Positions 1 through 64,000 of a stretch of 64,000 bases of DNA are shown piece by piece. The notes beneath the pieces were generated by a model, which saw nothing but the letters and a program-made list of their open reading frames with translations, had not been told where the DNA came from and searched no databases. Source of the stretch: Candidatus Zhuqueibacterota bacterium (GTDB lineage Bacteria; Zhuqueibacterota; Zhuqueibacteria; Thermofontimicrobiales; Thermofontimicrobiaceae); contig JBMOPW010000034.1 in the NCBI GenBank assembly GCA_049322915.1, positions 691,372 to 755,371 on the forward strand, given 5' to 3'. How positions within the stretch are numbered: the stretch's first letter is position 1; every line of letters starts with the position of its first letter. The translations under genes and the position numbers were made by a program.

Positions 1-46
1 TCAACGCCACCCTGCTGTGTTGTGGGCGTTGGTGTCGCTGCAATGA

Positions 47-81
47 GAAAACCCGGAATCAGGGCTCAATTCCGGGTTTTC
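47..81 (-). terminator. Intrinsic terminator after fadL-like gene
   Basis: Perfect 13-bp inverted repeat GAAAACCCGGAAT/ATTCCGGGTTTTC about 45 bp past the stop codon. Confidence 0.75.
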
Positions 82-127
82 ATTTTTCTAACAATGGAAG
101 CACAATGATTTTGATTTTATCACGTGA

Positions 128-1435
128 TTAAAAATTGTATGTCATCCCAAAACTTGCAGCGATGATATTCATGCCATGGGTTCCTGGCATTTCATACGCG
201 CTCTCAAATGGGATTTCTCTGTCTTCGCCCATGAGGTACTCAAAACCCAGATCCAGGCTGATTTTGCCGAGGCAATAGCTTCCGCCGGCCGTGATGGCAT
301 TGTAGCTGACACTCGGGAAAATGATGTTCAGCGTTTCATCCGGGGCGGGCGCCGGATCATTGTAATACCCGGCTCGAACTGCCAAAACATCCGTCACCTT
401 GTATTGAGCGCCAAAGCGAATCTGTGTGGCGTCTTCCCAATTCAGATGCATTTCATTCTGACCGGTCTGGTTGACCTGCGCATCCCACACCGCGTCTTTG
501 TACGTTGTCACAATCGTCTCTTCGGTTTCAGACCATTTGCTGTACTGGACGTCGGCAGTGAGGGTCAGTTTTTCAGTCGCGCAGAAAGCGATTCCGCCGC
601 CAATCCACATGGGCCAGGCCAGATCGCGCTCATAATCCGTTTCCTCTGCATTGTACGCTTTGAACGCTGAATTGCTGGCAGTCCCTTCAAACGTCACGGT
701 GGTCTTCGTTTTGAAAGACAGGCCGACACTCAGTTTTTCAATCGGTTTCACCAATAAACCCAGGGAGAGACCATACCCCAGGCCGGTGCCGGATTCTTCG
801 TACTGGGCATCCATCATGCCATCTTCGCCCGGCTGCTGCGTCATCATGTTGTAGGTGTCCATCGGCTGTTTCATATCCATCTGGCCGTAAAACAGATTCA
901 GCGCAGCGCCCACAGAAATTTTATCATTGACGAGATAGGCAATTCCTGGTGAGAAATTGAATACACCAATCATGCTCATCCATTCGAATGCCGTGCCCGA
1001 TGGTCCGCTGAAAGCCGCAAGGTCTGCGCCATCCCATTCAGCGCCGAGTCCTGCCGGGACGAACGCGCCGATTCCGGCAAATAGCTTTTTACCGCAGAAT
1101 AATGGCAGATACCCCATGGCGTTGAGGCTGATGTAATGATTCATCCGGGTCTCGGCATCCACTGAAGCGCCACCCAGGGCTGCCGGGAATGTCACCTGAT
1201 AGGTGCCCTGAGGAATAATATCGGTCGCGAAAATGGAAAATTGCGGGCCTTTGACTCGAGCCAGTCCTGCCGGATTCCAGTAAATTGCGCTGTAATCATT
1301 TGCGAGACCGATGAACGCGCCGCCCATTCCGAGCGACCGGGTCCCGATGCTGTTCAAACTCAAACCATTTGCAAACACAGAAGTAAACGAGAAGCAAAGA
1401 AGAACTATCATGACTAACGACAAACTTTTTTTCAT
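128..1435 (-). CDS. OmpP1/FadL family outer-membrane transport protein
   Basis: Signal peptide; FadL hatch motif LGMGGA...YWNPAGL; beta-strand pattern; C-terminal Phe. Confidence 0.9.
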   Translation of the reverse strand: MKKSLSLVMIVLLCFSFTSVFANGLSLNSIGTRSLGMGGAFIGLANDYSAIYWNPAGLARVKGPQFSIFATDIIPQGTYQVTFPAALGGASVDAETRMNHYISLNAMGYLPLFCGKKLFAGIGAFVPAGLGAEWDGADLAAFSGPSGTAFEWMSMIGVFNFSPGIAYLVNDKISVGAALNLFYGQMDMKQPMDTYNMMTQQPGEDGMMDAQYEESGTGLGYGLSLGLLVKPIEKLSVGLSFKTKTTVTFEGTASNSAFKAYNAEETDYERDLAWPMWIGGGIAFCATEKLTLTADVQYSKWSETEETIVTTYKDAVWDAQVNQTGQNEMHLNWEDATQIRFGAQYKVTDVLAVRAGYYNDPAPAPDETLNIIFPSVSYNAITAGGSYCLGKISLDLGFEYLMGEDREIPFESAYEMPGTHGMNIIAASFGMTYNF

Positions 1436-1620
1436 TCAATCCTCCTGAAGTTAATGGACCTGATTAATAAATTTCAACAAAGCCAAACTGCGAACCGCTC
1501 ACCTCCTTTCGGAATGTGCACTTCGTATTCTGTTGTGATTACCGTAGGCAGGTCTGGTACTCATCCCGATTGGGACAAGCATGACTCCCCCTTCCATTTC
1601 TTTGAAACTGAATTTGAATA

Positions 1621-1799
1621 GTGTTTGTCCTAAAATTGCAAATATTGACCTCACCCCAGCCCTCTCCTAAAAGGAAAGGGAGAACAGATGTTCCCCTTCT
1701 TGCCCGTAGGGTAAGAAGGGGTTCAGGGGATGAGGTCTGACGGAATGAAGTTTGAAAATATCAACCCCATAGCTAATTCAGGTGTTTTCGGGCAGACAC
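1621..1799. mobile_element. MITE family B copy 1 (~180 bp, GTGTCTGTCC-type TIRs, internal CCCTCTCC/GGAGAGGG REP-like palindromes)
   Basis: TIRs GTGTTTGTCC...GGGCAGACAC; flanks TGAATA/TAAATA; near-identical copies at 46713-46890 and 55552-55738. Confidence 0.8.
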
Positions 1800-1912
1800 T
1801 AAATAGACCTCTGATCAGGAATTGCCACGTACTGGCTGCCCACGAACTCCCGATTTTAGTCGGGGCGAAAACAGACTCCATGCCTGGCGATTTGTCACCA
1901 CGACCATTTCGG

Positions 1913-2536
1913 CTAACAACCTCCGCCGGTCTTTTTCTTTTTGGTCTTCATCGTCGTAATTGCTTTGGGTTTTGCGCTCGACGCAGCATCGGACTGAACC
2001 TCCAATTGGCCACCGCCCAAATCCGAAGCAATGGCCGCTTTGGTTTGATAGAGCAATATTTCATCATTGGATGCCAGCGCGCCGGGTTTTTCCGGGTTCA
2101 AAATTTCTTTGTTCCAATAATTCAAACCGCCTTCAAGCACAACCACGTCCCTGATTCCGGCGGCATGCAGCACAACCCACGCCTGAGATGCATTGGAGAT
2201 GCCGTTGGAATACAAAATGATCAACTTGTTCGGGGAAAGATTTTCGATCGATTCCGGCGTCAGCAATTCCGGCAGCGGCATATTGATGGCCGATTTGATG
2301 TGTCCCTGCTGAAACGCTTCGGAAGAACGCACATCAATCAGAACGAAATCCGTATTGCCTTCCACAATCATTTGGGACACAGCTTCCGGACTGATGCGGT
2401 CTTCACTGCTCGCGATGGTTTTGGCCAGTTCCTGCGCATTGAGTTTGATCTGTCGATTTTGTACCGGCAAAAAGGCCAGGATGAGTCCCAGCACCAGAGC
2501 GATTAAAATGCCGATTTGTTTGCCTTTCAATGTCAT
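1913..2536 (-). CDS. Membrane-anchored rhodanese-like protein (active-site Cys replaced by Ser, C-terminal TGGGC)
   Basis: N-terminal TM helix; LIDVR...GHIKSAIN and VLEGGLNYW rhodanese motifs; start moved to MTLKGK. Confidence 0.85.
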   Translation of the reverse strand: MTLKGKQIGILIALVLGLILAFLPVQNRQIKLNAQELAKTIASSEDRISPEAVSQMIVEGNTDFVLIDVRSSEAFQQGHIKSAINMPLPELLTPESIENLSPNKLIILYSNGISNASQAWVVLHAAGIRDVVVLEGGLNYWNKEILNPEKPGALASNDEILLYQTKAAIASDLGGGQLEVQSDAASSAKPKAITTMKTKKKKTGGGC

Positions 2537-2540
2537 AGAA

Positions 2541-3134
2541 TCACCTCGATTTATTAAATTTACCTTCCAGTTTTTCAGCGCCATAAAATCCGGCGAGCGC
2601 CATGAGCACGATGCCAAAGGCGATTATTCCGGGCCGAATGCCCAGCAATTTATCCAGTGTGAACGTATCGCCCAAAAATCCTGCGATGAAGAGCGGTTCC
2701 AGCAGAAAGAACAGTTCGGAGAATGCGAATATCCCGGCGAACACGCCGAGCAAAAACATGATGCCATCGATTTTCATCGTGGCGCAGGCGACCAATCCGG
2801 TGCCGGGGCAATAACCGCCGATGATGAATCCAAATCCCAGAATCAACCCGCCGATGATTTGCGGCCAGAGATAGGTTGGATTGATGAAGATGAGTTTCAA
2901 GTCCAGCCAGCCAAATGCATTGAAATAGTAAATGCCGATCATGGCGACTACGATCGCGGTGAACATGACTTTGAACACGGTCATGTCGGTGAAATAAAAT
3001 TGCGCCGCCAGTTTGCGCGCGTTTCCAAAGCCGGCCCGTTCCAGTATAAATCCGAAGCCGATGCCAATGAGAAATGCCAGCACAAAGCCGGTCATTTCGC
3101 TGAAGAAATCCATCTGTGATAATGGTGCAAACAT
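2541..3134 (-). CDS. YeeE/YedE sulfur-compound transporter family protein
   Basis: GFGFILER and GGYCPGT motifs; highly hydrophobic. Confidence 0.85.
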   Translation of the reverse strand: MFAPLSQMDFFSEMTGFVLAFLIGIGFGFILERAGFGNARKLAAQFYFTDMTVFKVMFTAIVVAMIGIYYFNAFGWLDLKLIFINPTYLWPQIIGGLILGFGFIIGGYCPGTGLVACATMKIDGIMFLLGVFAGIFAFSELFFLLEPLFIAGFLGDTFTLDKLLGIRPGIIAFGIVLMALAGFYGAEKLEGKFNKSR

Positions 3135-3179
3135 AGGTTCCTCGTTAATTTATATTTGAGTGCTTCAAATTCTGGTGAG

Positions 3180-3692
3180 TTAGATCCATTGTTTTCTCAA
3201 AAAATAAGCCAGCATGTACGCGCCGACGAACACCATCATCATAAACGCCCAGCTACCAACAGCGAGCGTTGCGCCGCCGCTCAGCGCCTGTCCGCTGGTG
3301 CAGCCTCGCGCCAGCGACGCGCCAAACCCCATCAATCCCCCTCCGACAAACGCCAGGGCCAATCGAGTTTTATCGGTGACGTGTGGGCCGCGTTCGATTT
3401 TCCATTTCAAACGTCCGGCCAACGCGCCGGAGATGAGTCCTCCCACCAGCACGCCGAGCACCTCGTACACGAGCCAATCTTTCATGGGGCCGCCGCTCTC
3501 CGAGAAATAAGATCCCATGAAATGATTCTTTTCAGTATGGGCCGGAGCCACCTGATGTTCCACAGCAGCGACCGCGCGTTTGAATGCGCCGGATGCGCCC
3601 AGTCCGCGCCCGGCTATGACATAGGCAGCTAACAGCACCAGTCCCAGCAGAACGCCGGCAATGTAAGGCGACCAATATTTTTGTTGTTCCAT
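3180..3692 (-). CDS. YeeE/YedE sulfur-compound transporter family protein
   Basis: WSPYIAG and GASLARGCTSGQALSG motifs. Confidence 0.9.
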   Translation of the reverse strand: MEQQKYWSPYIAGVLLGLVLLAAYVIAGRGLGASGAFKRAVAAVEHQVAPAHTEKNHFMGSYFSESGGPMKDWLVYEVLGVLVGGLISGALAGRLKWKIERGPHVTDKTRLALAFVGGGLMGFGASLARGCTSGQALSGGATLAVGSWAFMMMVFVGAYMLAYFLRKQWI

Positions 3693-3741
3693 TTCATTTC
3701 CCTCAGTATCAATTTTCTGTCATTCGATTTCTATCAATGAA

Positions 3742-4707
3742 TTAATAAGGAATCCAGGTGGACATCTGTCCGGCCTGGACCATCAAAAATCGCAGGAGGA
3801 TTCCACCCAACAGCACGAAGACCGGCGAGAGAAAGCCCGGCATGTGTTTTCCCCTGATCTCGTGCAATTCCAGAAATGCAGGGAGAACCAATCCCAGCAT
3901 GACGATGAAAATCCAGAAGAAAGCAGTGAGTGGACCGCCCAGAATAAGTTTGGCCGCTTCCTGCGTAATGGCCGGTCCGGTGACCTGCTCGATGATGAGC
4001 AGGAGAAGGAACAGCATTTCCGTGAGAATCAAACCCAAATCAATTTTCTGGAATAGCGCTATCTCCTTTTTCTCCCGAGAAAGCAGAATAACCAATGCCG
4101 CAGCCGTGGATAAACCGGAGACTAAAAACAGGGGGCCCAGTATAGCAGAATTCCAGAACGGCCTCGCGGCGAACGCTCCCAGCAAAATGCCGGTGTAAAC
4201 ACCCACGAACAGACCAACGAACAGATTGATCCAGGCAATAGGGCGAGTGAATTTGGACAGCCAGTTCAGGATGCTATCTGCGCGGGGAATTCTGGTCACT
4301 ATCTGATTGCTGTAAAATTCAGGGAAGCCCTGTCGCAGTTGGGTTAAAATGAACAATAAATTGAACGGATAGAATACGATCAGAATCCAGGCGCCCCAGG
4401 ACATGGGCGCGGACGGCCGAAACGTCAGGTACATCTGGTAGACGCGAATTTTATTTTCCAGATCGAGCAGCAGCGCCAACATTCCCGCACTGAGCAGGAT
4501 CGGCGCCAACAGTGGCATCCGCGAGGCGGCCAGCGGCATCTCTTTTGATTTATTCAAAAGGACAAGCAGCGCCGAAAGCGCCACAATGCCGGCCACCAGT
4601 CCTCCTAAAAACAAATACACAGGAATTTCCCAGCCCCAGATATGCAGCGATGGATCAATGAGATGGTTCAATTTTCCACTTGTAATTTCTATTTCTTCCA
4701 TTGGCAT
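3742..4707 (-). CDS. psrC: NrfD/PsrC polysulfide reductase membrane anchor
   Basis: WGWEIPVYLFLGG, LDL and SWGAW NrfD motifs; adjacent to psrAB. Confidence 0.88.
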   Translation of the reverse strand: MPMEEIEITSGKLNHLIDPSLHIWGWEIPVYLFLGGLVAGIVALSALLVLLNKSKEMPLAASRMPLLAPILLSAGMLALLLDLENKIRVYQMYLTFRPSAPMSWGAWILIVFYPFNLLFILTQLRQGFPEFYSNQIVTRIPRADSILNWLSKFTRPIAWINLFVGLFVGVYTGILLGAFAARPFWNSAILGPLFLVSGLSTAAALVILLSREKKEIALFQKIDLGLILTEMLFLLLLIIEQVTGPAITQEAAKLILGGPLTAFFWIFIVMLGLVLPAFLELHEIRGKHMPGFLSPVFVLLGGILLRFLMVQAGQMSTWIPY

Positions 4708-4894
4708 TCCTTACAATAATATTGAATTGTGTATTTGATACGATTTAATGCTGTTGAAAAAGTCACTGCGGACGAACCCGGCAGCACTCCGAGAGAATCT
4801 TCGGACTCCCCCATCTGTCTGTTATAACGTAACCTGATAATGCCAGTTAACTCTCAGTTCGACCCGGTGACAATTTTAAAAACAAGTAACCGGA

Positions 4895-5434
4895 TCAGAT
4901 CAAATAATAAACCTGGGGACCCGTGCCGGTGGAGGGCTGAATGACTTTCCATTTTCTGGAATTCAGCAGACGACTCACTTCGCTGTTGGGTTGGTTCAGG
5001 TCGCCGAAATACAAACAACGGGTCGGACAGACCGAGACGCACGCAGGCAGCTTGCCTTCTTTCAAGCGATGCTCGCAGAACGTGCATTTATCCACCCAGC
5101 CTTCCGGATGGACGTAACGCGCATCGTAGGGACAGGCGGCGATGCATGCTTTGCAGCCAATGCATTTGCTGTGTTCCACCAGCGTGATGTTGGAATCAGA
5201 TTCGATGTAACTGGCCCCGGTCGGACAGGCATGCACGCACGGAGGATGCTCGCAGTGATTGCATCGTTCCGAACGTATCTCCAGGCTCAGTTCGGGAAAC
5301 TTGCCGTGAGTCTCCTCGACAATCCAATCGCGATGAAATCCATCAGGGGTTTGATTTTCTGTCTTGCAGGCCACAATGCAATCCGTACATCCCACGCATT
5401 TTTTGGTATCGATCACCATCGCATAACGCGCCAT
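4895..5434 (-). CDS. psrB: 4x[4Fe-4S] electron-transfer subunit (PsrB/NrfC family)
   Basis: CxxCxxCxxxC, CNHCEHPPCVHACP and KCTFC motifs; start overlaps psrA stop. Confidence 0.9.
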   Translation of the reverse strand: MARYAMVIDTKKCVGCTDCIVACKTENQTPDGFHRDWIVEETHGKFPELSLEIRSERCNHCEHPPCVHACPTGASYIESDSNITLVEHSKCIGCKACIAACPYDARYVHPEGWVDKCTFCEHRLKEGKLPACVSVCPTRCLYFGDLNQPNSEVSRLLNSRKWKVIQPSTGTGPQVYYLI

Positions 5435-7647
5435 TATACTCCCTCCATCTTAAACGTCACAAAATTTCCCCGCATGCCGGTCCCGCCCATGATTGGATCC
5501 ATCAATACTTTTGTAATCAGCATATTGTCATCTGCGCCTTTCAGGTAGGATCGCGCCATCTGTTTTTGCGTATGGCCAAATCCATGCACCATGTAGACGC
5601 AGTCATTCCTGATGCGTTGAGTGACTTTCGCCTTGATGCGATTGCTCACCACACCGTCCTGGTTCTCCAGCCGGACATAGGCGCCGGGTTTGATTCCCCA
5701 CTCTTTAGCCACCGATTCGCTGATCCACACTTCATTCTCATTTTTCACCTGGGTGAGAATGGGATTGTTGGTGGTTCGGCTGAACGTATGCATGGGCGCG
5801 CGGCCGTAAATCAACCGATAATACCCTTCCGGCGGTTCTTCGTGTTTGGTGTATTTCGGGATGGGATCGAACCCGTATTGTTCGAGTTGAGTTGAGTATA
5901 ATTCGATTTTGCCGGATGGCGTGTAAAATTCGTAATCTTCACCATCCAGGCCGTACAGCGGCGAATCCCAGTCAAATCGCTTGAGGCCGATTTTTTTCAT
6001 TTCCTCCAACGAAGTCCCCATCTGCTTCAGGCGATAATCGAGGAATTCTTCAATATCCTGCCACGGAAAATATTCGCTGAGATTGAGCTTGTCTGCCAAT
6101 TGCTTCACCATCCACCAGGCCGGCCTGGAATCCCAACGCGGCTGGAATACGGGCGCCCTCAGTGCGACTGTGGGAAACCGTTCCTGCAGAATGCGCAGAT
6201 CATCGTACCGTTCGAGGTACGTGCATTCCGGAAGCACGACGTCGGCCCAGCCGGTGATCTCCGTCGGCATCACGTCAATGGCCACCAGCAAGTCCAGCGC
6301 CTGAATTGCCTGCATCGTCTTGTTCACGTCCGGGATGGTCAGCGGAATGTTCACGCCGTACACAAACCAGCCCTTGATATTGCACTCGTTCTCCACCGAG
6401 GGCACTGTGGCGTCGCACAACCCGGATGACAGCACCAGCGACGCCAACGGGTATTTATCCGGATAAACGCTGCGCCAATCGCGCTTGGGCGCCGGCGGCT
6501 TGGGCGCCGGATAATCAACTTCATCCAATTTTGCCGGGAAATAGAATCCGCCTTTTCGGCCCCAGCTTCCCAGCAGCGCATTGATGATAGCACTGGCGCG
6601 CACCCGCTGCGTATCATCGCCGTACCAGGTGACATGCCGTCCCGGATGCACAATGACGCGTGGGGCAGCATGGCCCATTTCCCGCGCCGTCTTGCGAATG
6701 ACGTCGGGCCGAATGGTTGTAATCGGGTAGGCCCATTCCGGCGTGTAGGTTTTAACCGTCGCTTTCAACACATCAAAACCATAGGTATATTTTTCAACAT
6801 AGGCTTTATCGTATAATTCCTCTTCGATGATCACATTTATCCAGGCCAGCAACAATGCCATGTCCGTCGCCGGCTTGATCGGCAACCAGTATTTGGATTT
6901 GCTGGCCGCGACAGAAAAACGGGGATCCACGGTGATGATGGTTGCGCCGCGTTCGATAGCTTCAGCAAATTCCTGCACCTGACTATTGTGCATATTCTCG
7001 CCGAGGTGGGAACCGATCAAGACGAGACAATCGGTATTTTTGATGTCGGTATTGGGCGGCGAACCAACCTGTTCGCCAAAGGTCAGCATATAGGCATCCT
7101 CGCGGGGACCGCGGCATTGGGCATAAGAAGGCGCCGCTACGTTGGTGGAGCCCCAGGCATTGATCAGCTTTTTGAAAAACGTACCGCCCGCTCCGTGAGT
7201 GAACAGCGCCACGCATTCCCGGCCGTGTTCCTTTTCAATCTTGTACAACTTCTCGGCAATATAATCGAACGCCTCGTCCCAGGTCGCTTCCCGGAATGTC
7301 TGCTTCCCGCGCGCCTCGGTTCGAATCAGGGGCACTTTCAATCGGTCATCATCCATGTACGCGCCCATGCCGCCGCTTCCCCGAGGACAAAGCCGGCCGC
7401 GACACATGGGATCGTCCTCGTGGCCTTCGATCTTCCACGGCTGGTTATCTTTCTTCACAGCCCAGGCAGCACATTTCCAGAAACAAATCTCGCAATAGGT
7501 TGGGACACGTTCAATGATAGGTCCATTTTGCGAACCAGCGCTGCCGAAAAGGTTGAACGGCTCAAACAGCCGCGCCCCGAACGCTGCTCCGCTTAATCCA
7601 AGCGAGGAGATTTTAATGAAATCACGTCGATTCACTTTTTTGGGCAT
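5434..7647 (-). CDS. psrA: Molybdopterin oxidoreductase catalytic subunit, polysulfide/thiosulfate reductase type
   Basis: Tat signal NRRDFIK; CEICFWKC...C FeS motif; AQCRGPR probable Mo-ligand Cys; start moved to MPKK. Confidence 0.88.
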   Translation of the reverse strand: MPKKVNRRDFIKISSLGLSGAAFGARLFEPFNLFGSAGSQNGPIIERVPTYCEICFWKCAAWAVKKDNQPWKIEGHEDDPMCRGRLCPRGSGGMGAYMDDDRLKVPLIRTEARGKQTFREATWDEAFDYIAEKLYKIEKEHGRECVALFTHGAGGTFFKKLINAWGSTNVAAPSYAQCRGPREDAYMLTFGEQVGSPPNTDIKNTDCLVLIGSHLGENMHNSQVQEFAEAIERGATIITVDPRFSVAASKSKYWLPIKPATDMALLLAWINVIIEEELYDKAYVEKYTYGFDVLKATVKTYTPEWAYPITTIRPDVIRKTAREMGHAAPRVIVHPGRHVTWYGDDTQRVRASAIINALLGSWGRKGGFYFPAKLDEVDYPAPKPPAPKRDWRSVYPDKYPLASLVLSSGLCDATVPSVENECNIKGWFVYGVNIPLTIPDVNKTMQAIQALDLLVAIDVMPTEITGWADVVLPECTYLERYDDLRILQERFPTVALRAPVFQPRWDSRPAWWMVKQLADKLNLSEYFPWQDIEEFLDYRLKQMGTSLEEMKKIGLKRFDWDSPLYGLDGEDYEFYTPSGKIELYSTQLEQYGFDPIPKYTKHEEPPEGYYRLIYGRAPMHTFSRTTNNPILTQVKNENEVWISESVAKEWGIKPGAYVRLENQDGVVSNRIKAKVTQRIRNDCVYMVHGFGHTQKQMARSYLKGADDNMLITKVLMDPIMGGTGMRGNFVTFKMEGV

Positions 7648-7802
7648 GATGTTTCCTATTCGCTTTTTTTGTTCACACCGATCTATGAATTTTTGCAACG
7701 CTTCTGCATCAACGCCTCAATGGCATTAAGAAGAAGAAATATCCGAAATAATCGATTCTGACAACTGAATTTGATTTTATAAATTCGAATATCACATGGT
7801 AA

Positions 7803-7886
7803 GAATGAGTCTACGCTAAAAAGGGGTTAAAGCCCAAAAATCAAAGGTAACTTTCTGTTCCCGACTTAAAAGTCGCGGCTATTCAA
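7803..7886. repeat. ~85-bp dispersed repeat (second copy 57725-57809)
   Basis: GAATGAGTC..GCTAAAAAGGGG..GCCCAAAAATCAAA..TTTCTGTTCCC..GGCTATTCAA shared by both copies. Confidence 0.75.
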
Positions 7887-8036
7887 AGTATATAAGTTTA
7901 CAAATGCTCTCTTCGACTCTCAACATTGCAGCCCGTGAAACGGGTTGCGATCAGACCTCCGGCTATCGGCTACATCCTTATCAGACTTAATAGTTATTCG
8001 AGGCATTAATTTATTATGCCATTTTTTAATATACTT

Positions 8037-8055
8037 AATAGTTGACATTATCAAC
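8037..8055. promoter_or_regulatory. Putative MarR operator upstream of psrA
   Basis: AATAGTTGACATTATCAAC, nearly identical to 8675-8693 upstream of marR. Confidence 0.6.
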
Positions 8056-8071
8056 AATTTATCAAAAAAAA

Positions 8072-8527
8072 TTATTCCAGGGACAACCAATTTTGCACAG
8101 CGTGGTTGAGCTGCTCCAGCACCTGTATCATCGATTTTTGATACTCGGCCGGGATATTCTGCATAATTTGTTCGTGAATTTTTTGATAATCCCTGATGAG
8201 CTTTTTGGACAGATCCATTCCGGCGCCTGTGAGGGACAGGTTGTACACGCGGCGATCCGTCTCTCCAATATCACGGTTTACCAGCTTCTTACGAACCAGG
8301 CCATCGACGATGCGGGTCACCCGGCTGCTGGTCAGCGACATTTTCTGGGCTAAGTGATTCACTGTCAGACTTTCATGCTCGTACAGCGTGCGCAAACAGC
8401 GGAACTCCACAATGGAGACGCCGTACTTGGCCACATGCCGATTTTCTTTCTCATTGCAGTTTACAAATAACCGCGAGATGACTTCGGCGAGCTTGACTGA
8501 ATCCGGTTGGGAGAACGATTCGGACAT
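8072..8527 (-). CDS. MarR family transcriptional regulator
   Basis: wHTH LTVNHLAQKMSLTSSRVTRIVDGLV...DRR. Confidence 0.92.
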   Translation of the reverse strand: MSESFSQPDSVKLAEVISRLFVNCNEKENRHVAKYGVSIVEFRCLRTLYEHESLTVNHLAQKMSLTSSRVTRIVDGLVRKKLVNRDIGETDRRVYNLSLTGAGMDLSKKLIRDYQKIHEQIMQNIPAEYQKSMIQVLEQLNHAVQNWLSLE

Positions 8528-8674
8528 GATCTATTCTTTTTTGAAATGAATGTGTGTGAATACCCATCGGATGAATGAGCGAAATCCGCTGTCCGCAACC
8601 TGAAGCATTCAGCGCGGAGAGCGCTTCCATGTTCCATTCGATTCGATGCCATAGAGAGAAAAAGATAATACAGC

Positions 8675-8693
8675 AATAGTTGATAGTATCAAA
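8675..8693. promoter_or_regulatory. Putative MarR autoregulatory operator
   Basis: Palindrome TTGATAGTATCAA just downstream of a minus-strand TTGCTT-N17-TATATT promoter. Confidence 0.6.
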
Positions 8694-9009
8694 TATTGTT
8701 GCAAAAATATAATGAAATGATACAGGAAAAGCAAGAACTTTTTTATCAAATTCAGTCATCGACGGAGCAAAAAGACGGCCGGTTTTGATCGGAAAATCCA
8801 TTGAATTTTTCAAAAGAATCGGTTATATTCTGTCATCCTGCAATCGGACGCCGGGGACTCCTGCCGGTGAGCATTTCACGGAACCATTCCCGACAACGGC
8901 GGAGTTGCGCATTCGCTGCTTGTTGATGTTTCAATTTACCAGCTCTTTGCGCGGAGAACAATCACGTGCATCGCATGGCTGAGCTCTTTCCCATGCGCGG
9001 TCATGTTCG

Positions 9010-9732
9010 ATGCTAAAATTTCAGGACAATGCAATGAAGAAACATGCCATAAAATTAAAGACATTCGCTGCGATGAAATTGCCCGTAATACTGGTCATTT
9101 TCACGGTGCATTGCGCCACTGGAACCTATCCGATACACATCGGAGAATCGTTCATCAAAGATGGTCACGTGGGATCCTTCCACGGTGAAACGCAAATTCA
9201 ATCGCTGCCTCCGCAGACTGAATTTGCGACCACCGGCGTCTATTCCGAGCGCCAATTATTCATGGACGCCTACCCGGTGGTAAGAACTTATCACCCGAAT
9301 ACAGGTTTAACCTATACGCCATTGGCCAAAAAACTCGACTGCGCCGAGGGCAGTCTCATGCATGTCAACGGGAAAATCATTGCCATCCCGATTCAGTATC
9401 CCCGCATCAAAAAGACCGTTTCGTACCATGTGCTCGAAGCAGCGTCGTTCCGCATTACCGCCGATACGCGGGACATGGCGCAGCGTGTGACACGCGAATA
9501 CCTGTCGATCCGGGAAAATCTGGAGCGGCAAATCCGCAGCAACGATTCGAATCTGTCCCTGTCGATTAAACCGAATTGGCTGAACTGGTACGACGAATCC
9601 AATGGCCAATATCTCATGACGTTTTTTCAATATGACCTCATGTACGCCGCAGCGATCGAATTCATTGTCAATGATGAAACAGGAAAAATCGAGTCGGTCT
9701 GGGCGAAACAATGGTTCAAAGGTGAACTGTGA
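9010..9732 (+). CDS. Hypothetical exported protein / lipoprotein
   Basis: 240-aa ORF with hydrophobic leader ending VHC; no family recognised; start uncertain. Confidence 0.65.
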   Translation: MLKFQDNAMKKHAIKLKTFAAMKLPVILVIFTVHCATGTYPIHIGESFIKDGHVGSFHGETQIQSLPPQTEFATTGVYSERQLFMDAYPVVRTYHPNTGLTYTPLAKKLDCAEGSLMHVNGKIIAIPIQYPRIKKTVSYHVLEAASFRITADTRDMAQRVTREYLSIRENLERQIRSNDSNLSLSIKPNWLNWYDESNGQYLMTFFQYDLMYAAAIEFIVNDETGKIESVWAKQWFKGEL

Positions 9733-9783
9733 CATTCGCTATTTTGCATACTACCCACTAACCCAATCAGAGAGGAGCTTCGT

Positions 9784-12513
9784 GTGAAAATTAAAGCCGC
9801 GACAGTTTGGTTTCATCTGTTCTTACTCATCATCGTTCTTAACGCTTCCGCCCGCGATAAAAAGCTGATTCAGGTCGATCTCGCCGGAAAATCTCATGAC
9901 GAGATCCACCGGCTTCTGGCATTGAACCTGGACGTGGTATCGCTGAACAGGGGAAATAACACCGTTGACTTCATCGTTCACGATGACAATTTAGCGCTCA
10001 TTCAATCCATGAATTTCCCCACTGTCACCAAAATTCCGAATCTATCCAATTATGAAACCGAGTTGCGGGACACCGGTTATCTGGACGATTTTCATACCTA
10101 CGAGCAGACGCTCGAGGCCATGCAGACCGTGGCGGACAATTACCCGGACATCGCCCAATTGAACAACATTGGCAGCAGTTGGGAAACGGAACAGGGCATT
10201 GCTGAGCGGTATATCTGGGCGCTCAAAATATCGGACTCTGTGGCGACCGAAGAAGCTGAGCCTGAAGTATTGATTGTGGGTTGCCACCATGCCCGGGAAA
10301 TCATCACCCCGGAGATTGTGCTTGCGCTGATGAATGTGCTGGTTGAAAATTACGGCAGCGATCCGTTCATCACCCATCTGATCGATCATCGCCAGATCTG
10401 GCTGGTGCCCATTGTCAACCCGGATGGCTACACCTATGTTCTGACAGAGGATTTATGGTGGCGGAAAAACCGGCGTAACAACGGCGACGGCAGCTATGGC
10501 GTGGATCTGAATCGCAACTACAGCTATCAATGGGGTTTGTTCGATAATTGGTACGTCAGTTCCAATACCAGCGATGATGTCTATCGTGGGCCGGCCCCGT
10601 TTTCCGAACCGGAACTGCTGGCTATCAAACAACTGATGGAATCCCATCATTTCCTGGTTGCGCTTTCATTTCATAGCTATGCCCAGGAAGTGCTGTATCC
10701 GTGGGGCTACCAGACAAGTTATACGCCGGATCATTCTGTTTTCTCGGCGCTGGCGGACTCCATAGCTCATTACAACGGCTACGGCAAAGGCACTTCATGG
10801 GAGGCGCTGGGCTCGTCCTATCTGACCAATGGAAGCTCTGAGGACTGGTTCTACGGCGATACCTCATCCAAAAATAAATGCTTTCAATTGACGCTCGAAG
10901 TTGGCACGTCTTTTCACCCGACGCCGGAGGAGGTGCCGGGACAGATCTCCGAAAATATCGGCCCATGTTTGTACGCAGCGTACGCAGTTGGCGAGGAGCC
11001 GCTCATTTACCACTCTCCCCTGCCGGATTGCGAGCACGACGGCCCCTACTCCGTCGTCGCCCGAATTACGCCGCCGGTCATTCTGACCAGTCCGGTTGAT
11101 CTGGATGAAACGGAGTTCACGGTGTACTTCAACGGCACAGGGCAGGCGCCATTCGATTCCGTTCACATGACCGCGACCGGAAATCCGGATGAGTACAGCG
11201 CTGAAATTCCTGGTATCCCCACTTCGGATATCATTTACTACTTCATCAGCGCGTCCGACGAATTGCACCGGACAGGCGCGGCGCCGCGCGGCGCTCCCAT
11301 GGCATGCTATTCGTTCAACACAGGGCTGGACACTCAGGCGCCGGTGATTACCCATACGCCGCTCCATCATTTCTCCGTTTACACCGAAGAGTTTGCTGTG
11401 AATGCGCAGGCGGATGACAATATCGGCATTGCCAGCGTCTGGCTTGTTTACAGGAAGAATGACGACGCGCCTGATAGCCTCGCCATGAACCCCACCGGTC
11501 TTGCGAACGAATACCAGGCCCGGATTAAAAATGACAATCCCCTGGTTGGCGATTACTACGATTACCGGATTATCGCAACTGACATTTCTGCGAATCGGAA
11601 CCAGACCTATCTGCCAGCAGTCGGCTACCATCGATTTTACCTGTTGAACAGCCTTCAGTACGATTTTGAACTGGAAGCATCATTCACAATGAACTCCGGC
11701 GACTGGCAATGGGGCATTCCCACATCCGGCCCGAATCAGGCCCATTCCGGCTCGAACGTATGGGCGACTAATTTGTCCGGGAATTATAACGACGCGACAG
11801 AATCCATTCTCGATACGCCGGAATTCGACCTGACCGGCCTGGACTCCACGCGCATCACCTTCTGGCACTGGTACGAGAACGAATACAGCAGCAAGGTGTA
11901 CTGGGATGGTGGGAATATCAAAATCTCCGTGAATGGCAGTGGTTTTCAGATCATCGAGCCGGAAGACGGCTACGACGGGATTGTGGACACGTACAACACA
12001 ATAATAGGTGGTGAACCCTGTTTCGGCGGCCCGGTGACAACCGGTAATTTCTGGCATCAGGAGACCATTGATCTCTCGCTGTACAAAGATCAACGCGTCA
12101 AACTCCGCTTCCATTTTGGGTCCGATCAGTACACAACAACCAACGGCTGGTACATTGACGATGTGGAAATTCTGTTCAAGTCTTCCACTGGTATTGAACA
12201 GGGACGGCCGAATACCGTGCAGTACGCCTTTGAGTTGGCTCAGAACTATCCCAACCCCTTCAATCCGGCTACGGAAATCAATTACAGCCTGGACCAACCG
12301 GGATTCGTTCGCCTGCGGATTTACAACGTTCTGGGACAGCATGTAGCAACCCTCGTCAGCGAGCCCAAAGCGACGGGGCGCCACCGCATTTTGTGGCATG
12401 GAACCGATGATAACAACGCCATCGTTTCCAGCGGAATTTACTTCTGCGAGTTACGAATTGAAGATAGGAGCGGTGACAGGGTTGCCATTAAAAAAATAGT
12501 AAAAATGGAATGA
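9784..12513 (+). CDS. M14 zinc carboxypeptidase (carboxypeptidase T-like) with accessory beta domains and FlgD/T9SS-like C-terminal domain
   Basis: HHARE, NPDG, WRKNR, GVDLNRNY, FHSY motifs; C-terminal LAQNYPNPFNP. Confidence 0.9.
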   Translation: MKIKAATVWFHLFLLIIVLNASARDKKLIQVDLAGKSHDEIHRLLALNLDVVSLNRGNNTVDFIVHDDNLALIQSMNFPTVTKIPNLSNYETELRDTGYLDDFHTYEQTLEAMQTVADNYPDIAQLNNIGSSWETEQGIAERYIWALKISDSVATEEAEPEVLIVGCHHAREIITPEIVLALMNVLVENYGSDPFITHLIDHRQIWLVPIVNPDGYTYVLTEDLWWRKNRRNNGDGSYGVDLNRNYSYQWGLFDNWYVSSNTSDDVYRGPAPFSEPELLAIKQLMESHHFLVALSFHSYAQEVLYPWGYQTSYTPDHSVFSALADSIAHYNGYGKGTSWEALGSSYLTNGSSEDWFYGDTSSKNKCFQLTLEVGTSFHPTPEEVPGQISENIGPCLYAAYAVGEEPLIYHSPLPDCEHDGPYSVVARITPPVILTSPVDLDETEFTVYFNGTGQAPFDSVHMTATGNPDEYSAEIPGIPTSDIIYYFISASDELHRTGAAPRGAPMACYSFNTGLDTQAPVITHTPLHHFSVYTEEFAVNAQADDNIGIASVWLVYRKNDDAPDSLAMNPTGLANEYQARIKNDNPLVGDYYDYRIIATDISANRNQTYLPAVGYHRFYLLNSLQYDFELEASFTMNSGDWQWGIPTSGPNQAHSGSNVWATNLSGNYNDATESILDTPEFDLTGLDSTRITFWHWYENEYSSKVYWDGGNIKISVNGSGFQIIEPEDGYDGIVDTYNTIIGGEPCFGGPVTTGNFWHQETIDLSLYKDQRVKLRFHFGSDQYTTTNGWYIDDVEILFKSSTGIEQGRPNTVQYAFELAQNYPNPFNPATEINYSLDQPGFVRLRIYNVLGQHVATLVSEPKATGRHRILWHGTDDNNAIVSSGIYFCELRIEDRSGDRVAIKKIVKME

Positions 12514-12996
12514 TGCTGAATTCACAGATTCCAGAGCCAGCGCGCGAATGGAAAATACAGACCGTCTGTGACTCTCGCGCGCTTTGTCTTCCATCCCGAG
12601 GCCGTGATGGATAAAGACTTCCGGCCAGATCCCGGCAACAGGGCTGCAATAACATTTTTGAAAGACTCCGGCGATCTGAGGTAATTGCTATCTCAATTGG
12701 TTGCTCCCACTGGTCGCAGAGAACCTCAGATGCTGATGATGAAAGCGGCACGATTTCTGCTGTACGTCAATGGATTCATACCAGTTCATGCCACGCATTC
12801 GCAGCGCATCAAAGGCCGACGTTGCAGCAGGTTGAAAATGAGACTGGTCTTTTTTTTAACTAACTTCATTTGATAATTTATAGTTAAATTGCATTAAACA
12901 GAAAAGATATTTGATTTTAATAGTGTTGAGCAACTTAATTCCTTTTAGAGTGAAAATTAATTTTTTGCAACGAATGTACATTTTTTGTTGATCGGC

Positions 12997-13025
12997 TTGA
13001 CATTCATAATTTATTTTTGTAAATT
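12997..13025 (+). promoter_or_regulatory. Sigma70-type promoter
   Basis: TTGACA-N17-TAAATT upstream of 13146. Confidence 0.55.
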
Positions 13026-13145
13026 TTCGAAAACATTAAAGGTAGACACCGAATTCAAAATGCATTTTCAGGGTGTCTTCGCTGAACTGAAGTCGATTAC
13101 TTCCCTGACTTAACGGATATTTGGGATTAAAGAGAAGTGTAATTT

Positions 13146-15197
13146 ATGAATATTGGACGCACGAACACACAGCACAGGATGGGGGCAACTATTATTCTGC
13201 TGATATTGTTGGCGACGTTGATGTTCAGTTGCCAAAACCGGGAATTGGCGCGGCTGCCGAACGACCGGCTGAAATTCAACATAGATGAGTTAGCGGATTC
13301 CTTCGAGGTGGCCGGTCCGGTCTATTCGCTGTCCATTGATAAAGCGACAGCGCTGGTGCGTCTTTCCGATTACAATTCGCGCGAATACACATCGTTTCCG
13401 TTGGATGTCTCGTTCGATCTGACCGGGCCCAATGAAACCCGGAGCGCTAAAAAACAGTGGCAGCTTAAAAGCCGTACCATCACGCTGCAGTACCTGCGCG
13501 ACTCCGCTGTTATTCAGGAGATCAGCGTATTGTGCGAGCGCGATAATTTGAAAATCCAGATCAGCCGAAAACTCCCATCACAACTTCACACCGGGGTGTA
13601 TTTGCTGCGCAACGACGAGCGGGGCATCGACGATGTGCAATGGACTCAATATTTTTCACCAGAACCGGATGATTATCTCAAGCCAAATCCCACGGTCGAT
13701 GCCCGCGTGGATCAGGACCAGCAATGGATATTTGTCCCGGCGCCGCTGAATCTCTCCTTCAAATCCGATGCCGGCTGGTTCAGCATTGGTCTGGCAGAAC
13801 TTCCCGACGCCCTGGTGTATGCTTTCAGGAACAATGCGTTGTGGCTGGATTATCCCTGGAAAAGCATGATCGCCTCATCAGCAGAGTTATTCAAATTCCC
13901 CGGCCTCATTTTCACGTTCAACGAAACACCCTGGCAGGCAGTAGGCCAGTATATCGATGAAGTGAATGCCAAATATCCCCCGAAAAAAGCAACAGAGTCG
14001 AACATTGATACAAAGTGGTGGCATCGTCCGCTGGTGTCAACGTGGGGAGAGCAGTTGTTGTACAGCTTCACTTTTGACAACGAAAATTTCAATGAAGGCT
14101 GGGTGAAAGATTACATTTCCCAACAGCAGCAATTATTGGATAGCATTCGATTCACGATTATCATCGAAGATAAATGGTCCCGCGCCTACGGCGATCCCTA
14201 TCCAGCCAGCCGTTTCAAGAATCTGCGGAGCCTCATCGATTGGTGCCATGATCATGGCCATAAAGTGATATTATTCTGGCGGTCCTGGAAGGTCGAGGCA
14301 AAATCACTGGCAATTGATTTGAGTATTTCCGACGGAGAATACGTGGATGCCACCCATCCGGCATTCGAAAGTTATGTGGACTCATGCTGCCAGGTGATGC
14401 TCGGCAACGGACAGAACGAGTTGAACGCGGACGGCCTGAAAATGGATCATCTGTTTTTAGTGCGCGATACCGAAACCGCTCACTATGCCAATCCCAATGC
14501 TGGAATGGGCTTGAAAGAGCTTCATCATTATCTGGCGACGTTCTACCAGCGCGCGAAACAATATAAACCGGATGCGCTCATCATTGGCTCTGCCATTGAT
14601 CCGCATTTTGCCGATGTGCAGGATATGGTTCGCATTGGCGATGACTGGGACAACAAAGTCCGGCGGGAAAAACGGGCGAGGATTATCACCGAGGCGCTGC
14701 CGGGGAAATTGCTCTGCGCTGACGCAGCAGCGATGTACAATAAAATTTGCCATTACCATTACGTCACCGCTTCGCTGTACGGCATTCCGGTCATCTGTTA
14801 TTCGAACAAATTTCAGGACGGCGATATCACCCCGCTCAGCCGGGAAATCATGCTTCAGCTTCTGAAATTCTCACAGAATAAACCGGCGGGAAAAGTGCAG
14901 TTTGTGGATTATGGTCATTGGCAAATCGTGGATGGCAGAAATGAAGTGTTGACGGAATCGACATTGTCCGGCAAAGGAATTATTCATTACGATAATGACA
15001 GCCGGGCCACGCTCTACTGCGCTGAGAACAGCGATTTGCATCTGGTTCTCGAGCGGCATCTGCTTTTGAAAATTCTGGATGCAGGGAAAAATTCAATTGA
15101 ATTCAGCGACCTGGGCCACGGCATTTACCGCATTCCGCATCTTCAGGAAGGCAGCAGCTACACTGTTCATATCCGGAAAATACCGGAATTGCGCTGA
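13146..15197 (+). CDS. Lipoprotein with glycoside hydrolase clan-D-like (GH27/31/36) TIM barrel
   Basis: Lipobox MFSC; IIEDKW, GLKMD (nucleophile-like) and RIGDD (acid/base-like) motifs. Confidence 0.65.
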   Translation: MNIGRTNTQHRMGATIILLILLATLMFSCQNRELARLPNDRLKFNIDELADSFEVAGPVYSLSIDKATALVRLSDYNSREYTSFPLDVSFDLTGPNETRSAKKQWQLKSRTITLQYLRDSAVIQEISVLCERDNLKIQISRKLPSQLHTGVYLLRNDERGIDDVQWTQYFSPEPDDYLKPNPTVDARVDQDQQWIFVPAPLNLSFKSDAGWFSIGLAELPDALVYAFRNNALWLDYPWKSMIASSAELFKFPGLIFTFNETPWQAVGQYIDEVNAKYPPKKATESNIDTKWWHRPLVSTWGEQLLYSFTFDNENFNEGWVKDYISQQQQLLDSIRFTIIIEDKWSRAYGDPYPASRFKNLRSLIDWCHDHGHKVILFWRSWKVEAKSLAIDLSISDGEYVDATHPAFESYVDSCCQVMLGNGQNELNADGLKMDHLFLVRDTETAHYANPNAGMGLKELHHYLATFYQRAKQYKPDALIIGSAIDPHFADVQDMVRIGDDWDNKVRREKRARIITEALPGKLLCADAAAMYNKICHYHYVTASLYGIPVICYSNKFQDGDITPLSREIMLQLLKFSQNKPAGKVQFVDYGHWQIVDGRNEVLTESTLSGKGIIHYDNDSRATLYCAENSDLHLVLERHLLLKILDAGKNSIEFSDLGHGIYRIPHLQEGSSYTVHIRKIPELR

Positions 15198-15246
15198 AAA
15201 ATCGCGGACAGACAGTTGCAGAAAAAAAGCATCGAGTCACACAAAC

Positions 15247-15279
15247 AAAGCCACGAGGCATTCGTCTTCGTGGCTTTTT
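15247..15279. terminator. Bidirectional intrinsic terminator
   Basis: AAAGCCACGAGG...CTTCGTGGCTTTTT between convergent genes. Confidence 0.75.
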
Positions 15280-15285
15280 CATTTC

Positions 15286-16872
15286 TCATCGGACGGCTGA
15301 CGGAATCAGCCGCACCAATCGCTGTTTCAGATTGCGCGGTCCCCACACGAATATGAATGCCACGTAAAGCAGAAGTGTCGCCGCGCCCACAATCGAGAGG
15401 CTCACCGTATGTTGCATGAATGCCGAATGAAATTTCGGCTCCAGGTACGGTTGAATCAGGCGATGAAAGAGAAGATAAATGACGACACCCACAATCAGGC
15501 TATTGACGCCCAATTTCAGCAAATCGAAAAGTATCTCCCGCGTGTTCAATTGCGGCCCGACCTCCTTTTTCAAAAAATGATACAGCAGCAGGCAACTGAA
15601 ACTGAATGTGATGGATGACGCCAGTGCAATTCCGCCATGCTTCAGCGCTGTTCTGACCAGCAGAAAATCCAGAAGGATATTGATGGACACCGAAAAAATA
15701 GCGATGTAGAGAGGGATTTTATTTTTCTGGTAAATGGAAAACAATCGCGAAAAGAAGGTGTTGACGCTCAAACCCAATAATCCAATGGAATAGCACCAAA
15801 ACGCGATGGCCGTGAGGTTGGTGCTGGCTGCGTCAAAAGAGCCGCGCTGATACACAATCGCGATGATTGGCTGAGCCATGACGACCATGTACGTGATGGT
15901 CGGTAAGATCATGGCAAAATTCAATTGAATGCCGAGGTGAATGCCCTGAATGAATTCTTCGTCCCTGACTTGCGCTTTTTTCTCGGTCAAATACGGAATG
16001 AGCGAGCGGCTGATGGCCAGACCGATAATCGCCACAGGCAGTTGGATGAGCCGTTGGGCGAACCAAAGGGAAGCGATGCTGCCGGCGATGAGATACGAGG
16101 CCAGAATCCGATCAACAATTTCGATCGATTTATCCAGGAACGATTTGAGGAAAATGAAACCACTCTCCCGGCCTACCACCCGAAACTCGGATTGCTTTAA
16201 GTCGATGCCGGGAAAAAAGCGCGCCTGTGTTTCCTTTCGAATGGACGGATGCCACAGGTATGGGATTTGAATGATCAATTCCAGCAGTCCGCCCAGGAGA
16301 AATCCGGCAGGCAAGGCGTATATCCCCAGGCTCGATTTGAATAAAATAATCCCCAGCATCACGCCGACGCTCATCATGGCTGGCGCCAGACTGTAAATTT
16401 TATTCATTTCAAAAAAGTTGAGCACGCTGCCCACAAACGCCGCCAGTCCGATGATGAACATGAACGGCAGAATCCAGTAGGTCATGGCGATGGCCTTGGG
16501 AAAAAAATCATCTTCCAGACCCGGAGCAATGGCTTTCACGATGAGCGGGGCAAAAAGATAGAGCAGGGCTAACAGCACCAGCAGGACAATGATCATCCCG
16601 TTCAAACAGGAAGAAAGCAGACGCCAGCCGGCAGCGTGCTTTCCCTGACTGAGCAATTTTTTGAAGGGCGGCATGAATGCCCGCTCGACCACATCCTCGC
16701 CCAGGAAATGCCGGAAGAATGTGGGAATGGTGAAGGCGATGACGAACAAATCCATGGCCCGGTGCGTGCCGTAGTATGCCGCAGTGATCAACTCCCGAAC
16801 AAAACCTAGTACCCGGGAGATAAACGTACCGGTCACAAGGTCCACTAAATTTTTCATTATTCGATTGGACAT
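15286..16872 (-). CDS. murJ: Lipid II flippase MurJ (MviN)
   Basis: SRVLGFVRE, RLIQLP, YQRGSF and GIALASS motifs; start moved to MSNR. Confidence 0.92.
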   Translation of the reverse strand: MSNRIMKNLVDLVTGTFISRVLGFVRELITAAYYGTHRAMDLFVIAFTIPTFFRHFLGEDVVERAFMPPFKKLLSQGKHAAGWRLLSSCLNGMIIVLLVLLALLYLFAPLIVKAIAPGLEDDFFPKAIAMTYWILPFMFIIGLAAFVGSVLNFFEMNKIYSLAPAMMSVGVMLGIILFKSSLGIYALPAGFLLGGLLELIIQIPYLWHPSIRKETQARFFPGIDLKQSEFRVVGRESGFIFLKSFLDKSIEIVDRILASYLIAGSIASLWFAQRLIQLPVAIIGLAISRSLIPYLTEKKAQVRDEEFIQGIHLGIQLNFAMILPTITYMVVMAQPIIAIVYQRGSFDAASTNLTAIAFWCYSIGLLGLSVNTFFSRLFSIYQKNKIPLYIAIFSVSINILLDFLLVRTALKHGGIALASSITFSFSCLLLYHFLKKEVGPQLNTREILFDLLKLGVNSLIVGVVIYLLFHRLIQPYLEPKFHSAFMQHTVSLSIVGAATLLLYVAFIFVWGPRNLKQRLVRLIPSAVR

Positions 16873-17119
16873 GAATACCCACTGCAATTGAATTTGCGAT
16901 TCAGGATGAACTGAGGCCGATGAATGACTCCGTTCGATGCACCTGAAATTCGCGTCGTTCACAGTGCATCGCTGATCTGATCGGCGCGCCAATATACAGT
17001 TTTTTTTATTCAGTTCAAAGAAAATTTTCAGTCATACCTTGCTCTCCAGCCTGCGCTACCCGGGATAGCATTGGTACCCGGCCGGCGGACAACGATTTGC
17101 CGCTTGCGCCAAATAATTC

Positions 17120-17148
17120 TTGACAAACATGTATTATATTCCTATATT
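17120..17148 (+). promoter_or_regulatory. Sigma70-type promoter
   Basis: TTGACA-N17-TATATT. Confidence 0.65.
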
Positions 17149-17245
17149 TTGAAAATTTTTTAAAAAATGAAATAATCATCCTAGTTCGGATGCTGGTTCG
17201 AAATTCCTGTTTCAGATTAAAAACACAGCGTCATGAGGGGGGTCT

Positions 17246-18145
17246 TTGTTCCATCAACCCAAAATTGGATTGGCACTCGGCGGCGGAGGCGCCCGCGGGT
17301 TTGCTCATCTCGGCGTGTTGCAGATACTCGAACGTGAAAAAGTGCCATTTCATCTGATTACCGGTTCGAGCGCCGGCGCGCTCGTGGGCAGCCTGTATGC
17401 TTTTCACCCGGATGCTGCGCTGGTGGAGAAAAAAATCCGTCACTATATCGCCAGCCCGGAATTCAAAAAGCTCGGCGTCAGCCATTTGATGAACAAGAAG
17501 GAGTCCGACAACACCGTGTTCTCGCAGGTTGTCACCTATCTCAAGGAAAGGATCATCATCAACCTTGCGCACAGTCGGACTTCTTTGCTGAACAACAAGC
17601 GGCTGTTCTCATCCTACGCGACCTTGCTGGATTGCCAGGACATCAAAAGGTCCGTGATTGAACTCGGCGTGGTGGCCGCGGATTTAATCAGCGGCCGCGA
17701 TATTCTCTTCACCTCCGGCGATCTCATCCGCGCGGTCACTGCGAGCAGTTCGCTGCCGGGATTTCTGCCGCCGATGAAGTACATGAATTATTTATTGCTG
17801 GATGGCTGTGTCACGCAGCCGGTTCCGGTGAGCGCAGCCCATTCCATGGGAGCGCAGGTGGTCATTGCCGTGGATGTCTCCCAGGATGTGCCGCCGCAGA
17901 ACGAATTCGACAACATCCTTGAAATAATGGCCAGAACCAACCTGATGACCAGTCAGACGCTCAACATGCTGCAATTGGAAAAAGCGGACGTTGTCATCAA
18001 GCCGGCCGTGGGAATGCATCACTGGTCTGAATTCGATAAGCTGGATTACTTCATCCAGCAGGGACAGAAAGCCGCACTGGCTGCTATTTCGAACATCAAA
18101 AAAGTGACGAGGCGTCGCTTTATAAAAATTTCTCAGAGATGGTAA
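17246..18145 (+). CDS. Patatin-like phospholipase (RssA/NTE family)
   Basis: GGGGARG, GSSAG and DG motifs. Confidence 0.92.
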   Translation: MFHQPKIGLALGGGGARGFAHLGVLQILEREKVPFHLITGSSAGALVGSLYAFHPDAALVEKKIRHYIASPEFKKLGVSHLMNKKESDNTVFSQVVTYLKERIIINLAHSRTSLLNNKRLFSSYATLLDCQDIKRSVIELGVVAADLISGRDILFTSGDLIRAVTASSSLPGFLPPMKYMNYLLLDGCVTQPVPVSAAHSMGAQVVIAVDVSQDVPPQNEFDNILEIMARTNLMTSQTLNMLQLEKADVVIKPAVGMHHWSEFDKLDYFIQQGQKAALAAISNIKKVTRRRFIKISQRW

Positions 18146-18388
18146 AATTCAATGCATTCTTAATACATACCCAATGATGCACTGACCTTTCGGGTCATCC
18201 CGGTCGGGACCGATATTTCATGGAAACCGAGCATGGCGCTTCTCTTGCGGAAGCACCATGCAAGTGAAAAAAAATCCCGACTCTCCTGTTCTTTGTCTCT
18301 GTAGCAACGACTGCAACACATGGGTGGGGACAATGGGCCAGTCGCATCATTTGGGCATCCAATCATTCCATAGTTAAGGGAGAATTAC

Positions 18389-19231
18389 ATGTACAAAAAA
18401 TTCTTTGCAATCATCGCGATCATTTTCCTGGTTGGCTGTTCAAGCAGCTACAAGTTGCAGTACAAAGGGGCTCCGGGCGACATGCACCAATATAAAATCG
18501 ATACGAATATGGACATGTCCATGGAAATGATGGGCAACGAAATGAATTTCACAACCCAGGTGCTCAATCTCATTTCCCAGAAAATCAATCAGGTCGACAA
18601 CGAAGGCAACCTCACGGTCAGTTTCATGTATGATTCCCTCAGTTTTTCTTCCAACAGTCCGCAGATGGCCCAGGCGCAATCCATGGTCGATGAAATGTTC
18701 AAAAAGGTCAAAGGCACCGAGTTCAAATGCAGCATTTCCAAACATGGCAAAGTTCTGAACATCGCTGAAATGGATAGCCTGATTCCGGGACAATTCAAGC
18801 AGATGGTCAACCCACGCCAGACGTTCACCTCGATTTCACCGTTCCTTCCACTGACGCCGGTGAAGATTGGTGATACCTGGACGTCCGACGATGTGATTCC
18901 GGTGGAGAATAGTGGTCTCAACATGAAAGTGAATACGAAGAGCAATTTCACCCTCGTTGGGACGGAGAAGAGTGGTGAAAAAGAACTATTGAAAATCACC
19001 TACACGAATAAAATGCTAATCGAAGGTGAGGGCGAACAGATGGGAATGTCCATGACAATCGAAGGCGATGGCGAAGGAAAAGGGCATTTCCTCTTTGATA
19101 AGAAAGCTGGAATGATCTTCGGGGCTGAATCTGAAACCGAGATGGACCTCACCATCGCGGTGAGCGGCGCGCAAAATATGACCATGCCCATGACGCAATT
19201 CATCAAAGCAAAAGTCAGTCTGGTGAAATAA
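18389..19231 (+). CDS. Hypothetical beta-rich lipoprotein (DUF6263-like)
   Basis: Lipobox LVGC; PVKIGDTW motif. Confidence 0.7.
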   Translation: MYKKFFAIIAIIFLVGCSSSYKLQYKGAPGDMHQYKIDTNMDMSMEMMGNEMNFTTQVLNLISQKINQVDNEGNLTVSFMYDSLSFSSNSPQMAQAQSMVDEMFKKVKGTEFKCSISKHGKVLNIAEMDSLIPGQFKQMVNPRQTFTSISPFLPLTPVKIGDTWTSDDVIPVENSGLNMKVNTKSNFTLVGTEKSGEKELLKITYTNKMLIEGEGEQMGMSMTIEGDGEGKGHFLFDKKAGMIFGAESETEMDLTIAVSGAQNMTMPMTQFIKAKVSLVK

Positions 19232-19243
19232 CCATTTTCGAGA

Positions 19244-19288
19244 GACGCCTTTGAGCGACATAACTGCTTCAAAGGCGTCCTGTATTTT
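19244..19288 (+). terminator. Intrinsic terminator
   Basis: GACGCCTTTGA...TCAAAGGCGTC hairpin followed by a T-rich tail. Confidence 0.65.
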
Positions 19289-19629
19289 ATGGCCAATGCC
19301 ACCTGGTATCGTCAATAAAACCGACGGATTTTATGTTGGTTCGGTTCGTTCACAGTCAGATTATCAGGAAAGGCGCTCCTGTCCGCCCTGCTCTGTCCGT
19401 TCAACCTCCACCATCCTGAAGTTTGAATATCGCCATGAAAACAGCTTGCAATTCATTTATTAAATCATTACATTGTCCTGAATTTTGAACAAATCAGCCG
19501 CAGCTTTGTATCGCAGCGTTTGCTCTGGTGAACCCACTCGGTCCCAAATGGATTCGAGGCAACCGTGTTTTTCTCCCGGGCTTCAATGGATGATGTGTAC
19601 GGTTTTTCCCGAATGAAACAGTCACTTGC

Positions 19630-21861
19630 ATGGACATCTTTTTCCTGACATCCATTTTTTATCTGACCATTGGCGTGCTGCTCTTGCTGCTGGGCCTGCT
19701 CATTTTTCGAGAGAATCCCTCGCAGCGAATCAACCGGGCGACGTCTGTCATGATCTTCTTTGCCGCAATCGCTCCGATCATGGCTGCCTTTGGCCTGATC
19801 ATCTTCAAAATGAACGCCCAGTTGAATATCAACATGGATTTCTTCAAGCGGATATTTCTGGTGTGGGAGTTCTTTTTCCCGCAATTGCTGTACTTCTCAT
19901 TCCTGTTTCCGAGAGAACAGAAAATCATTCAGGACCTGCCGCGCATCATTTATTTCATCTACCTTCCCTACATTTTTCACTTCGCGGTTGTCCTGTGTTT
20001 TCACAGCTCAGAGTCCATTTTGGCGCTGGTGAATATTCCTCAATCGGAATCGACCGTGAGCACGGTGCTTCAGCCGTTGCAGATGATTGTCAACCTGTTC
20101 TTTTCCGGACTGAGCATTTTCTATGATTTCCATGTGAACTTTTTCGCGCTGATCAATCTCATTTACGTCATTACCGCGCTCATCATTATGTACAGGGGCT
20201 ACCAGGCGCTCACCTCTCCGCGCATGCGACACCAGGTGGCGCTGGTGCTCTGGGGAATTCGGGTCAGCGTCGGGCTCTATGCCATCGCCTTCATTCTGCC
20301 CAAAATATTCCCCTTCAACGCGTCAGAAGTGATCAATTATTTTCTGACCATCATCGCGCTGTTGATTGGCGCGGTGTCCATTGCCTGGGCCATGATCAAA
20401 TATCAATTCCTCGACATCAGTCTCAGCATCAGCCGAAATTTTCTCTTCTCCATCTCCACCGCCTTGCTCCTGGGCGTTTACCTCGTCGTTTACGATCGGA
20501 TGAAACTGCTCACCCACACGTTCATCGGATTTGATCTTCCCGTTATGGAAGTCATTTTAATCATCATCGCAGCCATCGTTTTTCAGCCGACCCTGGCCGG
20601 GATCGAAAAAGTGTTGGACAGAATTTTTGGGCGGGACAAATCCGATTACCAGCACGTGCTCAAAATGCTGAGCCACGATATTCTCACCATCATGGATATC
20701 GATGCGCTGAAAAACAAGATCACCACGACCCTGACGGAGAGCATGCGGTTGGAAAATGTCCATTTGATCATCGAAACCAAAACGCGGGATTATGAAGTGG
20801 TATGCGAAAGGGACGGAGAGACGATCTCGCACAGGTTTTCCAGGAATTGCGAATTCATCCGCCTCATGCGCACCTTTGAAAAACCGGTCAGCTATGATGA
20901 AGTCATTGCCCGAACGACGCCCGGAAAAGAGGCGGACATTCTCAATCGAATGAACTGCTACCTGCTCATGCCACTGTCGCATCGCGGTCATCTGAACGGC
21001 ATTCTTTGCCTCGGCAATAAACTGACGCGAACATCCTTTTCAGCGGAGGACGCCACCCTGCTCAGCGTTCTCTCCGATCAAATTGCCATTGCTCTTGAAA
21101 ATATCGACCTGTACAAAGACAAGCTGGAAAAGCAGCGGATGGAAGAAGAAATCTCCGTAGCGCGCGAGATTCAACGGATGCTGCTTCCCAACAAAATTCC
21201 CAGCGGGAGAAATTTCGACATCTCCGCCATGAACGTCCCTTCCAAAGAAGTGGGCGGGGATTACTACGATTTTCTCCAATGGGATGACCACCACGTCGGC
21301 GTGGCCATTGGCGATATTTCCGGCAAGGGAATTCCCGGGGCCATGCTCATGTCCAATCTGCAGGCCACTTTTCGCGCGTCCGCATGGAAATCGCTGACGC
21401 CGGCCGAGATCATGAAGAAGGTGAATAACCAGATCTCGCACACGACATCGCCGGAGAAATACGCCACCTTTTTCTACGGAATTCTGGACGCCCGCGCCCT
21501 CACCTTCACATACACCAATGCCGGGCACAACTATCCCATATTCAAAAAGCACAACGGCCAGTATTGTCATTTGACCGGCGGCGGATTGATTGTGGGCGTG
21601 CAGCCGGACTTTGACTACGAAGAGACGTCCATTCAACTCGAGCCCGGGGATACGCTGGTATTTTACACTGACGGCATTACTGAAGCGCTCAATCCCAGTA
21701 CTGAAGAATTCGGAGAGAAGAAACTGCTCCACATCATTCTGCAATCGGCCCATCGGACCGCCGAAGAACTGCGCAATTACATTTACGAGGAAGTAACTCG
21801 ATTCACGGGCGGGGAAAGTCAGTACGATGACCTGACGCTGATTGTGCTGCGGGTGTTGTAA
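19630..21861 (+). CDS. Membrane-bound GAF + SpoIIE/PP2C (RsbU-like) serine phosphatase
   Basis: Multiple N-terminal TM helices; GAF; VGGDYYD, DISGKG, NAGH, YTDG and DDLT motifs. Confidence 0.92.
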   Translation: MDIFFLTSIFYLTIGVLLLLLGLLIFRENPSQRINRATSVMIFFAAIAPIMAAFGLIIFKMNAQLNINMDFFKRIFLVWEFFFPQLLYFSFLFPREQKIIQDLPRIIYFIYLPYIFHFAVVLCFHSSESILALVNIPQSESTVSTVLQPLQMIVNLFFSGLSIFYDFHVNFFALINLIYVITALIIMYRGYQALTSPRMRHQVALVLWGIRVSVGLYAIAFILPKIFPFNASEVINYFLTIIALLIGAVSIAWAMIKYQFLDISLSISRNFLFSISTALLLGVYLVVYDRMKLLTHTFIGFDLPVMEVILIIIAAIVFQPTLAGIEKVLDRIFGRDKSDYQHVLKMLSHDILTIMDIDALKNKITTTLTESMRLENVHLIIETKTRDYEVVCERDGETISHRFSRNCEFIRLMRTFEKPVSYDEVIARTTPGKEADILNRMNCYLLMPLSHRGHLNGILCLGNKLTRTSFSAEDATLLSVLSDQIAIALENIDLYKDKLEKQRMEEEISVAREIQRMLLPNKIPSGRNFDISAMNVPSKEVGGDYYDFLQWDDHHVGVAIGDISGKGIPGAMLMSNLQATFRASAWKSLTPAEIMKKVNNQISHTTSPEKYATFFYGILDARALTFTYTNAGHNYPIFKKHNGQYCHLTGGGLIVGVQPDFDYEETSIQLEPGDTLVFYTDGITEALNPSTEEFGEKKLLHIILQSAHRTAEELRNYIYEEVTRFTGGESQYDDLTLIVLRVL

Positions 21862-22079
21862 TTTTCAGCCGATGCAGCGCCGGACAGAAAAAGTTAAACG
21901 TAAATTGAGCGATTGACAAACAGCCTTCAGCCATCAACGCTATCGATCACCATGAACAGAAACATCTGCCGGGGTTCACCCTAGATTTTGTGGCTGAATA
22001 GTTGAATTTATTCCATTTGAACATGCTGCTTTTCTTATTGCTGAACGCTGAAAGCTGAAAGCTGATCGCTTCTTTTAGG

Positions 22080-22841
22080 TCAGAGATAGTGAATCCGCTG
22101 CTTGAACTCATTCACATAGTTCTGACTGACCAAAATCTCCTGCCCATTTCTCATCATCAATTTCAGCCTGCCGCCGAACCATTTGTGAATCGATTCTATT
22201 TTCTCCAGATTAATGATGAACGACCGATGGACGCGACAGAACAGATCCGGGTCCAGTTTGTCTTCCAGCTCTTTCAACGTGAATGCGATGATGTATTCGT
22301 CTTTGGCGGTTTGCAAAAAGGTATATTTTTCTTCCGCCTTGAAAAAGTGGATTTCGTGATCCGGGATGATAAAAATTCTATCGCCCACCTTGACGGAGAA
22401 TCGCCTGATGACGCTCTGCTTTTTATCGACTGCTTTCAGGAGTCGTTCGAGGTCGAATGGAGCTGCACTGCCCTGTCGCACGATGGTTTCGACTTTCGAA
22501 ATGGCCCGATCGAGTTTGGCTTGTGAAATCGGTTTGAGCAGATAGTCGATTGTGTTTTCTTCAAATGCCTGGAGCGCGTACTGGTCGTACGCTGTGGTGA
22601 AAATGATGTAGGGTGATTTTTCAAGTTTCGTCAGCATCTCAAATCCGGAAAGATGGGGCATTTTGATATCGAGAAAAATCAGGTCCGGGCGGGTCGATTC
22701 AACGAGCACAAGTCCCTCCTGTCCGTCGCTCGCTTCGCCCACAATTTCAATCGTCTCGGAGGCGTCGAGCATCCGCCTCAACCGGGAGCGGGCCAATTTT
22801 TCATCATCGATAATGAGGGTTCGGATTTTCATCGGCAACAA
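22080..22841 (-). CDS. LytTR family response regulator
   Basis: REC domain (DDE, FLDIKMP, FTTAY, YLLKP) plus RVHRSFIIN LytTR domain. Confidence 0.95.
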   Translation of the reverse strand: MLPMKIRTLIIDDEKLARSRLRRMLDASETIEIVGEASDGQEGLVLVESTRPDLIFLDIKMPHLSGFEMLTKLEKSPYIIFTTAYDQYALQAFEENTIDYLLKPISQAKLDRAISKVETIVRQGSAAPFDLERLLKAVDKKQSVIRRFSVKVGDRIFIIPDHEIHFFKAEEKYTFLQTAKDEYIIAFTLKELEDKLDPDLFCRVHRSFIINLEKIESIHKWFGGRLKLMMRNGQEILVSQNYVNEFKQRIHYL

Positions 22842-22936
22842 TGCTTTCTTTGTGTGATTCGCAAATCAACCATGAGCAGGGAGCCACCCGGCGACGCGCT
22901 TCATCCTGATGTCCGGCGCCGGAGATGGTTGGCCAT

Positions 22937-23998
22937 TCAATTCGTCCGGAGATGTTGATGCCCGGAAATCGGTATCCGCAGTTTCACCGTTGTGCCCTTG
23001 CCCGGTTCCGACGCAATATCCAGCCTGCCGCTATCCCCAAACAACAGCCGCAGTCGCTCCTGGATGCTGTACAGACCAAAGCCGGGATCCGCCTTCCCGG
23101 CGTCGAACCCGGCGCCATTATCCGTCACGGAAATGGCCAGGTGATCCGCTTCGTTTTTTATGTCGATTTCAACATGCACGGCCCGATTGTCCCGGCCGTG
23201 CGCGTGCTTGATCACATTCTCCACCAGGGGTTCAATCAGCAACCCCGGAATTTTTGTCGCTCGCAACGGCGCCGGACAAACGATTCGGAACGACAGATTC
23301 TCCTCGAAACGCAGCTTCTCCAATTCCAGCATGTCTTCAATCAGGTCAATCTCTTGGCTCAGGGTGATGAAATTCTGGTTGGAAATGAAGAAGATTTTAC
23401 GGTACAAATCCGAGAGCTGCACAATGCTCTCTTCCGCCTTTGCAGGATTATCATAGATCAACGCTGCCGTGGAATTCAGCGCATTGAACAGAAAGTGAGG
23501 ATTGAGTTTCGCTTGCAGACTGCTCAGCCTGGCTTCCAATTCAATGCGCTTCAGTCGTTCATTTTCCACCTCGATTTCTTTGATCCGGGTTATCTTCTCC
23601 TCGAGGTTCTGCTTTAAAATCATATAGGCCGTTATGACAATGCTGGAAACCAATCCAAACACCAGGCTGAACAGGATGGGTTGCCTGGCCAGCGCGATTT
23701 TTTGCTTCAAAATCAAGCTGGCAGCAATGACGCCCAGGAACACCCCAACGACCACCAGGCTAATGAATAACGAGAAATAGGCAAGTCGGGGATACCGGGA
23801 AATTCTGTCGTTGAAGTAACAAATGAGCGACGCGCAGAAAAACGTGCAGGTCATTGTATAAACGAAACTCTGGAGATAGACGTAGCGCCAGGGTTGCGCT
23901 GTCATGATGGTATGCAGCGTCCCGGACGCCAGAAAGATCACTAATGCAAATAAAGCGATGGTGTAAAAATGCTTTTTTTGACAGCCTTTCACGTTCAT
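22937..23998 (-). CDS. LytS/YehU-type sensor histidine kinase
   Basis: LQAKLNPHFLFNALN, ENVIKH and DNGAG motifs. Confidence 0.93.
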   Translation of the reverse strand: MNVKGCQKKHFYTIALFALVIFLASGTLHTIMTAQPWRYVYLQSFVYTMTCTFFCASLICYFNDRISRYPRLAYFSLFISLVVVGVFLGVIAASLILKQKIALARQPILFSLVFGLVSSIVITAYMILKQNLEEKITRIKEIEVENERLKRIELEARLSSLQAKLNPHFLFNALNSTAALIYDNPAKAEESIVQLSDLYRKIFFISNQNFITLSQEIDLIEDMLELEKLRFEENLSFRIVCPAPLRATKIPGLLIEPLVENVIKHAHGRDNRAVHVEIDIKNEADHLAISVTDNGAGFDAGKADPGFGLYSIQERLRLLFGDSGRLDIASEPGKGTTVKLRIPISGHQHLRTN

Positions 23999-25278
23999 AG
24001 ATTCAGCCTGATTCCGCCTTCGATGGAAAATGATTGGAACAATTCACCGTACTCAGAGTGCGCCTTGCCCTCAAAGATATAACTTCTTCCATAAAAAGTA
24101 AAGTGATTTTTCAGGGTGAGAGCAATTTCAGGAATGGTGATGAAGCTGAGATCGTTCAGATTGATCAACGAGGTCGATTTCAGCTCGAGCGCTTCTGTCA
24201 CCGGGATCGTGATATAGTTCATCACATAGTCTCTCATGGCGCCTTTCGAAGAGAACACGTTCGCGCTCCAAAGTAAATTCCCCCGGGCCAGTTCGCCGTA
24301 GGGAGTCGAAAAATACCCGCTGACAAATTCGACATGCCGGATGACTTGCTGCCATTCCTGTTTGGAATAACCCTGATCGCGATGGTAATACTCCAGGATC
24401 CAGCCTATGTTTTTCAGCAGGGTGTAATTTATCCCGATCACGTATTGATGATAAAATTGGTCATCATCCCGCTTCAGCAACGCCAGAGGGTACTCGTAGT
24501 AAAAAGTCTCAGCGTTGGTGATCGCCCGATGATAGACCTGGTAGCTGCCTTTCTGCGCGGCGAACTCCCCGTGTATTTCCAATCGCTCGCCAATCACGTA
24601 CGCAAAATTGCCGGCCAGAATCGGCGCCTCTGCTTTATTGGCCAACGCAATCAACGAGACATCGCAATCCAGAATATTCTTGTAGAGCCGAACCGCCAGC
24701 CTGGATTGCGAGGCGCGAATTTTTTCATCGAAATTCACCTCCGTCAGATAGGCCAGCGCAATCGAATAGCTCTCGCCGAAATACTCCAGCTTGGCAAGGT
24801 CATTGCCCTGCATCCGTCGCTCTGTATTATCCGGGTCGCTCAATTCTTTCTGCGGCGCAACCACATTGGCCGGATTGAAGGCATAGCCAGCGCCCCAGTT
24901 CAGCAGGATTCTGCCCGCCATCACGCTCAGATTCCCAAAGACATCTTTTTGAAAATAGAGCTGCTTGACCCGCAAATTTGCATCCCAGTCCGTTTCATAC
25001 GTCGATGCGCCCAGCAGGTCGATGCGCCAGTCGACCGAGAGCATTCTCGCCTGCAGCGAAAGGTACTGGGAAAAATACCAATCCCGATTCACCATGCCAA
25101 TTTCATCCACAGTGATGTTGTCCGGGTTGAAAAGAGTGTTTCGGTAATTCATGTAACCCGTTTTATAGAGTCCGTAGGTCTGCCAGTTCATCCCACAGAG
25201 TTTCACTGACAGGAGCAGAATGATGGGGAGGATAAATTTCATCATTTTTGAATTGATCATCATTTTGAATTTGTCCAA
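23995..25278 (-). CDS. Putative outer-membrane beta-barrel protein
   Basis: Signal peptide; LNWGAGYAFNP motif; amphipathic strands; in operon with LolA-like gene. Confidence 0.7.
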   Translation of the reverse strand: MDKFKMMINSKMMKFILPIILLLSVKLCGMNWQTYGLYKTGYMNYRNTLFNPDNITVDEIGMVNRDWYFSQYLSLQARMLSVDWRIDLLGASTYETDWDANLRVKQLYFQKDVFGNLSVMAGRILLNWGAGYAFNPANVVAPQKELSDPDNTERRMQGNDLAKLEYFGESYSIALAYLTEVNFDEKIRASQSRLAVRLYKNILDCDVSLIALANKAEAPILAGNFAYVIGERLEIHGEFAAQKGSYQVYHRAITNAETFYYEYPLALLKRDDDQFYHQYVIGINYTLLKNIGWILEYYHRDQGYSKQEWQQVIRHVEFVSGYFSTPYGELARGNLLWSANVFSSKGAMRDYVMNYITIPVTEALELKSTSLINLNDLSFITIPEIALTLKNHFTFYGRSYIFEGKAHSEYGELFQSFSIEGGIRLNL

Positions 25279-25301
25279 TTATTCTTTACGACGGCAACCG
25301 C

Positions 25302-26024
25302 CTATAAATCCGTCACATGGATCAGATAATTTTTGTTGAAATATTTGACGGGTATTTTCTTTTCTTCGATCTTCAGATATTCAAAAATGGTTTTGCTGTT
25401 CTTGTTCAACTCGTCGTAAATGATCATCTTCTCCAATATCACCTTGCCGGCGAACGACCGAAACGTCTCGAAGAAAGCGGTTTTAATATGCTTGCCCGAT
25501 GTGACGAAATATTCGGCTTTCACCGGGCGATAATCTCCCTGCCGGACGTAGAGAATAATTTTATGATAGGTGGCCGTTTTCTTCTTTGCCAGCAACTGCA
25601 ATTTATGACAGGCGATTTCGTTCACAGTTTCCCCGGCGATCATCCCGGCGGTGTAATCATCTGCCAGGCTCACGCGCGCCACATCGCCATTGGAGGCCTC
25701 CCCCATCAGTCGCTGGATCGGCGTGATCCGAATCGGGCGCTGGGAATTGGGCAATTGCACCCACATATTTTCTTCCACGTACAGCAGTTTCATACCTTTG
25801 GTTTTATGTTCTCTGGCGACCACCAGACTTTTATCGTTGCCGTTCATGTACGCATCAAATATCGCCGTCTCTTTCAGTTCGTCATTTTCATACGTCGTGA
25901 TCTTTGTCCTGACCAGAAATTCCTGATACGGCACGCGAAACGCATCGATTTTTTTAAGGATATCCTCCTGGGCAAACGCTGCCGTCGCCAGAATTGAGCA
26001 TAGTATGAAAACAATTTTTTTCAT
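25302..26024 (-). CDS. Outer-membrane lipoprotein-sorting (LolA-like) protein
   Basis: PIRITPIQRLMGEASNGD motif; signal peptide. Confidence 0.85.
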   Translation of the reverse strand: MKKIVFILCSILATAAFAQEDILKKIDAFRVPYQEFLVRTKITTYENDELKETAIFDAYMNGNDKSLVVAREHKTKGMKLLYVEENMWVQLPNSQRPIRITPIQRLMGEASNGDVARVSLADDYTAGMIAGETVNEIACHKLQLLAKKKTATYHKIILYVRQGDYRPVKAEYFVTSGKHIKTAFFETFRSFAGKVILEKMIIYDELNKNSKTIFEYLKIEEKKIPVKYFNKNYLIHVTDL

Positions 26025-26181
26025 GTATCATTCTCCGAAATGGTATGACTTCGTTTTAGAGGTGCAACTCATTCTACTTGATCCGATTGAGCAAAATATA
26101 TCAGCCCGAAGTACGTTGAAATGGACTGTCTCCGCTTCATGGCACGGACGGAATGGGTGCATTAAAGCGCCGCCCGCCGGA

Positions 26182-27420
26182 TCAAATATGGCCAAGAGCA
26201 TCCACGATTTTCATCTTCGTCACTTTCAACGCCGGCACAATGGTGGAGACAATGGCCACGAAGACTGTCGTGATGAATATCTGCGTGTAAAGCCCGATCT
26301 CGTTGCGGATGCTCAGCGGATAGCCATCGGTCATGCCCGGCGCCGGCGCCAACAGAATGTCGAAGTAATTGATGATCGTCGATCCGATGAGGGCGAATAT
26401 TGCCGCGAACACTCCGCCAACAATGCCGATGAACAGCCCTTCAAAAAAGAACATCTTCAGCGTCTGCCATTTGGATGTTCCCAGGGACAATAATGTTCCA
26501 ATTTCGGTAGTCCGCTCGACAATGGACATGATGATGGTATTGGCCGTGCTGAAAAACACGATGATGAATAAAACGAGGGACAAAAATCCAACCATCTGAT
26601 TATAGAACGTCTTCACGCGCTTATAATAGATCGCCATGTCTTCCCACTTTTTCAGGGAGATTGCATAGCCGTTTTGCTTTGCCAAGTCTGAAATTTGCTG
26701 GTAATAGGAATCGGTGCGTTCCGTCTGGTCCAGCGTCACCAGCAGCCGCTTCACCTTCTGGGTGTTCAACAGAATTTGCGCTGCCGACAAAGGTATCACA
26801 ATGGCGCGTTCGTCGTACTCGGGCGAGAAGCCACTGAACGTGCCGACGAATTTCAGATCAAGGGCATTGAGCGCGCCGTCGGCAGTCGTCGCCATGACCG
26901 TCAGATAATCCCCGACTTTCGCATTCAGCGATTTTGCCAGCCCATTGCCCAGCGCGATGATTTGCACCTCGTCCGATCGGGCAATCAGCGAATCATACAC
27001 CGGCGTGTTGATATCGAATAGCGCGCGAAGTTGCTTCTCCTTTTCCGGCTCAACAGCCTGGCCGATGCACGCCACGGATTTATCGCCATTGGAAATCAAT
27101 CCCATCAGATCGATCCGGGCCAGCACCAGTTTGACGTCCTTCATTTTCATCAGATCCGTCCGGATGCGTTCGTAATCTTCCAGTCCGTATTGCAGCGCGG
27201 TCTCTTCTTCCCTGTCAAAAAAATCCTGGTGGTAAATCTGAAGATGCCCCGTCTCCGAGTGAATGGTGCTTTCCCGCAAGCCCCAGTTAATGAACAACGA
27301 ATGTCCCTGCGCCAATAGCAGACAGCCAATGCCGAATGTAATCACCAGCAGCGTCACGGCTGTCCGTCGTTTTTGCCTGAATAAACTTCGAAACCCAAGT
27401 TTCATGAATGTCATATCCAA
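26182..27420 (-). CDS. ABC transporter permease (LolE/FtsX/MacB family)
   Basis: ERTTEIGTLLSLG motif; large periplasmic loop. Confidence 0.9.
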   Translation of the reverse strand: MDMTFMKLGFRSLFRQKRRTAVTLLVITFGIGCLLLAQGHSLFINWGLRESTIHSETGHLQIYHQDFFDREEETALQYGLEDYERIRTDLMKMKDVKLVLARIDLMGLISNGDKSVACIGQAVEPEKEKQLRALFDINTPVYDSLIARSDEVQIIALGNGLAKSLNAKVGDYLTVMATTADGALNALDLKFVGTFSGFSPEYDERAIVIPLSAAQILLNTQKVKRLLVTLDQTERTDSYYQQISDLAKQNGYAISLKKWEDMAIYYKRVKTFYNQMVGFLSLVLFIIVFFSTANTIIMSIVERTTEIGTLLSLGTSKWQTLKMFFFEGLFIGIVGGVFAAIFALIGSTIINYFDILLAPAPGMTDGYPLSIRNEIGLYTQIFITTVFVAIVSTIVPALKVTKMKIVDALGHI

Positions 27421-27666
27421 CTCCTGTCGCCTTGTATGTTTTCAAGTGATACCTATAATCCTAATCTGAACAAGATCAGCGGACGTTCCGCGCTGAACTT
27501 CACGGATTCAGAATCAGTGTAAATCTGTGTAATCCGCGTCATCCGTGTTGTATTAAAAATGTATGAAATTGAAATTTTGTCATTGTTATTTATTTGTGAT
27601 TTTGAAATTGTTTTTTGGAATTTACAGATTTTACAAATTCAGGTGAGAAGCCATTAAAAATCAAAT

Positions 27667-28347
27667 TCACCCGGCAATCTCGCCATCTTCCAAATGGATG
27701 ACCCGCTTGCCCCGTTCGATGATCTTCGGATCGTGGGATGAAAAGACGAATGATACTTTTTCATCCTGATTCAGTTTTTGCATCAGCTCGATGATTTCCT
27801 TGCCGGTCTTCGAATCGAGATTGGCCGTGGGTTCATCGGCTAAAATGATCTCCGGCTTCTTCACAATGGCCCGGGCAATGGATACCCGCTGCCGCTGTCC
27901 GCCGGAAAGCTCATTAGGACGATGGCTTTTCCGCTCGTACAAGCCCACTTTTTGCAGCACGTCGTCGACGATTGTCTTCCGATTTTGCCTGGAAATCCTT
28001 TTCAGGATCAGGGGATACTCCACATTTTCATAGACATTCATCACCGGGATGAGATTGAATGTCTGAAAAATGTAGCCCAGATGATCCCGGCGATACGTGT
28101 AAAGTCCATTATGAAATTTATCCGCCAGATTGATATCCCCGAACCACAATTCTCCGGACGAGGGCGTATCGATGAGCCCCAGAATATTGAGCAGCGTGGT
28201 TTTGCCGCTGCCCGAGGGACCGGCAATCACCAAAAAACTCTGTTCCTCAATATCGAGACTGACGTCCCGGATCGCCTGGATTGTCGTCTTTCCCAGCGTG
28301 TATTCCTTCACGATATGTTTCATTCTAACAATGGTTCGATTGGCCAT
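27667..28347 (-). CDS. ABC transporter ATP-binding protein (LolD-like)
   Basis: [16 protein letters not shown] and DEPTANLD motifs. Confidence 0.95.
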
Positions 28348-28422
28348 TCTATGCTCCTTGTAAATTCAACCTGTCATTCCCTTCAAAATTAGCTGTAATC
28401 CGCGAGCGGCAATTTTGAACGG

Positions 28423-29088
28423 CTACTTGATTTTATCCAGCTTCTGCCGGGCTTTGGTCGCCAGCTCGGATTGTGGATCGAGTTCAATCACCTTTGCCAA
28501 TTTCGCTCGCGCTTCCTGGTCTTGTTCATCTTTAGTCAGCGCCAGACCATAGTAAAAATAGTACGGTAACCAGAACGCCTTGGTCATGGTCTGCAGCCGC
28601 TCCTGTCCAAGTGATTCGATGTGTTTGAAATCCGCCAGCGCCGTTTTCAGCCGCTGGAACATGCCCGGCACAGAAGTCCCATTGATGGCGCGAATCAGCC
28701 GAATCTCCGCCTCATCCGGATCCATGACCACGGCGCTATCCATGATGGCGAAGCCGCGCTTCATGTAACTCATTTTTTTCCAGGGAAGTTGCGCATCCCT
28801 GGCTTTCTGGGTGAGCATCGAACCGTAGTAAACCATGGCCACGGCATTGTCCGGCGCCAACGCCATCAACTTCGACAGATACACATCCGCTTTTTTGACC
28901 GCGGACTTGTCCTCATGTTGACCGCCCAGATCGTGATAGGCTCTGCCGAGCTGAAACAGCAACTCCACATTGGCTGAATCCGATTGCAGTTGCTCTTCCC
29001 ATTGGGGAATTTGGGCAGAAAGATTCACCGAAATGAACAGTCCCAACGCGGCGACCAGAATTATCAGGATACTTAGTCTGATTTTCAT
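28423..29088 (-). CDS. Exported TPR-like protein
   Basis: Signal peptide; helical repeats (LAPDNA, LDPQSE). Confidence 0.75.
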   Translation of the reverse strand: MKIRLSILIILVAALGLFISVNLSAQIPQWEEQLQSDSANVELLFQLGRAYHDLGGQHEDKSAVKKADVYLSKLMALAPDNAVAMVYYGSMLTQKARDAQLPWKKMSYMKRGFAIMDSAVVMDPDEAEIRLIRAINGTSVPGMFQRLKTALADFKHIESLGQERLQTMTKAFWLPYYFYYGLALTKDEQDQEARAKLAKVIELDPQSELATKARQKLDKIK

Positions 29089-29260
29089 TGCAATTATCCT
29101 TTGGCTGATGGAGCGGTCAGCACTGAAACGAGGTCACGGGATTGGAAGTGAACTTACGCCAACCCGCTCCCTTTCAAACCACTCCAGTGAAAGTGCGGCA
29201 ATTGAATTATTGTCACGTGCCTCAAGATAACACCCTTTTCATTAAGATGGAACGAAATAG

Positions 29261-29311
29261 AGATGAAGTCCGTTTTTGGCAGGATGAAATGATGTTTTTG
29301 AAGGATGAAAT
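29261..29311 (-). promoter_or_regulatory. LytTR-type binding site (three 9-bp direct repeats, 21-bp period)
   Basis: AGATGAAGT 29261, GGATGAAAT 29282, GGATGAAAT 29303, upstream of the operon ending in the LytTR regulator. Confidence 0.7.
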
Positions 29312-29487
29312 GAAATCGATGCAGCGCAATTCACGTTGCCCTGCCCAATCGCCGGCGAGGGCGTCGGATCATTTCTTTGATCTGGCAACCGGCTACCGCG
29401 CATTGATGGCAATGAAGTGAACCGGGGCGCACCCGATTCACTTCAGTCCAAAATTGCGAAAGAGAAAAGTATGGTCAGGTGTGAATT

Positions 29488-30930
29488 TCAGTTCAAGAAC
29501 TGCACGTCATAGTTCCAGTCCCATTGATCGAAGTAAAGATTCCCTCCGCGCCATTCCAGCTCGCCCCGCTGGAAATCAACGGTCTCGGAGCGGAAATGGA
29601 TTTTGGCCGGGAACAGCGGCTGTGAAAAGTCATCGTTGACAATCAATCGGTAGGCGTCCATGCTGCCGAGGAAGAACCATTTTTCATCCTCATTTTTACT
29701 TTCGATGACGCCGATGTCCGCGTCCACCGGCAGCCAACCGTACGGCTCAAAATAGATCTCGCCCCAATCGTGCATACCACCCCGACCCGGCGTTGTGGTC
29801 CAGCCGGATTGCCAGCGGGTGGGAATGCCATTCATTCGGCACAGCGTCATGAAGAAAATCTCGTGCATGCCGCAATCGCAGTGGCGGTTCTGATAGACAT
29901 AGTCGCTGATATTGGACATGGTGGAATATTCCCGCGCCGACGTCCAGGGTATATTGTCGTTAATCCAGAGAAAGATTTTTCTGGCAATGAAATAGGGATT
30001 GGTCTCTTCGCCGACGATCTGCTCCGAAAGCCGCTTCAGATCATCGGAAAACACAACGTGCGGCGGTCGCTCAGCGAGGTATGGCTTCAATTCATCCGTG
30101 ACAAGCGCCGGTTTTACCCGGCTGGCGTCGACCTTTTGACGCACGGCGTAACTGGTGTATTCGAACACGACCTGGAATTCGGTCGTTTTGCCGGCCATTG
30201 CTGCTTTTTCGAAATAGATAGTCCGCTGCAAACAGGCGTCATTGTCCGCGATCAGATAGCTCTCCGGCGCAGTCGAAATGAGCCGAATATCAGTCTGGCG
30301 ATTGCGTATTTCGCGGGGGAACGGAAGCCAGCAGCGCAGCACTTCGCCGTCCGGCACTGCATTTTCCGCGACCGTCACCGTGTAGGTAATGCGCGCCCGC
30401 AGCGGCCGGACATACTTCTGGCCGGTCGTCTGCGATTCGTCAATGATGGCTTTGACGTCGCTCAACCGATCGTAGCGATCAGGGAGTTCCGGGGCATCCT
30501 TTTTCTTTTTAATCGCTTTTAAGTCCTTTTTGATGCGAAACAAATTGGACGCGGCATTCCGGAAATACATCTTCACACCGTCGATCATCTTGTACTCCAG
30601 GGCGCGTTCCTCTTCCCAGCGCTGAATATCTGCATCGGTGACCTGTGGATAGTAACCCCGGATGTACTCGACGACCTGTTCGCGCGTCCGGTCAAAATCA
30701 GCTCTGATCCTGTCCAGCCGTTCAATCTCAAACGCCAGGACCAGCCGCAGCTCCGGAGTTAGCGCGGGATTCGTCGCGAGTTCCAGTCGCAGTTCGTTCT
30801 GCGCGGTGGTGAATTCTCCGCACCGGATCAATCGCTGAAATTTGTCCGGCAATTGCCCCTGAGCCGGACAGGCGGCTGAGAAAGCCAGGACAAAGATCAT
30901 CAGCAACAATCGCTTCGTTTTCATCATCAT
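29488..30930 (-). CDS. Transglutaminase-like domain protein
   Basis: Catalytic triad-like DCG...HDWGE...PVD; signal peptide. Confidence 0.88.
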   Translation of the reverse strand: MMMKTKRLLLMIFVLAFSAACPAQGQLPDKFQRLIRCGEFTTAQNELRLELATNPALTPELRLVLAFEIERLDRIRADFDRTREQVVEYIRGYYPQVTDADIQRWEEERALEYKMIDGVKMYFRNAASNLFRIKKDLKAIKKKKDAPELPDRYDRLSDVKAIIDESQTTGQKYVRPLRARITYTVTVAENAVPDGEVLRCWLPFPREIRNRQTDIRLISTAPESYLIADNDACLQRTIYFEKAAMAGKTTEFQVVFEYTSYAVRQKVDASRVKPALVTDELKPYLAERPPHVVFSDDLKRLSEQIVGEETNPYFIARKIFLWINDNIPWTSAREYSTMSNISDYVYQNRHCDCGMHEIFFMTLCRMNGIPTRWQSGWTTTPGRGGMHDWGEIYFEPYGWLPVDADIGVIESKNEDEKWFFLGSMDAYRLIVNDDFSQPLFPAKIHFRSETVDFQRGELEWRGGNLYFDQWDWNYDVQFLN

Positions 30931-30987
30931 TGCAATCTCCCTTTTTAATCCGCATTATTCATTGTTTTTTTATAGGAAGCGGGATAA

Positions 30988-31109
30988 CCTGAATGGTGCA
31001 TAAATTTAAAATTCGAATATAAAACTGAGTTTGATTTTGCATATACATTCACATATTATGAAAAGATAATGTTAAGTTGGGCTATTGGAGAATTCATGAA
31101 TAATTCAGG
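30988..31109. mobile_element. 122-bp MITE with CCTGAAT/ATTCAGG ends (IS1380-like termini), copy 1
   Basis: Same length and ends as 51335-51456; shared AAAACTGAGTTT and TTCATGAATAATTCAGG. Confidence 0.7.
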
Positions 31110-31277
31110 TTAATGAGGCGCCAGTCAATCCCCCGAGACTCTGGTTCGAGTATAATAACATCAAAATATCTAAATGGATTATATGATCGCGCTGAATATT
31201 TATCCAGCGCGGGAAATGGACGGATAGCCGCACCGCTCGGGATGAATACCGTGAGCACTGCGGATCTCCGCGGCGCA

Positions 31278-32420
31278 TCAGCCGACCCGTTTTTGAAATC
31301 GGATGCTGCTGTAAGTAATGACGACGATGCTGAACAGCGTCATGATCAGCCCTTGCGACCAGAGGTGCGCCAGGCCGCTGCCCTTCAAGAACAACTCCCG
31401 CACGACTGTGACGAAATAACGGACAGGGTTGATGTAAGTCAGGTACTGCATGAGTCTGGGCATGTTGTCAATCGGGAAAATGAAACCGGACATGAGAATG
31501 GAAAACAGCATAAAGAACCACGCCATGAACAGCGCCTGTTGCTGCGTTTTGGAATTGGTGGAGATGAGGATGCCCATTCCCAACGTGGTGAACATGAACA
31601 CAAAAGCGAATCCGAACAATTCCAGGAGATTCCCCCGAATGGGTATCTGGTACCACAGCCGTGCGACGAGTATGGCAAAGCTGATTTCCAGCAAGCCCAA
31701 TATGGCGAAGGGGATCGTCTTTCCCAGCATGAGTTGATACGACTTAATCGGCGTGACGTTCAGTTGCTCCAGCGTGCCGATTTCCTTCTCCTTCACAATG
31801 CCCAGCGCCGTGAGCAGCGATGTGATGACAGTGAGCAAAATGACGATGATGCCCGGAATCATGAAGTTCTTCGCCTGCAGGTTGGGATTGTACCACACGC
31901 GCGTCTCCGAGGTGACCAGCCGGACATTGCTCATGCTGGCCGGATTTTGAATGAGCTGATCAATCAGGATTTCCGAACTGTATGACTGAATGATGCGCTG
32001 CGCGTATCCCATGGCCACGAGCGAAGAGTTGGAATCCTGGCCATCCACCAAAAGTTGGATTGTGGGCGACACATTCCGTTTCATGTCATATTCGAAACGC
32101 GCCGGGATGACAATGGCAATCGTCGCCTTGCCCCTGTCGATATAACCGACAATCTCCTGCTGTTCAGTGACGTAATATTCCAGTGTGAAATACTGGTTGT
32201 TTTCAAACCGGCGGATCAATTCCCGGCTGGTCGCACTGCGGTCCTGGTCGCAGACCAGCGTGGCAATATTTTTTATGTCAACAGAAACAGCATACCCCAA
32301 CAGCAGGAGCTGTACGATTGGCATGAAGAAAATAACGACCAGCATGGGCTTATCCCGGAAAACCTGGATAAATTCTTTCCGAATGAGAAATAGTATTTTT
32401 CTAATATTAGTATTCACCAT
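31278..32420 (-). CDS. ABC-2 transporter permease (YbhR-like)
   Basis: WYNPNL and EKEIGTLEQL motifs. Confidence 0.92.
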   Translation of the reverse strand: MVNTNIRKILFLIRKEFIQVFRDKPMLVVIFFMPIVQLLLLGYAVSVDIKNIATLVCDQDRSATSRELIRRFENNQYFTLEYYVTEQQEIVGYIDRGKATIAIVIPARFEYDMKRNVSPTIQLLVDGQDSNSSLVAMGYAQRIIQSYSSEILIDQLIQNPASMSNVRLVTSETRVWYNPNLQAKNFMIPGIIVILLTVITSLLTALGIVKEKEIGTLEQLNVTPIKSYQLMLGKTIPFAILGLLEISFAILVARLWYQIPIRGNLLELFGFAFVFMFTTLGMGILISTNSKTQQQALFMAWFFMLFSILMSGFIFPIDNMPRLMQYLTYINPVRYFVTVVRELFLKGSGLAHLWSQGLIMTLFSIVVITYSSIRFQKRVG

Positions 32421-32429
32421 GACAGAGCC

Positions 32430-33536
32430 TCAGTCTAAACTCGTTTTAAATCGCGCCACGCTCACCATGAGGAGCAGTGTTCCCAGGGCAAACAGGAAAA
32501 TCGTGTTCGGCCACAAATAGGTGGCGCCAATTCCCTTCAAAATAATGCCGCGAATGATATTGATGTAATATTTGGCCGGGACGACATAGCTCAGCACTTT
32601 CAACACCACAGGCATGCTGCGGATGGGAAACACAAAGCCGGATAAAATCAATGATGGCAAAATCGTGATGATGAGTGATCCCATCATGGCCACCTGTTGA
32701 GTTTTCACGCGCGTGGAAATGAACACGCCGATGGCCAGAGAAGCGTACAAATAGAAAATCGAAAGCAATACCAGCATCAGGAGACTGCCCTGTATGGCCA
32801 CATTGAACATCAGCTTGGCTGCTGCAACCACGACGGCGCCATCTAAAAACGCAATAATGATGTAGGGGAACACTTTGCCAAAAATGATCTCGACCGGCCG
32901 TATCGGCGAGACCAGGAGTTGTTCCATGGTGCCGGTTTCCTTTTCCCGGGCGATGGTCACTGAGGTCATCAATGCGCAGATCATCATCAGAATGACTGCG
33001 ACCAGCCCCGGGACGATGAAATGACCGCTTTCTAAATCCGGATTGTACCAGACGCGGGGCTCGATCAAAATGGGCGCTCGCATGGCTGAATTATTCAGAC
33101 CCTGGGAATACGATGCCAGAATGATTTCCACGTAATTCATCACAATGGTCGCTGTGTTGGCGTCACTGCCATCGATGAGCACCTGCACCTGGGTGCGCTG
33201 GTTGATTGAAATGCTGGATAAAAAATCCTGCGGGAACACAATCGCCGCCTTGATTTTTCTCTTCAGGAACAGGTCCTCGATCTCGTCGGTTGTGTTCGGG
33301 TAGGCGACAATGGTGAAATACCCGGACCGTGAAAAATTAGCAATGAGTTCGCGGCTGGCGCTGGAACGATCTGGGTCATTGATGCCAATATTGATATTTT
33401 TAATATCAATTTTAATCGCATGCCCGTAGAGAAAAATCATCATCACCGGCATTAGAAATGCCAGTAGCAACGAACGGGTGTCCCTGAAAATGTGCCGGAA
33501 TTCTTTTTTTATGATGGCAAAAACTCGTTTCCTCAT
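32430..33536 (-). CDS. ABC-2 transporter permease (YbhS-like)
   Basis: WYNPDL and EKETGTMEQL motifs. Confidence 0.92.
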   Translation of the reverse strand: MRKRVFAIIKKEFRHIFRDTRSLLLAFLMPVMMIFLYGHAIKIDIKNINIGINDPDRSSASRELIANFSRSGYFTIVAYPNTTDEIEDLFLKRKIKAAIVFPQDFLSSISINQRTQVQVLIDGSDANTATIVMNYVEIILASYSQGLNNSAMRAPILIEPRVWYNPDLESGHFIVPGLVAVILMMICALMTSVTIAREKETGTMEQLLVSPIRPVEIIFGKVFPYIIIAFLDGAVVVAAAKLMFNVAIQGSLLMLVLLSIFYLYASLAIGVFISTRVKTQQVAMMGSLIITILPSLILSGFVFPIRSMPVVLKVLSYVVPAKYYINIIRGIILKGIGATYLWPNTIFLFALGTLLLMVSVARFKTSLD

Positions 33537-33656
33537 CGTCTGAATTTCCTTCTCTGATCTGATAAAAAAGCACAGCGCGCTAATTTTGTGCGCGCAACCC
33601 GACAGGGTTCCCCGAACCCACGACAGTTGCAGCCTTTGGGCGACCCGGATCCCGAC

Positions 33657-34397
33657 TCACTGCGACGCTGCTGCGCCGCTGACCAACGAGACGAACACAT
33701 CCTCGATATTGTCTTTTTTGTAGGTTGATTTGAGAGCGTTCGGCGAATCGATGGTGATAATTTTTCCCTGATGCATGACGGACAGCCGGTTGCAGTATTC
33801 GGCTTCATCCATGTAATGCGTCGTCACAAAAACGGTGGTGCCGGCTTCGGCCAATTCGTAAATCAGGCTCCAGAAATTTCGGCGCGAAATGGGGTCCACG
33901 CCGGAGGTCGGTTCATCCAAAAAGACAGTGGAGGGATTGTGCAGGATGGCGCAACCCAGCGCCAGTCGCTGCTTCCAGCCCAAAGGAATTTCACTGGTCA
34001 GGGTTTTGCGCTGGTCGGATAAATTCAGCTTGTTCAGCATCCAGTTTTTTTGATGTTCCAGGCGCTTCCTGTCCAGCCCATAGATCCCGCCGTAAAACGT
34101 GATGTTTTCTTCGACCGTCAAATCATTGTACAGAGAAAATCTTTGGGACATGTAGCCAATCGTTTGTTTGACGGATTCCGGCTCCGCGCCAATATCAATT
34201 CCCTGCACCCAGGCTTTGCCGGAAGTTGGCATGAGCAGTCCGCAGAGCATTCGAATCGTCGTCGTCTTTCCGGCGCCGTTCGCGCCGAGAAAACCAAAAA
34301 TTTCGCCCCGGCTCACTTCGAAGCTGATATCGTTCACCGCAATGAACTCACCGAAGGATCGGGAGAGATGTTCAACCTTAACAGCGATTTGGTTCAT
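33657..34397 (-). CDS. ABC transporter ATP-binding protein (YbhF C-half-like)
   Basis: GANGAGKT, IPLGWKQRL and DEPTSG motifs. Confidence 0.93.
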   Translation of the reverse strand: MNQIAVKVEHLSRSFGEFIAVNDISFEVSRGEIFGFLGANGAGKTTTIRMLCGLLMPTSGKAWVQGIDIGAEPESVKQTIGYMSQRFSLYNDLTVEENITFYGGIYGLDRKRLEHQKNWMLNKLNLSDQRKTLTSEIPLGWKQRLALGCAILHNPSTVFLDEPTSGVDPISRRNFWSLIYELAEAGTTVFVTTHYMDEAEYCNRLSVMHQGKIITIDSPNALKSTYKKDNIEDVFVSLVSGAAASQ

Positions 34398-34410
34398 AAT
34401 TCACTTCATG

Positions 34411-35319
34411 TTATTGTTTCATCAGTTCAATGAATGTATCTTCAATGGTGGGTGGAATAACCTGCATCGCCTTTATTCCGGCAATTTCGCGGCCGATACT
34501 CTCCATGGCCCGCCGGGCATCGCTGGTGGTGACATGGATTTTGTCCCCGAAAATCTGAACCGAATGGATAGCGTCCCACCCTTCCAGCTTTTTAGCAGTG
34601 GGAATCAGGTCGGCGCAGATGATTTCGACCAACTGCCGGGGGAACAATCCGGCGATAATGGCGGGCGAATCGATCGCCAGAATTTTGCCGCGATGAATCA
34701 TGGCAATGCGGTCGCACTGTCGCGCCTCATCCATGTACGGCGTCGATACCAGGATGGTCACGCCCTCCTTTCTCAAATCGTGGAGGATCTGCCAGAATTC
34801 CCGGCGCGAGACAGGATCAACGCCGGTCGTTGGTTCATCCAGAATCAGCAGTTTCGGCGTGTGGATGAGCGTGCAGCTCAGAGCCAATTTCTGCTTCATC
34901 CCGCCGGACAACTGCTCGGAGCGGCGCTTTCGAAACGGCCCCAGATTGCTGAACTTGAGTAACCGTTCGGCTCTCTCCCTGCGCTCCTGATCCGGCACCT
35001 GATACAGTTCAGCGAAAAAACTCATGTTCTCATCCACTGTCATATCCGGGTAGAGCGAAAATCGCTGCGGCATATACCCGATGATCTTTTTGATCTCGAC
35101 AAGCTGCTTTTTCACATCAAACCCGAAAATCCGACAGTCGCCGGTCTCTTTGGTGAGCAGTCCGCAGAGGATCCGCATGACCGTTGTTTTGCCGGCGCCG
35201 TCCGGGCCGATCAATCCGAACAGTTCGGCCTCGGCAATGGAGAACGACACATCATCGACCGCCACGGTTCCCGCGTACTGCTTTCTCAATCCTGCAACGT
35301 CCACGACATTCACGCGCAT
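34411..35319 (-). CDS. ABC transporter ATP-binding protein (YbhF N-half-like)
   Basis: GPDGAGKT, LSGGMKQKL and DEPTTG motifs. Confidence 0.93.
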   Translation of the reverse strand: MRVNVVDVAGLRKQYAGTVAVDDVSFSIAEAELFGLIGPDGAGKTTVMRILCGLLTKETGDCRIFGFDVKKQLVEIKKIIGYMPQRFSLYPDMTVDENMSFFAELYQVPDQERRERAERLLKFSNLGPFRKRRSEQLSGGMKQKLALSCTLIHTPKLLILDEPTTGVDPVSRREFWQILHDLRKEGVTILVSTPYMDEARQCDRIAMIHRGKILAIDSPAIIAGLFPRQLVEIICADLIPTAKKLEGWDAIHSVQIFGDKIHVTTSDARRAMESIGREIAGIKAMQVIPPTIEDTFIELMKQ

Positions 35320-35368
35320 TTCTCCTGGCTCAAATTAAAGTGCGCCAACCTCACGCTCCATTCCACAT

Positions 35369-36271
35369 TCATTTATTCACGACGATATCCGCCGGCATGC
35401 CAATCTTCAACTCATTGTCCGGATTGGCCAGTTCGATCTTCACGGCATACACCAGGTCCGCGCGCGCTTCTTTGGTCTGAACATTTTTAGGAGTGAATTC
35501 CGCTTTGGGCGAGATCCACACGACTTTGCCGGTGAATTTCCTGCCGGCAAAAGAATCGACTTCGATGGTGGCGTCTTCGTTCAATGTGACAAAACCCAGT
35601 TCCGGCGCTGTGATGTACAGCTTGATCCACATTCGCGAGAGATCCGCAATGTCCACGACGGCCATTCCCGGCGTGACTGTTTCGCCCTGTTCAATATATT
35701 TTTTGATGACCGTGCCCACAGCCGGACTTTTTACAGAGCAGTCGCGCAGTTGACTTTCAAGCAGATCCAGATTCGCCTCAATCTGGAGTCTCTTCATCTG
35801 GGATGCGCGCAGTCCGGATTTGGCCTGGCGCGCCTGAGTTTCAGCCAGATTGTGCTGTGTGGAAATATCATCCATTTGCTGCTGCGTCGCCGAGCCCTGT
35901 CCGAACAGCGCCTTGATGCGCTCGTATTTTTTCCTGACATTGGCCAGTTGCTCTTCCGCCAACACGGTACTTTCATCCGCAGTCCTGATGACGAAATCCA
36001 CCTCAGAAAGTCCGGCCTGGACCTGTTTCATCTGAAGCGATATTTTCTCCGTATCCACCACGGCGATGACGCTCCCCGCTTCAATGGCGCTGCCTTCGTT
36101 CACCGCCATTTCCAGCACCTGACCCGCTGTCCTGGCGCGCACGGTAATTTCCGTCGCTTCCAGCGATCCGGATCCGGTGATGACGCCGCTGTTCTTCTTT
36201 TCGCAGTTCAAGATGAGTGACATGGACATGATGAGCAAACCCACCATCGTTAAAACCACTTTATTTGACAT
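35369..36271 (-). CDS. HlyD family membrane fusion protein (YbhG-like)
   Basis: AEFTPKNVQT and LKIGMP motifs; lipoyl/coiled-coil layout. Confidence 0.92.
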   Translation of the reverse strand: MSNKVVLTMVGLLIMSMSLILNCEKKNSGVITGSGSLEATEITVRARTAGQVLEMAVNEGSAIEAGSVIAVVDTEKISLQMKQVQAGLSEVDFVIRTADESTVLAEEQLANVRKKYERIKALFGQGSATQQQMDDISTQHNLAETQARQAKSGLRASQMKRLQIEANLDLLESQLRDCSVKSPAVGTVIKKYIEQGETVTPGMAVVDIADLSRMWIKLYITAPELGFVTLNEDATIEVDSFAGRKFTGKVVWISPKAEFTPKNVQTKEARADLVYAVKIELANPDNELKIGMPADIVVNK

Positions 36272-36285
36272 GTTCGCCTCCGAAA

Positions 36286-37638
36286 TTATTTCTCCGTTAA
36301 TACGCCCAGCGCTCTGGTAAGATCGGCCACGGCAATGTGATGATCCATCACAGCCTGGACTTTATCAATTTTCGCCTGCGTCAGTTTCATTTCCGCATCG
36401 AGGAAATCGGTGTTCGTCACCATTCCCTGCCTGAACTGATCGCTCACCAACCGCAAATTTTCCTCCGCCTGAAGCTCCTTTTTCATGGCAATTTTCAGGT
36501 TCCGTTCCGCGTCGGTCTTTGCCAGATCGGCCCGCGTGACGTCCAATTCGATGTACTGTTTCGCCTTTGAAAGCGACTCCAGAATCTGATTTTTCTGTAT
36601 CCGGGCTATCGCCACATTGGAGCTTTTCGCTCCCCAATCCCACAGATTCCATTTCATGGACAGACCAACGGCCCAATAATCCATCCACTCATTTTTGAAC
36701 ATATTGATCGATGGTTTTCCGTATTCATAAAAGCCAATAACCGAGAGCTGCGGGAAATAGCTGCCGCGATTGGCATCGATGACATGTTGCGCCGCCTCAA
36801 CCGATGACGACAGCACCGATAGCTCCGGTCGTTCTGCAATGGCCACGGCTGCCGCGTTCTGCACAACTGTCTCCGCGATGGGAAATTCACCCTCCAGATC
36901 GGGCATAATGCGCTGCGACGAGTTCAGTCCGACCAGATTCAACAGGTTCAAATGCGCAAGTTCAATAGCGTGATCCGCGCGGTTGATCATCAGCTCGACT
37001 TCGGACACCTTGATTTCAATTTTCAATACCTCGTTTCTGGCAACCATTCCCTGGTCGTGCAAATTCTTCACATCCGTCAGATGCGCCTGCACAACCTGCA
37101 GCGACGCCGCTGCAATCTCCCGCAGTTTATACGCTTTGATCAAATTGAAATAGGCGGATTTCACGGAGTAAACCAGATTATTCAATTCCGCGCGCAGGTT
37201 ATGAACTTCAGCCTGCAACTGATTTTCCCTGGCCCGAATCGAATTGGAAATCCTGAACCCGGTGAACAGCGGCTGAGCGACACCCAGCCGGAGCGAATAA
37301 TTGTCCTGACTGCCCAACTGAAATTCAATCGTCGGGATGCTCAACGGCACAGGCACATTGGGTATTTGAAACGCCAGGCCGCCAATTTCCGCCATGACCG
37401 CTTCGCTGACGCGATTGTAATTTGCATCCAGATTCACCTGCGGCAGCCGGGTCGATTTTGCCAGCTTCAAATTGGACTCCGCGGTGTTGATATTCATCTC
37501 CTTTACTTTGAAGTCCGGATTGTTCTTCCGGGCTAACTCCACGCACTCATCCAGCTTCAGGACCCTCGCTTCTGTCTGTCCCAGCACTATTCCCGGCAAC
37601 AGGAATAACAGGAACACATATATTTTTTTCATCGCCAC
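36286..37638 (-). CDS. TolC family outer-membrane efflux protein
   Basis: Duplicated OEP repeats; QPLFTG and WNLWDWG motifs. Confidence 0.92.
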   Translation of the reverse strand: MAMKKIYVFLLFLLPGIVLGQTEARVLKLDECVELARKNNPDFKVKEMNINTAESNLKLAKSTRLPQVNLDANYNRVSEAVMAEIGGLAFQIPNVPVPLSIPTIEFQLGSQDNYSLRLGVAQPLFTGFRISNSIRARENQLQAEVHNLRAELNNLVYSVKSAYFNLIKAYKLREIAAASLQVVQAHLTDVKNLHDQGMVARNEVLKIEIKVSEVELMINRADHAIELAHLNLLNLVGLNSSQRIMPDLEGEFPIAETVVQNAAAVAIAERPELSVLSSSVEAAQHVIDANRGSYFPQLSVIGFYEYGKPSINMFKNEWMDYWAVGLSMKWNLWDWGAKSSNVAIARIQKNQILESLSKAKQYIELDVTRADLAKTDAERNLKIAMKKELQAEENLRLVSDQFRQGMVTNTDFLDAEMKLTQAKIDKVQAVMDHHIAVADLTRALGVLTEK

Positions 37639-37799
37639 AACGCTTCTCCTCTGTTTGAATCGAAATACTCATGTCCTTCAATTTAATGACGACCGGCTGT
37701 ATCGGCAATATCGGATACTAAAAATGAAAGATGCCGTTGAATGCATCGACGCGGTTTGGTCTCCCCGGAAAGTGGCCGGCGCCGTCTCCCCGGGTGAAT

Positions 37800-38429
37800 T
37801 CATTGTTTATTCAGCAGCCCATTTTCCAGCAAGTCGATGATGCTCTGTTGACGCATGACTAAAAAATCGTTCGAATCGATGATTTTAAACTCATCGATAT
37901 TGACCAGAATCGGTTTCATCAGGAAATACACAAGGCACATCCCGATGATGCTGAGAAATGTCTGAATCGGATCGACCTTTCGAAATTGGCCTTTTTTCAC
38001 ACTGTCATCAATCATGGTGAAAACATTCATCGGCAGGCTGATTTTCAAACCGCCGAAAATATTTTTCAAAATCGACGCGACATAGACTCCCCCACTGGCC
38101 ATTTCCCGGGCCATGATTCTTGGGAACCCTTCGTTTTGCGATAAGAAGTTCGTGTAGGTGTTAATAATCTGTTCGATTTTCAGATGCGGTTCAATTTCCG
38201 AAATAACGATACTATTGACAGCCTCGAACAATGGCCGAAAGATAGAATCCAGCACCTCGCGATACAACTGGTCTTTGCTGCTAAAATAATAGAACAGCAT
38301 GGCTTTATTAACGCCGGCGCGATCGGCTATTTCCTGCATGCGCGCGCCCTCCCGGCCTCGTTCGATGAATACGAACCTCGCTGCCTCCAGTATTTTATCC
38401 CTCGTCGATGGTGTACCTGATTGTTCCAT
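37800..38429 (-). CDS. TetR/AcrR family transcriptional regulator
   Basis: EIADRAGVNKAMLFYYFSSK HTH. Confidence 0.95.
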   Translation of the reverse strand: MEQSGTPSTRDKILEAARFVFIERGREGARMQEIADRAGVNKAMLFYYFSSKDQLYREVLDSIFRPLFEAVNSIVISEIEPHLKIEQIINTYTNFLSQNEGFPRIMAREMASGGVYVASILKNIFGGLKISLPMNVFTMIDDSVKKGQFRKVDPIQTFLSIIGMCLVYFLMKPILVNIDEFKIIDSNDFLVMRQQSIIDLLENGLLNKQ

Positions 38430-38461
38430 GATTTTTTCCTGACTGGCAAAAATGCTTCTTC

Positions 38462-38534
38462 AACCATCTGGTTCAACCATTTGATTTAACCATTTGGTTG
38501 AGGCCAATATAATTTATTCTGCTCAAAAAGTCAA
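38462..38534 (-). promoter_or_regulatory. tetR operon promoter with triple operator
   Basis: Minus-strand TTGACT-N17-TATATT (38534-38506) followed by three tandem AACCAnnTG(G/A)TT palindromes with 13-bp period (38462-38499). Confidence 0.75.
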
Positions 38535-38956
38535 GACAATTTTTTTCATTCCCTGGCCCAACGAGTCGGCGACTAACGGACAGAGCACCCAAATCGCGAG
38601 TCGCTGTGAAGTTCGCCGGAAACACAGCGACGAAATCGGCAACAGCCTAGCATCAGCCCTGTATTTTTCAGGGGAACTTGCTCCATTCATTGCCGGAATT
38701 AATCTGTTCGCTGAGTGACATACCAGTGGATTCACGCGGTCCAGCCGCGGCGGCGCAACGGTTTCTCAATTAAAAAATAATTTCCTTGATTTGAACAAAT
38801 ATTTTTATTATCTTTAGTGTCAAAATTAGATCGACCCAAAGTTTGGAATACAAATTTATAATCTGTTCAAATCGCCCTGTTGCAGGCTGAATGTATATAA
38901 GAGTTGGGTCATACCGAATTTTACACGGTGTAGGATTGTTGCGTAAAGGAGAGGAA

Positions 38957-39385
38957 ATGAGTGAATATTTAATTGGACAGGAAGTAGAAGCATTCTGTCG
39001 CAAGTGCAAATCAGACACGATCCATGTGATCACATCCATTTCTGGAGTGAAAATTGATAAGGCCATGTGCAAAACCTGCATGAGCTATCATAAAATTAAA
39101 TTGTTGGAGGAGTCGGTAGAAAAACCAGTCTCCAGAACGGCGAAGCCGACCGCGGAAGTCAAGACAATCAAACGACCGCGCCGGGATAAGTGGACCCGTT
39201 TGCTGGATAGCACGGCGTCGGAACAGGCCATTTCGTATTCGATGGATAAAGTGTACGAAGTCGCGACCGCGATTCATCATAAAACCTTCGGGTTGGGCGT
39301 CGTTAAAAATATCATCGACGTCCAAAAAATTGAAGTGTTATTCCACGACGGTGCGAAAATTCTGGTTCAAAATTACCAGGGTTAG
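38957..39385 (+). CDS. Small zinc-ribbon protein with SH3/Tudor-like C-terminus
   Basis: CRKC...H...CKTC...H; HKTFGLGVV; SD-like GAGG before ATG 38957. Confidence 0.75.
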   Translation: MSEYLIGQEVEAFCRKCKSDTIHVITSISGVKIDKAMCKTCMSYHKIKLLEESVEKPVSRTAKPTAEVKTIKRPRRDKWTRLLDSTASEQAISYSMDKVYEVATAIHHKTFGLGVVKNIIDVQKIEVLFHDGAKILVQNYQG

Positions 39386-39512
39386 TCCATACATTCTCAG
39401 TGCGTCGCTGAACATGAAACCAACAGCATCGTCCCATACAACACCAATGGCGATGGAGATGTTATAAAATCTGATGTCGAGTTTTCAGGTGTCACTACAG
39501 TCAAAGAAATTG

Positions 39513-39543
39513 AAACCTCCCTACACTGGGGAGGTTTTTTTTT
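39513..39543 (+). terminator. Intrinsic terminator
   Basis: AAACCTCCC...GGGAGGTTTTTTTTT between convergent genes. Confidence 0.8.
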
Positions 39544-39584
39544 GGACGGGATTCAGCACTCAAAAGCAACACCGATTCGCATCA

Positions 39585-40748
39585 TTATCGGATGACCTGT
39601 TCGAGTCGGCGGGTGATATCCCGGAGCTCAGCCTCATCCGGGACGTACTGAAGTTTTATCGGTTCCAGCACTTCAAAGCCGCAGTCTTTCAGTACCTTCT
39701 CCACCTGTCCCACGCTTTGACCGCCCCAACCATACGAGCCAAATGCAAGTCCGATGCGGTTCTTCGGAGCAAGACCGTGAAAGTACGTCAGGAACGAGGC
39801 AACCGTCGGCAGCATATTATTATTCAATGTCGGGGAGCCCACGCAAATGTATTCCGCAGTGAGCACCTCAGTCATAATATCCGAAATATGGTTATGCCGC
39901 AAATTCAGCAGGCTGATGTGATAGCCCTTGTTTTCAAAGGCGCTGCTGATTGCCCGGGCAATTCCTTCAGTGGATCCCCACATGGTATCGTAGATGATCA
40001 GCGCGCGTTTGGTGGTTTTATTGCCTGCCCATTTATAATATTCGGCCACGATTTCCGAAACATGCTCGCGCCAGACAATGCCATGACTGGGCGCGATGGT
40101 GGAAATATCGAGGCAGGACACTGCATCCAGCGCCTTTTGAACCATGGCCCCGTAGGGCAGCACAATATTCGCGTAATATTTTTTCGCCTCTTCAAGTACA
40201 ATGGAGTACGGATATTCATCGTCGAACCGCTCCGATGTGGCGATGTGCTGACCGAATGCGTCATTGGAAAAAAGGATACGGTCTTGTTCGGAGTAACATA
40301 CCATGTTATCCGGCCAGTGCACCATCCGCGTGAGAATGAATTGCAAATTTCGCTTGCCGATTTTCAGCGTGTCCCCGTTATTCACAACGTGAAAGTCCCA
40401 ATCCTTTTTGTAATGCGCCCGCAATCCCTTCTCTCCATTGGGAGAGGTGATGATTTTGATGCGATCATTCATCTGCAGCAACCGCGGCAATCCACCGGAG
40501 TGATCCATTTCCACGTGATTGCTCACAACATAGTCAATTTTCCCGGGGTCAATCAGCGCAGAAATGCGCTCCATCATCTCGTCGTACAGGTAATATTTCA
40601 CCGAATCGATCAATGTAATTTTTTCATCAAGAATCAGGTAAGCGTTATAGGTCGATCCCCGCTGCGTGAGATAGCCATGAAAATTTCGCAGGCCCCAATC
40701 GATGGCGCCCACCCAGTACACATCATTCGCTAATTGAATTGGTTTCAT
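39585..40748 (-). CDS. fprA: Flavodiiron protein (FprA/A-type flavoprotein; NO/O2 reductase)
   Basis: HVEMDHSG, HWPD, NDAFGQH, APSHG and flavodoxin GSYGW motifs. Confidence 0.93.
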   Translation of the reverse strand: MKPIQLANDVYWVGAIDWGLRNFHGYLTQRGSTYNAYLILDEKITLIDSVKYYLYDEMMERISALIDPGKIDYVVSNHVEMDHSGGLPRLLQMNDRIKIITSPNGEKGLRAHYKKDWDFHVVNNGDTLKIGKRNLQFILTRMVHWPDNMVCYSEQDRILFSNDAFGQHIATSERFDDEYPYSIVLEEAKKYYANIVLPYGAMVQKALDAVSCLDISTIAPSHGIVWREHVSEIVAEYYKWAGNKTTKRALIIYDTMWGSTEGIARAISSAFENKGYHISLLNLRHNHISDIMTEVLTAEYICVGSPTLNNNMLPTVASFLTYFHGLAPKNRIGLAFGSYGWGGQSVGQVEKVLKDCGFEVLEPIKLQYVPDEAELRDITRRLEQVIR

Positions 40749-40861
40749 CCAGTTCTCCTGTATTCGTTCATTTTTCCCAATGCTTTTTATCAAAATTCAC
40801 ACCCCTTAAATATAAAACTAACGGATTAAAAATCAATGATTTTTTCATCCCGCATCAAAAT

Positions 40862-40890
40862 AAAAAAGCAACCCAAAGCGGGCTGCTTTT
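40862..40890 (-). terminator. Intrinsic terminator after multiheme cytochrome gene
   Basis: AAAAAGCAACCC...GGGCTGCTTTTT. Confidence 0.6.
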
Positions 40891-41138
40891 TATTATCCGT
40901 TCGATATTTTCAAAAAATCAGAATGGGAAAAAATGATGATGTCGAAGAGTCGATTGAAGGAAATCCTTTGTCGCGTTGACAGCCGGGAGCAGCCTAACGA
41001 TGGGCGCCCGGTTACTTCCGCCAAATGCTCAGGACAGAAGCGCGACATGCGTCTCGTCCTTTTCAGGAAAAGGGGCAATCGTTTCCACCGCACCAGCAAA
41101 CGGCCCGGGCGAAGTCATTCCATTTGAAACGGCGTCCA

Positions 41139-42389
41139 TTATTGATGTTTCTCCCGGAGCTCCTGCGACAGCGTTTTGATCTCGGTCAAATCCTGCTGCA
41201 TCTCGCTCCAGCCGTACCAGAGCGCATAGTCCGGATTGGCGTGGAATGTGCCCTGGAACGTCCTCATCCGGTGCTTCAGAAACATGAGAAACAACTTTTG
41301 CTCGATCACTGTCGGCGCATCGTGAAACGTCAGCAGGTCGGGAAAGGCATAGGCATAGGAATCGGGTTTCTTCAAAACATTGTCTTTGTACAGGTCGGCG
41401 ATGATCAGAATCGCCTGGGCCATGAGCCCATCCGCCTGCCGGATCATGTCGTCGCCTTTTTCAAGCTCCGCAGAAGCGAAATTGAGCGAATGGCATTGAT
41501 TGCATGTCTTCAGCATTTTATCCCGCTCCTCCTGCCAGGCCTCCTGCGTCAGTCGCGCGAGGTCCGCCGCTTTGACGGTTTCCAGGCGCATGGTCGGTTT
41601 GCCTTCCGGGTCCAGCACTCTCAGCGCTTTGAGAATCGTGGCTCGATCTTCTGCCCACTTTTTATCCGCAGGCATGGGCAGTCGAACTGCCAGAAATCCC
41701 CAGGCGGCTCGGACTTCATGGTCGCCCTGCTGCATGTGACAGGTCTGACAGGTGGGCGCCGCCGCTTCTTCAGGCAGAGCGCCGGCCTGTTTCAACAAAA
41801 ACCGAACGCCGTGTTTGGAAGACGAATACATTTCCCATTGCGGATGATCGATGCCCATGTGACATGTCTGACAGGCCTGCGGTTGCCGGGCTTCCTTCTT
41901 CGAAAACAGATGGCGGGTATGACAGGCGTCGCAGGAGGCCACGCCAAATCCAACGCCCTGTTGCTTCAATTCAGCCAGATCCGCTTCATTTTTTAGGCCA
42001 ATTTTATGACACCCGCCGCATCCTTTCATCCCTTCGATCATGGCCATGGGCTGCCAATGAGCGGTTGGCATGGCCTTCATGGCAGTCCACGCCACTGCAT
42101 GCTTTCCCTGAGAGAATTGTTGCACCTGGTTTGGGTGACATTCGGCGCAGGTTTCAGGCGTCGGAATTTTCACTTTGTCCACATCATAAGCTGAATGATG
42201 CAACTCACCGTGACAGGTCGAACATTCAATGCCTGCCGGTGAATGCTTGCTCAGCTTCCAGTCGGATACGATGTTGGGAGTTTGCTTGCTGTGACACTCC
42301 ACGCAATCCTGCGCCAGCGCTGCGGACGAAAACATCCCGACCGCCAGCAGGACAAGGACCCACACTACCGGTTTACTCACCATAGTCAT
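41139..42389 (-). CDS. Octaheme cytochrome c, HAO superfamily (reductive type)
   Basis: Eight CxxCH motifs; HTRH, CHMGIDHPQWEMY and HANPDYALW motifs; signal peptide. Confidence 0.85.
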   Translation of the reverse strand: MTMVSKPVVWVLVLLAVGMFSSAALAQDCVECHSKQTPNIVSDWKLSKHSPAGIECSTCHGELHHSAYDVDKVKIPTPETCAECHPNQVQQFSQGKHAVAWTAMKAMPTAHWQPMAMIEGMKGCGGCHKIGLKNEADLAELKQQGVGFGVASCDACHTRHLFSKKEARQPQACQTCHMGIDHPQWEMYSSSKHGVRFLLKQAGALPEEAAAPTCQTCHMQQGDHEVRAAWGFLAVRLPMPADKKWAEDRATILKALRVLDPEGKPTMRLETVKAADLARLTQEAWQEERDKMLKTCNQCHSLNFASAELEKGDDMIRQADGLMAQAILIIADLYKDNVLKKPDSYAYAFPDLLTFHDAPTVIEQKLFLMFLKHRMRTFQGTFHANPDYALWYGWSEMQQDLTEIKTLSQELREKHQ

Positions 42390-42432
42390 TCCTTTCAGTT
42401 AAATGAATTTATAGCAAAGGGCTATCGCCCGG

Positions 42433-43737
42433 TTAAATTCGCGCGACCCCGAGGAACAGGGTGTGCAGAACAACGATCATCACGATGAACAACGCACGGG
42501 CGCGGACCGGACGCATCTTCAAAAATCGGTACTCCAGCGAGTTGTGTTTGCAGCTTGCCAGACAATCACCGCAGAGCGTGCAGGCGATGCCGGGACGCCG
42601 TCGCCGGATGTCTTCTTTGGTCAATGAATGATAACGGCAGACCAGGGCACATGCGTTGCATTCAGTGCACGAATCTGTGATGCGGATCCGGAACGGCGAC
42701 GCCTTTCCCAGCCATGTTGCCAGAACGCCGATGGGACAGTACGTGATACAGTGCGTCATCTGTCCGGTTTTTCGGGACCAGAACACCATCACTGCGACGC
42801 CGCCAATGCCAAACAGCAATCCGAGAATCGTGGCTGTCAGCATCGACGCGCCGGCGAATCGCAATCCAATGGCTGCCAGTATCATAAAGACCAGAATACC
42901 GATCTGCGCCGCTCGCCGCCATTCTGGGAGTCGCTGCGGTCTTTTCAGCGCGCGCGACGCCAGGCTATCCCACGCACCGACATAACACAGATAACTGCAC
43001 CAGGCCGGGCCGACGAGAATGATGGTGGATAAAAAGAGAATGGGCATGAAAAATCGTTCACCGCGAAAGATGGGGCCGGTCAAAATCATTGCCGGGACAG
43101 GCAGATGAAGTTGTCCGGTCATCAGCATTTTTTCAATCCCCAATAATCCGAACGCCAGTTGCGCAAAGAACACGATGGAAAATATGAGCCATATCCTCTG
43201 ACGCCAGAGGGTCTGTTGTGGATTCATCAACTTCCCGGTGATCCATTGTGCGTACATGCCCAGAAGGAAGATTTCAATCCACCCGAAGCCGGGAAAAAAC
43301 CGCTCAACCAGAAGCAGCGGCAATGCCACCACCGATTGAACGATTCCCAATAAGCCCACAGTCCCAAGAAATACAATGGCGCTCGTAACCTCCGCCGGGT
43401 GGCGGCTGGCGTAGCGTTCTCTCAATCCTCTGAATCGAAAGACCCCGGCAGACAGCAGCATGAACAGCGCCACTGCGCCGAGAATGATGGCCAATCGGGT
43501 CCAGGGTTCACCCACCTCCTGTCGCGCCTGAATAATCCGCAGCGCTGTCCGCACCCATTCAATGGCCGCCGCCGCCAGCAGCGCCTGAATGACAATGGCG
43601 ACCCAGCGCTGACGAAGCATCAACAAAAATAATGCCATAAGGCTCACAGCTACCAGGCCGTGCTGCTCAGCGCGCGAGAAATGCGCCGCCATCAGCAGGG
43701 CGGACAGAATGACGGGCAAAAGGCGTACGACATTCAC
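42433..43737 (-). CDS. Membrane 4Fe-4S binding protein (NapH/MauN-like)
   Basis: WCSYLCY and HCITYCP motifs, two CxxCxxCxxxC, multiple TM helices. Confidence 0.85.
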   Translation of the reverse strand: MNVVRLLPVILSALLMAAHFSRAEQHGLVAVSLMALFLLMLRQRWVAIVIQALLAAAAIEWVRTALRIIQARQEVGEPWTRLAIILGAVALFMLLSAGVFRFRGLRERYASRHPAEVTSAIVFLGTVGLLGIVQSVVALPLLLVERFFPGFGWIEIFLLGMYAQWITGKLMNPQQTLWRQRIWLIFSIVFFAQLAFGLLGIEKMLMTGQLHLPVPAMILTGPIFRGERFFMPILFLSTIILVGPAWCSYLCYVGAWDSLASRALKRPQRLPEWRRAAQIGILVFMILAAIGLRFAGASMLTATILGLLFGIGGVAVMVFWSRKTGQMTHCITYCPIGVLATWLGKASPFRIRITDSCTECNACALVCRYHSLTKEDIRRRRPGIACTLCGDCLASCKHNSLEYRFLKMRPVRARALFIVMIVVLHTLFLGVARI

Positions 43738-43777
43738 GATGACTCCCTCCCGGAAATCAAATATTCAATAAGCAACA

Positions 43778-44101
43778 TTATCCCCGTATCATGATGAGCA
43801 ACATTTTAAACGGCGTTCTGGCCGCGACAGCATGCGGGACATTGGCCGGCAACAGCACCATCTCGCCGGCCCTGACAATTGCCTGCTTGTCGCCAATCGT
43901 CCACTCCGCTTCGCCATCGAGAGTTTGCACAACAGCATCGAACGGCGTTGAATGTTCGCTCAAACCCTGCCCGGCATCGAATGCGAAAATCGTGAGGGTG
44001 CCGGAATTGTTTTTCACGATCTCCATGCTGACCACCGAATGTGGCGCGTATTCAACCAATTTCCCAAGATTTACCGGGACCGAATCCGGAATTTTTCTCA
44101 T
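43778..44101 (-). CDS. Cupin domain protein
   Basis: GQGLSEHSTPFDA...PANVPHAV. Confidence 0.9.
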   Translation of the reverse strand: MRKIPDSVPVNLGKLVEYAPHSVVSMEIVKNNSGTLTIFAFDAGQGLSEHSTPFDAVVQTLDGEAEWTIGDKQAIVRAGEMVLLPANVPHAVAARTPFKMLLIMIRG

Positions 44102-44151
44102 TGTCTCACCTATCTTTTCTTGTTAACAACGTAAACGACAGAGCGCTTATG

Positions 44152-44400
44152 GTAGCCGCTCACAGGTTCCGGGTTCACCCAGTGAAATAATACTAAATAA
44201 CACAATAATTCGGTTGTTATATGATTTAAAACGCTACACACAAATTATTTTAAAATTGAAAATATTTCACGGGGTGAAGCGTTACCGGGTGGTGTTTTGG
44301 ATATGGTTGCTCGTAAAATTTTGTCTGTTCAAATAATCCGTCATAACCTGTACGTGATCTTTAACCTTGAACCCCGAACGATGAACCTGTGAACGGTTAC
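44152..44400. mobile_element. IS66-like MITE family A copy 1 (empty form)
   Basis: TIRs GTAGCCGCTCACAGGTTC/GAACCTGTGAACGGTTAC; degenerate 8-bp TSD CGCTTATG/CGCTTCTT; homologous to 49245-49851. Confidence 0.75.
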
Positions 44401-44435
44401 CGCTTCTTTTCTCCATCATTGCCTAAAAGTTCACC

Positions 44436-46679
44436 TTACGCCTGCGCCTTCCTGAAGTAACTCAACCAGATCGCGCGAACCAAAAATAAAAATAGCAATA
44501 TCGCGCCGGAGGCGAAGATCAAATCCGGAACCACCCGCATCCAGGCAAAGGTCTGAATGGCTTTGCTGGTGGCAATCTCCGGGCTGCGGGCGTACCAGAG
44601 CCCATATTTCACTGCATAATAGAATTGATAAAATCCGGATGGGATCAGACTGAAAACCGCCATGGACATCAACCCGCCGTTGAGTCCCCAGAAGCTCCAT
44701 TTCAGCAGGCTATCCGACCAGGAGTCCTTCTTCACAATGTGCCGGACGGAAAACAGCATCAATGCAATTGCCAGCAAGCCATAGACGCCGAACAGCGCCG
44801 TATGCCCATGGATCGGTGTGGTATTAATTCCTTGAATATAATAGAGCACGATCGGCGGATTGATGAGAAAGCCGAACACGCCGGCGCCCAGCATATTCCA
44901 GAAAGCGACCGAGATGAAGAAATAAATCGGCCATCGGTATGGAAAGTCGGCGCCACCCATTTTAACCACGCGCAGATTGTGAACCGATTCAAATGCCAGC
45001 AAGGTGAGGGGGACAACTTCCAGCGCTGAAAATACAGCGCCCAATGCGATGACCGGCGATGGCGAGCCTGAGAAATACAGGTGGTGGAACGTTCCGATGA
45101 CGCCGCTTCCCAGGTAAAGAAAGATGCTGAAATAGATGGTCTTCAGCGCGAAATTTCGACTCACGGCGCCGATGTGACCTAAAATGAAGCCCATAAAAAC
45201 CGTGGCAAACACTTCAAAAAATCCTTCAACCCAGAGATGCACGACCCACCAGCGCCAGTACTCGGCTTCGGACAGATGGCTCCCCTCGCCGTACATTAAA
45301 CCGGCCATGTAAAACAGCGGAATAGTAATCGCGCTATACAGCAATACGTGGGTGATCCCGCTATAATCCTTTTCCGCGCCCAGCGCCGGACGGATGGCGC
45401 GAACGACCAGGAACAGCCAGATGATCATTCCTGCAATCAGCAATAACTGCCAGAGCCGACCCAATTCGATGTACTCATAGCCCTGATGTCCGAGCAGGAA
45501 GGTGTTGGCGTTCATTTTGCCGGTGACCGACAGCCAGGTGCCGACCAATGTTCCGCCCAGAACGACCGCGACTGCGCCGAATAAAACCCAGGTCAGCAGT
45601 CCCTGCTTCTTTGGCTCTTTGCCAACGAATGGCCCGATGAACAAGCCGGCAGCTAAAAAGCAGGTAGCGATCCAGAAAATCGCGAGCTGCAAATGCCAGG
45701 TGCGGGCGATGGCGTACGGTAAAAATGAGGCTAAGGGAATTCCATAAAAACCGGCTCCTTCAACCGTATAATGTCCGATGATGGCGCCGAGACCGATCTG
45801 CGCAATCAGCAGCAAGCTGGCGACCAGGAAAAAAGGAAGCGTCGCTTTTTGACTGGCGGTCGGTGCAGGCTCCGCAAAATCGGACAGCAGTTTTGTCTCA
45901 TAATCCTCCTCCCGGATGTAGCGCAGATAAACGAACAGCACCACAGCGATCGCCAGAATCAGCAGGATCACGCTCACGATCGACCAGATCATTGCATCCG
46001 GAACAGGCTGATTGCCAACGAGCGGGTCAAAAGGAAAGTTGCTGGTGTAGGTGTAATCTTTGTCCAGCCGATTGGCGCCGGCAGCCCAGGCGAGCCAGGC
46101 AAAAAAGGCAGTGATGAGGCGCCCCTCTTCGTCCGTACGAACAATGCCGGGCTGCAACGCCATGCGTTCGTTGCCGTTCCGGAATAATTGGGTGTAATAC
46201 GCGGTCAGCGATTTGAATACATCCGCCTGATTCTGAGTGAAAATCAGTGTCTCATCACTGGCATTATAACGATTGGTCTTCACCTCCTGCTGAACCTGGG
46301 CGCTCAATTTGGCCCGGGTCACCTGATCCAGCGCATCAAAATTTTCTTGTGAAAACGACTCAGCCTGCGCCTGATCCAATTCATTGTATCTGGCAGCGAG
46401 AAACAGCCCCATGCGGTGCAGGTAATCCGCCGACCAGTCCGGCGCTAAATAAGAACCATGCCCCCAGATCGTGCCGATGTGTTGCCCCCCACGACTGAAG
46501 TAGTAGTTCTGCCCGGCGATGATATCCTCACCGGTAAAAACCACCTCGCCGGTCTCTGTTTTCACAGCAGCGGGAATTGGCGGTTTTTCCTTTTTGATCA
46601 GGTAACCTCCAAAGATCAGCACTGCAAATGCCAGCACTAGTAAAAAAATAAGCACTGCACGAACATTTGGATTGCTCAT
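44436..46679 (-). CDS. norZ: Quinol-dependent nitric oxide reductase (qNOR)
   Basis: WGHGSYLAPDWSAD, RTWH, WWVVHLWVEGFFE, GTFHH and HGHTA motifs. Confidence 0.93.
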   Translation of the reverse strand: MSNPNVRAVLIFLLVLAFAVLIFGGYLIKKEKPPIPAAVKTETGEVVFTGEDIIAGQNYYFSRGGQHIGTIWGHGSYLAPDWSADYLHRMGLFLAARYNELDQAQAESFSQENFDALDQVTRAKLSAQVQQEVKTNRYNASDETLIFTQNQADVFKSLTAYYTQLFRNGNERMALQPGIVRTDEEGRLITAFFAWLAWAAGANRLDKDYTYTSNFPFDPLVGNQPVPDAMIWSIVSVILLILAIAVVLFVYLRYIREEDYETKLLSDFAEPAPTASQKATLPFFLVASLLLIAQIGLGAIIGHYTVEGAGFYGIPLASFLPYAIARTWHLQLAIFWIATCFLAAGLFIGPFVGKEPKKQGLLTWVLFGAVAVVLGGTLVGTWLSVTGKMNANTFLLGHQGYEYIELGRLWQLLLIAGMIIWLFLVVRAIRPALGAEKDYSGITHVLLYSAITIPLFYMAGLMYGEGSHLSEAEYWRWWVVHLWVEGFFEVFATVFMGFILGHIGAVSRNFALKTIYFSIFLYLGSGVIGTFHHLYFSGSPSPVIALGAVFSALEVVPLTLLAFESVHNLRVVKMGGADFPYRWPIYFFISVAFWNMLGAGVFGFLINPPIVLYYIQGINTTPIHGHTALFGVYGLLAIALMLFSVRHIVKKDSWSDSLLKWSFWGLNGGLMSMAVFSLIPSGFYQFYYAVKYGLWYARSPEIATSKAIQTFAWMRVVPDLIFASGAILLFLFLVRAIWLSYFRKAQA

Positions 46680-46712
46680 AAAATGCCTCCTTCGCGTTAA
46701 TTATTTTGGTTA

Positions 46713-46890
46713 GTGTCTGTCCGAAAAACCTACATTAGCTATGCGGTTGCTATTTTCAAACTTCATTACGTCAGACATCATCCCCTAAACCCCTTCTTAC
46801 GCTGCGGGCAAGAAGGGGAACATCTGTTCTCCCTCTCCTTTTAGGAGAGGGTTGGGGTGAGGTCAATATTAGCAATTTTCGGACAGACCC
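46713..46890. mobile_element. MITE family B copy 2 (reverse orientation)
   Basis: Reverse-complement homolog of 1621-1799; TIRs GTGTCTGTCCGAAAA/TTTTCGGACAGACCC. Confidence 0.8.
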
Positions 46891-47000
46891 TACATAAATT
46901 TGTGAAACGCTGTACTAAGATTTTGAACGCCTCTGACTAACCTATAGATTGCATCCTCAAAACATCGACAATCGTTCTTGTTTCGCATTCATTCGGTGCA

Positions 47001-47528
47001 CTATCGCTTTAAAAAATAATTGGAAAAATAGTTATCCGCAGTACGCTTCGTCCACACCTGAAAGCCCTTTTGCTGCGCCATTGAAATTAACGGAGCAGGC
47101 AAAAATGGAGTGACTAATTCCAATATCTGCCCGGATCCAATTTTATCCAATTCTTTGAAGACGAATTTGACAGGCTCTTCACTCGCTTCGAGCATCGGTC
47201 TGGCATCGATGGTTTTTATCAGTTTCGAGCTATTGAACCAATCAGGTTGTGTCATTGCGCTTGAGTCCGATCCTTCTGCCTCGTCCTCGATCATTTGTTG
47301 ACCGACTTGCGTGCGCAATCGGTTGATCACCTCTGCCAATGGCACGTTGCCAATCTTCGCTGCCTGACGCAAGCTTGTCACTTTGGCAATCGTCCTTCTC
47401 AACACCGGATTTTTTAGTTTTTGAAAGGCAGGGGCAATATCAACTAATGTCGCCTCTAACTCCGGATAAATTTTCAATAATTGGTCTATTTTTGTTTCCG
47501 GAGTTATGTTGAATTTCTCTTCGCTCAT
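47001..47528 (-). CDS. DUF1858 domain protein with DUF2249-like C-terminus
   Basis: LKNPVLRRTIAKVTSLRQAAKIG; PFLPAPLI. Confidence 0.8.
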   Translation of the reverse strand: MSEEKFNITPETKIDQLLKIYPELEATLVDIAPAFQKLKNPVLRRTIAKVTSLRQAAKIGNVPLAEVINRLRTQVGQQMIEDEAEGSDSSAMTQPDWFNSSKLIKTIDARPMLEASEEPVKFVFKELDKIGSGQILELVTPFLPAPLISMAQQKGFQVWTKRTADNYFSNYFLKR

Positions 47529-47559
47529 AGGCTTGACTCTCTCTATAATCTAATAATTA

Positions 47560-47682
47560 GAATGACCAGTTGAAAGCATATGCAATAAATTCGATACTTT
47601 ATTGTATCTGTAATGGACGGTCGCGACCGTCCACTACACGTATGTCCAATAATATAGACGCCAAAATTTTAACTGGTCATTC
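47560..47682. mobile_element. MITE family D with central GTAG-type REP palindrome
   Basis: TIR GAATGACCAGTT/AACTGGTCATTC; core TGGACGGTCGCGACCGTCCA; second copy about 51515-51628. Confidence 0.7.
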
Positions 47683-47821
47683 ATATAAATAAACACGATT
47701 GAAAACAAGTATTCGTTCATACGGTGAAAATCTATTCGCTGAATCCCGACTCAAAATATGAGGTGTCACACTCCACTCTTTGAATTGCCTGAAATAGATG
47801 AATTGCCAGGCAGCTTTTTAG

Positions 47822-49054
47822 TCATTTGGAATAATCCAACAACCGCTGATCGCCTGTCAATTTTCTTTTTTCGGTCAAATCCTGGCTCACTTCCAGCGTC
47901 CCCAAATATTCGCCATTGACGCTGCGCATGGCAAAATATTCAATCATAACAAATTTACCAGCCATCTGAATCCAGAACGCGGCCCGGTGTTGTTTGCCTG
48001 ATTTGAAGTCATTCAGGATTTCCTCAACGATATGCACACTTGATGGCGGATGACATTTTTGTACCTCTCTCCCCAGGATGGCTCGGCTGCGGGCAAAGAT
48101 ACGCTCTTCACCCTGAGAGAAAAACCGAACCCTGTCGTCTTTATCCACGAAGGTCAGATCAAATGGGATCGTATTGAGCAGCGCTGTCAATTCCTCAACC
48201 GAGAAACTGCCGCTCGGCAATTGAATTCTTCCTTCCTGTGGCGCTTTTGAAACATCCTCAGAGACGCCGGCTGGACGCCAGGCCACTGTCGGGTCGTACA
48301 GACAAAATCCGATCTCCAGACTCTGCGCGTAAATTTCGTACCACTCGTTTTCAGTCAGCGTATCGAGCGTCATCGGAAACAGGATTTCCTCTTCCTTGCT
48401 TATCATGTCCTCAATCGATTGCGATGCAGGCTGAAGAACCATGTGCACAACAGTTTGCGCTTCATCCAGCGTCATTGAACCAGCTTCTTTCATTGTTTCA
48501 AATGCAGCCTTCAACAGCGCGCGCGTCTCATCGTGTTTTCCCCACATCACTTGCGGCGGCCCGGTGATACCGTGTTTTTCCAGAAATGGAAACAGCAAAT
48601 TTTCTTTTCGCAGGTAGTGCTTTTCCACATCAGCCAACGCATTGAAATGGCGCTGAATTTCCAGGAACAAGTGGTTGACGTCCTTTCCCGATGTCAACCC
48701 ATTCATGTGTCCATACCATTCTTTCAACGCGTTCGTCTCTCGCAGCAACGCCAAATTTTCCTGCTGGAACGTATGCACAGGATGACCGGCTGGCGCAGTT
48801 CTGGCCCCTGTATGGTCAATGGCGCCTTGCAACGCAGCCGTGTGAATGTCACATAATTTCAGGACTTCCTGCTGAGGCAAGCCCTCTGATATCAGCTCTT
48901 GCTCCACCGCAACGACGTCATTATACGGCACCTGGCCGAGTAACCGGATCAGTTGTTTACGCACTGCCTCCGGCGCCTCGCCTTTGTGAAGTTGCAGAAT
49001 CATGTGTTTGAGCAGCGCTTTTCTATTCCGGGCATTATTGAGTAATTCGCTCAT
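47822..49054 (-). CDS. DUF438 + hemerythrin-like + PAS domain protein
   Basis: LCDIH, GHPVHTF, HYLRKENLLFP, VMWGKHD and CHPPSS motifs. Confidence 0.88.
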   Translation of the reverse strand: MSELLNNARNRKALLKHMILQLHKGEAPEAVRKQLIRLLGQVPYNDVVAVEQELISEGLPQQEVLKLCDIHTAALQGAIDHTGARTAPAGHPVHTFQQENLALLRETNALKEWYGHMNGLTSGKDVNHLFLEIQRHFNALADVEKHYLRKENLLFPFLEKHGITGPPQVMWGKHDETRALLKAAFETMKEAGSMTLDEAQTVVHMVLQPASQSIEDMISKEEEILFPMTLDTLTENEWYEIYAQSLEIGFCLYDPTVAWRPAGVSEDVSKAPQEGRIQLPSGSFSVEELTALLNTIPFDLTFVDKDDRVRFFSQGEERIFARSRAILGREVQKCHPPSSVHIVEEILNDFKSGKQHRAAFWIQMAGKFVMIEYFAMRSVNGEYLGTLEVSQDLTEKRKLTGDQRLLDYSK

Positions 49055-49107
49055 GGTTATTCTCCTATGTTATTCCAATACAATGTAACATTTATTACAA
49101 AAATCGC

Positions 49108-49123
49108 ATTGACTAAAGTCAAT
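49108..49123. promoter_or_regulatory. FNR/Crp-family (DNR/HcpR-like) binding box
   Basis: ATTGAC-TAAA-GTCAAT palindrome, about 41 bp upstream of a start inferred from a minus-strand TGnTACATT extended -10. Confidence 0.65.
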
Positions 49124-49244
49124 TGCCGGGGATTTCATCGGTGGTCAGAATCTGTTTTTGCCCACGACCATAATGTGTCTGAATGAATGCAGCAAAAGCA
49201 TCGGTCTGAAGGCATGATCGATTTGATGTTCTATCCGGCAGACG

Positions 49245-49851
49245 GTCGCTGCACACAGGTTCCGGGTTCACCCAGTGAAATAATACTAAATAGTGTCTGT
49301 CCGAAAAGGCTTACCCTTACCCATATCTTTTCTAACGCAGAGGTCGCAGAGACCGCAGAGGTACGCAGAGTTTTGGTATTGAAAAAAAGCTGTCTGCAAA
49401 CTTATGAAACCAGGTATTTTCCTGGTTATTTTGATCTTCTGTTACTATGGGTGAACATGATTTTCATTGTTTGATTGAAAATTTTAAAATCACTCAGGCC
49501 AATTTAAAGCTGGTCATTTCTCTGCGCCCTTCGCGACCTCTGCGTTTCATTTGATGTGTTAATATCCATCAACTTATGGGTAAGGATTAGCCTTTCAGGA
49601 CAGGGTTGGGGTGATGTCAATATTTACAATTTTCGGACAGACACTAAATAACACAACAATTCGGTTGTTATATGATTTAAAGCGCTACACATAAATTATT
49701 TTAAAATTGAAAATATTTCACGGGGTGAAGCGTTCCCGGCTGGGGTTTTGGATATGGTTGCGCAAAATTTATTTTATGCTCAAACAGTCCGTCATCAACT
49801 GGTCGTTATCATTAACCTTGAGCCCGGAGCGTTGAACCGGTGAACGGTTAC
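49245..49851. mobile_element. IS66-like MITE family A copy 2 with nested insertion
   Basis: Homologous to 44152-44400 but interrupted at 49293-49644; TSD-like GGCAGACG/AGCAGCCG. Confidence 0.75.
49293..49644. mobile_element. Family B-ended element nested in MITE A
   Basis: Perfect 15-bp TIR GTGTCTGTCCGAAAA/TTTTCGGACAGACAC; TAAATA duplicated; empty site visible in copy 1 of A. Confidence 0.85.
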
Positions 49852-50299
49852 AGCAGCCGCTGGAAAATTGTCAATTCATCGGCATGAAATCGCGCTGCCT
49901 CCTCCTTGAGTACAACCGGCCTGGGAATGCCGATGCACAAATCGAAAGATAACATTTTTTACTGCACCCGATGCGGCCAATCCCAGGAAAACCGTTTTCT
50001 GCTTCAATCAGGTAATGGATCACATGAGTGTTTCCAAAATGAGTGACAGGTTATTTTTAAAAACATCCTCCCATTGAAGTTAATTTTTAATTATTTTTAT
50101 TGACTTTGTTCAAAATATTTATTATTTTCTCTACCGTTTTAAGAACGGGGAATGGATTAATAAATCTTAATACGAAAAGTGTAGCTTCACCAGACTTTTA
50201 TACAAGTCTGTTTTATTTCGAACAGTAGGAATTAATAAGGCATTGCGATTAAGAAATCGCATAACAATTACATTCATTCATTTTTGGAGGTCTAGTATT

Positions 50300-50905
50300 A
50301 TGTTAAGAAAGAATCTGCTGTTAACAATCGTTACCGTTATGCTTCTGATGTTAGTCATTGGCTGTGCCAAACCACCACAGCAAGAGTTGGATGCTGCAAA
50401 AGCCGTTGTAACTGCGGCGAAAGATGCTGAAGCTGATCGCTATTTGCCTGCCGAATTTAATGCAGCCCAGGATTCATTGAACGCTGCCATGACTGAAATA
50501 GAAACCCAGAAATCCAAATTCGCATTGACCCGCAATTATGGTCATGCAAAACAACTGTTGGACGCTGCTACCAAAGCCGCAACCGCAGCAAAAGACAATG
50601 TCGCTGCTAAAAAAGAAGAAGTGAAAGCCGAAGCCGAAAAATTAGTGGTTGATGCCGAAGCTGCAATGGCCGAAGCGACTGCTCTTCTGAAAAAAGCGCC
50701 CAAAGGCAAAGAAGGCCGCGAAGCTCTTGAAGCTATTCAGGGCGAACTGGCTGCTGTTGAAACCTCGATGGTCGATGCCAAAACACAGTTGGCAAATGGC
50801 GATTTCCTGTCAGCCCGCGATAAAGTAAGCGCCGGCCTGCAGAAAGTCAACTCGATTAAAGAAGAACTCAATCAAGCGATTGCCAAGAAAAAAGGGAAAA
50901 AGTAA
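50300..50905 (+). CDS. Ala/Lys-rich coiled-coil lipoprotein (DUF4398-like) ending KKKGKK
   Basis: GGAGG SD; lipobox VIGC; all-helical heptads; own promoter (TTGACT-N17-TATTTT near 50100) and terminator. Confidence 0.85.
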   Translation: MLRKNLLLTIVTVMLLMLVIGCAKPPQQELDAAKAVVTAAKDAEADRYLPAEFNAAQDSLNAAMTEIETQKSKFALTRNYGHAKQLLDAATKAATAAKDNVAAKKEEVKAEAEKLVVDAEAAMAEATALLKKAPKGKEGREALEAIQGELAAVETSMVDAKTQLANGDFLSARDKVSAGLQKVNSIKEELNQAIAKKKGKK

Positions 50906-50955
50906 TTTCCGATTTTGAAATGATATCTCTTTTTCAAATTTGTAAGTAAAAAATT

Positions 50956-50998
50956 AAAACCTCGGTTCAAACGCTTTTCTATGCTGAACCGAGGTTTT
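50956..50998 (+). terminator. Intrinsic terminator
   Basis: AAAACCTCGGTTCA...TGAACCGAGGTTTT. Confidence 0.75.
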
Positions 50999-51334
50999 GT
51001 ATATTGACAACACAACACTATTGCCAACGGGCACAAACTGTTCTTACGCATCACTTATACGGCTCAATGTCGTTCTGCTTTTGACGATATTAACCCTAAG
51101 ACGTCATTTAGCAAATTTATCACACTATGTTGAATGTTTCATCTATCCAAAAATTTTATATATAACGTTTCGCGTGACTATTCAGGCATGGAGAATCGCC
51201 GTAAAGCCACCCAGTCACAAAGCTACACGATGATGTCCTTTTTGTTATTCTCTCTTTTAATGCGATATTCAGCTTTTGAGGATTGACCCTTTTAGCCTGC
51301 ATTATTCATAGTATATTTAAAGGAGGCTGGCTAA

Positions 51335-51456
51335 CCTGAATGGTGCTCTTTTTAGAATAAACGTATAAAAACTGAGTTTCAAAATAGCTTAGCCTTTAGC
51401 TAATTGAAAATCTCAATGTTGACTCAAATTCTGAGCAAGTTCATGAATAATTCAGG
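51335..51456. mobile_element. 122-bp IS1380-like MITE copy 2, inside a degenerate IS66-like TIR pair (51174-51500)
   Basis: CCTGAAT...ATTCAGG ends; outer GTGACTATTCAGGCAT/ATGGCTGAATAATTAC. Confidence 0.65.
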
Positions 51457-51514
51457 TTAGATATTTCTTTTTCTTTGAGGCTTGATGGCTGAATAATTAC
51501 CGACTATTAGTATA

Positions 51515-51628
51515 AATGACCAGTTGAAAGCATGTGCAATAAGCAATACTTTGTTGTATCTGTAATGGACGGTCGCGACCGTCCACTACGCGTATGTCCA
51601 ATAATAATATAGGCGCTAAAAGTTTAAC
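51515..51628. repeat. MITE family D copy 2 (right end degenerate)
   Basis: Homologous to 47560-47682, including GTAATGGACGGTCGCGACCGTCCACTAC. Confidence 0.7.
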
Positions 51629-51905
51629 AATTAAGCTACCGACGCACGCGATGCATCTGCGAACCCTGTTCTCGAACGATGCAATCAATCGATAGCAACG
51701 ATCACCGATGAAGCCAGTTACAACTGTCCTCCAATTAAAAAATGATCGGATGTTATTTTCCAAGTCACTCTGGTAACCTCATTTTTATGCGCAGTGCAAT
51801 CCGATCGCATCCAGCGGGCGCCATAGAAAATGGATGCAAAGGCAATGAATATTTTTCAACGGACAATTACTTACAGCCACTATAAATTAGAGCATCTAGA
51901 AACTA

Positions 51906-53330
51906 ATGAAATCTTTTGTGTATCTCAATCTTCGACCGACTCCAAAAAGAACCCATCATAAAAGTCATAAAAGAGCCGCGCACCGCGATAGACGCCATCG
52001 TCTCTCCCCTATTTTCAAATCGAAACTCATGAGAATTCATCGCCGCAACGCCTCTTTTAAAAACGACGTGCAAATGATTGTCCGTTCAATTGGAAAAGCG
52101 CTCGTGAAATTCGCACAGCGATTCGCTTCCATTTCAAATCAATTTTTTGTTTTTCTGATCACATTGGTCTGGACAATCCTCAAAGGTTTTTATGGCCTCA
52201 TCGCTTCACGGCGGCGCGCCATTATCATGCTTGCCGGCGCAGCAACAATTATCGGGATTGTCCTGGCGCTCGTTCTAATGTCAGCAAAACCGCCTCATTA
52301 CGCCATTGAACAAAGCTGGCTTGCGCTCAGTAAAACACGTCAGGCTGAGGCTCCATACTACACGAAAGATATGTATCTGGCCGCGTCTTTCAAATGGGAT
52401 GAACTGATTCGGGAGTGGCGCTATCAGAATAGCTTATGGTTTTTCAAGCGCGATTTCAGCAAACTTGTGAGCCTGGCTGAGGAAACAACCCGACTGGCAA
52501 ACCAGGCATCGGCCAAAGCTAATGAACTGCGTTCCTCGTTGAAAAACACAGCGCAGATTGAGACCACCCTGCTCATCGAAAAGATCGAGGAGATCAAGTC
52601 CAAATACGGCGACTTGCCAATGGACCGGTCGTTGCGGAATCGATTGAACGCCGGTGAATTGCTCGTTTTGGAAAGCCAGTCGGCTTTTAAACGCAACGAC
52701 TTCAAACAAGCGGTCGCCAAATTAAAAACAGCGGAATCCATGATCGGCCAGTCCGATACCGAATTGACCAGCATGGTCAGCGCGTATCTTGGCAGCATCA
52801 AAAAATGGCGCGGCTGGGTTCAGGAGACCATCAAATGGTCACTGGACAGTACGCGCGTGGCGATTGTTGTGGATAAAATGGCGCACGTCTGCCAGGTGTA
52901 TGACAGCGGAAAACTGAAGACCGAGTTCCCCATTGAGCTGGGCAGAAATTGGATCGGCCATAAACGGCAAAAAGGAGACAATGCAACCCCGGAAGGTCAG
53001 TATTTCATTCGAAAGAAAGTCGGGAACGGTCAGAGCAAATATTATAAAGCGCTGGTCATCAACTATCCCAATGAGAGAGACAGAGTTGAATTCGAAGCCG
53101 CGAAAAACCGGGGGGAACTGGCACCCAATGCCCAGATAGGCGGGCTGATTGAAATTCACGGCGAAGGCGCAAAAGGGACGAACTGGACCCAGGGCTGCAT
53201 TGCTCTCAGAAATGAAGACATGGACAAAATTTACAACATGGTTCCGGTCAACACACCGGTGACGATCGTTGGATCGATCAATGGATTAAAAGATATTTAC
53301 TCGAATCAAAAAAACCAAAACAACAAATAA
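51906..53330 (+). CDS. L,D-transpeptidase (YkuD family) with TM anchor and helical stalk
   Basis: GDNATPEG and IEIHG...WTQGCIAL catalytic motifs; true start may lie downstream. Confidence 0.88.
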   Translation: MKSFVYLNLRPTPKRTHHKSHKRAAHRDRRHRLSPIFKSKLMRIHRRNASFKNDVQMIVRSIGKALVKFAQRFASISNQFFVFLITLVWTILKGFYGLIASRRRAIIMLAGAATIIGIVLALVLMSAKPPHYAIEQSWLALSKTRQAEAPYYTKDMYLAASFKWDELIREWRYQNSLWFFKRDFSKLVSLAEETTRLANQASAKANELRSSLKNTAQIETTLLIEKIEEIKSKYGDLPMDRSLRNRLNAGELLVLESQSAFKRNDFKQAVAKLKTAESMIGQSDTELTSMVSAYLGSIKKWRGWVQETIKWSLDSTRVAIVVDKMAHVCQVYDSGKLKTEFPIELGRNWIGHKRQKGDNATPEGQYFIRKKVGNGQSKYYKALVINYPNERDRVEFEAAKNRGELAPNAQIGGLIEIHGEGAKGTNWTQGCIALRNEDMDKIYNMVPVNTPVTIVGSINGLKDIYSNQKNQNNK

Positions 53331-53351
53331 TTTTCCTATCGTGCCAAGAAA

Positions 53352-54164
53352 ATGATATTCAAAAAAGCAAAACCGCTCTATGCCGAAACGCCGCCGGACC
53401 ACCCTTCTGCCGGCGATGAAATTCGGCCTGATGAAAATCAGTCCGGTCAGGAAGCGCCGACAGTGACTTCCCCGGCGCGCAGGAATCGCGGCAAAATCTT
53501 CTTCGAAGCCATTAGCAAAGGCCTGATACTGGGTCTCATTCTTGCCTTCGCCCTGCTATTATCTGCGCCGAAGCTTTATGAAATGAAAGACGCCATTTTC
53601 CCGTTGCGAAAGATAGCCTCGGAATCGCCCGAAATCGAGCTGGCTCAGTTGACCAAAGAACTGAAAATACTCAACAAGAAAATCGATGAACTGGCGCGAC
53701 GCAAACAATTCATGACGCCGAGAGAGCCCTATCTGATCATCGATACCTCGGAAAATTTCATGACGCTGAAAAACCGCGATAAAATCCTGCACCAGGGAAT
53801 CTGTTCCACCGGGAGTTATACCTTGCTCAAAGCCGCTGACAACACAGAACAGTGGATTTTCAAAACACCGCGCGGCATGTTACGCGTGCAGAATAAAATC
53901 GTCGATCCGGTCTGGCGCATGCCCGACTGGGCATTCGTCGAGGAAGGACTGCCGGCGCCGGCGCCCTTTGCCCAGGAGCGATACGAATCCGGCGTTCTGG
54001 GCGATTATGCGCTGGATATCGGTCATGGTTATCTCATTCATGGGACGCTGTACCAGAGATTTCTGGGCCTGCCCGTCACCCACGGCTGCATCCGATTGGG
54101 CGATAAAGAACTGGAAATAGTCTATCGGTCTCTGCGGATCGGTTCCAAAGTCTATATTTATTAA
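53352..54164 (+). CDS. L,D-transpeptidase (YkuD family)
   Basis: TPRG and YLIHGT...VTHGCIRL motifs. Confidence 0.9.
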   Translation: MIFKKAKPLYAETPPDHPSAGDEIRPDENQSGQEAPTVTSPARRNRGKIFFEAISKGLILGLILAFALLLSAPKLYEMKDAIFPLRKIASESPEIELAQLTKELKILNKKIDELARRKQFMTPREPYLIIDTSENFMTLKNRDKILHQGICSTGSYTLLKAADNTEQWIFKTPRGMLRVQNKIVDPVWRMPDWAFVEEGLPAPAPFAQERYESGVLGDYALDIGHGYLIHGTLYQRFLGLPVTHGCIRLGDKELEIVYRSLRIGSKVYIY

Positions 54165-54174
54165 CAGGAATGAA

Positions 54175-55065
54175 ATGATGAAGGTTCTTCTCAAAGTCAT
54201 AAATAAACTGCTCACCAGTGCGCAACGACGCGTGGCGTTATTCTTTCTGTTTTTCAATGGTCATCGCTTCGCCCGATTGTATTTCTTCATTTTCCTGATT
54301 CTGCCCATCGCCATAGTCAGTTTCTTTCTCTTCGCCCTGCCCATCTACCTGAGTTCACGTACGCCGGCGCCGGAAAATCAACAGACGCCGCCCGGTGAAA
54401 ATCTGGTACTTTCAACCATTGGATTAAAAGATTCGGACGAGCTGAGGGGCATCATCGAACAAATGATCGCTCTGAAAATAAAAAAAGCCGATTTGCAAAA
54501 TCAACTCCTGATGGCTAAAAGCGATTCGGTTGGCCTGTCCATCGATCTGGTGGATAGCGTTGTGGCGCTGCAAATCCGCGGCGTGGATGTCCGCGAATGT
54601 AAAATTCAAAATTACTCGATGAGCCCGGCGTTCAAACACCTGAAATCCAATGGGAGTATCATTGACTGGCTTTCCAAACCCTTTGTGCTCGAACAACACT
54701 CCGCCACATTGCCGAAAATGCCCATCAAAATCAAGAGAGCGCCTAAAGATACTGTCGAAGCCAAATTGCTGAAAGATGAACCGGTCACGGTTGAAAAACC
54801 GGACGTCCAGATCAAACTCCAGTTCGACCGCAATCTTGTCGTGGAAATCAAGCAAGTGGAAGCGCCCACAGCCGCCGGAAGGCTGCGCAATTTTTACCAT
54901 TACATGCAGACCAAGTATGCCATGCTCAAAGAAATGATGCACTCCTATTCGAAATTGCAGCCCTACCAGGTCTCCCTGAGAATTGAGTTGAACCTTTCTC
55001 AGAGCGATTCAAAGGCGATTTATCGGGCACTGCCGCATCAGGCCATGCTGGCGCTGCGACTTTAA
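54175..55065 (+). CDS. Membrane-anchored protein, probable catalytically inactive YkuD-like paralog
   Basis: Same TM-coil-beta layout as 53352; LSIDLVDS and LSQSDSKAIYRAL match YkuD ends, but no H...C motif. Confidence 0.6.
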   Translation: MMKVLLKVINKLLTSAQRRVALFFLFFNGHRFARLYFFIFLILPIAIVSFFLFALPIYLSSRTPAPENQQTPPGENLVLSTIGLKDSDELRGIIEQMIALKIKKADLQNQLLMAKSDSVGLSIDLVDSVVALQIRGVDVRECKIQNYSMSPAFKHLKSNGSIIDWLSKPFVLEQHSATLPKMPIKIKRAPKDTVEAKLLKDEPVTVEKPDVQIKLQFDRNLVVEIKQVEAPTAAGRLRNFYHYMQTKYAMLKEMMHSYSKLQPYQVSLRIELNLSQSDSKAIYRALPHQAMLALRL

Positions 55066-55219
55066 AGCGCCGCCAATTTATTCCATGCCATTCTCCGGCA
55101 CACGAGCCACTGTTTCCCCGGCCGGTGTTCCAAAGATGTCCCTACGGTGAATTTCATCCTTCCAATGATGGGCACAATTTCCGCGGCGTCGCGAGTGACT
55201 CTCCGACAAAGGTTTTTTG

Positions 55220-55527
55220 GTGTCAGTCCGAAAATAGATATTATGATTGAAAACCATTGAAACGGTTTTTGATTAGTTCCCAATTTGCATCCACATCCCA
55301 ATAAATTGGCCTGCCAATTCAAAAAAAACATTGAACGAGCACCACGTTTTAACGGGGTGGCTTTGCAATCCCAATCGATTTTTTAAACCATTTTAACCCT
55401 ACTACGTCACATAGATTTTTTATCGTTGTATATTGTATTTTTGATAGATGAATAACTCAACATATTGTGATAAATTTACTAAATGACGTTGAAGGGTTAA
55501 TGGTCTCATTTATTTTCCGACAGACAC
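55220..55527. mobile_element. Family B-ended element with different interior
   Basis: GTGTCAGTCCGAAAA/TTTTCCGACAGACAC. Confidence 0.55.
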
Positions 55528-55551
55528 TTTTTCGAGTCAACCCACTGATTC

Positions 55552-55738
55552 AAGTCTGTCCGAAATCTGCTATTATTGACCTCACCCCAACCCTCTCCTA
55601 AAAGGAGAGGGAGAACAGATGTTCTCCTTCCAGGCGTAGTGCCCGTAGGGTAAGAAGGGGTTTAGGGGATGAGGTCTGACGGAATGAGGTTTGAAAATAT
55701 CACCCCAATAGCAAATTTAGGTGTTACCGGCCAGACAC
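55552..55738. mobile_element. MITE family B copy 3
   Basis: Homologous to 1621-1799. Confidence 0.8.
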
Positions 55739-55866
55739 TTTTTCGAGCCGTCCCAATGTTTAAAACGGAGTGTCTTTTAACCGCTATCTATTTCATTGAA
55801 ATTCCAATTCGATCACTGTGAATCGATAATAACAAAGTACCACGCCTGAAACGAGGAGGTTCTCAA

Positions 55867-56229
55867 ATGTCAATAATTAATGAACTAAGAAACTGGAAGA
55901 ATTCAGCTATTGCCGCACCAGCCATGAAATTTGTAAATGACATGCTCAACGACTATGGTGAAATGGTGGATCTCACCATCGATTCACTGAACAAAAACAT
56001 CAAGGTGGAAGTATTGCTCAAAGGGGAGAAAGAAACCATTTTTCTCACGATCGAGCATTACGAGGTTGTTCAGAGCGGCGATTCCCATTTCCTGAAATTC
56101 AACAATGTGTCGTGTACCCGTCAATGGATCGAAGCGATCATACAAAACATGGCCATCCCCCGGCTTGCGCCGACGAAGATGCTGAAAATCGATTCGCGCT
56201 ATGCCAGGCTGATTGACCTGCTCATTTAA
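55867..56229 (+). CDS. Hypothetical protein
   Basis: Strong SD GAGGAGG; 120-aa ORF. Confidence 0.75.
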   Translation: MSIINELRNWKNSAIAAPAMKFVNDMLNDYGEMVDLTIDSLNKNIKVEVLLKGEKETIFLTIEHYEVVQSGDSHFLKFNNVSCTRQWIEAIIQNMAIPRLAPTKMLKIDSRYARLIDLLI

Positions 56230-56243
56230 GCCCAAATAATGCA

Positions 56244-56400
56244 ATAGCCACAAAGACACGAAGTCACAAAGAAAAGATTAATAAAAATTTAAAATAGTGT
56301 ATAGATGAATTGCTTGTTTCATTTTTTTGTGAAAAAATAATAAAACAGCATTCTCATTTTTTCTTTGAGTCTCTTAGCGTCTTTGTGCCTTAGTGGCTAT
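56244..56400. repeat. Inverted-repeat element with CACAAAG/CACGAAG subrepeats
   Basis: ATAGCCACAAAGACACGAAG...CTTTGTGCCTTAGTGGCTAT. Confidence 0.6.
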
Positions 56401-56458
56401 AATTTTTTTCAAATGCATGATCCGGGTTATGTGTTACCCATAATTCTAAAATGAATTC

Positions 56459-56627
56459 GTGACGACTCAGGTGTTCAATAATTTGAAATGGAATGGAAGC
56501 CGCTGAGACGGCTAAATTCCTGAGTGCGCATCGACTATCACCATGTTGAAGCATGGCGCTGGTTCAAAATTGCGCCAAAACCGCGATTTATCGTGGCGCT
56601 TCCGGAACACGTGAGCTGAGTCGTTAC
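56459..56627. mobile_element. 169-bp IS66-like MITE with perfect 8-bp TSD
   Basis: TIR GTGACGACTCAG/CTGAGTCGTTAC; ATGAATTC at 56451-56458 and 56628-56635. Confidence 0.85.
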
Positions 56628-56670
56628 ATGAATTCGTTACTGTACCGTCATCATTTTGAGGTTAACGCAC

Positions 56671-57474
56671 ATGGAAAAACACGATCTCGATAGATTGGCG
56701 CGCGCGGTCTACTATCTCGAAAACCCAACCTGGACAGCGACCATTACTGACATCATCGGCATGCCGGTTGAATGGGCGATTCGAAAATTACCCGCAAAGG
56801 CCAATCAGATTATTTCCAACGCCACGTCAAAGGCCATCAGCAAGGCGGTCAAAGTGGCCGTTTTGACAATGAACGCCGAGCATCGGGGGGCGCCCAAAAA
56901 GTGGTGCCACAGAGGTGCTGTAGCAACATCCGGCGCCATCGGCGGCTTTTTTGGCCTGGCAGGCCTGACCGTGGAATTGCCCGCTTCCACCATTATCATG
57001 CTTCGGTCCATCGCCGATGTTGCACGGAGCCAGGGCGAGGACATTACAAAAGTTGATTCCCAGCTTCAATGCGTGAGCGTCTTTGCGCTGGGCAGCAAAT
57101 CCTGGGATGACGATGATGCATCTGAATCGAGCTATTACGCAATTCGGGCGGTGCTTGCAAAATTAATTTCAGAAGCCGGCAGCTACATCGCGGAAAAGGG
57201 ATTCGTCGAAGAAGGCGCGCCCATCATTGTAAAATTCATCGTCAGAATCGCTTCGAGGTTTCAGGGAATTATCTCCGAAAAGGTCGCTACAGAGAGTATC
57301 CCTGTGATTGGAGCATTGGGCGGCGCTTCGATCAATCTGCTTTTTATGAATCATTTCCAAAGAGTCGCCACCGGCCATTTCATCATACGGTCGCTGGAGC
57401 GTGCATACAGCGCCGAAGAGGTCAAAATCGAGTACAGCAGAATCGCCGCTAACCAACGCGCGCCGCGCAGTTGA
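56671..57474 (+). CDS. EcsC family protein
   Basis: GAIGGFFG, ELPASTIIMLRSIADVAR and GHFIIRSLER motifs. Confidence 0.85.
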   Translation: MEKHDLDRLARAVYYLENPTWTATITDIIGMPVEWAIRKLPAKANQIISNATSKAISKAVKVAVLTMNAEHRGAPKKWCHRGAVATSGAIGGFFGLAGLTVELPASTIIMLRSIADVARSQGEDITKVDSQLQCVSVFALGSKSWDDDDASESSYYAIRAVLAKLISEAGSYIAEKGFVEEGAPIIVKFIVRIASRFQGIISEKVATESIPVIGALGGASINLLFMNHFQRVATGHFIIRSLERAYSAEEVKIEYSRIAANQRAPRS

Positions 57475-57528
57475 CGGTGATCAAGCCAGACGCTCCATCC
57501 AATTGATTCGGCCTGCCGCGCCAAAAGC

Positions 57529-57688
57529 GCGCGACTGCTCCCCTCTTTTCGCTCGACTTGACGTTGCGATTACTGAAAAATCAACTTGATTTTCTGCGGC
57601 ATTTTACTATATTCATACTCATACACCCTGGCAGGATATTCGGTGTTCCATAGAAGAAACCGTCCTTCGGGATCACTTTCTTTTTTGA
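57529..57688 (+). repeat. L end copy 1 (160 bp; core + promoter + structured leader)
   Basis: About 96% identical by eye to 60552-60711; TTGATT-N16-TATATT at 57586-57613. Confidence 0.9.
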
Positions 57689-58037
57689 ACACAATGCGGT
57701 CGGTGTGATTCTCTGCTAAGCCATGAATGAGTCCATGCTAAAAAGGGGCTAATGCCCAAAAATCAAACGTAAATTTCTGTTCCCCGATTTAAAAGTCTGG
57801 GCTATTCAAGGTGTCTGACTTTTAACTTTTTCAATTGAATTTCTATGTCATTTATGAAGTGGAAAAAATATCACGACCAAAGTATAAAAGCCTTTGATGA
57901 CTTTTTAGAGTCGGCACATTATTAATTTCACAATAAGAAATAGTTATTCTGAATTGCTTCTACATTTTTTCAATTTATCTGGGATGTTATGCAGGTCTGT
58001 AAAATAACTTGTTGGACAAAACAAGGAAACAAATGCG

Positions 58038-60203
58038 TTGACAGATTTCACGAAAGAAATACCGCGACGGCTATTGGATATTGAGAACAAGAGTCGCTCA
58101 AACCTGTTCGCATGGCGTGGACAGTTTTCCCCACAACTTATCGAGACGCTAATTGAGGCGTACTGTCCGCCAAATGCCACAATACTCGACCCCTTTGCAG
58201 GAAGCGGAACAGTACTATACGAAGCCGCCAGGATGGGGCTATCAGCTTTCGGATTTGAACTAAACCCCTCCGCATGGACATTCAGTAAGCTTTATGAATT
58301 CGCTAACATCTCCCCTCTCTCTCGGGAAGCCGCAATACGCGAGCTTCGGGCCGAAGTATCCCGCGAGTTCCCGATCGTGCTCTTCTCGAAAAAGGAGCTT
58401 CCACCTGATGAGGTAGAGTCCCGAATTATCCGGATTGGGACGTCGATCAGTGACCATGCAAAGGTTCTATGCAATGCACTGGTGGTGTTGCTCGGCGTCT
58501 TTAACAACGCTATCTCCAGCGATCTAATACATAGCAAACTCATGGCGCTCGCTGCACTCGTCAGGGGACTTCCATATTCTGACGGACTGATCAAAGCCGA
58601 TTTGCAGGATGCTCGTTGCCTACCCCTTGAGGGCCACTCGATTGATTTCGTCGTCACTTCCCCTCCATACATAAACGTTTTCAACTACCACCAGAACTAT
58701 CGCCGTTCCGTCGAGATTCTTGGCTGGGATGTGCTCAGTGTTGCTCGCTCCGAGATCGGCTCTAACCGTGCGAACCGCGGGAACAGGTTCCTCACAGTAA
58801 TACAGTACTGCATCGACATGGCGAACGTACTGCAAGAGCTTGCGAGGGTTGTCCGCCCTGGCGGTCGCGTGGTTATAGTCGTAGGGTACGAATCAAGGGT
58901 GCTCGGTGTTCCCTTCTACAACGCGGAGATAGTTGAGGCGCTTTCCGAGCAGATTGGTATGTTTGACCTCGCGATTAGGCAGCAGCGCGTCTTTCAGAAC
59001 CGTTTTGGACAAGACATCCGCGAAGATATCCTTAACCTGACAAGACGATCCTACTCTAATGGATACGGTCTTTCTGAAAGAGTCGGCCGTAATGTGGCCT
59101 TAAATGCGTTGCAGCAAGGTTTTTCAACTGCCGCTCCTAAAAACAGGTCTCTGCTCGAAGAGGCCGTGGCAGCGGTCGAACGTACGGAGGGAACTCCGGT
59201 GTTTGACAGTAACGCCTATAGCACCTACCAAACCCGTAATTACGTGATGATGGTCAAAGAAGAAAAGGGAGACTACCCTATGAATGATAATAGCATACAT
59301 CTACCAGCACCTCATTTATCCAAGCTCCAGGCTCTGTTGAAGAATCCGCGATTGCCAGGGGCAGACAAACCACGCGTTGAAGAGGCGCTCGTTCACTACC
59401 GCGAATGGATCAAAGAACTCGAGTCTGTACGTGCAGGACGAAAGGGGGCTGTGCAGAAGCTTGTCGATGCAACGAACAAATACAAGGCTTTCATCGAACT
59501 TGAGTTTATCTTCGATAGCCCGGAGGATTTTCTCTACCGCCAGAAGGGACAGTTGAAACTCGATAATACCATCTTGGAGGAGTTTCTCCCGCAGTTGATA
59601 TTCCGGGGGCTCATCCTTCCTGTCGGCACGTACGAATTCGGACCGCAGAAGACCTTTGCAGGGCTGAGCTTCACTTCAGGCCTGGGCAATACAGGACAAG
59701 GGGGACAGGCGAGTCTGAGGACAAAGGACCAAGACTTCGTCCTCGGGAAGCGCCTATTCATGATGACATCTTTCGACAGAGAGTTTCGTGATGCTGAGCG
59801 CCTGGAAGCGCACGTGGGTTATATATGCGCTGAATTTAAGACCAATCTGGACAAGACCATGTTCCAGGAAGCAGTGGCAACCAGCAGAGACCTCAAGATT
59901 GCGGTTCCCGCTTCCCTGTATTTCCTTGTATGCGAGTTCCTTGACATGGCACCAGTGTCAATAACATCGACCCATATCGACGATGTTCTGATCGTGCGCA
60001 AGGCCAAACGGATGAACTCAAATGTCCGTCAGGAGTACCGCACTGCGCTTGACCGAAAAGCACATCGCAGCGAGTATGTTGAGTTCCTGGATGATTCCAA
60101 GTACCATGCGGACGTTTTCCAGCGCATGATTGACAAGATACAGGTGATGGTGGACGACACAGATCCCACTGCAGGGAAGGTTCTAAGCCGAGGGTACTTC
60201 TGA
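58038..60203 (+). CDS. Fused amino-methyltransferase (SPPY, likely m4C) + Bpu10I-family restriction endonuclease
   Basis: ILDPFAGSGT and VTSPPY; C-terminal YRQKGQLKLDNTILEEFL and AEFKTNLDKTMFQEA. Confidence 0.85.
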   Translation: MTDFTKEIPRRLLDIENKSRSNLFAWRGQFSPQLIETLIEAYCPPNATILDPFAGSGTVLYEAARMGLSAFGFELNPSAWTFSKLYEFANISPLSREAAIRELRAEVSREFPIVLFSKKELPPDEVESRIIRIGTSISDHAKVLCNALVVLLGVFNNAISSDLIHSKLMALAALVRGLPYSDGLIKADLQDARCLPLEGHSIDFVVTSPPYINVFNYHQNYRRSVEILGWDVLSVARSEIGSNRANRGNRFLTVIQYCIDMANVLQELARVVRPGGRVVIVVGYESRVLGVPFYNAEIVEALSEQIGMFDLAIRQQRVFQNRFGQDIREDILNLTRRSYSNGYGLSERVGRNVALNALQQGFSTAAPKNRSLLEEAVAAVERTEGTPVFDSNAYSTYQTRNYVMMVKEEKGDYPMNDNSIHLPAPHLSKLQALLKNPRLPGADKPRVEEALVHYREWIKELESVRAGRKGAVQKLVDATNKYKAFIELEFIFDSPEDFLYRQKGQLKLDNTILEEFLPQLIFRGLILPVGTYEFGPQKTFAGLSFTSGLGNTGQGGQASLRTKDQDFVLGKRLFMMTSFDREFRDAERLEAHVGYICAEFKTNLDKTMFQEAVATSRDLKIAVPASLYFLVCEFLDMAPVSITSTHIDDVLIVRKAKRMNSNVRQEYRTALDRKAHRSEYVEFLDDSKYHADVFQRMIDKIQVMVDDTDPTAGKVLSRGYF

Positions 60204-60216
60204 AAACAACTGCCTG

Positions 60217-60558
60217 ATCGGTTAAGCTGGAGATTTTCTCTCCTCGCTCACCATATCACCTTGCATCCCGAAACTTTGGGACAGTGCGTTTTCCGCCCGA
60301 GGCGATTTCAGCGCCGAAATCACAGCGGATGAAAGTTAATCAGGAGATCTCGGATAGAAACTAAACCCTGTTCGTTCGTTGTTGCAAGGCTGGCGGATAC
60401 GCAGTCGCCGATCTGTGACGGCTCTGGCCAGAGATAATCCTCCGCATTCGAAATGAGCAATGCCCCTCCTTGATGTCGCGGCGCCGAAGATCCGCCATCT
60501 TTTTGCGGGATTCAGACATCAGCCATTTCCCTGAACGTTTGACGACTATGAGCGCGAC
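60217..60558 (-). ncRNA. R end copy 1: 342-nt ORF-less group II intron-like RNA
   Basis: Minus strand begins GUCGCGC and ends with D5-like (CGC triad, 2-nt bulge) and D6-like (bulged A, ...ACCGAU) helices; about 94% identical to 63188-63529. Confidence 0.65.
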
Positions 60559-60711
60559 TGATCCCCTCTTTTCGCTCGACTTGACGTTGCGATTACTGAA
60601 AATTTAACTTGATTTTCTGCGGCATTTTACTATATTCATACTCATACACCCCGGCAGGATATTCGCTGTTCCATAGAAGAAACCGTCCTTCAGGATCACT
60701 TTCTTTTTTGA
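60552..60711 (+). repeat. L end copy 2
   Basis: Direct repeat of 57529-57688, abutting R copy 1 through the core GCGCGACTGATCC. Confidence 0.9.
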
Positions 60712-60852
60712 TGGTACACGGTCGGTATAATATCTTGAAGCATGCGTTGCTGTAACATTCAACGCAATGAATTTATGATTGTTCGGGGATCCAATGCAGT
60801 AACTCTCTAATCACTTGTTATACTGAATATTTCATTATTTAATTAAAGTTTT

Positions 60853-61842
60853 ATGTTTACCTATTTTAAAAAATGTATATTTTGTTTTAACGCTCTACCA
60901 GAAACTCCAACTGGCGATGGAGAACACGTTATTCCTAAAAATATTTATGGATTTTGGCGTGTGTATGATATTTGCGATTCCTGTAGACAATATTTTGGTG
61001 ACAAAATCGACCAATTATCAATTAAGAATGCATGGATTTTAAAAGCACTTCATCAATTGGATATTCCCGAATATGAAAAGTATAGTGAAAATTTACCATA
61101 TGTAGGCAAAGATACAATTGACGGCAAGCCTGTTGAAATGATAAGAAAAAACAAAAAATATAAAAATAAAGTTCGTCAAATTGATGATAAATTTTTTGAA
61201 TGTTCTGAAGATGATTGGAAACATATTGGTCAAGAATGGATTAGATCCACTAATAAAAGTAATATTGACGATGATGTACTTAATAATGAAATTAGAAAGT
61301 TAAATCAGAATTACGATACGGCTAAACTTGGTGAAATTGTTGAGTCTGATAAATTAAATGTAAAAATACGAAAAAGACAAGTGAAAGATATCAAATTAGC
61401 AATTGAAAAATTACCACCAATTACCCCTTTAATTGCAAAAATTGCATCATTTTTTTTAATCTATGCATTACCTCCAAGAATAATAAGTAATTTACTTGAG
61501 ATTGAATCACTTGTTAATCATGCAAGATATGATACAAAAATAAGAGAGTATTTTATAAATTGGTGCCCACTTTTAATTAAAGAAGAATATCAAAAAAGAC
61601 ATACAATTAGAATGCATAATTCTGACCACTTGTTAGTTTTAGATATATCACTGTTTGGATATCCTAATTGGCGAATCTTTTTACATTGTAAGCAAAAGAT
61701 TAAGTTTGATCCATTCGATGCAATAGAATATGATACATTAATTTTTATTCTAGATTTTGAAAATCCCGATAATAAACGAAAAATCATAGGTTTTAAAGCT
61801 ATAAATGACAAAGATTATAAATTTTTTAATGCGCAAATTTAA
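60853..61842 (+). CDS. HNH endonuclease domain protein (AT-rich, cassette-like)
   Basis: CIFC...GEHVIPKNIYG...ICDSC zinc-HNH N-terminus. Confidence 0.8.
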   Translation: MFTYFKKCIFCFNALPETPTGDGEHVIPKNIYGFWRVYDICDSCRQYFGDKIDQLSIKNAWILKALHQLDIPEYEKYSENLPYVGKDTIDGKPVEMIRKNKKYKNKVRQIDDKFFECSEDDWKHIGQEWIRSTNKSNIDDDVLNNEIRKLNQNYDTAKLGEIVESDKLNVKIRKRQVKDIKLAIEKLPPITPLIAKIASFFLIYALPPRIISNLLEIESLVNHARYDTKIREYFINWCPLLIKEEYQKRHTIRMHNSDHLLVLDISLFGYPNWRIFLHCKQKIKFDPFDAIEYDTLIFILDFENPDNKRKIIGFKAINDKDYKFFNAQI

Positions 61843-61846
61843 AAAA

Positions 61847-61972
61847 GTATAACATTTCAATTAGCATGAAAAACCGCGGATGATGAAATCCAGAATTTTG
61901 AAAGATTATGTAGTTCATCTTTTTAATTATAATTCAGCGAAGCTGCTTTGCAAGTTACACAAGGCGTAAAAA
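61847..61972 (+). other. Degenerate attC-like site
   Basis: R'' GTATAAC just after the HNH stop is the exact reverse complement of GTTATAC at 60817; imperfect long-range pairing to the 3' arm; R' reads GTAAAAA. Confidence 0.5.
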
Positions 61973-62065
61973 ATATTAAAGAATGAAATATTATAAATAC
62001 TATCAAGGACAATGTAATATATTGTATTATTAGATGATCCGCTCGAAAGGAGTTGATGATGCTTT

Positions 62066-63133
62066 ATGAAAACTTCAAAGATATTCATTTCCATCATCAT
62101 ATTTTCAGTAGTTAATTGCACTCCAATGATATACAAAGTTTTACCATTAATTGAAAATAATCTTAATTCAGAAATTTTATTTTTTGAAGGAAATGAATTA
62201 ATTATTTCAACTGGTGAAGATTCTGATTTATTAATTTATGGTATTCACAAAGGTGAAGATCTAATATTTCATATCTTTATTAAAAATAAGTCGAATGAAA
62301 AAATAAATCTTTTTCCGGAAAGATTTCATGTAAAAGGTATGGATAAAAGACAAAAAAAATATGATCTGCATGTATATGATCCAGATTTATTTTTAGCTAA
62401 ATTGAGAAACGAACATGCTTTCTCAATGTTTTTAAGCGCCTTAGCAAGTGGAATTGATGCATACAATTCTGCAAAAACAACATCTTCCACTCATTTTTAT
62501 TTAAACAATGGTACAGCTGGCCATGTCACATCTGAAACTTATGATAACTCCAAGCGATCACAAATAATGAACGAGAATATTGATCGCTTAAAAGAAACTG
62601 ATAACCAATTTGAACAAAATTTAGGCTATATTTCCCAAAGACTATTAAAAAGAAATACCCTTTATCCTGGGCAATCTTTGGAAGGTAACATAATTATTGG
62701 ATTGGATATTCATGATAGATATAATACGACCAACACTCACAAGGTAAAATATATTGACTTGACAGTACCATTTGGAAAAGATGAGCATAGATTCAAATTT
62801 TTAATTGCTAAACTTGGTGATAAATTATTAGAAGAAAGATATATAGAAAATTATCGAGAACACCAAATAAAACAAAATAATCTTTTAAGAATCAGGAGTA
62901 TTAAAAATAATTATTTGCTAATCTATAAACCAGAGTCCTTAGATCTTAAGATTGATCAAGAATTTGGGTTAGTAAGATTTACTGATCCAAAACAACCTGA
63001 AATCGGTCTTTTTTCTATTGGTAGCGCTACGGTAGTAAAAGTCATTCATGAAAAAGTAATTTTAAAATATGATCTTTTGAATCATATTAATGAATTAACG
63101 CAGGATGACTTCATTCAATTCACAAACAATTGA
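62066..63133 (+). CDS. Hypothetical lipoprotein (AT-rich)
   Basis: Lipobox-like VVNC; LLKRNTLYPGQSLEG motif. Confidence 0.75.
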   Translation: MKTSKIFISIIIFSVVNCTPMIYKVLPLIENNLNSEILFFEGNELIISTGEDSDLLIYGIHKGEDLIFHIFIKNKSNEKINLFPERFHVKGMDKRQKKYDLHVYDPDLFLAKLRNEHAFSMFLSALASGIDAYNSAKTTSSTHFYLNNGTAGHVTSETYDNSKRSQIMNENIDRLKETDNQFEQNLGYISQRLLKRNTLYPGQSLEGNIIIGLDIHDRYNTTNTHKVKYIDLTVPFGKDEHRFKFLIAKLGDKLLEERYIENYREHQIKQNNLLRIRSIKNNYLLIYKPESLDLKIDQEFGLVRFTDPKQPEIGLFSIGSATVVKVIHEKVILKYDLLNHINELTQDDFIQFTNN

Positions 63134-63187
63134 TGTCATTTTAGTTAAAACTAATTGATATACACAAATGAAGTTTTCGCTGGCTTG

Positions 63188-63529
63188 ATCGGTTAAGCTG
63201 GAGATTTTCTCTCCTCGCTCACCATATCACCCTGCATCCCGAAGCTTTGGGACAGTGCGTTTTCCGCCCGAGGCGATTTCAGCGCCGAAATCACAGCGGA
63301 TGAAAGTCAATTCGGAGTTAGCGGATAGAAACTAAACCCTGTTCTTTCGTTGTTTCAAAGCTGGCGGATATGCAGTCGCCGACCTGTGACGGCTCTGGCC
63401 AGAGATAATCCTCCACATTCGAAATGAGCAATGCCCCTCCTTGATGTCGCGGCGCCGAAGATCCGCCATCTTTTTGCGGGATTCAGACATCAGCCATTGT
63501 CCTGAACGTTAGACCGCGATGGGCGCGAC
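63188..63529 (-). ncRNA. R end copy 2: 342-nt ORF-less group II intron-like RNA
   Basis: Same length as copy 1; D5 ACGCACUG-UCCC-loop-GGGA-UG-CAGGGUGA; D6 GGUGAGC..GCUU-A-ACC-GAU. Confidence 0.7.
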
Positions 63530-63736
63530 TGATCCTTCGCACGCTCCGGACAAAGACATTTGTTTGATCATCCCGATAATGGCCCGACGCGACTCAGTTC
63601 TGAGCTGGGTCAATAAAACAGCCAGTGATAAATTCAAATAAAAAGTGTGCAGTGATCAAAGCCTCACATTGGACAATTACTTTGTGTGCTTCGTACCCTT
63701 TTACATCCGATGCTCGCATTTATAGGAGGAAGATGA

Positions 63737-64000
63737 TTGAATGAAACGATTGAAATCAAGCCGATCGGCGTAGTATCCTCACCGGTGAAGGAAGCGGTCG
63801 ATGAGAACTGGGTGAATGTGATTTCAATGGTTGTTCTCCTTCAGGAATATGATGCACACGAACGGAGCGCCTATTCGGGAACACAAGTTCCATTCCATTT
63901 AACGCGATGGATACACATCCAGCGCGATCCGGTTTTGGAAATTAATCCGGAGTGCGATGCCTTAATGCATCGCATGTCCACCAAAAGCCGGATCAAGGCG
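63737..64000 (+). pseudogene. TrmO/TsaA-like N-terminal fragment (open to window end)
   Basis: AGGAGG SD + TTG; IKPIGVVSSPVKEAVDENW resembles the TsaA/TrmO N-terminus; similarity appears lost after about 40 aa. Confidence 0.5.

Follow-up and report, generated by a model that had tools for sequence, protein, structure and literature searches.

In integron arrays, a promoter-bearing platform serves promoterless foreign genes, which always join it at the same position; inter-cassette repeats are lineage-specific, cargo composition is varied, and 'empty' cassettes without cargo exist. Stacked units that are bounded by short direct repeats and have no recombinase gene of their own are known from the tandem accretion of streptococcal integrative and cis-mobilisable elements and from Xer-dependent IMEX arrays. 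Putative mobile promoters, in the portion of the account by Nijveen, Matus-Garcia and van Passel drawn on here, are highly similar non-coding promoter regions standing before unrelated genes in one genome (PMC3575422). For the IS91 family, the sections of one description that cover these traits give no target duplication, CTTG or GTTC targets beside oriIS, and a terIS palindrome adjoining a GTTC or CTCG cleavage site; they also mention a mini-element with ends of 89 and 82 bp that is mobile with the transposase in trans, and termination failure that takes neighbouring DNA along (PMC13181058). According to the corresponding sections on ISCR1, its 232-bp oriIS region carries two outward promoters, and the region behind it is variable, with a co-oriented gene in 946 of 1127 copies (PMC6218425).

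The locus described here lies near the right end of the window, a 64,000-nt stretch of one contig from a metagenome-recovered assembly (45 contigs, 96% complete). A sequence-only reading had mapped long direct repeats in it, and every statement it made about the sequence was re-derived at the same positions. Two copies of a left module (L) differ by 6 mismatches and no gaps over 160 bp (57529-57688 versus 60552-60711), and two copies of a right module (R) by 21 mismatches and no indels over 342 bp (60217-60558 versus 63188-63529). The homology of R in fact extends further, to 353 nt at 93.8% (60212-60564 versus 63183-63535). The 13-mer core GCGCGACTG(A/C)TCC stands at all three junctions (57529, 60552 and 63523), with core-to-core spacings of 3023 and 2971 bp as noted before. 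The layout is real: two cassette-like units are stacked, and their defence-type cargoes are unrelated to each other. This much of the earlier interpretation stands; the intron-like R end and the private ends do not, and the attachment-site reading of the core is weakened. All modules, cores and genes given below are on the + strand.

L1 (57529..57688) comprises an upstream region, a predicted promoter and the conserved start of the leader, together with a weak hairpin that has a T-run behind it. The remainder of this module (57689..58013) runs to a fixed junction, ACTTGTT (58007-58013), and its leader contains a MITE-like dispersed repeat of about 190 bp (57723..57920; BLAST gives 61 matches spread over 24 contigs, 29 with a length of 150 nt or more). 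The L2 module occupies 60552..60819, with the predicted promoter at 60609-60636 and ACTTGTT at 60813-60819. The two copies form a mosaic: over the first 160 nt they are 96% alike, beyond that only about 65%, and the downstream part of L1 is closer to a copy on contig C28 than to L2, which is the pattern that recombination tracts would leave.

These 160 nt are the beginning of a non-coding promoter-leader module of 280-490 nt, of which a sequence model and profile search found at least 12 genome copies with the 3' junction. The junction is exactly ACTTGTT in 9 of the 12 and contains CTTG in 11. Two copies run into contig ends; among the 10 that can be judged, a co-oriented ORF follows within 10-83 nt of the junction in nine and at 176 nt in the tenth. 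The genes behind these modules include an RM fusion, an HNH nuclease, a CBASS pair, a TIR protein, an OLD/ABC-type ATPase and an IS91 transposase. The left module had been taken to bear a promoter, and both L copies indeed hold a sigma-70-like match, TTGATT-16-TATATT (57586..57613 in L1), a putative promoter that fits the consensus at 9 of 12 positions and has both hexamers conserved in the C13 and C28 copies. The hairpin and T-run of the leader are weak and their fold is inconsistent among copies. Like putative mobile promoters, as far as that account describes them (PMC3575422), L regions are highly similar, non-coding and placed before unrelated genes of one genome; unlike them, L has a 3' junction exact to the nucleotide and a long conserved leader, is strongly biased to defence and mobile cargo, and is paired with cargo-bracketing 3' modules, R and E.

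R1, the first non-coding 3' module (60212..60551), begins 9 nt past the stop codon of cargo 1, and R2 (63183..63522) has a terminator-like hairpin at its start (63180-63201). R shows no trace of other functions, its stop-to-stop frames matching neither Pfam (7 frames) nor PHROG (5 frames). The hairpins with which R opens are kept in R-like pieces on contigs C16 and C11, which cover its first ~100-165 nt (4 of 16 predicted pairs changed on both sides). It had been proposed that L and R are the private ends of one element family. L modules stand without R at 10 other places and the start of R stands without L on C16 and C11; the two thus do occur independently elsewhere, which is half of what the sequence-only reading had said would count against it. 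The first 160 nt of L and full-length R are found in the genome only at this locus. We looked for an empty site, a circle junction and further cargo bracketed by L and R and found none, and no relatives of L or R were found outside this genome.

A second 3' module, E, begins with GTTCC and passes directly into a 9-bp perfect palindrome. Five of the 12 L copies have it downstream, at distances of 0, 0, 1445, 1934 and 5326 nt from the junction, and since L and E thereby enclose 0-5.3 kb of cargo at these five loci, module-bracketed cargo is a recurring design in this genome. A promoter with a fixed joining point, lineage-specific repeats, varied cargo and cargo-less units are all shared with integron arrays. 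In contrast to these, the genome has no integron integrase, the repeats are 170-500 bp long without attC-type R''/R' core sites, every cassette brings a promoter of its own, and the units are scattered instead of forming one array.

The cargoes had been named correctly from the letters; the family assignments given here come from Pfam (searched with the larger ORFs from kb 44 to kb 64 of the window), PADLOC and Atlas. Cargo 1 (58038..60203, from the predicted start codon) encodes a 721-aa fusion of a DNA methyltransferase and a Bpu10I-type restriction endonuclease (Pfam RE_Bpu10I, E 2e-91, and N6_N4_Mtase; PADLOC MTase_II). Cargo 2 is AT-rich, with 28% GC versus 49% for the genome. Its first gene (60853..61842) encodes a 329-aa HNH_5-family endonuclease-like protein, for which the Pfam match is under the family cut-off (E 7e-6) and Atlas HNH_5 clusters make up 27 of 30 feature hits (score 0.96). 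The second (62066..63133) encodes a lipoprotein-like protein of 355 aa, in which a cysteine comes after an N-terminal signal peptide and which matches no known family.

The explanation that we tentatively prefer, at a probability of roughly 0.42, is that these are expression cassettes for defence genes, specific to the lineage, which recombination at shared modules has stacked. Two adjacent cassettes are built from repeat modules for which no other genome gave a match. Each starts with an L-family module, in which a conserved leader follows a predicted outward promoter close to consensus, and ends with non-coding R, whose terminator-like hairpins open right past the last stop codon; the distance from the ACTTGTT junction to the cargo start codon is 24 to 33 nt in the two cassettes. 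Two cassette versions with L and R in common probably underwent unit-length accretion, and the joint may have formed at a 13-nt stretch of the upstream region of the L family. The likeliest route would be unequal exchange between cassette alleles or paralogues via homology or short homology, with no need for a dedicated recombinase. Allelic cassette versions are assumed and not observed here, as no second strain or relative with L, R or an empty site was found. The genome holds no integrase beyond XerD and an XerC-like protein, which is in favour of stacked cassettes.

The position of the core fits this explanation. Its first copy (57529..57541) has C at position 10, the second (60552..60564) belongs both to the last part of the R homology and to the first part of the L homology, and the third (63523..63535) is followed by unique right-flank sequence. 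The 24 nt to the left of the first core (57505..57528) are L-family sequence, homologous to the front of the C13 copy: the local alignment of L1 with that copy begins at 57505, and 18 of these 24 positions are identical. The core itself is part of L-family sequence. By a hand estimate, any 6 kb would contain about 10 chance pairs with 12 of 13 matching positions, so the 13-nt joint alone needs no site-specific enzyme. It should be noted that site-specific integration, too, classically leaves such a footprint, with one 13-nt sequence in phase at each of the three junctions, and this counts against unequal exchange. Nor does such exchange account for the exactness of the L junction across unrelated cargoes, which speaks for a site-specific joining step of some kind at ACTTGTT.

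The modules could instead be ends of non-autonomous derivatives of IS91/ISCR-type rolling-circle transposons, a possibility that we regard as unlikely. L would then be an end of oriIS type, its promoters facing outward as they do in ISCR1, and would abut the target tetranucleotide CTTG; E, the 5' extension of L on C19 and C3, and R2 would be terIS-like ends (GTTC or CTTG, then a hairpin). The Y2 transposases of the genome would move or capture cargo in trans, and tandem units would arise when the tetranucleotide beside an inserted end is re-used as a target, or by termination failure. The genome does have two IS91-family Y2 transposase genes (C19 and C22), and the one on C19 begins 83 nt past an L-family junction, an arrangement with a second copy at the end of contig C4. 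The CTTG in 11 of 12 junctions, the opening of E, the GTTC with which the long L form on C19 and C3 begins and the CTTG plus hairpin that open R2 are all in keeping with the traits of the family (PMC13181058), within the coverage of that source; the outward promoters and co-oriented genes described for ISCR1 (PMC6218425) also count in favour.

Against this, neither tetranucleotide occurs in the 13-nt core, CCTG stands in R1, and no such motif is present in the R-like pieces of C16 and C11; the tetranucleotide argument is itself post hoc. No copy of L is preceded by a transposase gene, though an oriIS would place one there. Homologues of the transposase were found in 23 of 125 genomes of the class that were searched (this genome and the unpublished G120 included), and an L module at 0 of the 24 loci fetched around them. 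The sequence past the C19 transposase gene is dissimilar to L, R and E, and the 9 nt between the end of cargo 1 and R leave no space for a conserved end of the cargo's own. The locus shares with ISCR1 oriIS, one of the closest known systems, and within the sections cited, a non-coding block that is conserved over a few hundred bp and has an outward promoter and an exact boundary, variable and mostly co-oriented horizontally acquired DNA behind it (PMC6218425), and IS91-family transposases in the same genome. It differs in that L follows no transposase gene, carries defence genes where ISCR1 carries resistance genes, and is dispersed over at least 12 places, sometimes in tandem, with Y2 mobility that is only putative.

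Less probable again, in our view, is the core idea of the sequence-only reading, that non-autonomous cassettes were inserted serially at the 13-bp core by a site-specific recombinase acting in trans, in tandem accretion like that of cis-mobilisable or Xer-dependent elements. The three 13-mers do follow the order of attL, an attP-like junction and attR, R and L are conserved on either side of the core as arm regions would be, and the units are similar in length. It was also correct that no recombinase or reverse transcriptase is nearby: a genome-wide family search placed every match to tyrosine and serine recombinases, IS110, reverse transcriptases and Y1/Y2 transposases outside the window. Elsewhere in the genome, one large serine recombinase (a 520-aa frame on C2) and the XerD and XerC-like pair would be available. 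These two are the only tyrosine recombinases and both score as XerD or XerC; they reach 141 and 123 bits with the integron-integrase model, whose cut-off is 265, and there is no phage-type integrase. No dif-like ATAA-N6-TTAT motif occurs within 57400-63700. R is least conserved in the 24 nt beside the core, where 7 of its 21 substitutions fall. Both the core and the sequence on its left are of ordinary L-family type and have a homologue on C13 in a place without R, and no autonomous copy of the R-core-L arrangement was found in this 96%-complete genome. As in tandem accretion and IMEX arrays, a short direct repeat delimits the stacked units, which have no recombinase gene of their own; the difference is that this genome has neither a cognate integrase nor a dif-like site, and that the repeat sits within a dispersed module family instead of at the end of a tRNA or other gene.

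An assembly artefact, in which the cargoes are alternative alleles or belong elsewhere and were chained through the shared L and R repeats, is highly improbable. The assembly is fragmented and of metagenome origin, and the region lies less than 6.5 kb from the contig end, which falls at window base 64000 within a 150-bp repeat (63851..64000, outside the cassettes; tandem matches on C17 and C38, 16 contigs in total), at which a Logan contig joint 'goes back 142'. Logan contigs from one public run (X1, an independent assembly) bridge the joints of left flank, core and L1 and of R2, core and right flank. Joints were judged on 8 of 83 pieces, among which the middle R1-L2 joint is absent, and one contig mixes L1-type letters (at 60603 and 60605) with L2-type ones, so some doubt attaches to how the L copies are phased. 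Depths of alleles should sum to that of the flanks (66 left, 62 right), but cargo 1 (70.5) and cargo 2 (45.8) are each near single-copy depth, the lower value belonging to the cargo of 28% GC, and are therefore not alternative alleles; the shared R pieces, at 90-101, amount to about two copies. Since the first 160 nt of L and full R occur nowhere else in the genome, two L-to-R units must sit between these flanks, and only their order could be wrong.

The suggestion that R is a group II intron remnant and that intron reverse transcriptase machinery moved the units is contradicted, despite two reverse transcriptase genes in the genome (C34:430973 and C16:9990, the latter about 9 kb from an R-like piece): R has no Rfam match at E ≤10, a search of 57400-64000 at E up to 10 gave no group II intron and just two unrelated chance-level matches (E 7), R folds no better than shuffled sequence (z-scores 0.08 and -0.05 for the two strands), and the units carry a promoter and sense-orientation genes and lack intron-like boundaries, so they have nothing to do with group II introns.

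If the stacked expression cassettes are what they seem, L would supply transcription to horizontally acquired genes such as those of cargo 2, and L and R, as conserved modules shared between units, would offer portable homology for the swapping and stacking of cargo.

The two adjacent units in this stretch are well supported as defence-type cassettes, each with a reused, lineage-specific promoter-leader module on its 5' side and a terminator-like 3' module at its end. Behind the first left repeat lies a methyltransferase-Bpu10I endonuclease fusion (cargo 1), and behind the second an HNH_5 protein with a lipoprotein-like protein (cargo 2). The repeats that frame the cargo are as the sequence-only reading had described them: by repeat finder and base-by-base comparison, the two copies of the 160-bp left repeat (L1 and L2; 57529-57688 and 60552-60711) differ at 6 positions, and those of the 342-bp right repeat (R1 and R2; 60217-60558 and 63188-63529) differ at 21, with no indel. 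The true R homology is wider (60212-60564 versus 63183-63535), and it overlaps the L homology by 13 nt. The overlap puts the 13-bp core GCGCGACTG(A/C)TCC at 57529, 60552 and 63523, that is, at every junction, like the short direct repeats of a CIME or other integrative element, and the units are 3023 and 2971 bp long. Substitutions are uneven along R, with 83 nt (60445-60527) identical and 7 of the 21 changes lying in the 24 nt that adjoin the core on its left.

L had been taken for the private end of a mobile element; our data show instead that it forms the 5' portion of a longer module with copies on many contigs of the genome. Relatives were found with BLAST, nhmmer and a covariance model built from sequence on contigs C13, C28, C19 (two), C12, C3, C4 (two), C14 and C7, with partial copies on C36 and C16. 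The family has a -35/-10 pair (TTGAYT and TATATT or TAAATT, with a 16-nt spacer as counted in L1, L2, C13 and C28), and after this promoter come a strongly conserved stretch, a weak hairpin with a T-run, a further conserved leader and a terminal box ending in ACTTGTT. The 3' junction is contained in 12 copies, with exact ACTTGTT in nine and CTTG in 11 of them, and beyond it the similarity among copies ceases. In the 10 copies that allow a judgement, a co-oriented ORF (≥60 aa) begins past the junction, at 10–83 nt in nine of them and at 176 nt in the tenth (C12); the other two copies run into contig ends and were left out of this count. These 12 copies stand ahead of unrelated genes at a pairwise identity of 75–97%, as is expected of a putative mobile promoter.

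In the window the module ends at 58013 for L1 and at 60819 for L2. The two copies are 96% identical over the first 160 nt only and roughly 65% identical past the T-run, where L1 is closer to the C28 copy than to L2. The leader of L1 is interrupted by a dispersed repeat of ∼190 bp (57723-57920; 61 BLAST matches on 24 contigs, 72–91% identity), which belongs to a MITE-like family of high copy number that is distinct from L and R. Neither the repeat finder nor inspection gave an inverted repeat between the ends of L, of R or of the whole unit, such as a MITE would carry. A small RNA or attenuator in L was considered as a candidate reading; predicted folds differ between copies. The module also contains a conserved GGCAGGA...TTCG box, for which sigma-54 was considered by eye as a candidate reading.

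Genes behind the L junctions are mutually unrelated. Outside the window, the copy on C7 precedes a two-gene CBASS system on the minus strand (G000:C7:31094-32534; locus L101, 2094-3515), which starts 19 nt behind the junction and consists of an oligonucleotide cyclase (202 bits, NCBIfam cut-off 200) and a SLATT_4 effector. On C14 (G000:C14:535825-538206, locus L100) the L module is followed by genes for a TIR_2 protein and a T5orf172 protein, then by a second kind of 3' module, which we call E, and by a 227-aa ORF 7 nt past E. The C12 copy precedes an AAA_15/AAA_21 ATPase, the C13 copy a DUF1801 protein and a PDDEXK_3 protein, and one C19 copy an IS91-family transposase. One copy on C4 has the same sequence as this C19 copy until the contig ends; the second C4 copy leads into a HEAT-repeat protein. 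Unknown genes follow the C28 copy, together with a YfbU-domain gene, and the other C19 copy. L has a GC content of 43%, R of 52% and cargo 2 of 28%, against 49% for the genome, and this contrast in composition speaks for native modules and foreign cargo.

The E module, hairpin-rich and ∼170 nt long, opens with GTTCC and a perfect 9-bp palindrome, closes with GCGATTA and is present at nine places: C12 (46355-46531), C3 (twice), C19, C36, C28, C14, C15 and C33. In 5 of the 12 L copies it lies behind the junction, at a distance of 0 nt on C12 and C3, where it adjoins L directly without cargo, and of 1445, 1934 and 5326 nt on C14, C28 and C19, respectively. By inspection of the downstream flank in seven of the nine aligned copies (all but C15 and C3a, the C3 copy at a contig end), a start codon follows E within ∼7–45 nt in each of the seven. 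On C19 two L modules lie 1251 bp apart (G000:C19:91412-94181, locus L105); behind the second come genes for the IS91-family transposase and a response regulator, another two genes and E. L on C19 has a long form that begins with GTTC, and so does a relative at the start of contig C3. Variable cargo bracketed by an L module and a 3' module, the 'empty' units of C12 and C3 and the tandem on C19 thus make such units a recurring design of this genome, in which L and R are combined in the window only.

R had been described as group II intron-like, and this is unsupported. At gathering thresholds no Rfam family matched anywhere in the whole window, and relaxing the limit to E 10 in the 6.6 kb of 57400-64000 gave no group II intron and two unrelated chance matches only. 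R folds like shuffled sequence (z-scores of 0.08 and –0.05 for the two strands), the window has no RVT_1 match, and the stop-to-stop frames of the R1-L2 block (7 searched against Pfam, 5 against PHROGs) gave a single chance-level match (E 0.19). What R does show is hairpins at its start, directly 3' of the cargo stops (9 nt past that of cargo 1 and 50 nt past that of cargo 2), and a terminator-like site is predicted by a scan at 63180-63201, at the start of R2. The first ∼100–165 nt have two relatives just 3' of unrelated genes, one ∼290 nt behind a PIN-domain gene (C16:19159-19310) and one ∼17 nt after a 589-aa ORF ends (C11:2332-2424). These relatives have hairpins at the same places with different letters, and RNAalifold finds 4 of 16 pairs changed on both sides. 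Any likeness of R to E is no better than in shuffled controls. An integron attC was looked for by eye: R2 has one GTTAGAC and R1 a GTTTGAC with no inverse partner, and the ends of E do not fit RYYYAAC...GTTRRRY.

The core had been read as attL, an attP-like junction and attR of two stacked elements. L1 aligns with the C13 copy from 57505 on, which is 24 nt left of the core, and the two are identical at 18 of these 24 positions and at 9 of the 13 in the core. As the C13 copy has no R, the 13-mer is ordinary upstream sequence of the L family and, on sequence grounds, is not a word made by insertion; the peculiarity belongs to R2, whose right end carries these 13 nt of L. The att reading is weakened by this observation and by the absence of a cognate integrase from the genome-wide search and of a dif-like motif from the junction region. 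The core was also considered as half of a REP-like palindrome; its likeness to the start of E may be chance, since the palindrome exists only in E copies and the 9-mer GCGCGACTG occurs 104 times in the genome.

How the two cassettes came to stand side by side is more difficult to explain. We tentatively favour, with a probability of about 0.4, unequal exchange at homology or short homology between cassette versions that would have had L and R in common. The mosaic pattern of identity, the position of the core inside L sequence and the lack of an integrase in the genome point to it. By a hand estimate, any 6-kb stretch holds ∼10 position pairs that match at 12 of 13 bases, thus a 13-nt joint can serve short-homology exchange with no dedicated enzyme. 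The weak points are that such exchange needs cassette alleles, of which none were seen, and that it leaves the exact ACTTGTT junction unexplained.

A second possible route to the stacking, which we consider rather unlikely, is an IS91/ISCR-like rolling-circle process. Two IS91-family Y2 transposases are encoded in the genome (C19 and C22), that on C19 matches NF033538 (IS91 family transposase) with 392 bits and qualifies as a Y2 HUH transposase, and in two places the transposase adjoins an L junction. The module boundaries are marked by CTTG (at 11 of the 12 junctions of L) or GTTC (with the palindrome, at the start of E) with hairpins beside them, which parallels the ends and targets described for the IS91 family (PMC13181058); outward promoters with variable co-oriented genes behind them are likewise paralleled by ISCR1 (PMC6218425). 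However, neither the core nor R1 has a CTTG or GTTC motif, no complete two-ended element exists in more than one copy, and an L module is missing from all 24 loci of transposase homologues examined in relatives (such homologues occur in 23 of 125 genomes, a tally that includes the unpublished genome G120).

A site-specific recombinase acting on the core would account for the in-phase 13-mer at all three joints, and it is distinctly less probable, given the R-free homologue of the core on C13. We searched the genome (96% complete) for recombinase and transposase families. None of these families has a match within the window, so the remark that no recombinase or reverse transcriptase is in view stands. 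Elsewhere we found two tyrosine recombinases (PF00589), XerD (358.8 bits, above cut-off) and a XerC-like protein, one large serine recombinase (a 520-aa frame on C2), two reverse transcriptases, four Y1 transposases and no IS110-type transposase. Both PF00589 proteins stay far below the cut-off of the IntI model (141 and 123 bits versus 265), so an integron integrase was not found, and stacking by a tyrosine recombinase finds no cognate integrase beyond XerC/D. Nor does ATAA-N6-TTAT, the dif-like motif of an Xer-dependent element (IMEX), occur on either strand of 57400-63700; the single stricter dif-like match of the genome is on C7. No unit-skipping or circle-closing joint was present among the joints of the Logan contigs, an independent assembly of public run X1, from which rare forms can escape.

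X1, probably the source sample, contains 95% of the sampled words; the region is not in the data of two other runs of the same study (X2 and X3), which is no evidence of absence. Its Logan contigs bridge the joint of left flank, core and L1 (a piece ending at 57568) and the joint of R2, core and right flank (a piece spanning 63469-63954). Depth is 66 in the left flank, 70.5 in cargo 1, 45.8 in cargo 2 (28% GC), 62 in the right flank and 90–101 in the R pieces. Each cargo is thus at about flank depth and R at about double, and alternative alleles would sum to flank depth; therefore both units lie between these flanks. One Logan contig has L1-type letters at positions 60603 and 60605 of L2, so the phasing of variants between L copies differs between assemblies. 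That the tandem is an assembly artefact, as this contig and the lack of the R1-L2 joint among the 8 of 83 Logan pieces shown might suggest, is very improbable with both outer joints bridged and with these depths. Another Logan contig of X1 skips 27 nt at 56570-56598, upstream of the EcsC-family gene, which may be a strain variant or a repeat.

Outside this genome L and R are hardly seen. A BLAST search with the R-L block against 13 genomes of the family and 124 genomes of the class, this one excluded, returned a single 31-nt match only, and the L model, run on 21 genomes of the order including this one, gave only weak matches elsewhere (E 6e-4 to 0.01); that in genome G005 has just promoter-like bases in common with it. 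Exact-word scans with a 22-mer of R found no match in viral and metagenome collections. A conserved 19-mer of L had none in viral, 13 in genome and 11 in metagenome collections; these matches are chance, as all are limited to the seed and ∼17 are expected by chance in the genome collection. Of the 13 other genomes of the family, 10 have an orthologue of EcsC, the gene on the left flank; at the five loci examined no neighbours match the window, and no orthologous locus was found in relatives. With the queries used, the same-genus genome lacks the EcsC-family gene and the first YkuD-domain gene. The whole contig end (51900-64000) may be an accessory region. The window (G000:C34:691372-755371) reaches this end, and its last base (64000) falls within a 150-bp repeat with copies on 16 contigs: the ∼150-bp unit (63851-64000) is tandem on C17 and C38, with a ∼70-bp core of it scattered over the 16, and an ORF starting at 63737 runs into it.

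Among the nearest described things to the L cassettes are integron platforms, tandemly accreted elements without an integrase and the ISCR1 oriIS/POUT region. Putative mobile promoters belong here too (PMC3575422). Unlike all four, the L cassettes have a nucleotide-exact junction, a long leader common to the copies, cargo that consists almost entirely of defence or mobile genes, and a promoter module paired with 3' modules. They might form a dispersed integron-like gene-capture system that works without an integrase, a proposal which, taken with all its parts (capture at ACTTGTT, closure by R or E, stacking and common control), we regard as doubtful. A portable promoter-leader module would receive incoming defence genes directly behind its ACTTGTT, always at one nucleotide position, and hairpin-rich R or E would close off the cassettes. 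These would then be copied, emptied and stacked, possibly by IS91-type rolling-circle activity or by an unrecognised enzyme, and the common leader would put restriction-modification, HNH, CBASS, TIR and ATPase genes under one control.

To our knowledge, integrons and prophages apart, little is known of the ways in which bacteria put new defence genes in place and turn them on. In this genome at least eight defence or mobile cargoes, unrelated to one another, are joined at an identical nucleotide to the same promoter-leader module, and recurring 3' modules bracket the cargo. If the modules are not mobile by design, this is a clear case of promoter reuse and of recombination between repeats, useful for annotating such genomes. 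If they are mobile or recombinogenic by design, they would make a simple cassette system with no need of an integrase, and the whole defence repertoire would be co-regulated in a poorly known phylum.

Follow-up and report, generated by a model that had tools for sequence, protein, structure and literature searches.

Probable duplicated remnants of a class C group II intron in tandem cassette-like units of a Candidatus Zhuqueibacterota genome

Tandem units and their repeats

Near its end, the window (the whole stretch of DNA that was analysed, 64,000 nt) contains two cargo regions on the plus strand, each with a copy of a direct repeat, D1, behind it on the minus strand (Table 1). Both copies of D1 are 342 nt long and lie at 60217-60558 and 63188-63529; read on the minus strand they extend from the G of GTCGCGC (60558 and 63529) to the T of ACCGAT (60217 and 63188), and they have GGATCA as 5' flank and CA as 3' flank in common. 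A repeat search (60212-60511 versus 63183-63482, 95% over 300 nt) and a pairwise alignment, in which the match stretches to about 353 nt, bore out the two copies of the original prediction, and its description of an ORF-less element antisense to the neighbouring genes was also correct. The copies differ at 21 of 348 aligned positions, two of which fall in the intron domains 5 and 6 described below; this is compatible with mild constraint on these domains, but the numbers are too small to test. In the following, D1 and D2 denote DNA repeats and D3 to D6 intron domains, while intron domains 1 and 2 are written in full.

Cargo 1 encodes a fusion of a DNA methyltransferase and a restriction endonuclease, and in the open-frame test its stop codon is 11 nt away from the end of D6, which is on the opposite strand. 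The corresponding distance for cargo 2 is 52 nt. The HNH_5-like ORF of cargo 2 scored 26.3 bits, under the Pfam cut-off of 27.5 bits, and its 355-aa protein had no relatives in the genome contigs that were searched. The surroundings have about 50% GC, versus 25-33% in cargo 2. A second repeat, D2, was unnoticed in the original prediction; it occupies 57529-57688 and 60552-60711 (96%) and adjoins the first copy of D1. The locus reads as two tandem cassette-like units, each composed of the D2 promoter repeat, a cargo and an antisense D1 copy. The contig ends where the window ends. In Logan contigs, which come from one DNA sample, depth was 45.8 for cargo 2, 70.5 for cargo 1 and 53-66 for the flanks; these contigs break at the repeats, and none of the eight pieces listed bridges the joint of D1 to D2.

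Table 1. Features of the two units and of the repeats at their ends
Feature	Position	Strand	Basis
D2a, same module as D2b, 5' of cargo 1, with complete GC hairpin ahead	57529..57730	+	repeat search, three-way alignment
13-nt stretch, site 0, one change versus GCGCGACTGATCC, no intron remnant ahead	57529-57541		three-way alignment
Cargo 1, 721-aa DNA methyltransferase + Bpu10I-type restriction endonuclease fusion	58038..60203	+	Pfam, PADLOC
Intron remnant copy 1 (3' part of D3, ORF-deleted D4, D5, D6)	60217..60550	-	homology to relatives' ORF-less IIC copies and full introns
D6 copy 1	60220-60252	-	counterpart of copy 2 D6
D5 copy 1, second mismatch (C-A) besides A-G	60257-60288	-	counterpart of copy 2 D5
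Intron-protein gene remnant copy 1, last 19 codons + stop	60320..60379	-	frame translation versus full RT/maturase C-terminus; DNA alignment
D3 3' strand + D4 5' arm, copy 1 (former protein-binding and ribosome-binding region)	60401..60527	-	alignment to ORF-less copies and full introns
13-nt stretch GCGCGACTGATCC, site 1, at remnant/D2 joint	60552..60564	+	three-way alignment
D2b, non-intron module, sigma-70-like promoter TTGATT-16-TATATT (60609-60636) facing cargo 2	60552..60755	+	intron 5' regions not matched (z 1.5 or less)
Cargo 2, 25-33% GC, 329-aa HNH_5-like ORF + 355-aa ORF without family	60853..63133	+	Pfam
Intron remnant copy 2, content as copy 1	63188..63521	-	same homology; 21 differences/348 aligned versus copy 1
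D6 copy 2, bulged A 7 nt from 3' end	63191..63223	-	compensatory changes in basal and apical helices
D5 copy 2 (CGC triad with G-U, UG bulge, one A-G mismatch, enlarged loop)	63228..63259	-	CM R1/R2 matches; same model positions as Rfam RF00029 matches in relatives
Intron-protein gene remnant copy 2, premature TAA	about 63291-63350	-	counterpart of copy 1
D3 3' strand + D4 5' arm, copy 2	63372-63498	-	counterpart of copy 1 region
13-nt stretch GCGCGACTGATCC, site 2, then unrelated DNA	63523-63535		three-way alignment

Intron domains in the end repeat

The 3' module of the repeat, 76 nt long, had been read as D5 and D6 of a group IIC-like (class C) intron. Each hairpin feature on which this relied is present. 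D5 has its CGC/GUG base including a G-U pair, a UG bulge of 2 nt and the A-G mismatch, to which copy 1 adds another, and D6 has its bulged A 7 nt from the GAU end. A CGC triad is typical of class C introns. A covariance model (CM R2) made from four copies of the 76-nt module in the own genome matched in 31 of 151 related genomes (E <= 0.05). Seven ORFs beside matches were tested, and four of them (L043, L077, L049 and L058) encode proteins with RVT_1 and GIIM domains that end 14-19 nt before the match at three places and about 117 nt before it at L058; the other three are unrelated genes. Rfam RF00029 matches three of the four reverse-transcriptase (RT) places at coordinates identical to ours with 44.7-45.7 bits (gathering score 40), and RF01998 matches upstream at all four. 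This homology to genuine group II introns that have a CGC triad upholds the assignment of the 3' 76 nt to D5-D6. Covariation in the helices, another check proposed originally, was found as compensatory changes among 41 distinct homologous sequences: 91.1% of the cells are paired and 22 of 24 pairs have changes on both sides, in an alignment fitted to the model, which favours structure. None of 500 shuffles reached the observed pairing, and it fell to 51.5% or less when the partners were slid by one to three columns.

The original prediction had also let this call depend on a significant match to Rfam models, and here the result went against it. No group II intron was detected by Rfam in the whole window at gathering scores, nor in 56500-64000 or 63150-63570 at E <= 10. 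Since the home-built model shows homology nonetheless, this silence does not end the D5/D6 call. D5 is degraded, with its A-G mismatch, the additional C-A in copy 1 and an enlarged loop, and RF00029 gives no match to it at E <= 10; three other introns of the own genome score 67.8-69 bits with the same model. A D5-hairpin pattern had 13 matches in genome contigs, none with a D6 behind and about the number estimated for chance, and a stricter pattern had none in metagenome contigs. The 353-nt repeat as a whole folds no better than chance (z -0.64 and -0.22 versus shuffles).

The interior of the element contains parts of D3 and D4 and the end of a protein gene. Element positions 27-185 align locally to the D3 end and D4 of ORF-less copies of 334 and 472 nt in the related genome G048 (z = 5.2-8.3), where these copies are repeated exactly from intron 5' end to 3' end. 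An interior profile picked up the same ORF-less D4, spanning the joint of the deletion, at 10 of 41 places; these similar ORF-less copies belong to six genomes. The sequence GGUCGGCGACUGCAUA, previously read as the D3 entry, aligns instead with the D4 hairpin just 5' of the former start codon. At about positions 190-250, copy 1 encodes in frame TNEQGLVSIRDLLINFHPL followed by a stop, which aligns with WLKDQGLVSVRELWIAFHYPNG, the end of the full RT; the local DNA alignment scored 39-44 versus a null of 18-19 (sd 2). A 52-aa ORF on the minus strand was rejected as a gene: it has no relatives among longer proteins, and three of its six differences are silent, too few to judge.

At 28 of 41 places of the family, an open frame of at least 80 codons on the opposite strand has its stop between -10 and 150 nt past D6, versus 524 of 1988 random positions. 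Antisense placement behind genes is therefore a general insertion habit of the whole family. Blastn of the repeat gave no match among plasmids and phages and short fragments only among 60 relatives, and its 5' half with the right flank gave nothing meaningful among 150 relatives. An empty site was not found. Among 13 relatives of the family that were searched, the flanking DNA is not conserved: the left flank was not found in these genomes and the right flank matched only via an unrelated 150-nt tandem repeat.

The missing 5' half

No part of the element matches intron domains 1 and 2. Positions 1-190 did not significantly match full introns in their 5' regions, and the Rfam models for domains 1 to 4 were silent on 421 nt at E <= 10. 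The element start aligns within D3 and not at the family 5' end GTGTACGCCC. The original prediction took GUCGCGCCC for the intron 5' end, but related introns start with GTGTACGCCCGGCATGGGC, and the conserved GUGYG-type 5' end (GTGTACGCCCGG in this lineage) is lacking where the element begins with GTCGCGC. This heptamer is part of a 13-nt stretch that is also present at the intron-free site 0 and, in a diverged form (GCGCG..TCC), in a third D2 copy on another contig, C13; the stretch belongs largely to D2, a non-intron repeat. D2 itself was considered as the lost 5' half of the intron and rejected (z 1.5 or less versus five intron 5' regions). The common GGAUCA and CA flanks are indeed found at both copies, but GGAUCA is part of the duplicated DNA and thus provides no evidence for IBS1 recognition.

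Origin of the remnants and alternative readings

Both copies are homologous to IIC introns and have the same domain content, the same truncation and the same non-intron bases. We consider it probable that each is the decayed rear half of an IIC intron that was duplicated as DNA, and not a working miniature ribozyme. Of the two terms used originally, decaying applies and streamlined does not, since domains 1 and 2 are absent. Judging from the alignments, the two copies would have arisen by DNA duplication rather than by retrohoming, because both have the same truncation and the same 13 non-intron bases. An intron of the lineage that is common in this bacterial class may have inserted into the minus strand between a gene end and a D2 promoter module, with its 3' end a few bases from the stop codon and in opposite orientation, as is usual for IIC and IIC-attC introns. 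One deletion, which reached from the ribosome-binding region to a point 19 codons short of the stop, would have taken out the RT gene, and a second would have removed domains 1 and 2, half of D3 and half of the GC hairpin at the D2 edge; this order of deletions is our inference. The leftover (part of D3, D4, D5 and D6) would later have been duplicated like any other DNA, along with 13 bases of D2, to give two tandem units. Domain 1 carries the exon-binding sites and is the scaffold on which D5 docks. The remnant now appears to be catalytically dead, as its RNA should be unable to splice, reverse-splice or cut DNA because domain 1 is missing. Its present roles are likely passive: it would offer 340 nt of homology through which units can recombine, and structured DNA or RNA behind the cargo genes.

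The element is a decaying remnant of a known kind. In bacteria, intron copies have mostly been inactivated or truncated, and terminator motifs or attC serve as the insertion sites of IIC introns (PMC4424553). Like truncated IIC introns, it has a genuine D5-D6 with CGC triad, an RT/maturase remnant, a lost 5' side and a position just behind a gene; unlike them, it underwent two deletions (the ORF; domains 1 and 2) and was duplicated with non-intron DNA, so that it ends two cassette-like units. With ORF-less IIC introns and HYERs it has in common the IIC ancestry and the loss of the protein gene. However, HYERs and other ORF-less ribozymes retain the whole catalytic RNA of 0.4-0.6 kb (PMC11754743), while the remnant, judged from its sequence, is without domains 1 and 2 and has a damaged D5. 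IIC-attC introns (S.ma.I2 type) lie on the bottom strand and run against the cassette genes (PMC3001079), and the remnants have the same orientation to the adjacent cargo; in both cases a promoter then points toward the next gene, here located in D2 rather than in the intron, and the tested relatives with such copies have integron integrases. Unlike in IIC-attC systems, no attC boxes were recognised by eye, although the 5' flank was possibly lost with the deletion, and no significant attC or terminator hairpin was found in the present 5' flanks; moreover, the conserved unit between the cargos, at about 550 nt, is far longer than an attC.

It is highly improbable that the repeat is instead a whole IIC ribozyme, streamlined to 342 nt without an ORF and bounded by its own 5' and 3' ends, that inserted twice by IBS recognition and perhaps still splices or cuts DNA as HYERs do. 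The genuine D5 and D6, the exact intron end on the 3' side, the flanks common to both copies and the short forms of G048, which keep both ends at 334 and 472 nt, would all agree with such an element. Yet it lacks domains 1 and 2, starts in D3 and not with GTGTACGCCC, and shares its GTCGCGC with site 0, where there is no intron, and with the third D2 copy. Its D5 is mismatched beside the triad and is missed by RF00029, which does recognise full relatives, and ORF-less group II ribozymes are larger (0.4-0.6 kb; PMC11754743). The HYER-like function suggested originally needs a complete catalytic core, and this core is missing. A remnant kept for a new role, either as an antisense or structured 3' element that controls toxic cargo or as a 3' half intron pairing in trans with the RNA of a separate 5' half, seems very unlikely as well. 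Remnants do lie 11-52 nt behind restriction, HNH and, on contig C16, PIN-HicB genes, and D5 and D6 hold few of the inter-copy differences, but the family in general inserts behind genes in this way, the minus strand shows no conspicuous promoter or terminator, relatives of the 52-aa ORF were not found and the own genome has a single RF01998 match, which is sub-threshold (31.9 bits, gathering score 35).

Plain duplication of the decayed intron half does not account for everything, since the cargo-side repeat boundaries coincide with the exact intron 3' end plus CA and partly common GC. Such boundaries are unexpected for a random duplication and hint that a mechanism linked to the intron end was involved, or that cargo was swapped in the manner of cassettes. 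The joint of remnant, 13 nt and D2 could accordingly be that of a mobile cassette, in which circles of D2, cargo and remnant recombine at the 13-nt core through an enzyme acting in trans, for example XerC/D, a donor integron integrase or an intron RT; the left and right joints would then be site 0 and site 2, with a circle-type joint at site 1. Tandem site-specific insertion should give just the series B-core-D2, D1-core-D2 and D1-core-B' that is seen here, the cargo of the two units is unrelated and has 25-33% GC in one of them, and the lower depth of cargo 2 could reflect cells without unit 2, or GC bias. An integron integrase (TIGR02249) scored above cut-off in all four relatives tested that carry remnants, and in one relative it is encoded 2.5 kb from an ORF-less copy. 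In the own genome (G000, 96% complete) it is below cut-off, and XerD and a XerC-like tyrosine recombinase are the only ones found. No recombinase is encoded within the units or 20 kb upstream, nor was one found among the ORFs scanned on two small contigs that carry the end repeat. By eye, the core has no GTTRRRY box or dif-like arms, and the units were found in no other genome. Since the D2 family carries the 'core' in its own hairpin, the three-way overlap needs no crossover site, and we regard recombination at this core as unlikely. It is quite unlikely, too, that the units are cassettes whose conserved ends were made by an IIC-attC-type intron insertion and that are still exchanged or added as units. 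If true, the locus would be a natural snapshot of intron-assisted cassette formation or shuffling outside a classical integron, an idea that Leon and Roy reportedly proposed in 2009, and it would bear on the origin of conserved cassette ends. The tandem arrangement itself may reflect unequal crossing-over at the 13 nt, site-specific insertion of circles or loss of a third unit.

The element has no practical interest as a ribozyme. Many copies of this lineage escape the group II models of Rfam, which detected none of the own-genome copies, missed most matches in relatives and found only three of the four full RT-encoding introns tested. Within an uncultured bacterial class the IIC lineage is present in 31 of 151 genomes, and a lineage-specific model is a simple route to recovering degraded intron copies. 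Elsewhere in the own genome, a fourth and a fifth diverged copy of the 3' module are present.

Layout of the locus

A repeat search of the window found two direct copies of about 353 nt, and in a pairwise alignment copy 1 and copy 2 differ at 21 of 348 positions. Each contains a minus-strand element of 342 nt running from GTCGCGC to ACCGAT, which confirms the two copies reported in the original prediction; the two 3'-terminal hairpins are also present in both exactly as drawn there. A further repeat, D2, had been missed. Three-way alignment showed that 13 nt, GCGCGACTG(A/C)TCC, are common to three sites, and this gives the order D2 - cargo 1 - copy 1 - D2 - cargo 2 - copy 2. The HNH_5-like protein of cargo 2 scored 26.3 bits, just under the Pfam cut-off of 27.5, and its partner matched nothing in Pfam, NCBIfam or PADLOC and has no relative in genome_contigs. 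Possibly the two genes form a small defence pair.

Features of the locus and their positions in the window
Feature	Position	Description
Site 0	57529	unrelated DNA, then 13 nt, then repeat D2
Repeat D2	57529-57688 and 60552-60711	96% identity; second copy begins at end of copy 1
Cargo 1	58038-60203 (+)	721-aa methyltransferase fused to Bpu10I-type endonuclease (Pfam/PADLOC)
Direct copies	60212-60564 and 63183-63535	95% identity over 300 nt
Copy 1, 342-nt element	60558 to 60217 (-)	
Site 1	60552	copy 1, then 13 nt, then repeat D2
Cargo 2	60853-63133 (+)	two genes, 25-33% GC: 329-aa HNH_5-like protein and 355-aa protein of no family
Copy 2, 342-nt element	63529 to 63188 (-)	
Site 2	63523	copy 2, then 13 nt, then unrelated DNA

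Repeat D2 is not intron-like on its minus strand (z <= 1.5 against five intron 5' regions). A third copy in the same genome (G000:C13:112599-112688; 87% over 89 nt) carries GCGCG..TCC, which forms the second arm of a GC hairpin there and likewise at site 0. Since this copy and the intron-free site 0 carry the same sequence in a GC hairpin, the 13 nt belong largely to D2, and the GTCGCGC lying within them is not the intron 5' end for which it had been taken. The intron-derived part begins at about 60550 in copy 1 and 63521 in copy 2. As both are cut at the same point and share the 13 non-intron bases, one copy arose from the other through DNA duplication and not through a second retrohoming event, which makes the shared GGATCA flank uninformative about the IBS1 recognition formerly read from it. 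D2 itself (57529-57730 and 60552-60755) has a promoter, TTGATT-16-TATATT. The roughly 80 nt downstream of the promoter close with a hairpin and a run of T. Possibly D2 encodes a small RNA or serves as a leader; Rfam gave only a chance-level PhotoRC-I match for it.

A class C intron remnant

The Rfam group II models, proposed earlier as a check, gave no match in the window at the gathering score or at E <= 10, even with 421 nt searched alone, and the 353-nt repeat folded no better than its shuffles, with minus-strand z values of -0.64 and -0.22 and a plus-strand value of -0.28. The genome contains two further, diverged copies of the 3' module (C11:2330-2405 and C16:19159-19222), whose hairpins keep their pairing through compensatory changes. 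A covariance model of the four own-genome sequences (R2) matched in 31 of 151 related genomes at E <= 0.05, with up to 10 matches per genome, many of them at contig ends. Seven ORFs beside matches were tested; three are unrelated genes and four encode RVT_1+GIIM proteins, ending 14-19 nt upstream of the R2 match at three places and about 117 nt upstream of it at the fourth (L058). Rfam Intron_gpII coincides with R2 at three of these four places (44.7-45.7 bits, gathering score 40), and RF01998 matches upstream at all four. Among 41 distinct matched sequences, in an alignment fitted to the covariance model, which favours the structure, standard pairs fill 91.1% of pair cells and 22 of 24 pairs show double-sided changes; none of 500 shuffles scored as high, and slid partners pair at no more than 51.5%. 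RT-gene adjacency, Rfam coincidence and pair counts together identify the 76-nt module as D5-D6 from a group II intron lineage with a CGC triad. This triad is a mark of class C. Beside it, D5 of the window's element has an A-G mismatch, and copy 1 also a C-A, where most relatives have C-G.

RF00029 is blind to the window's element and recognized three other group II introns of the same genome at 67.8-69 bits (C36:229698-229774, C19:88048-88124, C32:241272-241348); these three did not match the IIC covariance model. One further open frame of the genome, 988 aa long (G000:C34:430811-431758), has an RT domain and 36% identity to the IIC protein. The genome's NorB shares 79-86% identity with KSB1 MAGs, 78-82% with Caldithrix MAGs and 88% with a MAG labelled Cytophagia; the organism probably belongs to the KSB1 / Zhuqueibacterota group.

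Alignment with full introns showed that element positions 190-250, approximately, correspond to the last part of the intron protein gene. Copy 1 reads TNEQGLVSIRDLLINFHPL* against WLKDQGLVSVRELWIAFHYPNG at the C-terminal end of the full RT, the DNA of the remnant scores 39-44 where the null gives 18-19 (sd 2), and copy 2 has a premature stop within it. Positions 1-190 had no significant match to full introns in a first test. Positions 27-185 align (z = 5.2-8.3) to the interior of two ORF-less copies in the relative G048, 334 and 472 nt long, which are exact repeats from the family 5' end (GTGTACGCCCGGCATGGGC) to the 3' end. With a profile built on the interior, ORF-less D4 as in the window, spanning the deletion joint, turned up at 10 of the 41 places, in six genomes (G000, G048, G057, G064, G066 and G072); on G064:C80 an RF01998 match lies directly before it. 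Mapped by multiple alignment and D4 sequences from full introns, the minus strand holds the 3' part of D3 (CAUCGCGGUC...GACAAUGGCUGAUGUCUGA), the D4 5' arm up to the former ribosome-binding region (UUGAAACAAC vs CCUUGAACAACC-AAGGGA-N6-AUG), the last 19 codons, D5 and D6. Domains 1 and 2 have no counterpart in the element, which by descent belongs to the IIC lineage.

Both G048 copies (locus L073, G048:C37: 1786-2119 and 10795-11266) lack most of domain 1, yet they are at different loci. The shorter looks as if it came from the longer by loss of a segment between two direct repeats of about 27 nt.

In group II introns the exon-binding sites and the scaffold for D5 both come from domain 1, and therefore an RNA that starts in D3 should be unable to splice, reverse-splice or cut DNA alone. 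The missing domain 1, the mismatches in D5 and the blindness of RF00029 to it suggest that the window's element is catalytically dead. Its nearest known counterparts are truncated class C introns, ORF-less IIC introns including HYERs, and IIC-attC introns. ORF-less IIC introns including HYERs are described as complete ribozymes of 0.4-0.6 kb (PMC11754743), whereas the window's element has no domain 1 and on that ground counts neither as a functional group II ribozyme nor as a HYER. The original prediction was right about D5-D6 homology and about decay, as this is a truncated, damaged IIC remnant; its streamlined ribozyme, 5' end, IBS1 flank and HYER likeness are not supported. The element is an ordinary decaying remnant, and its setting an unusual duplication.

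Probable entry and decay

A full intron of the lineage would have inserted on the minus strand, immediately behind the GC hairpin that borders D2, its 3' end falling within a few bases of where a gene on the other strand stops. One deletion would then have removed the ORF, and another domains 1-2 as well as half each of D3 and the GC hairpin. Such an entry would fit the habits given in two papers, that IIC introns insert at terminator motifs or attC (PMC4424553) and that IIC-attC introns occupy the bottom strand, facing against the cassette genes (PMC3001079). This placement recurs across the family: at 28 of the 41 places the other strand has an open frame whose stop falls -10 to 150 nt past D6, compared with 524 of 1988 random positions. 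A full RT gene is present at four places, RT remnants only at seven, and ORF-less D4 at 12 (10 across the joint); 18 have neither RT nor ORF-less D4, five of them being cut by a contig or locus end. This tally makes decay the rule in the lineage, as a review states for bacterial introns generally (PMC4424553).

At L042 (G000:C16:14000-25000; 4445-7176) a PIN-HicB toxin-antitoxin pair has behind it an antisense intron fragment, made up of RT residues 353-389, extra DNA, a non-D5 hairpin and D6, and after that a degenerate DDE_Tnp_1 transposase gene in pieces.

Tandem arrangement and end of the window

Three accounts of the tandem arrangement remain. The unit may have been duplicated by unequal exchange at the 13 nt, after which one cargo was replaced; the locus may be an array of D2 - cargo - remnant units whose third unit was lost save for 13 nt of its D2; or circular units may have been inserted at the 13-nt core. 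Against circle insertion, there is no recombinase in the units or in 20 kb upstream, and in the genome (96% complete) only XerD and a XerC-like protein turned up, and no integron integrase. Points in favour of a cassette-type process are the exact intron 3' end, which is the cargo-side edge in both copies, and the unrelated cargos. Read depth in the one DNA run holding the locus points the same way: cargo 2, at 45.8, lies below cargo 1 (70.5), the flanks (53-66) and the shared repeat (101-113), although GC bias could also explain the low value. Moreover, integron integrases scored above the NCBIfam cut-off in all four tested relatives with such copies, and on G064:C80 integrase and ORF-less copy are 2.5 kb apart (216-533 and 3095-4027).

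The integrase-bearing relatives G064, G048, G066 and G096 are rich in intron copies, and arrays with copies 0.9-1.9 kb apart occur on G096:C12, G066:C94 and G048:C37. No attC boxes were recognised by eye at the window's locus. Between the first D2 and cargo 1 (57611-57835), the Logan contig depth reaches about 1090, compared with 50-70 on either side, and the stretch shows several loose ends as well as a short GCAAGA-type repeat; this points to a very high-copy metagenome sequence.

Window and contig end in a 150-nt tandem repeat (63851-64000) that also starts two small contigs (G000:C17:1-506 and G000:C38:1-219). A part of about 70 nt occurs some 30 times in the genome and lies inside an open frame from 63737; the end repeat is probably a protein module present in many copies, on which the assembly broke.
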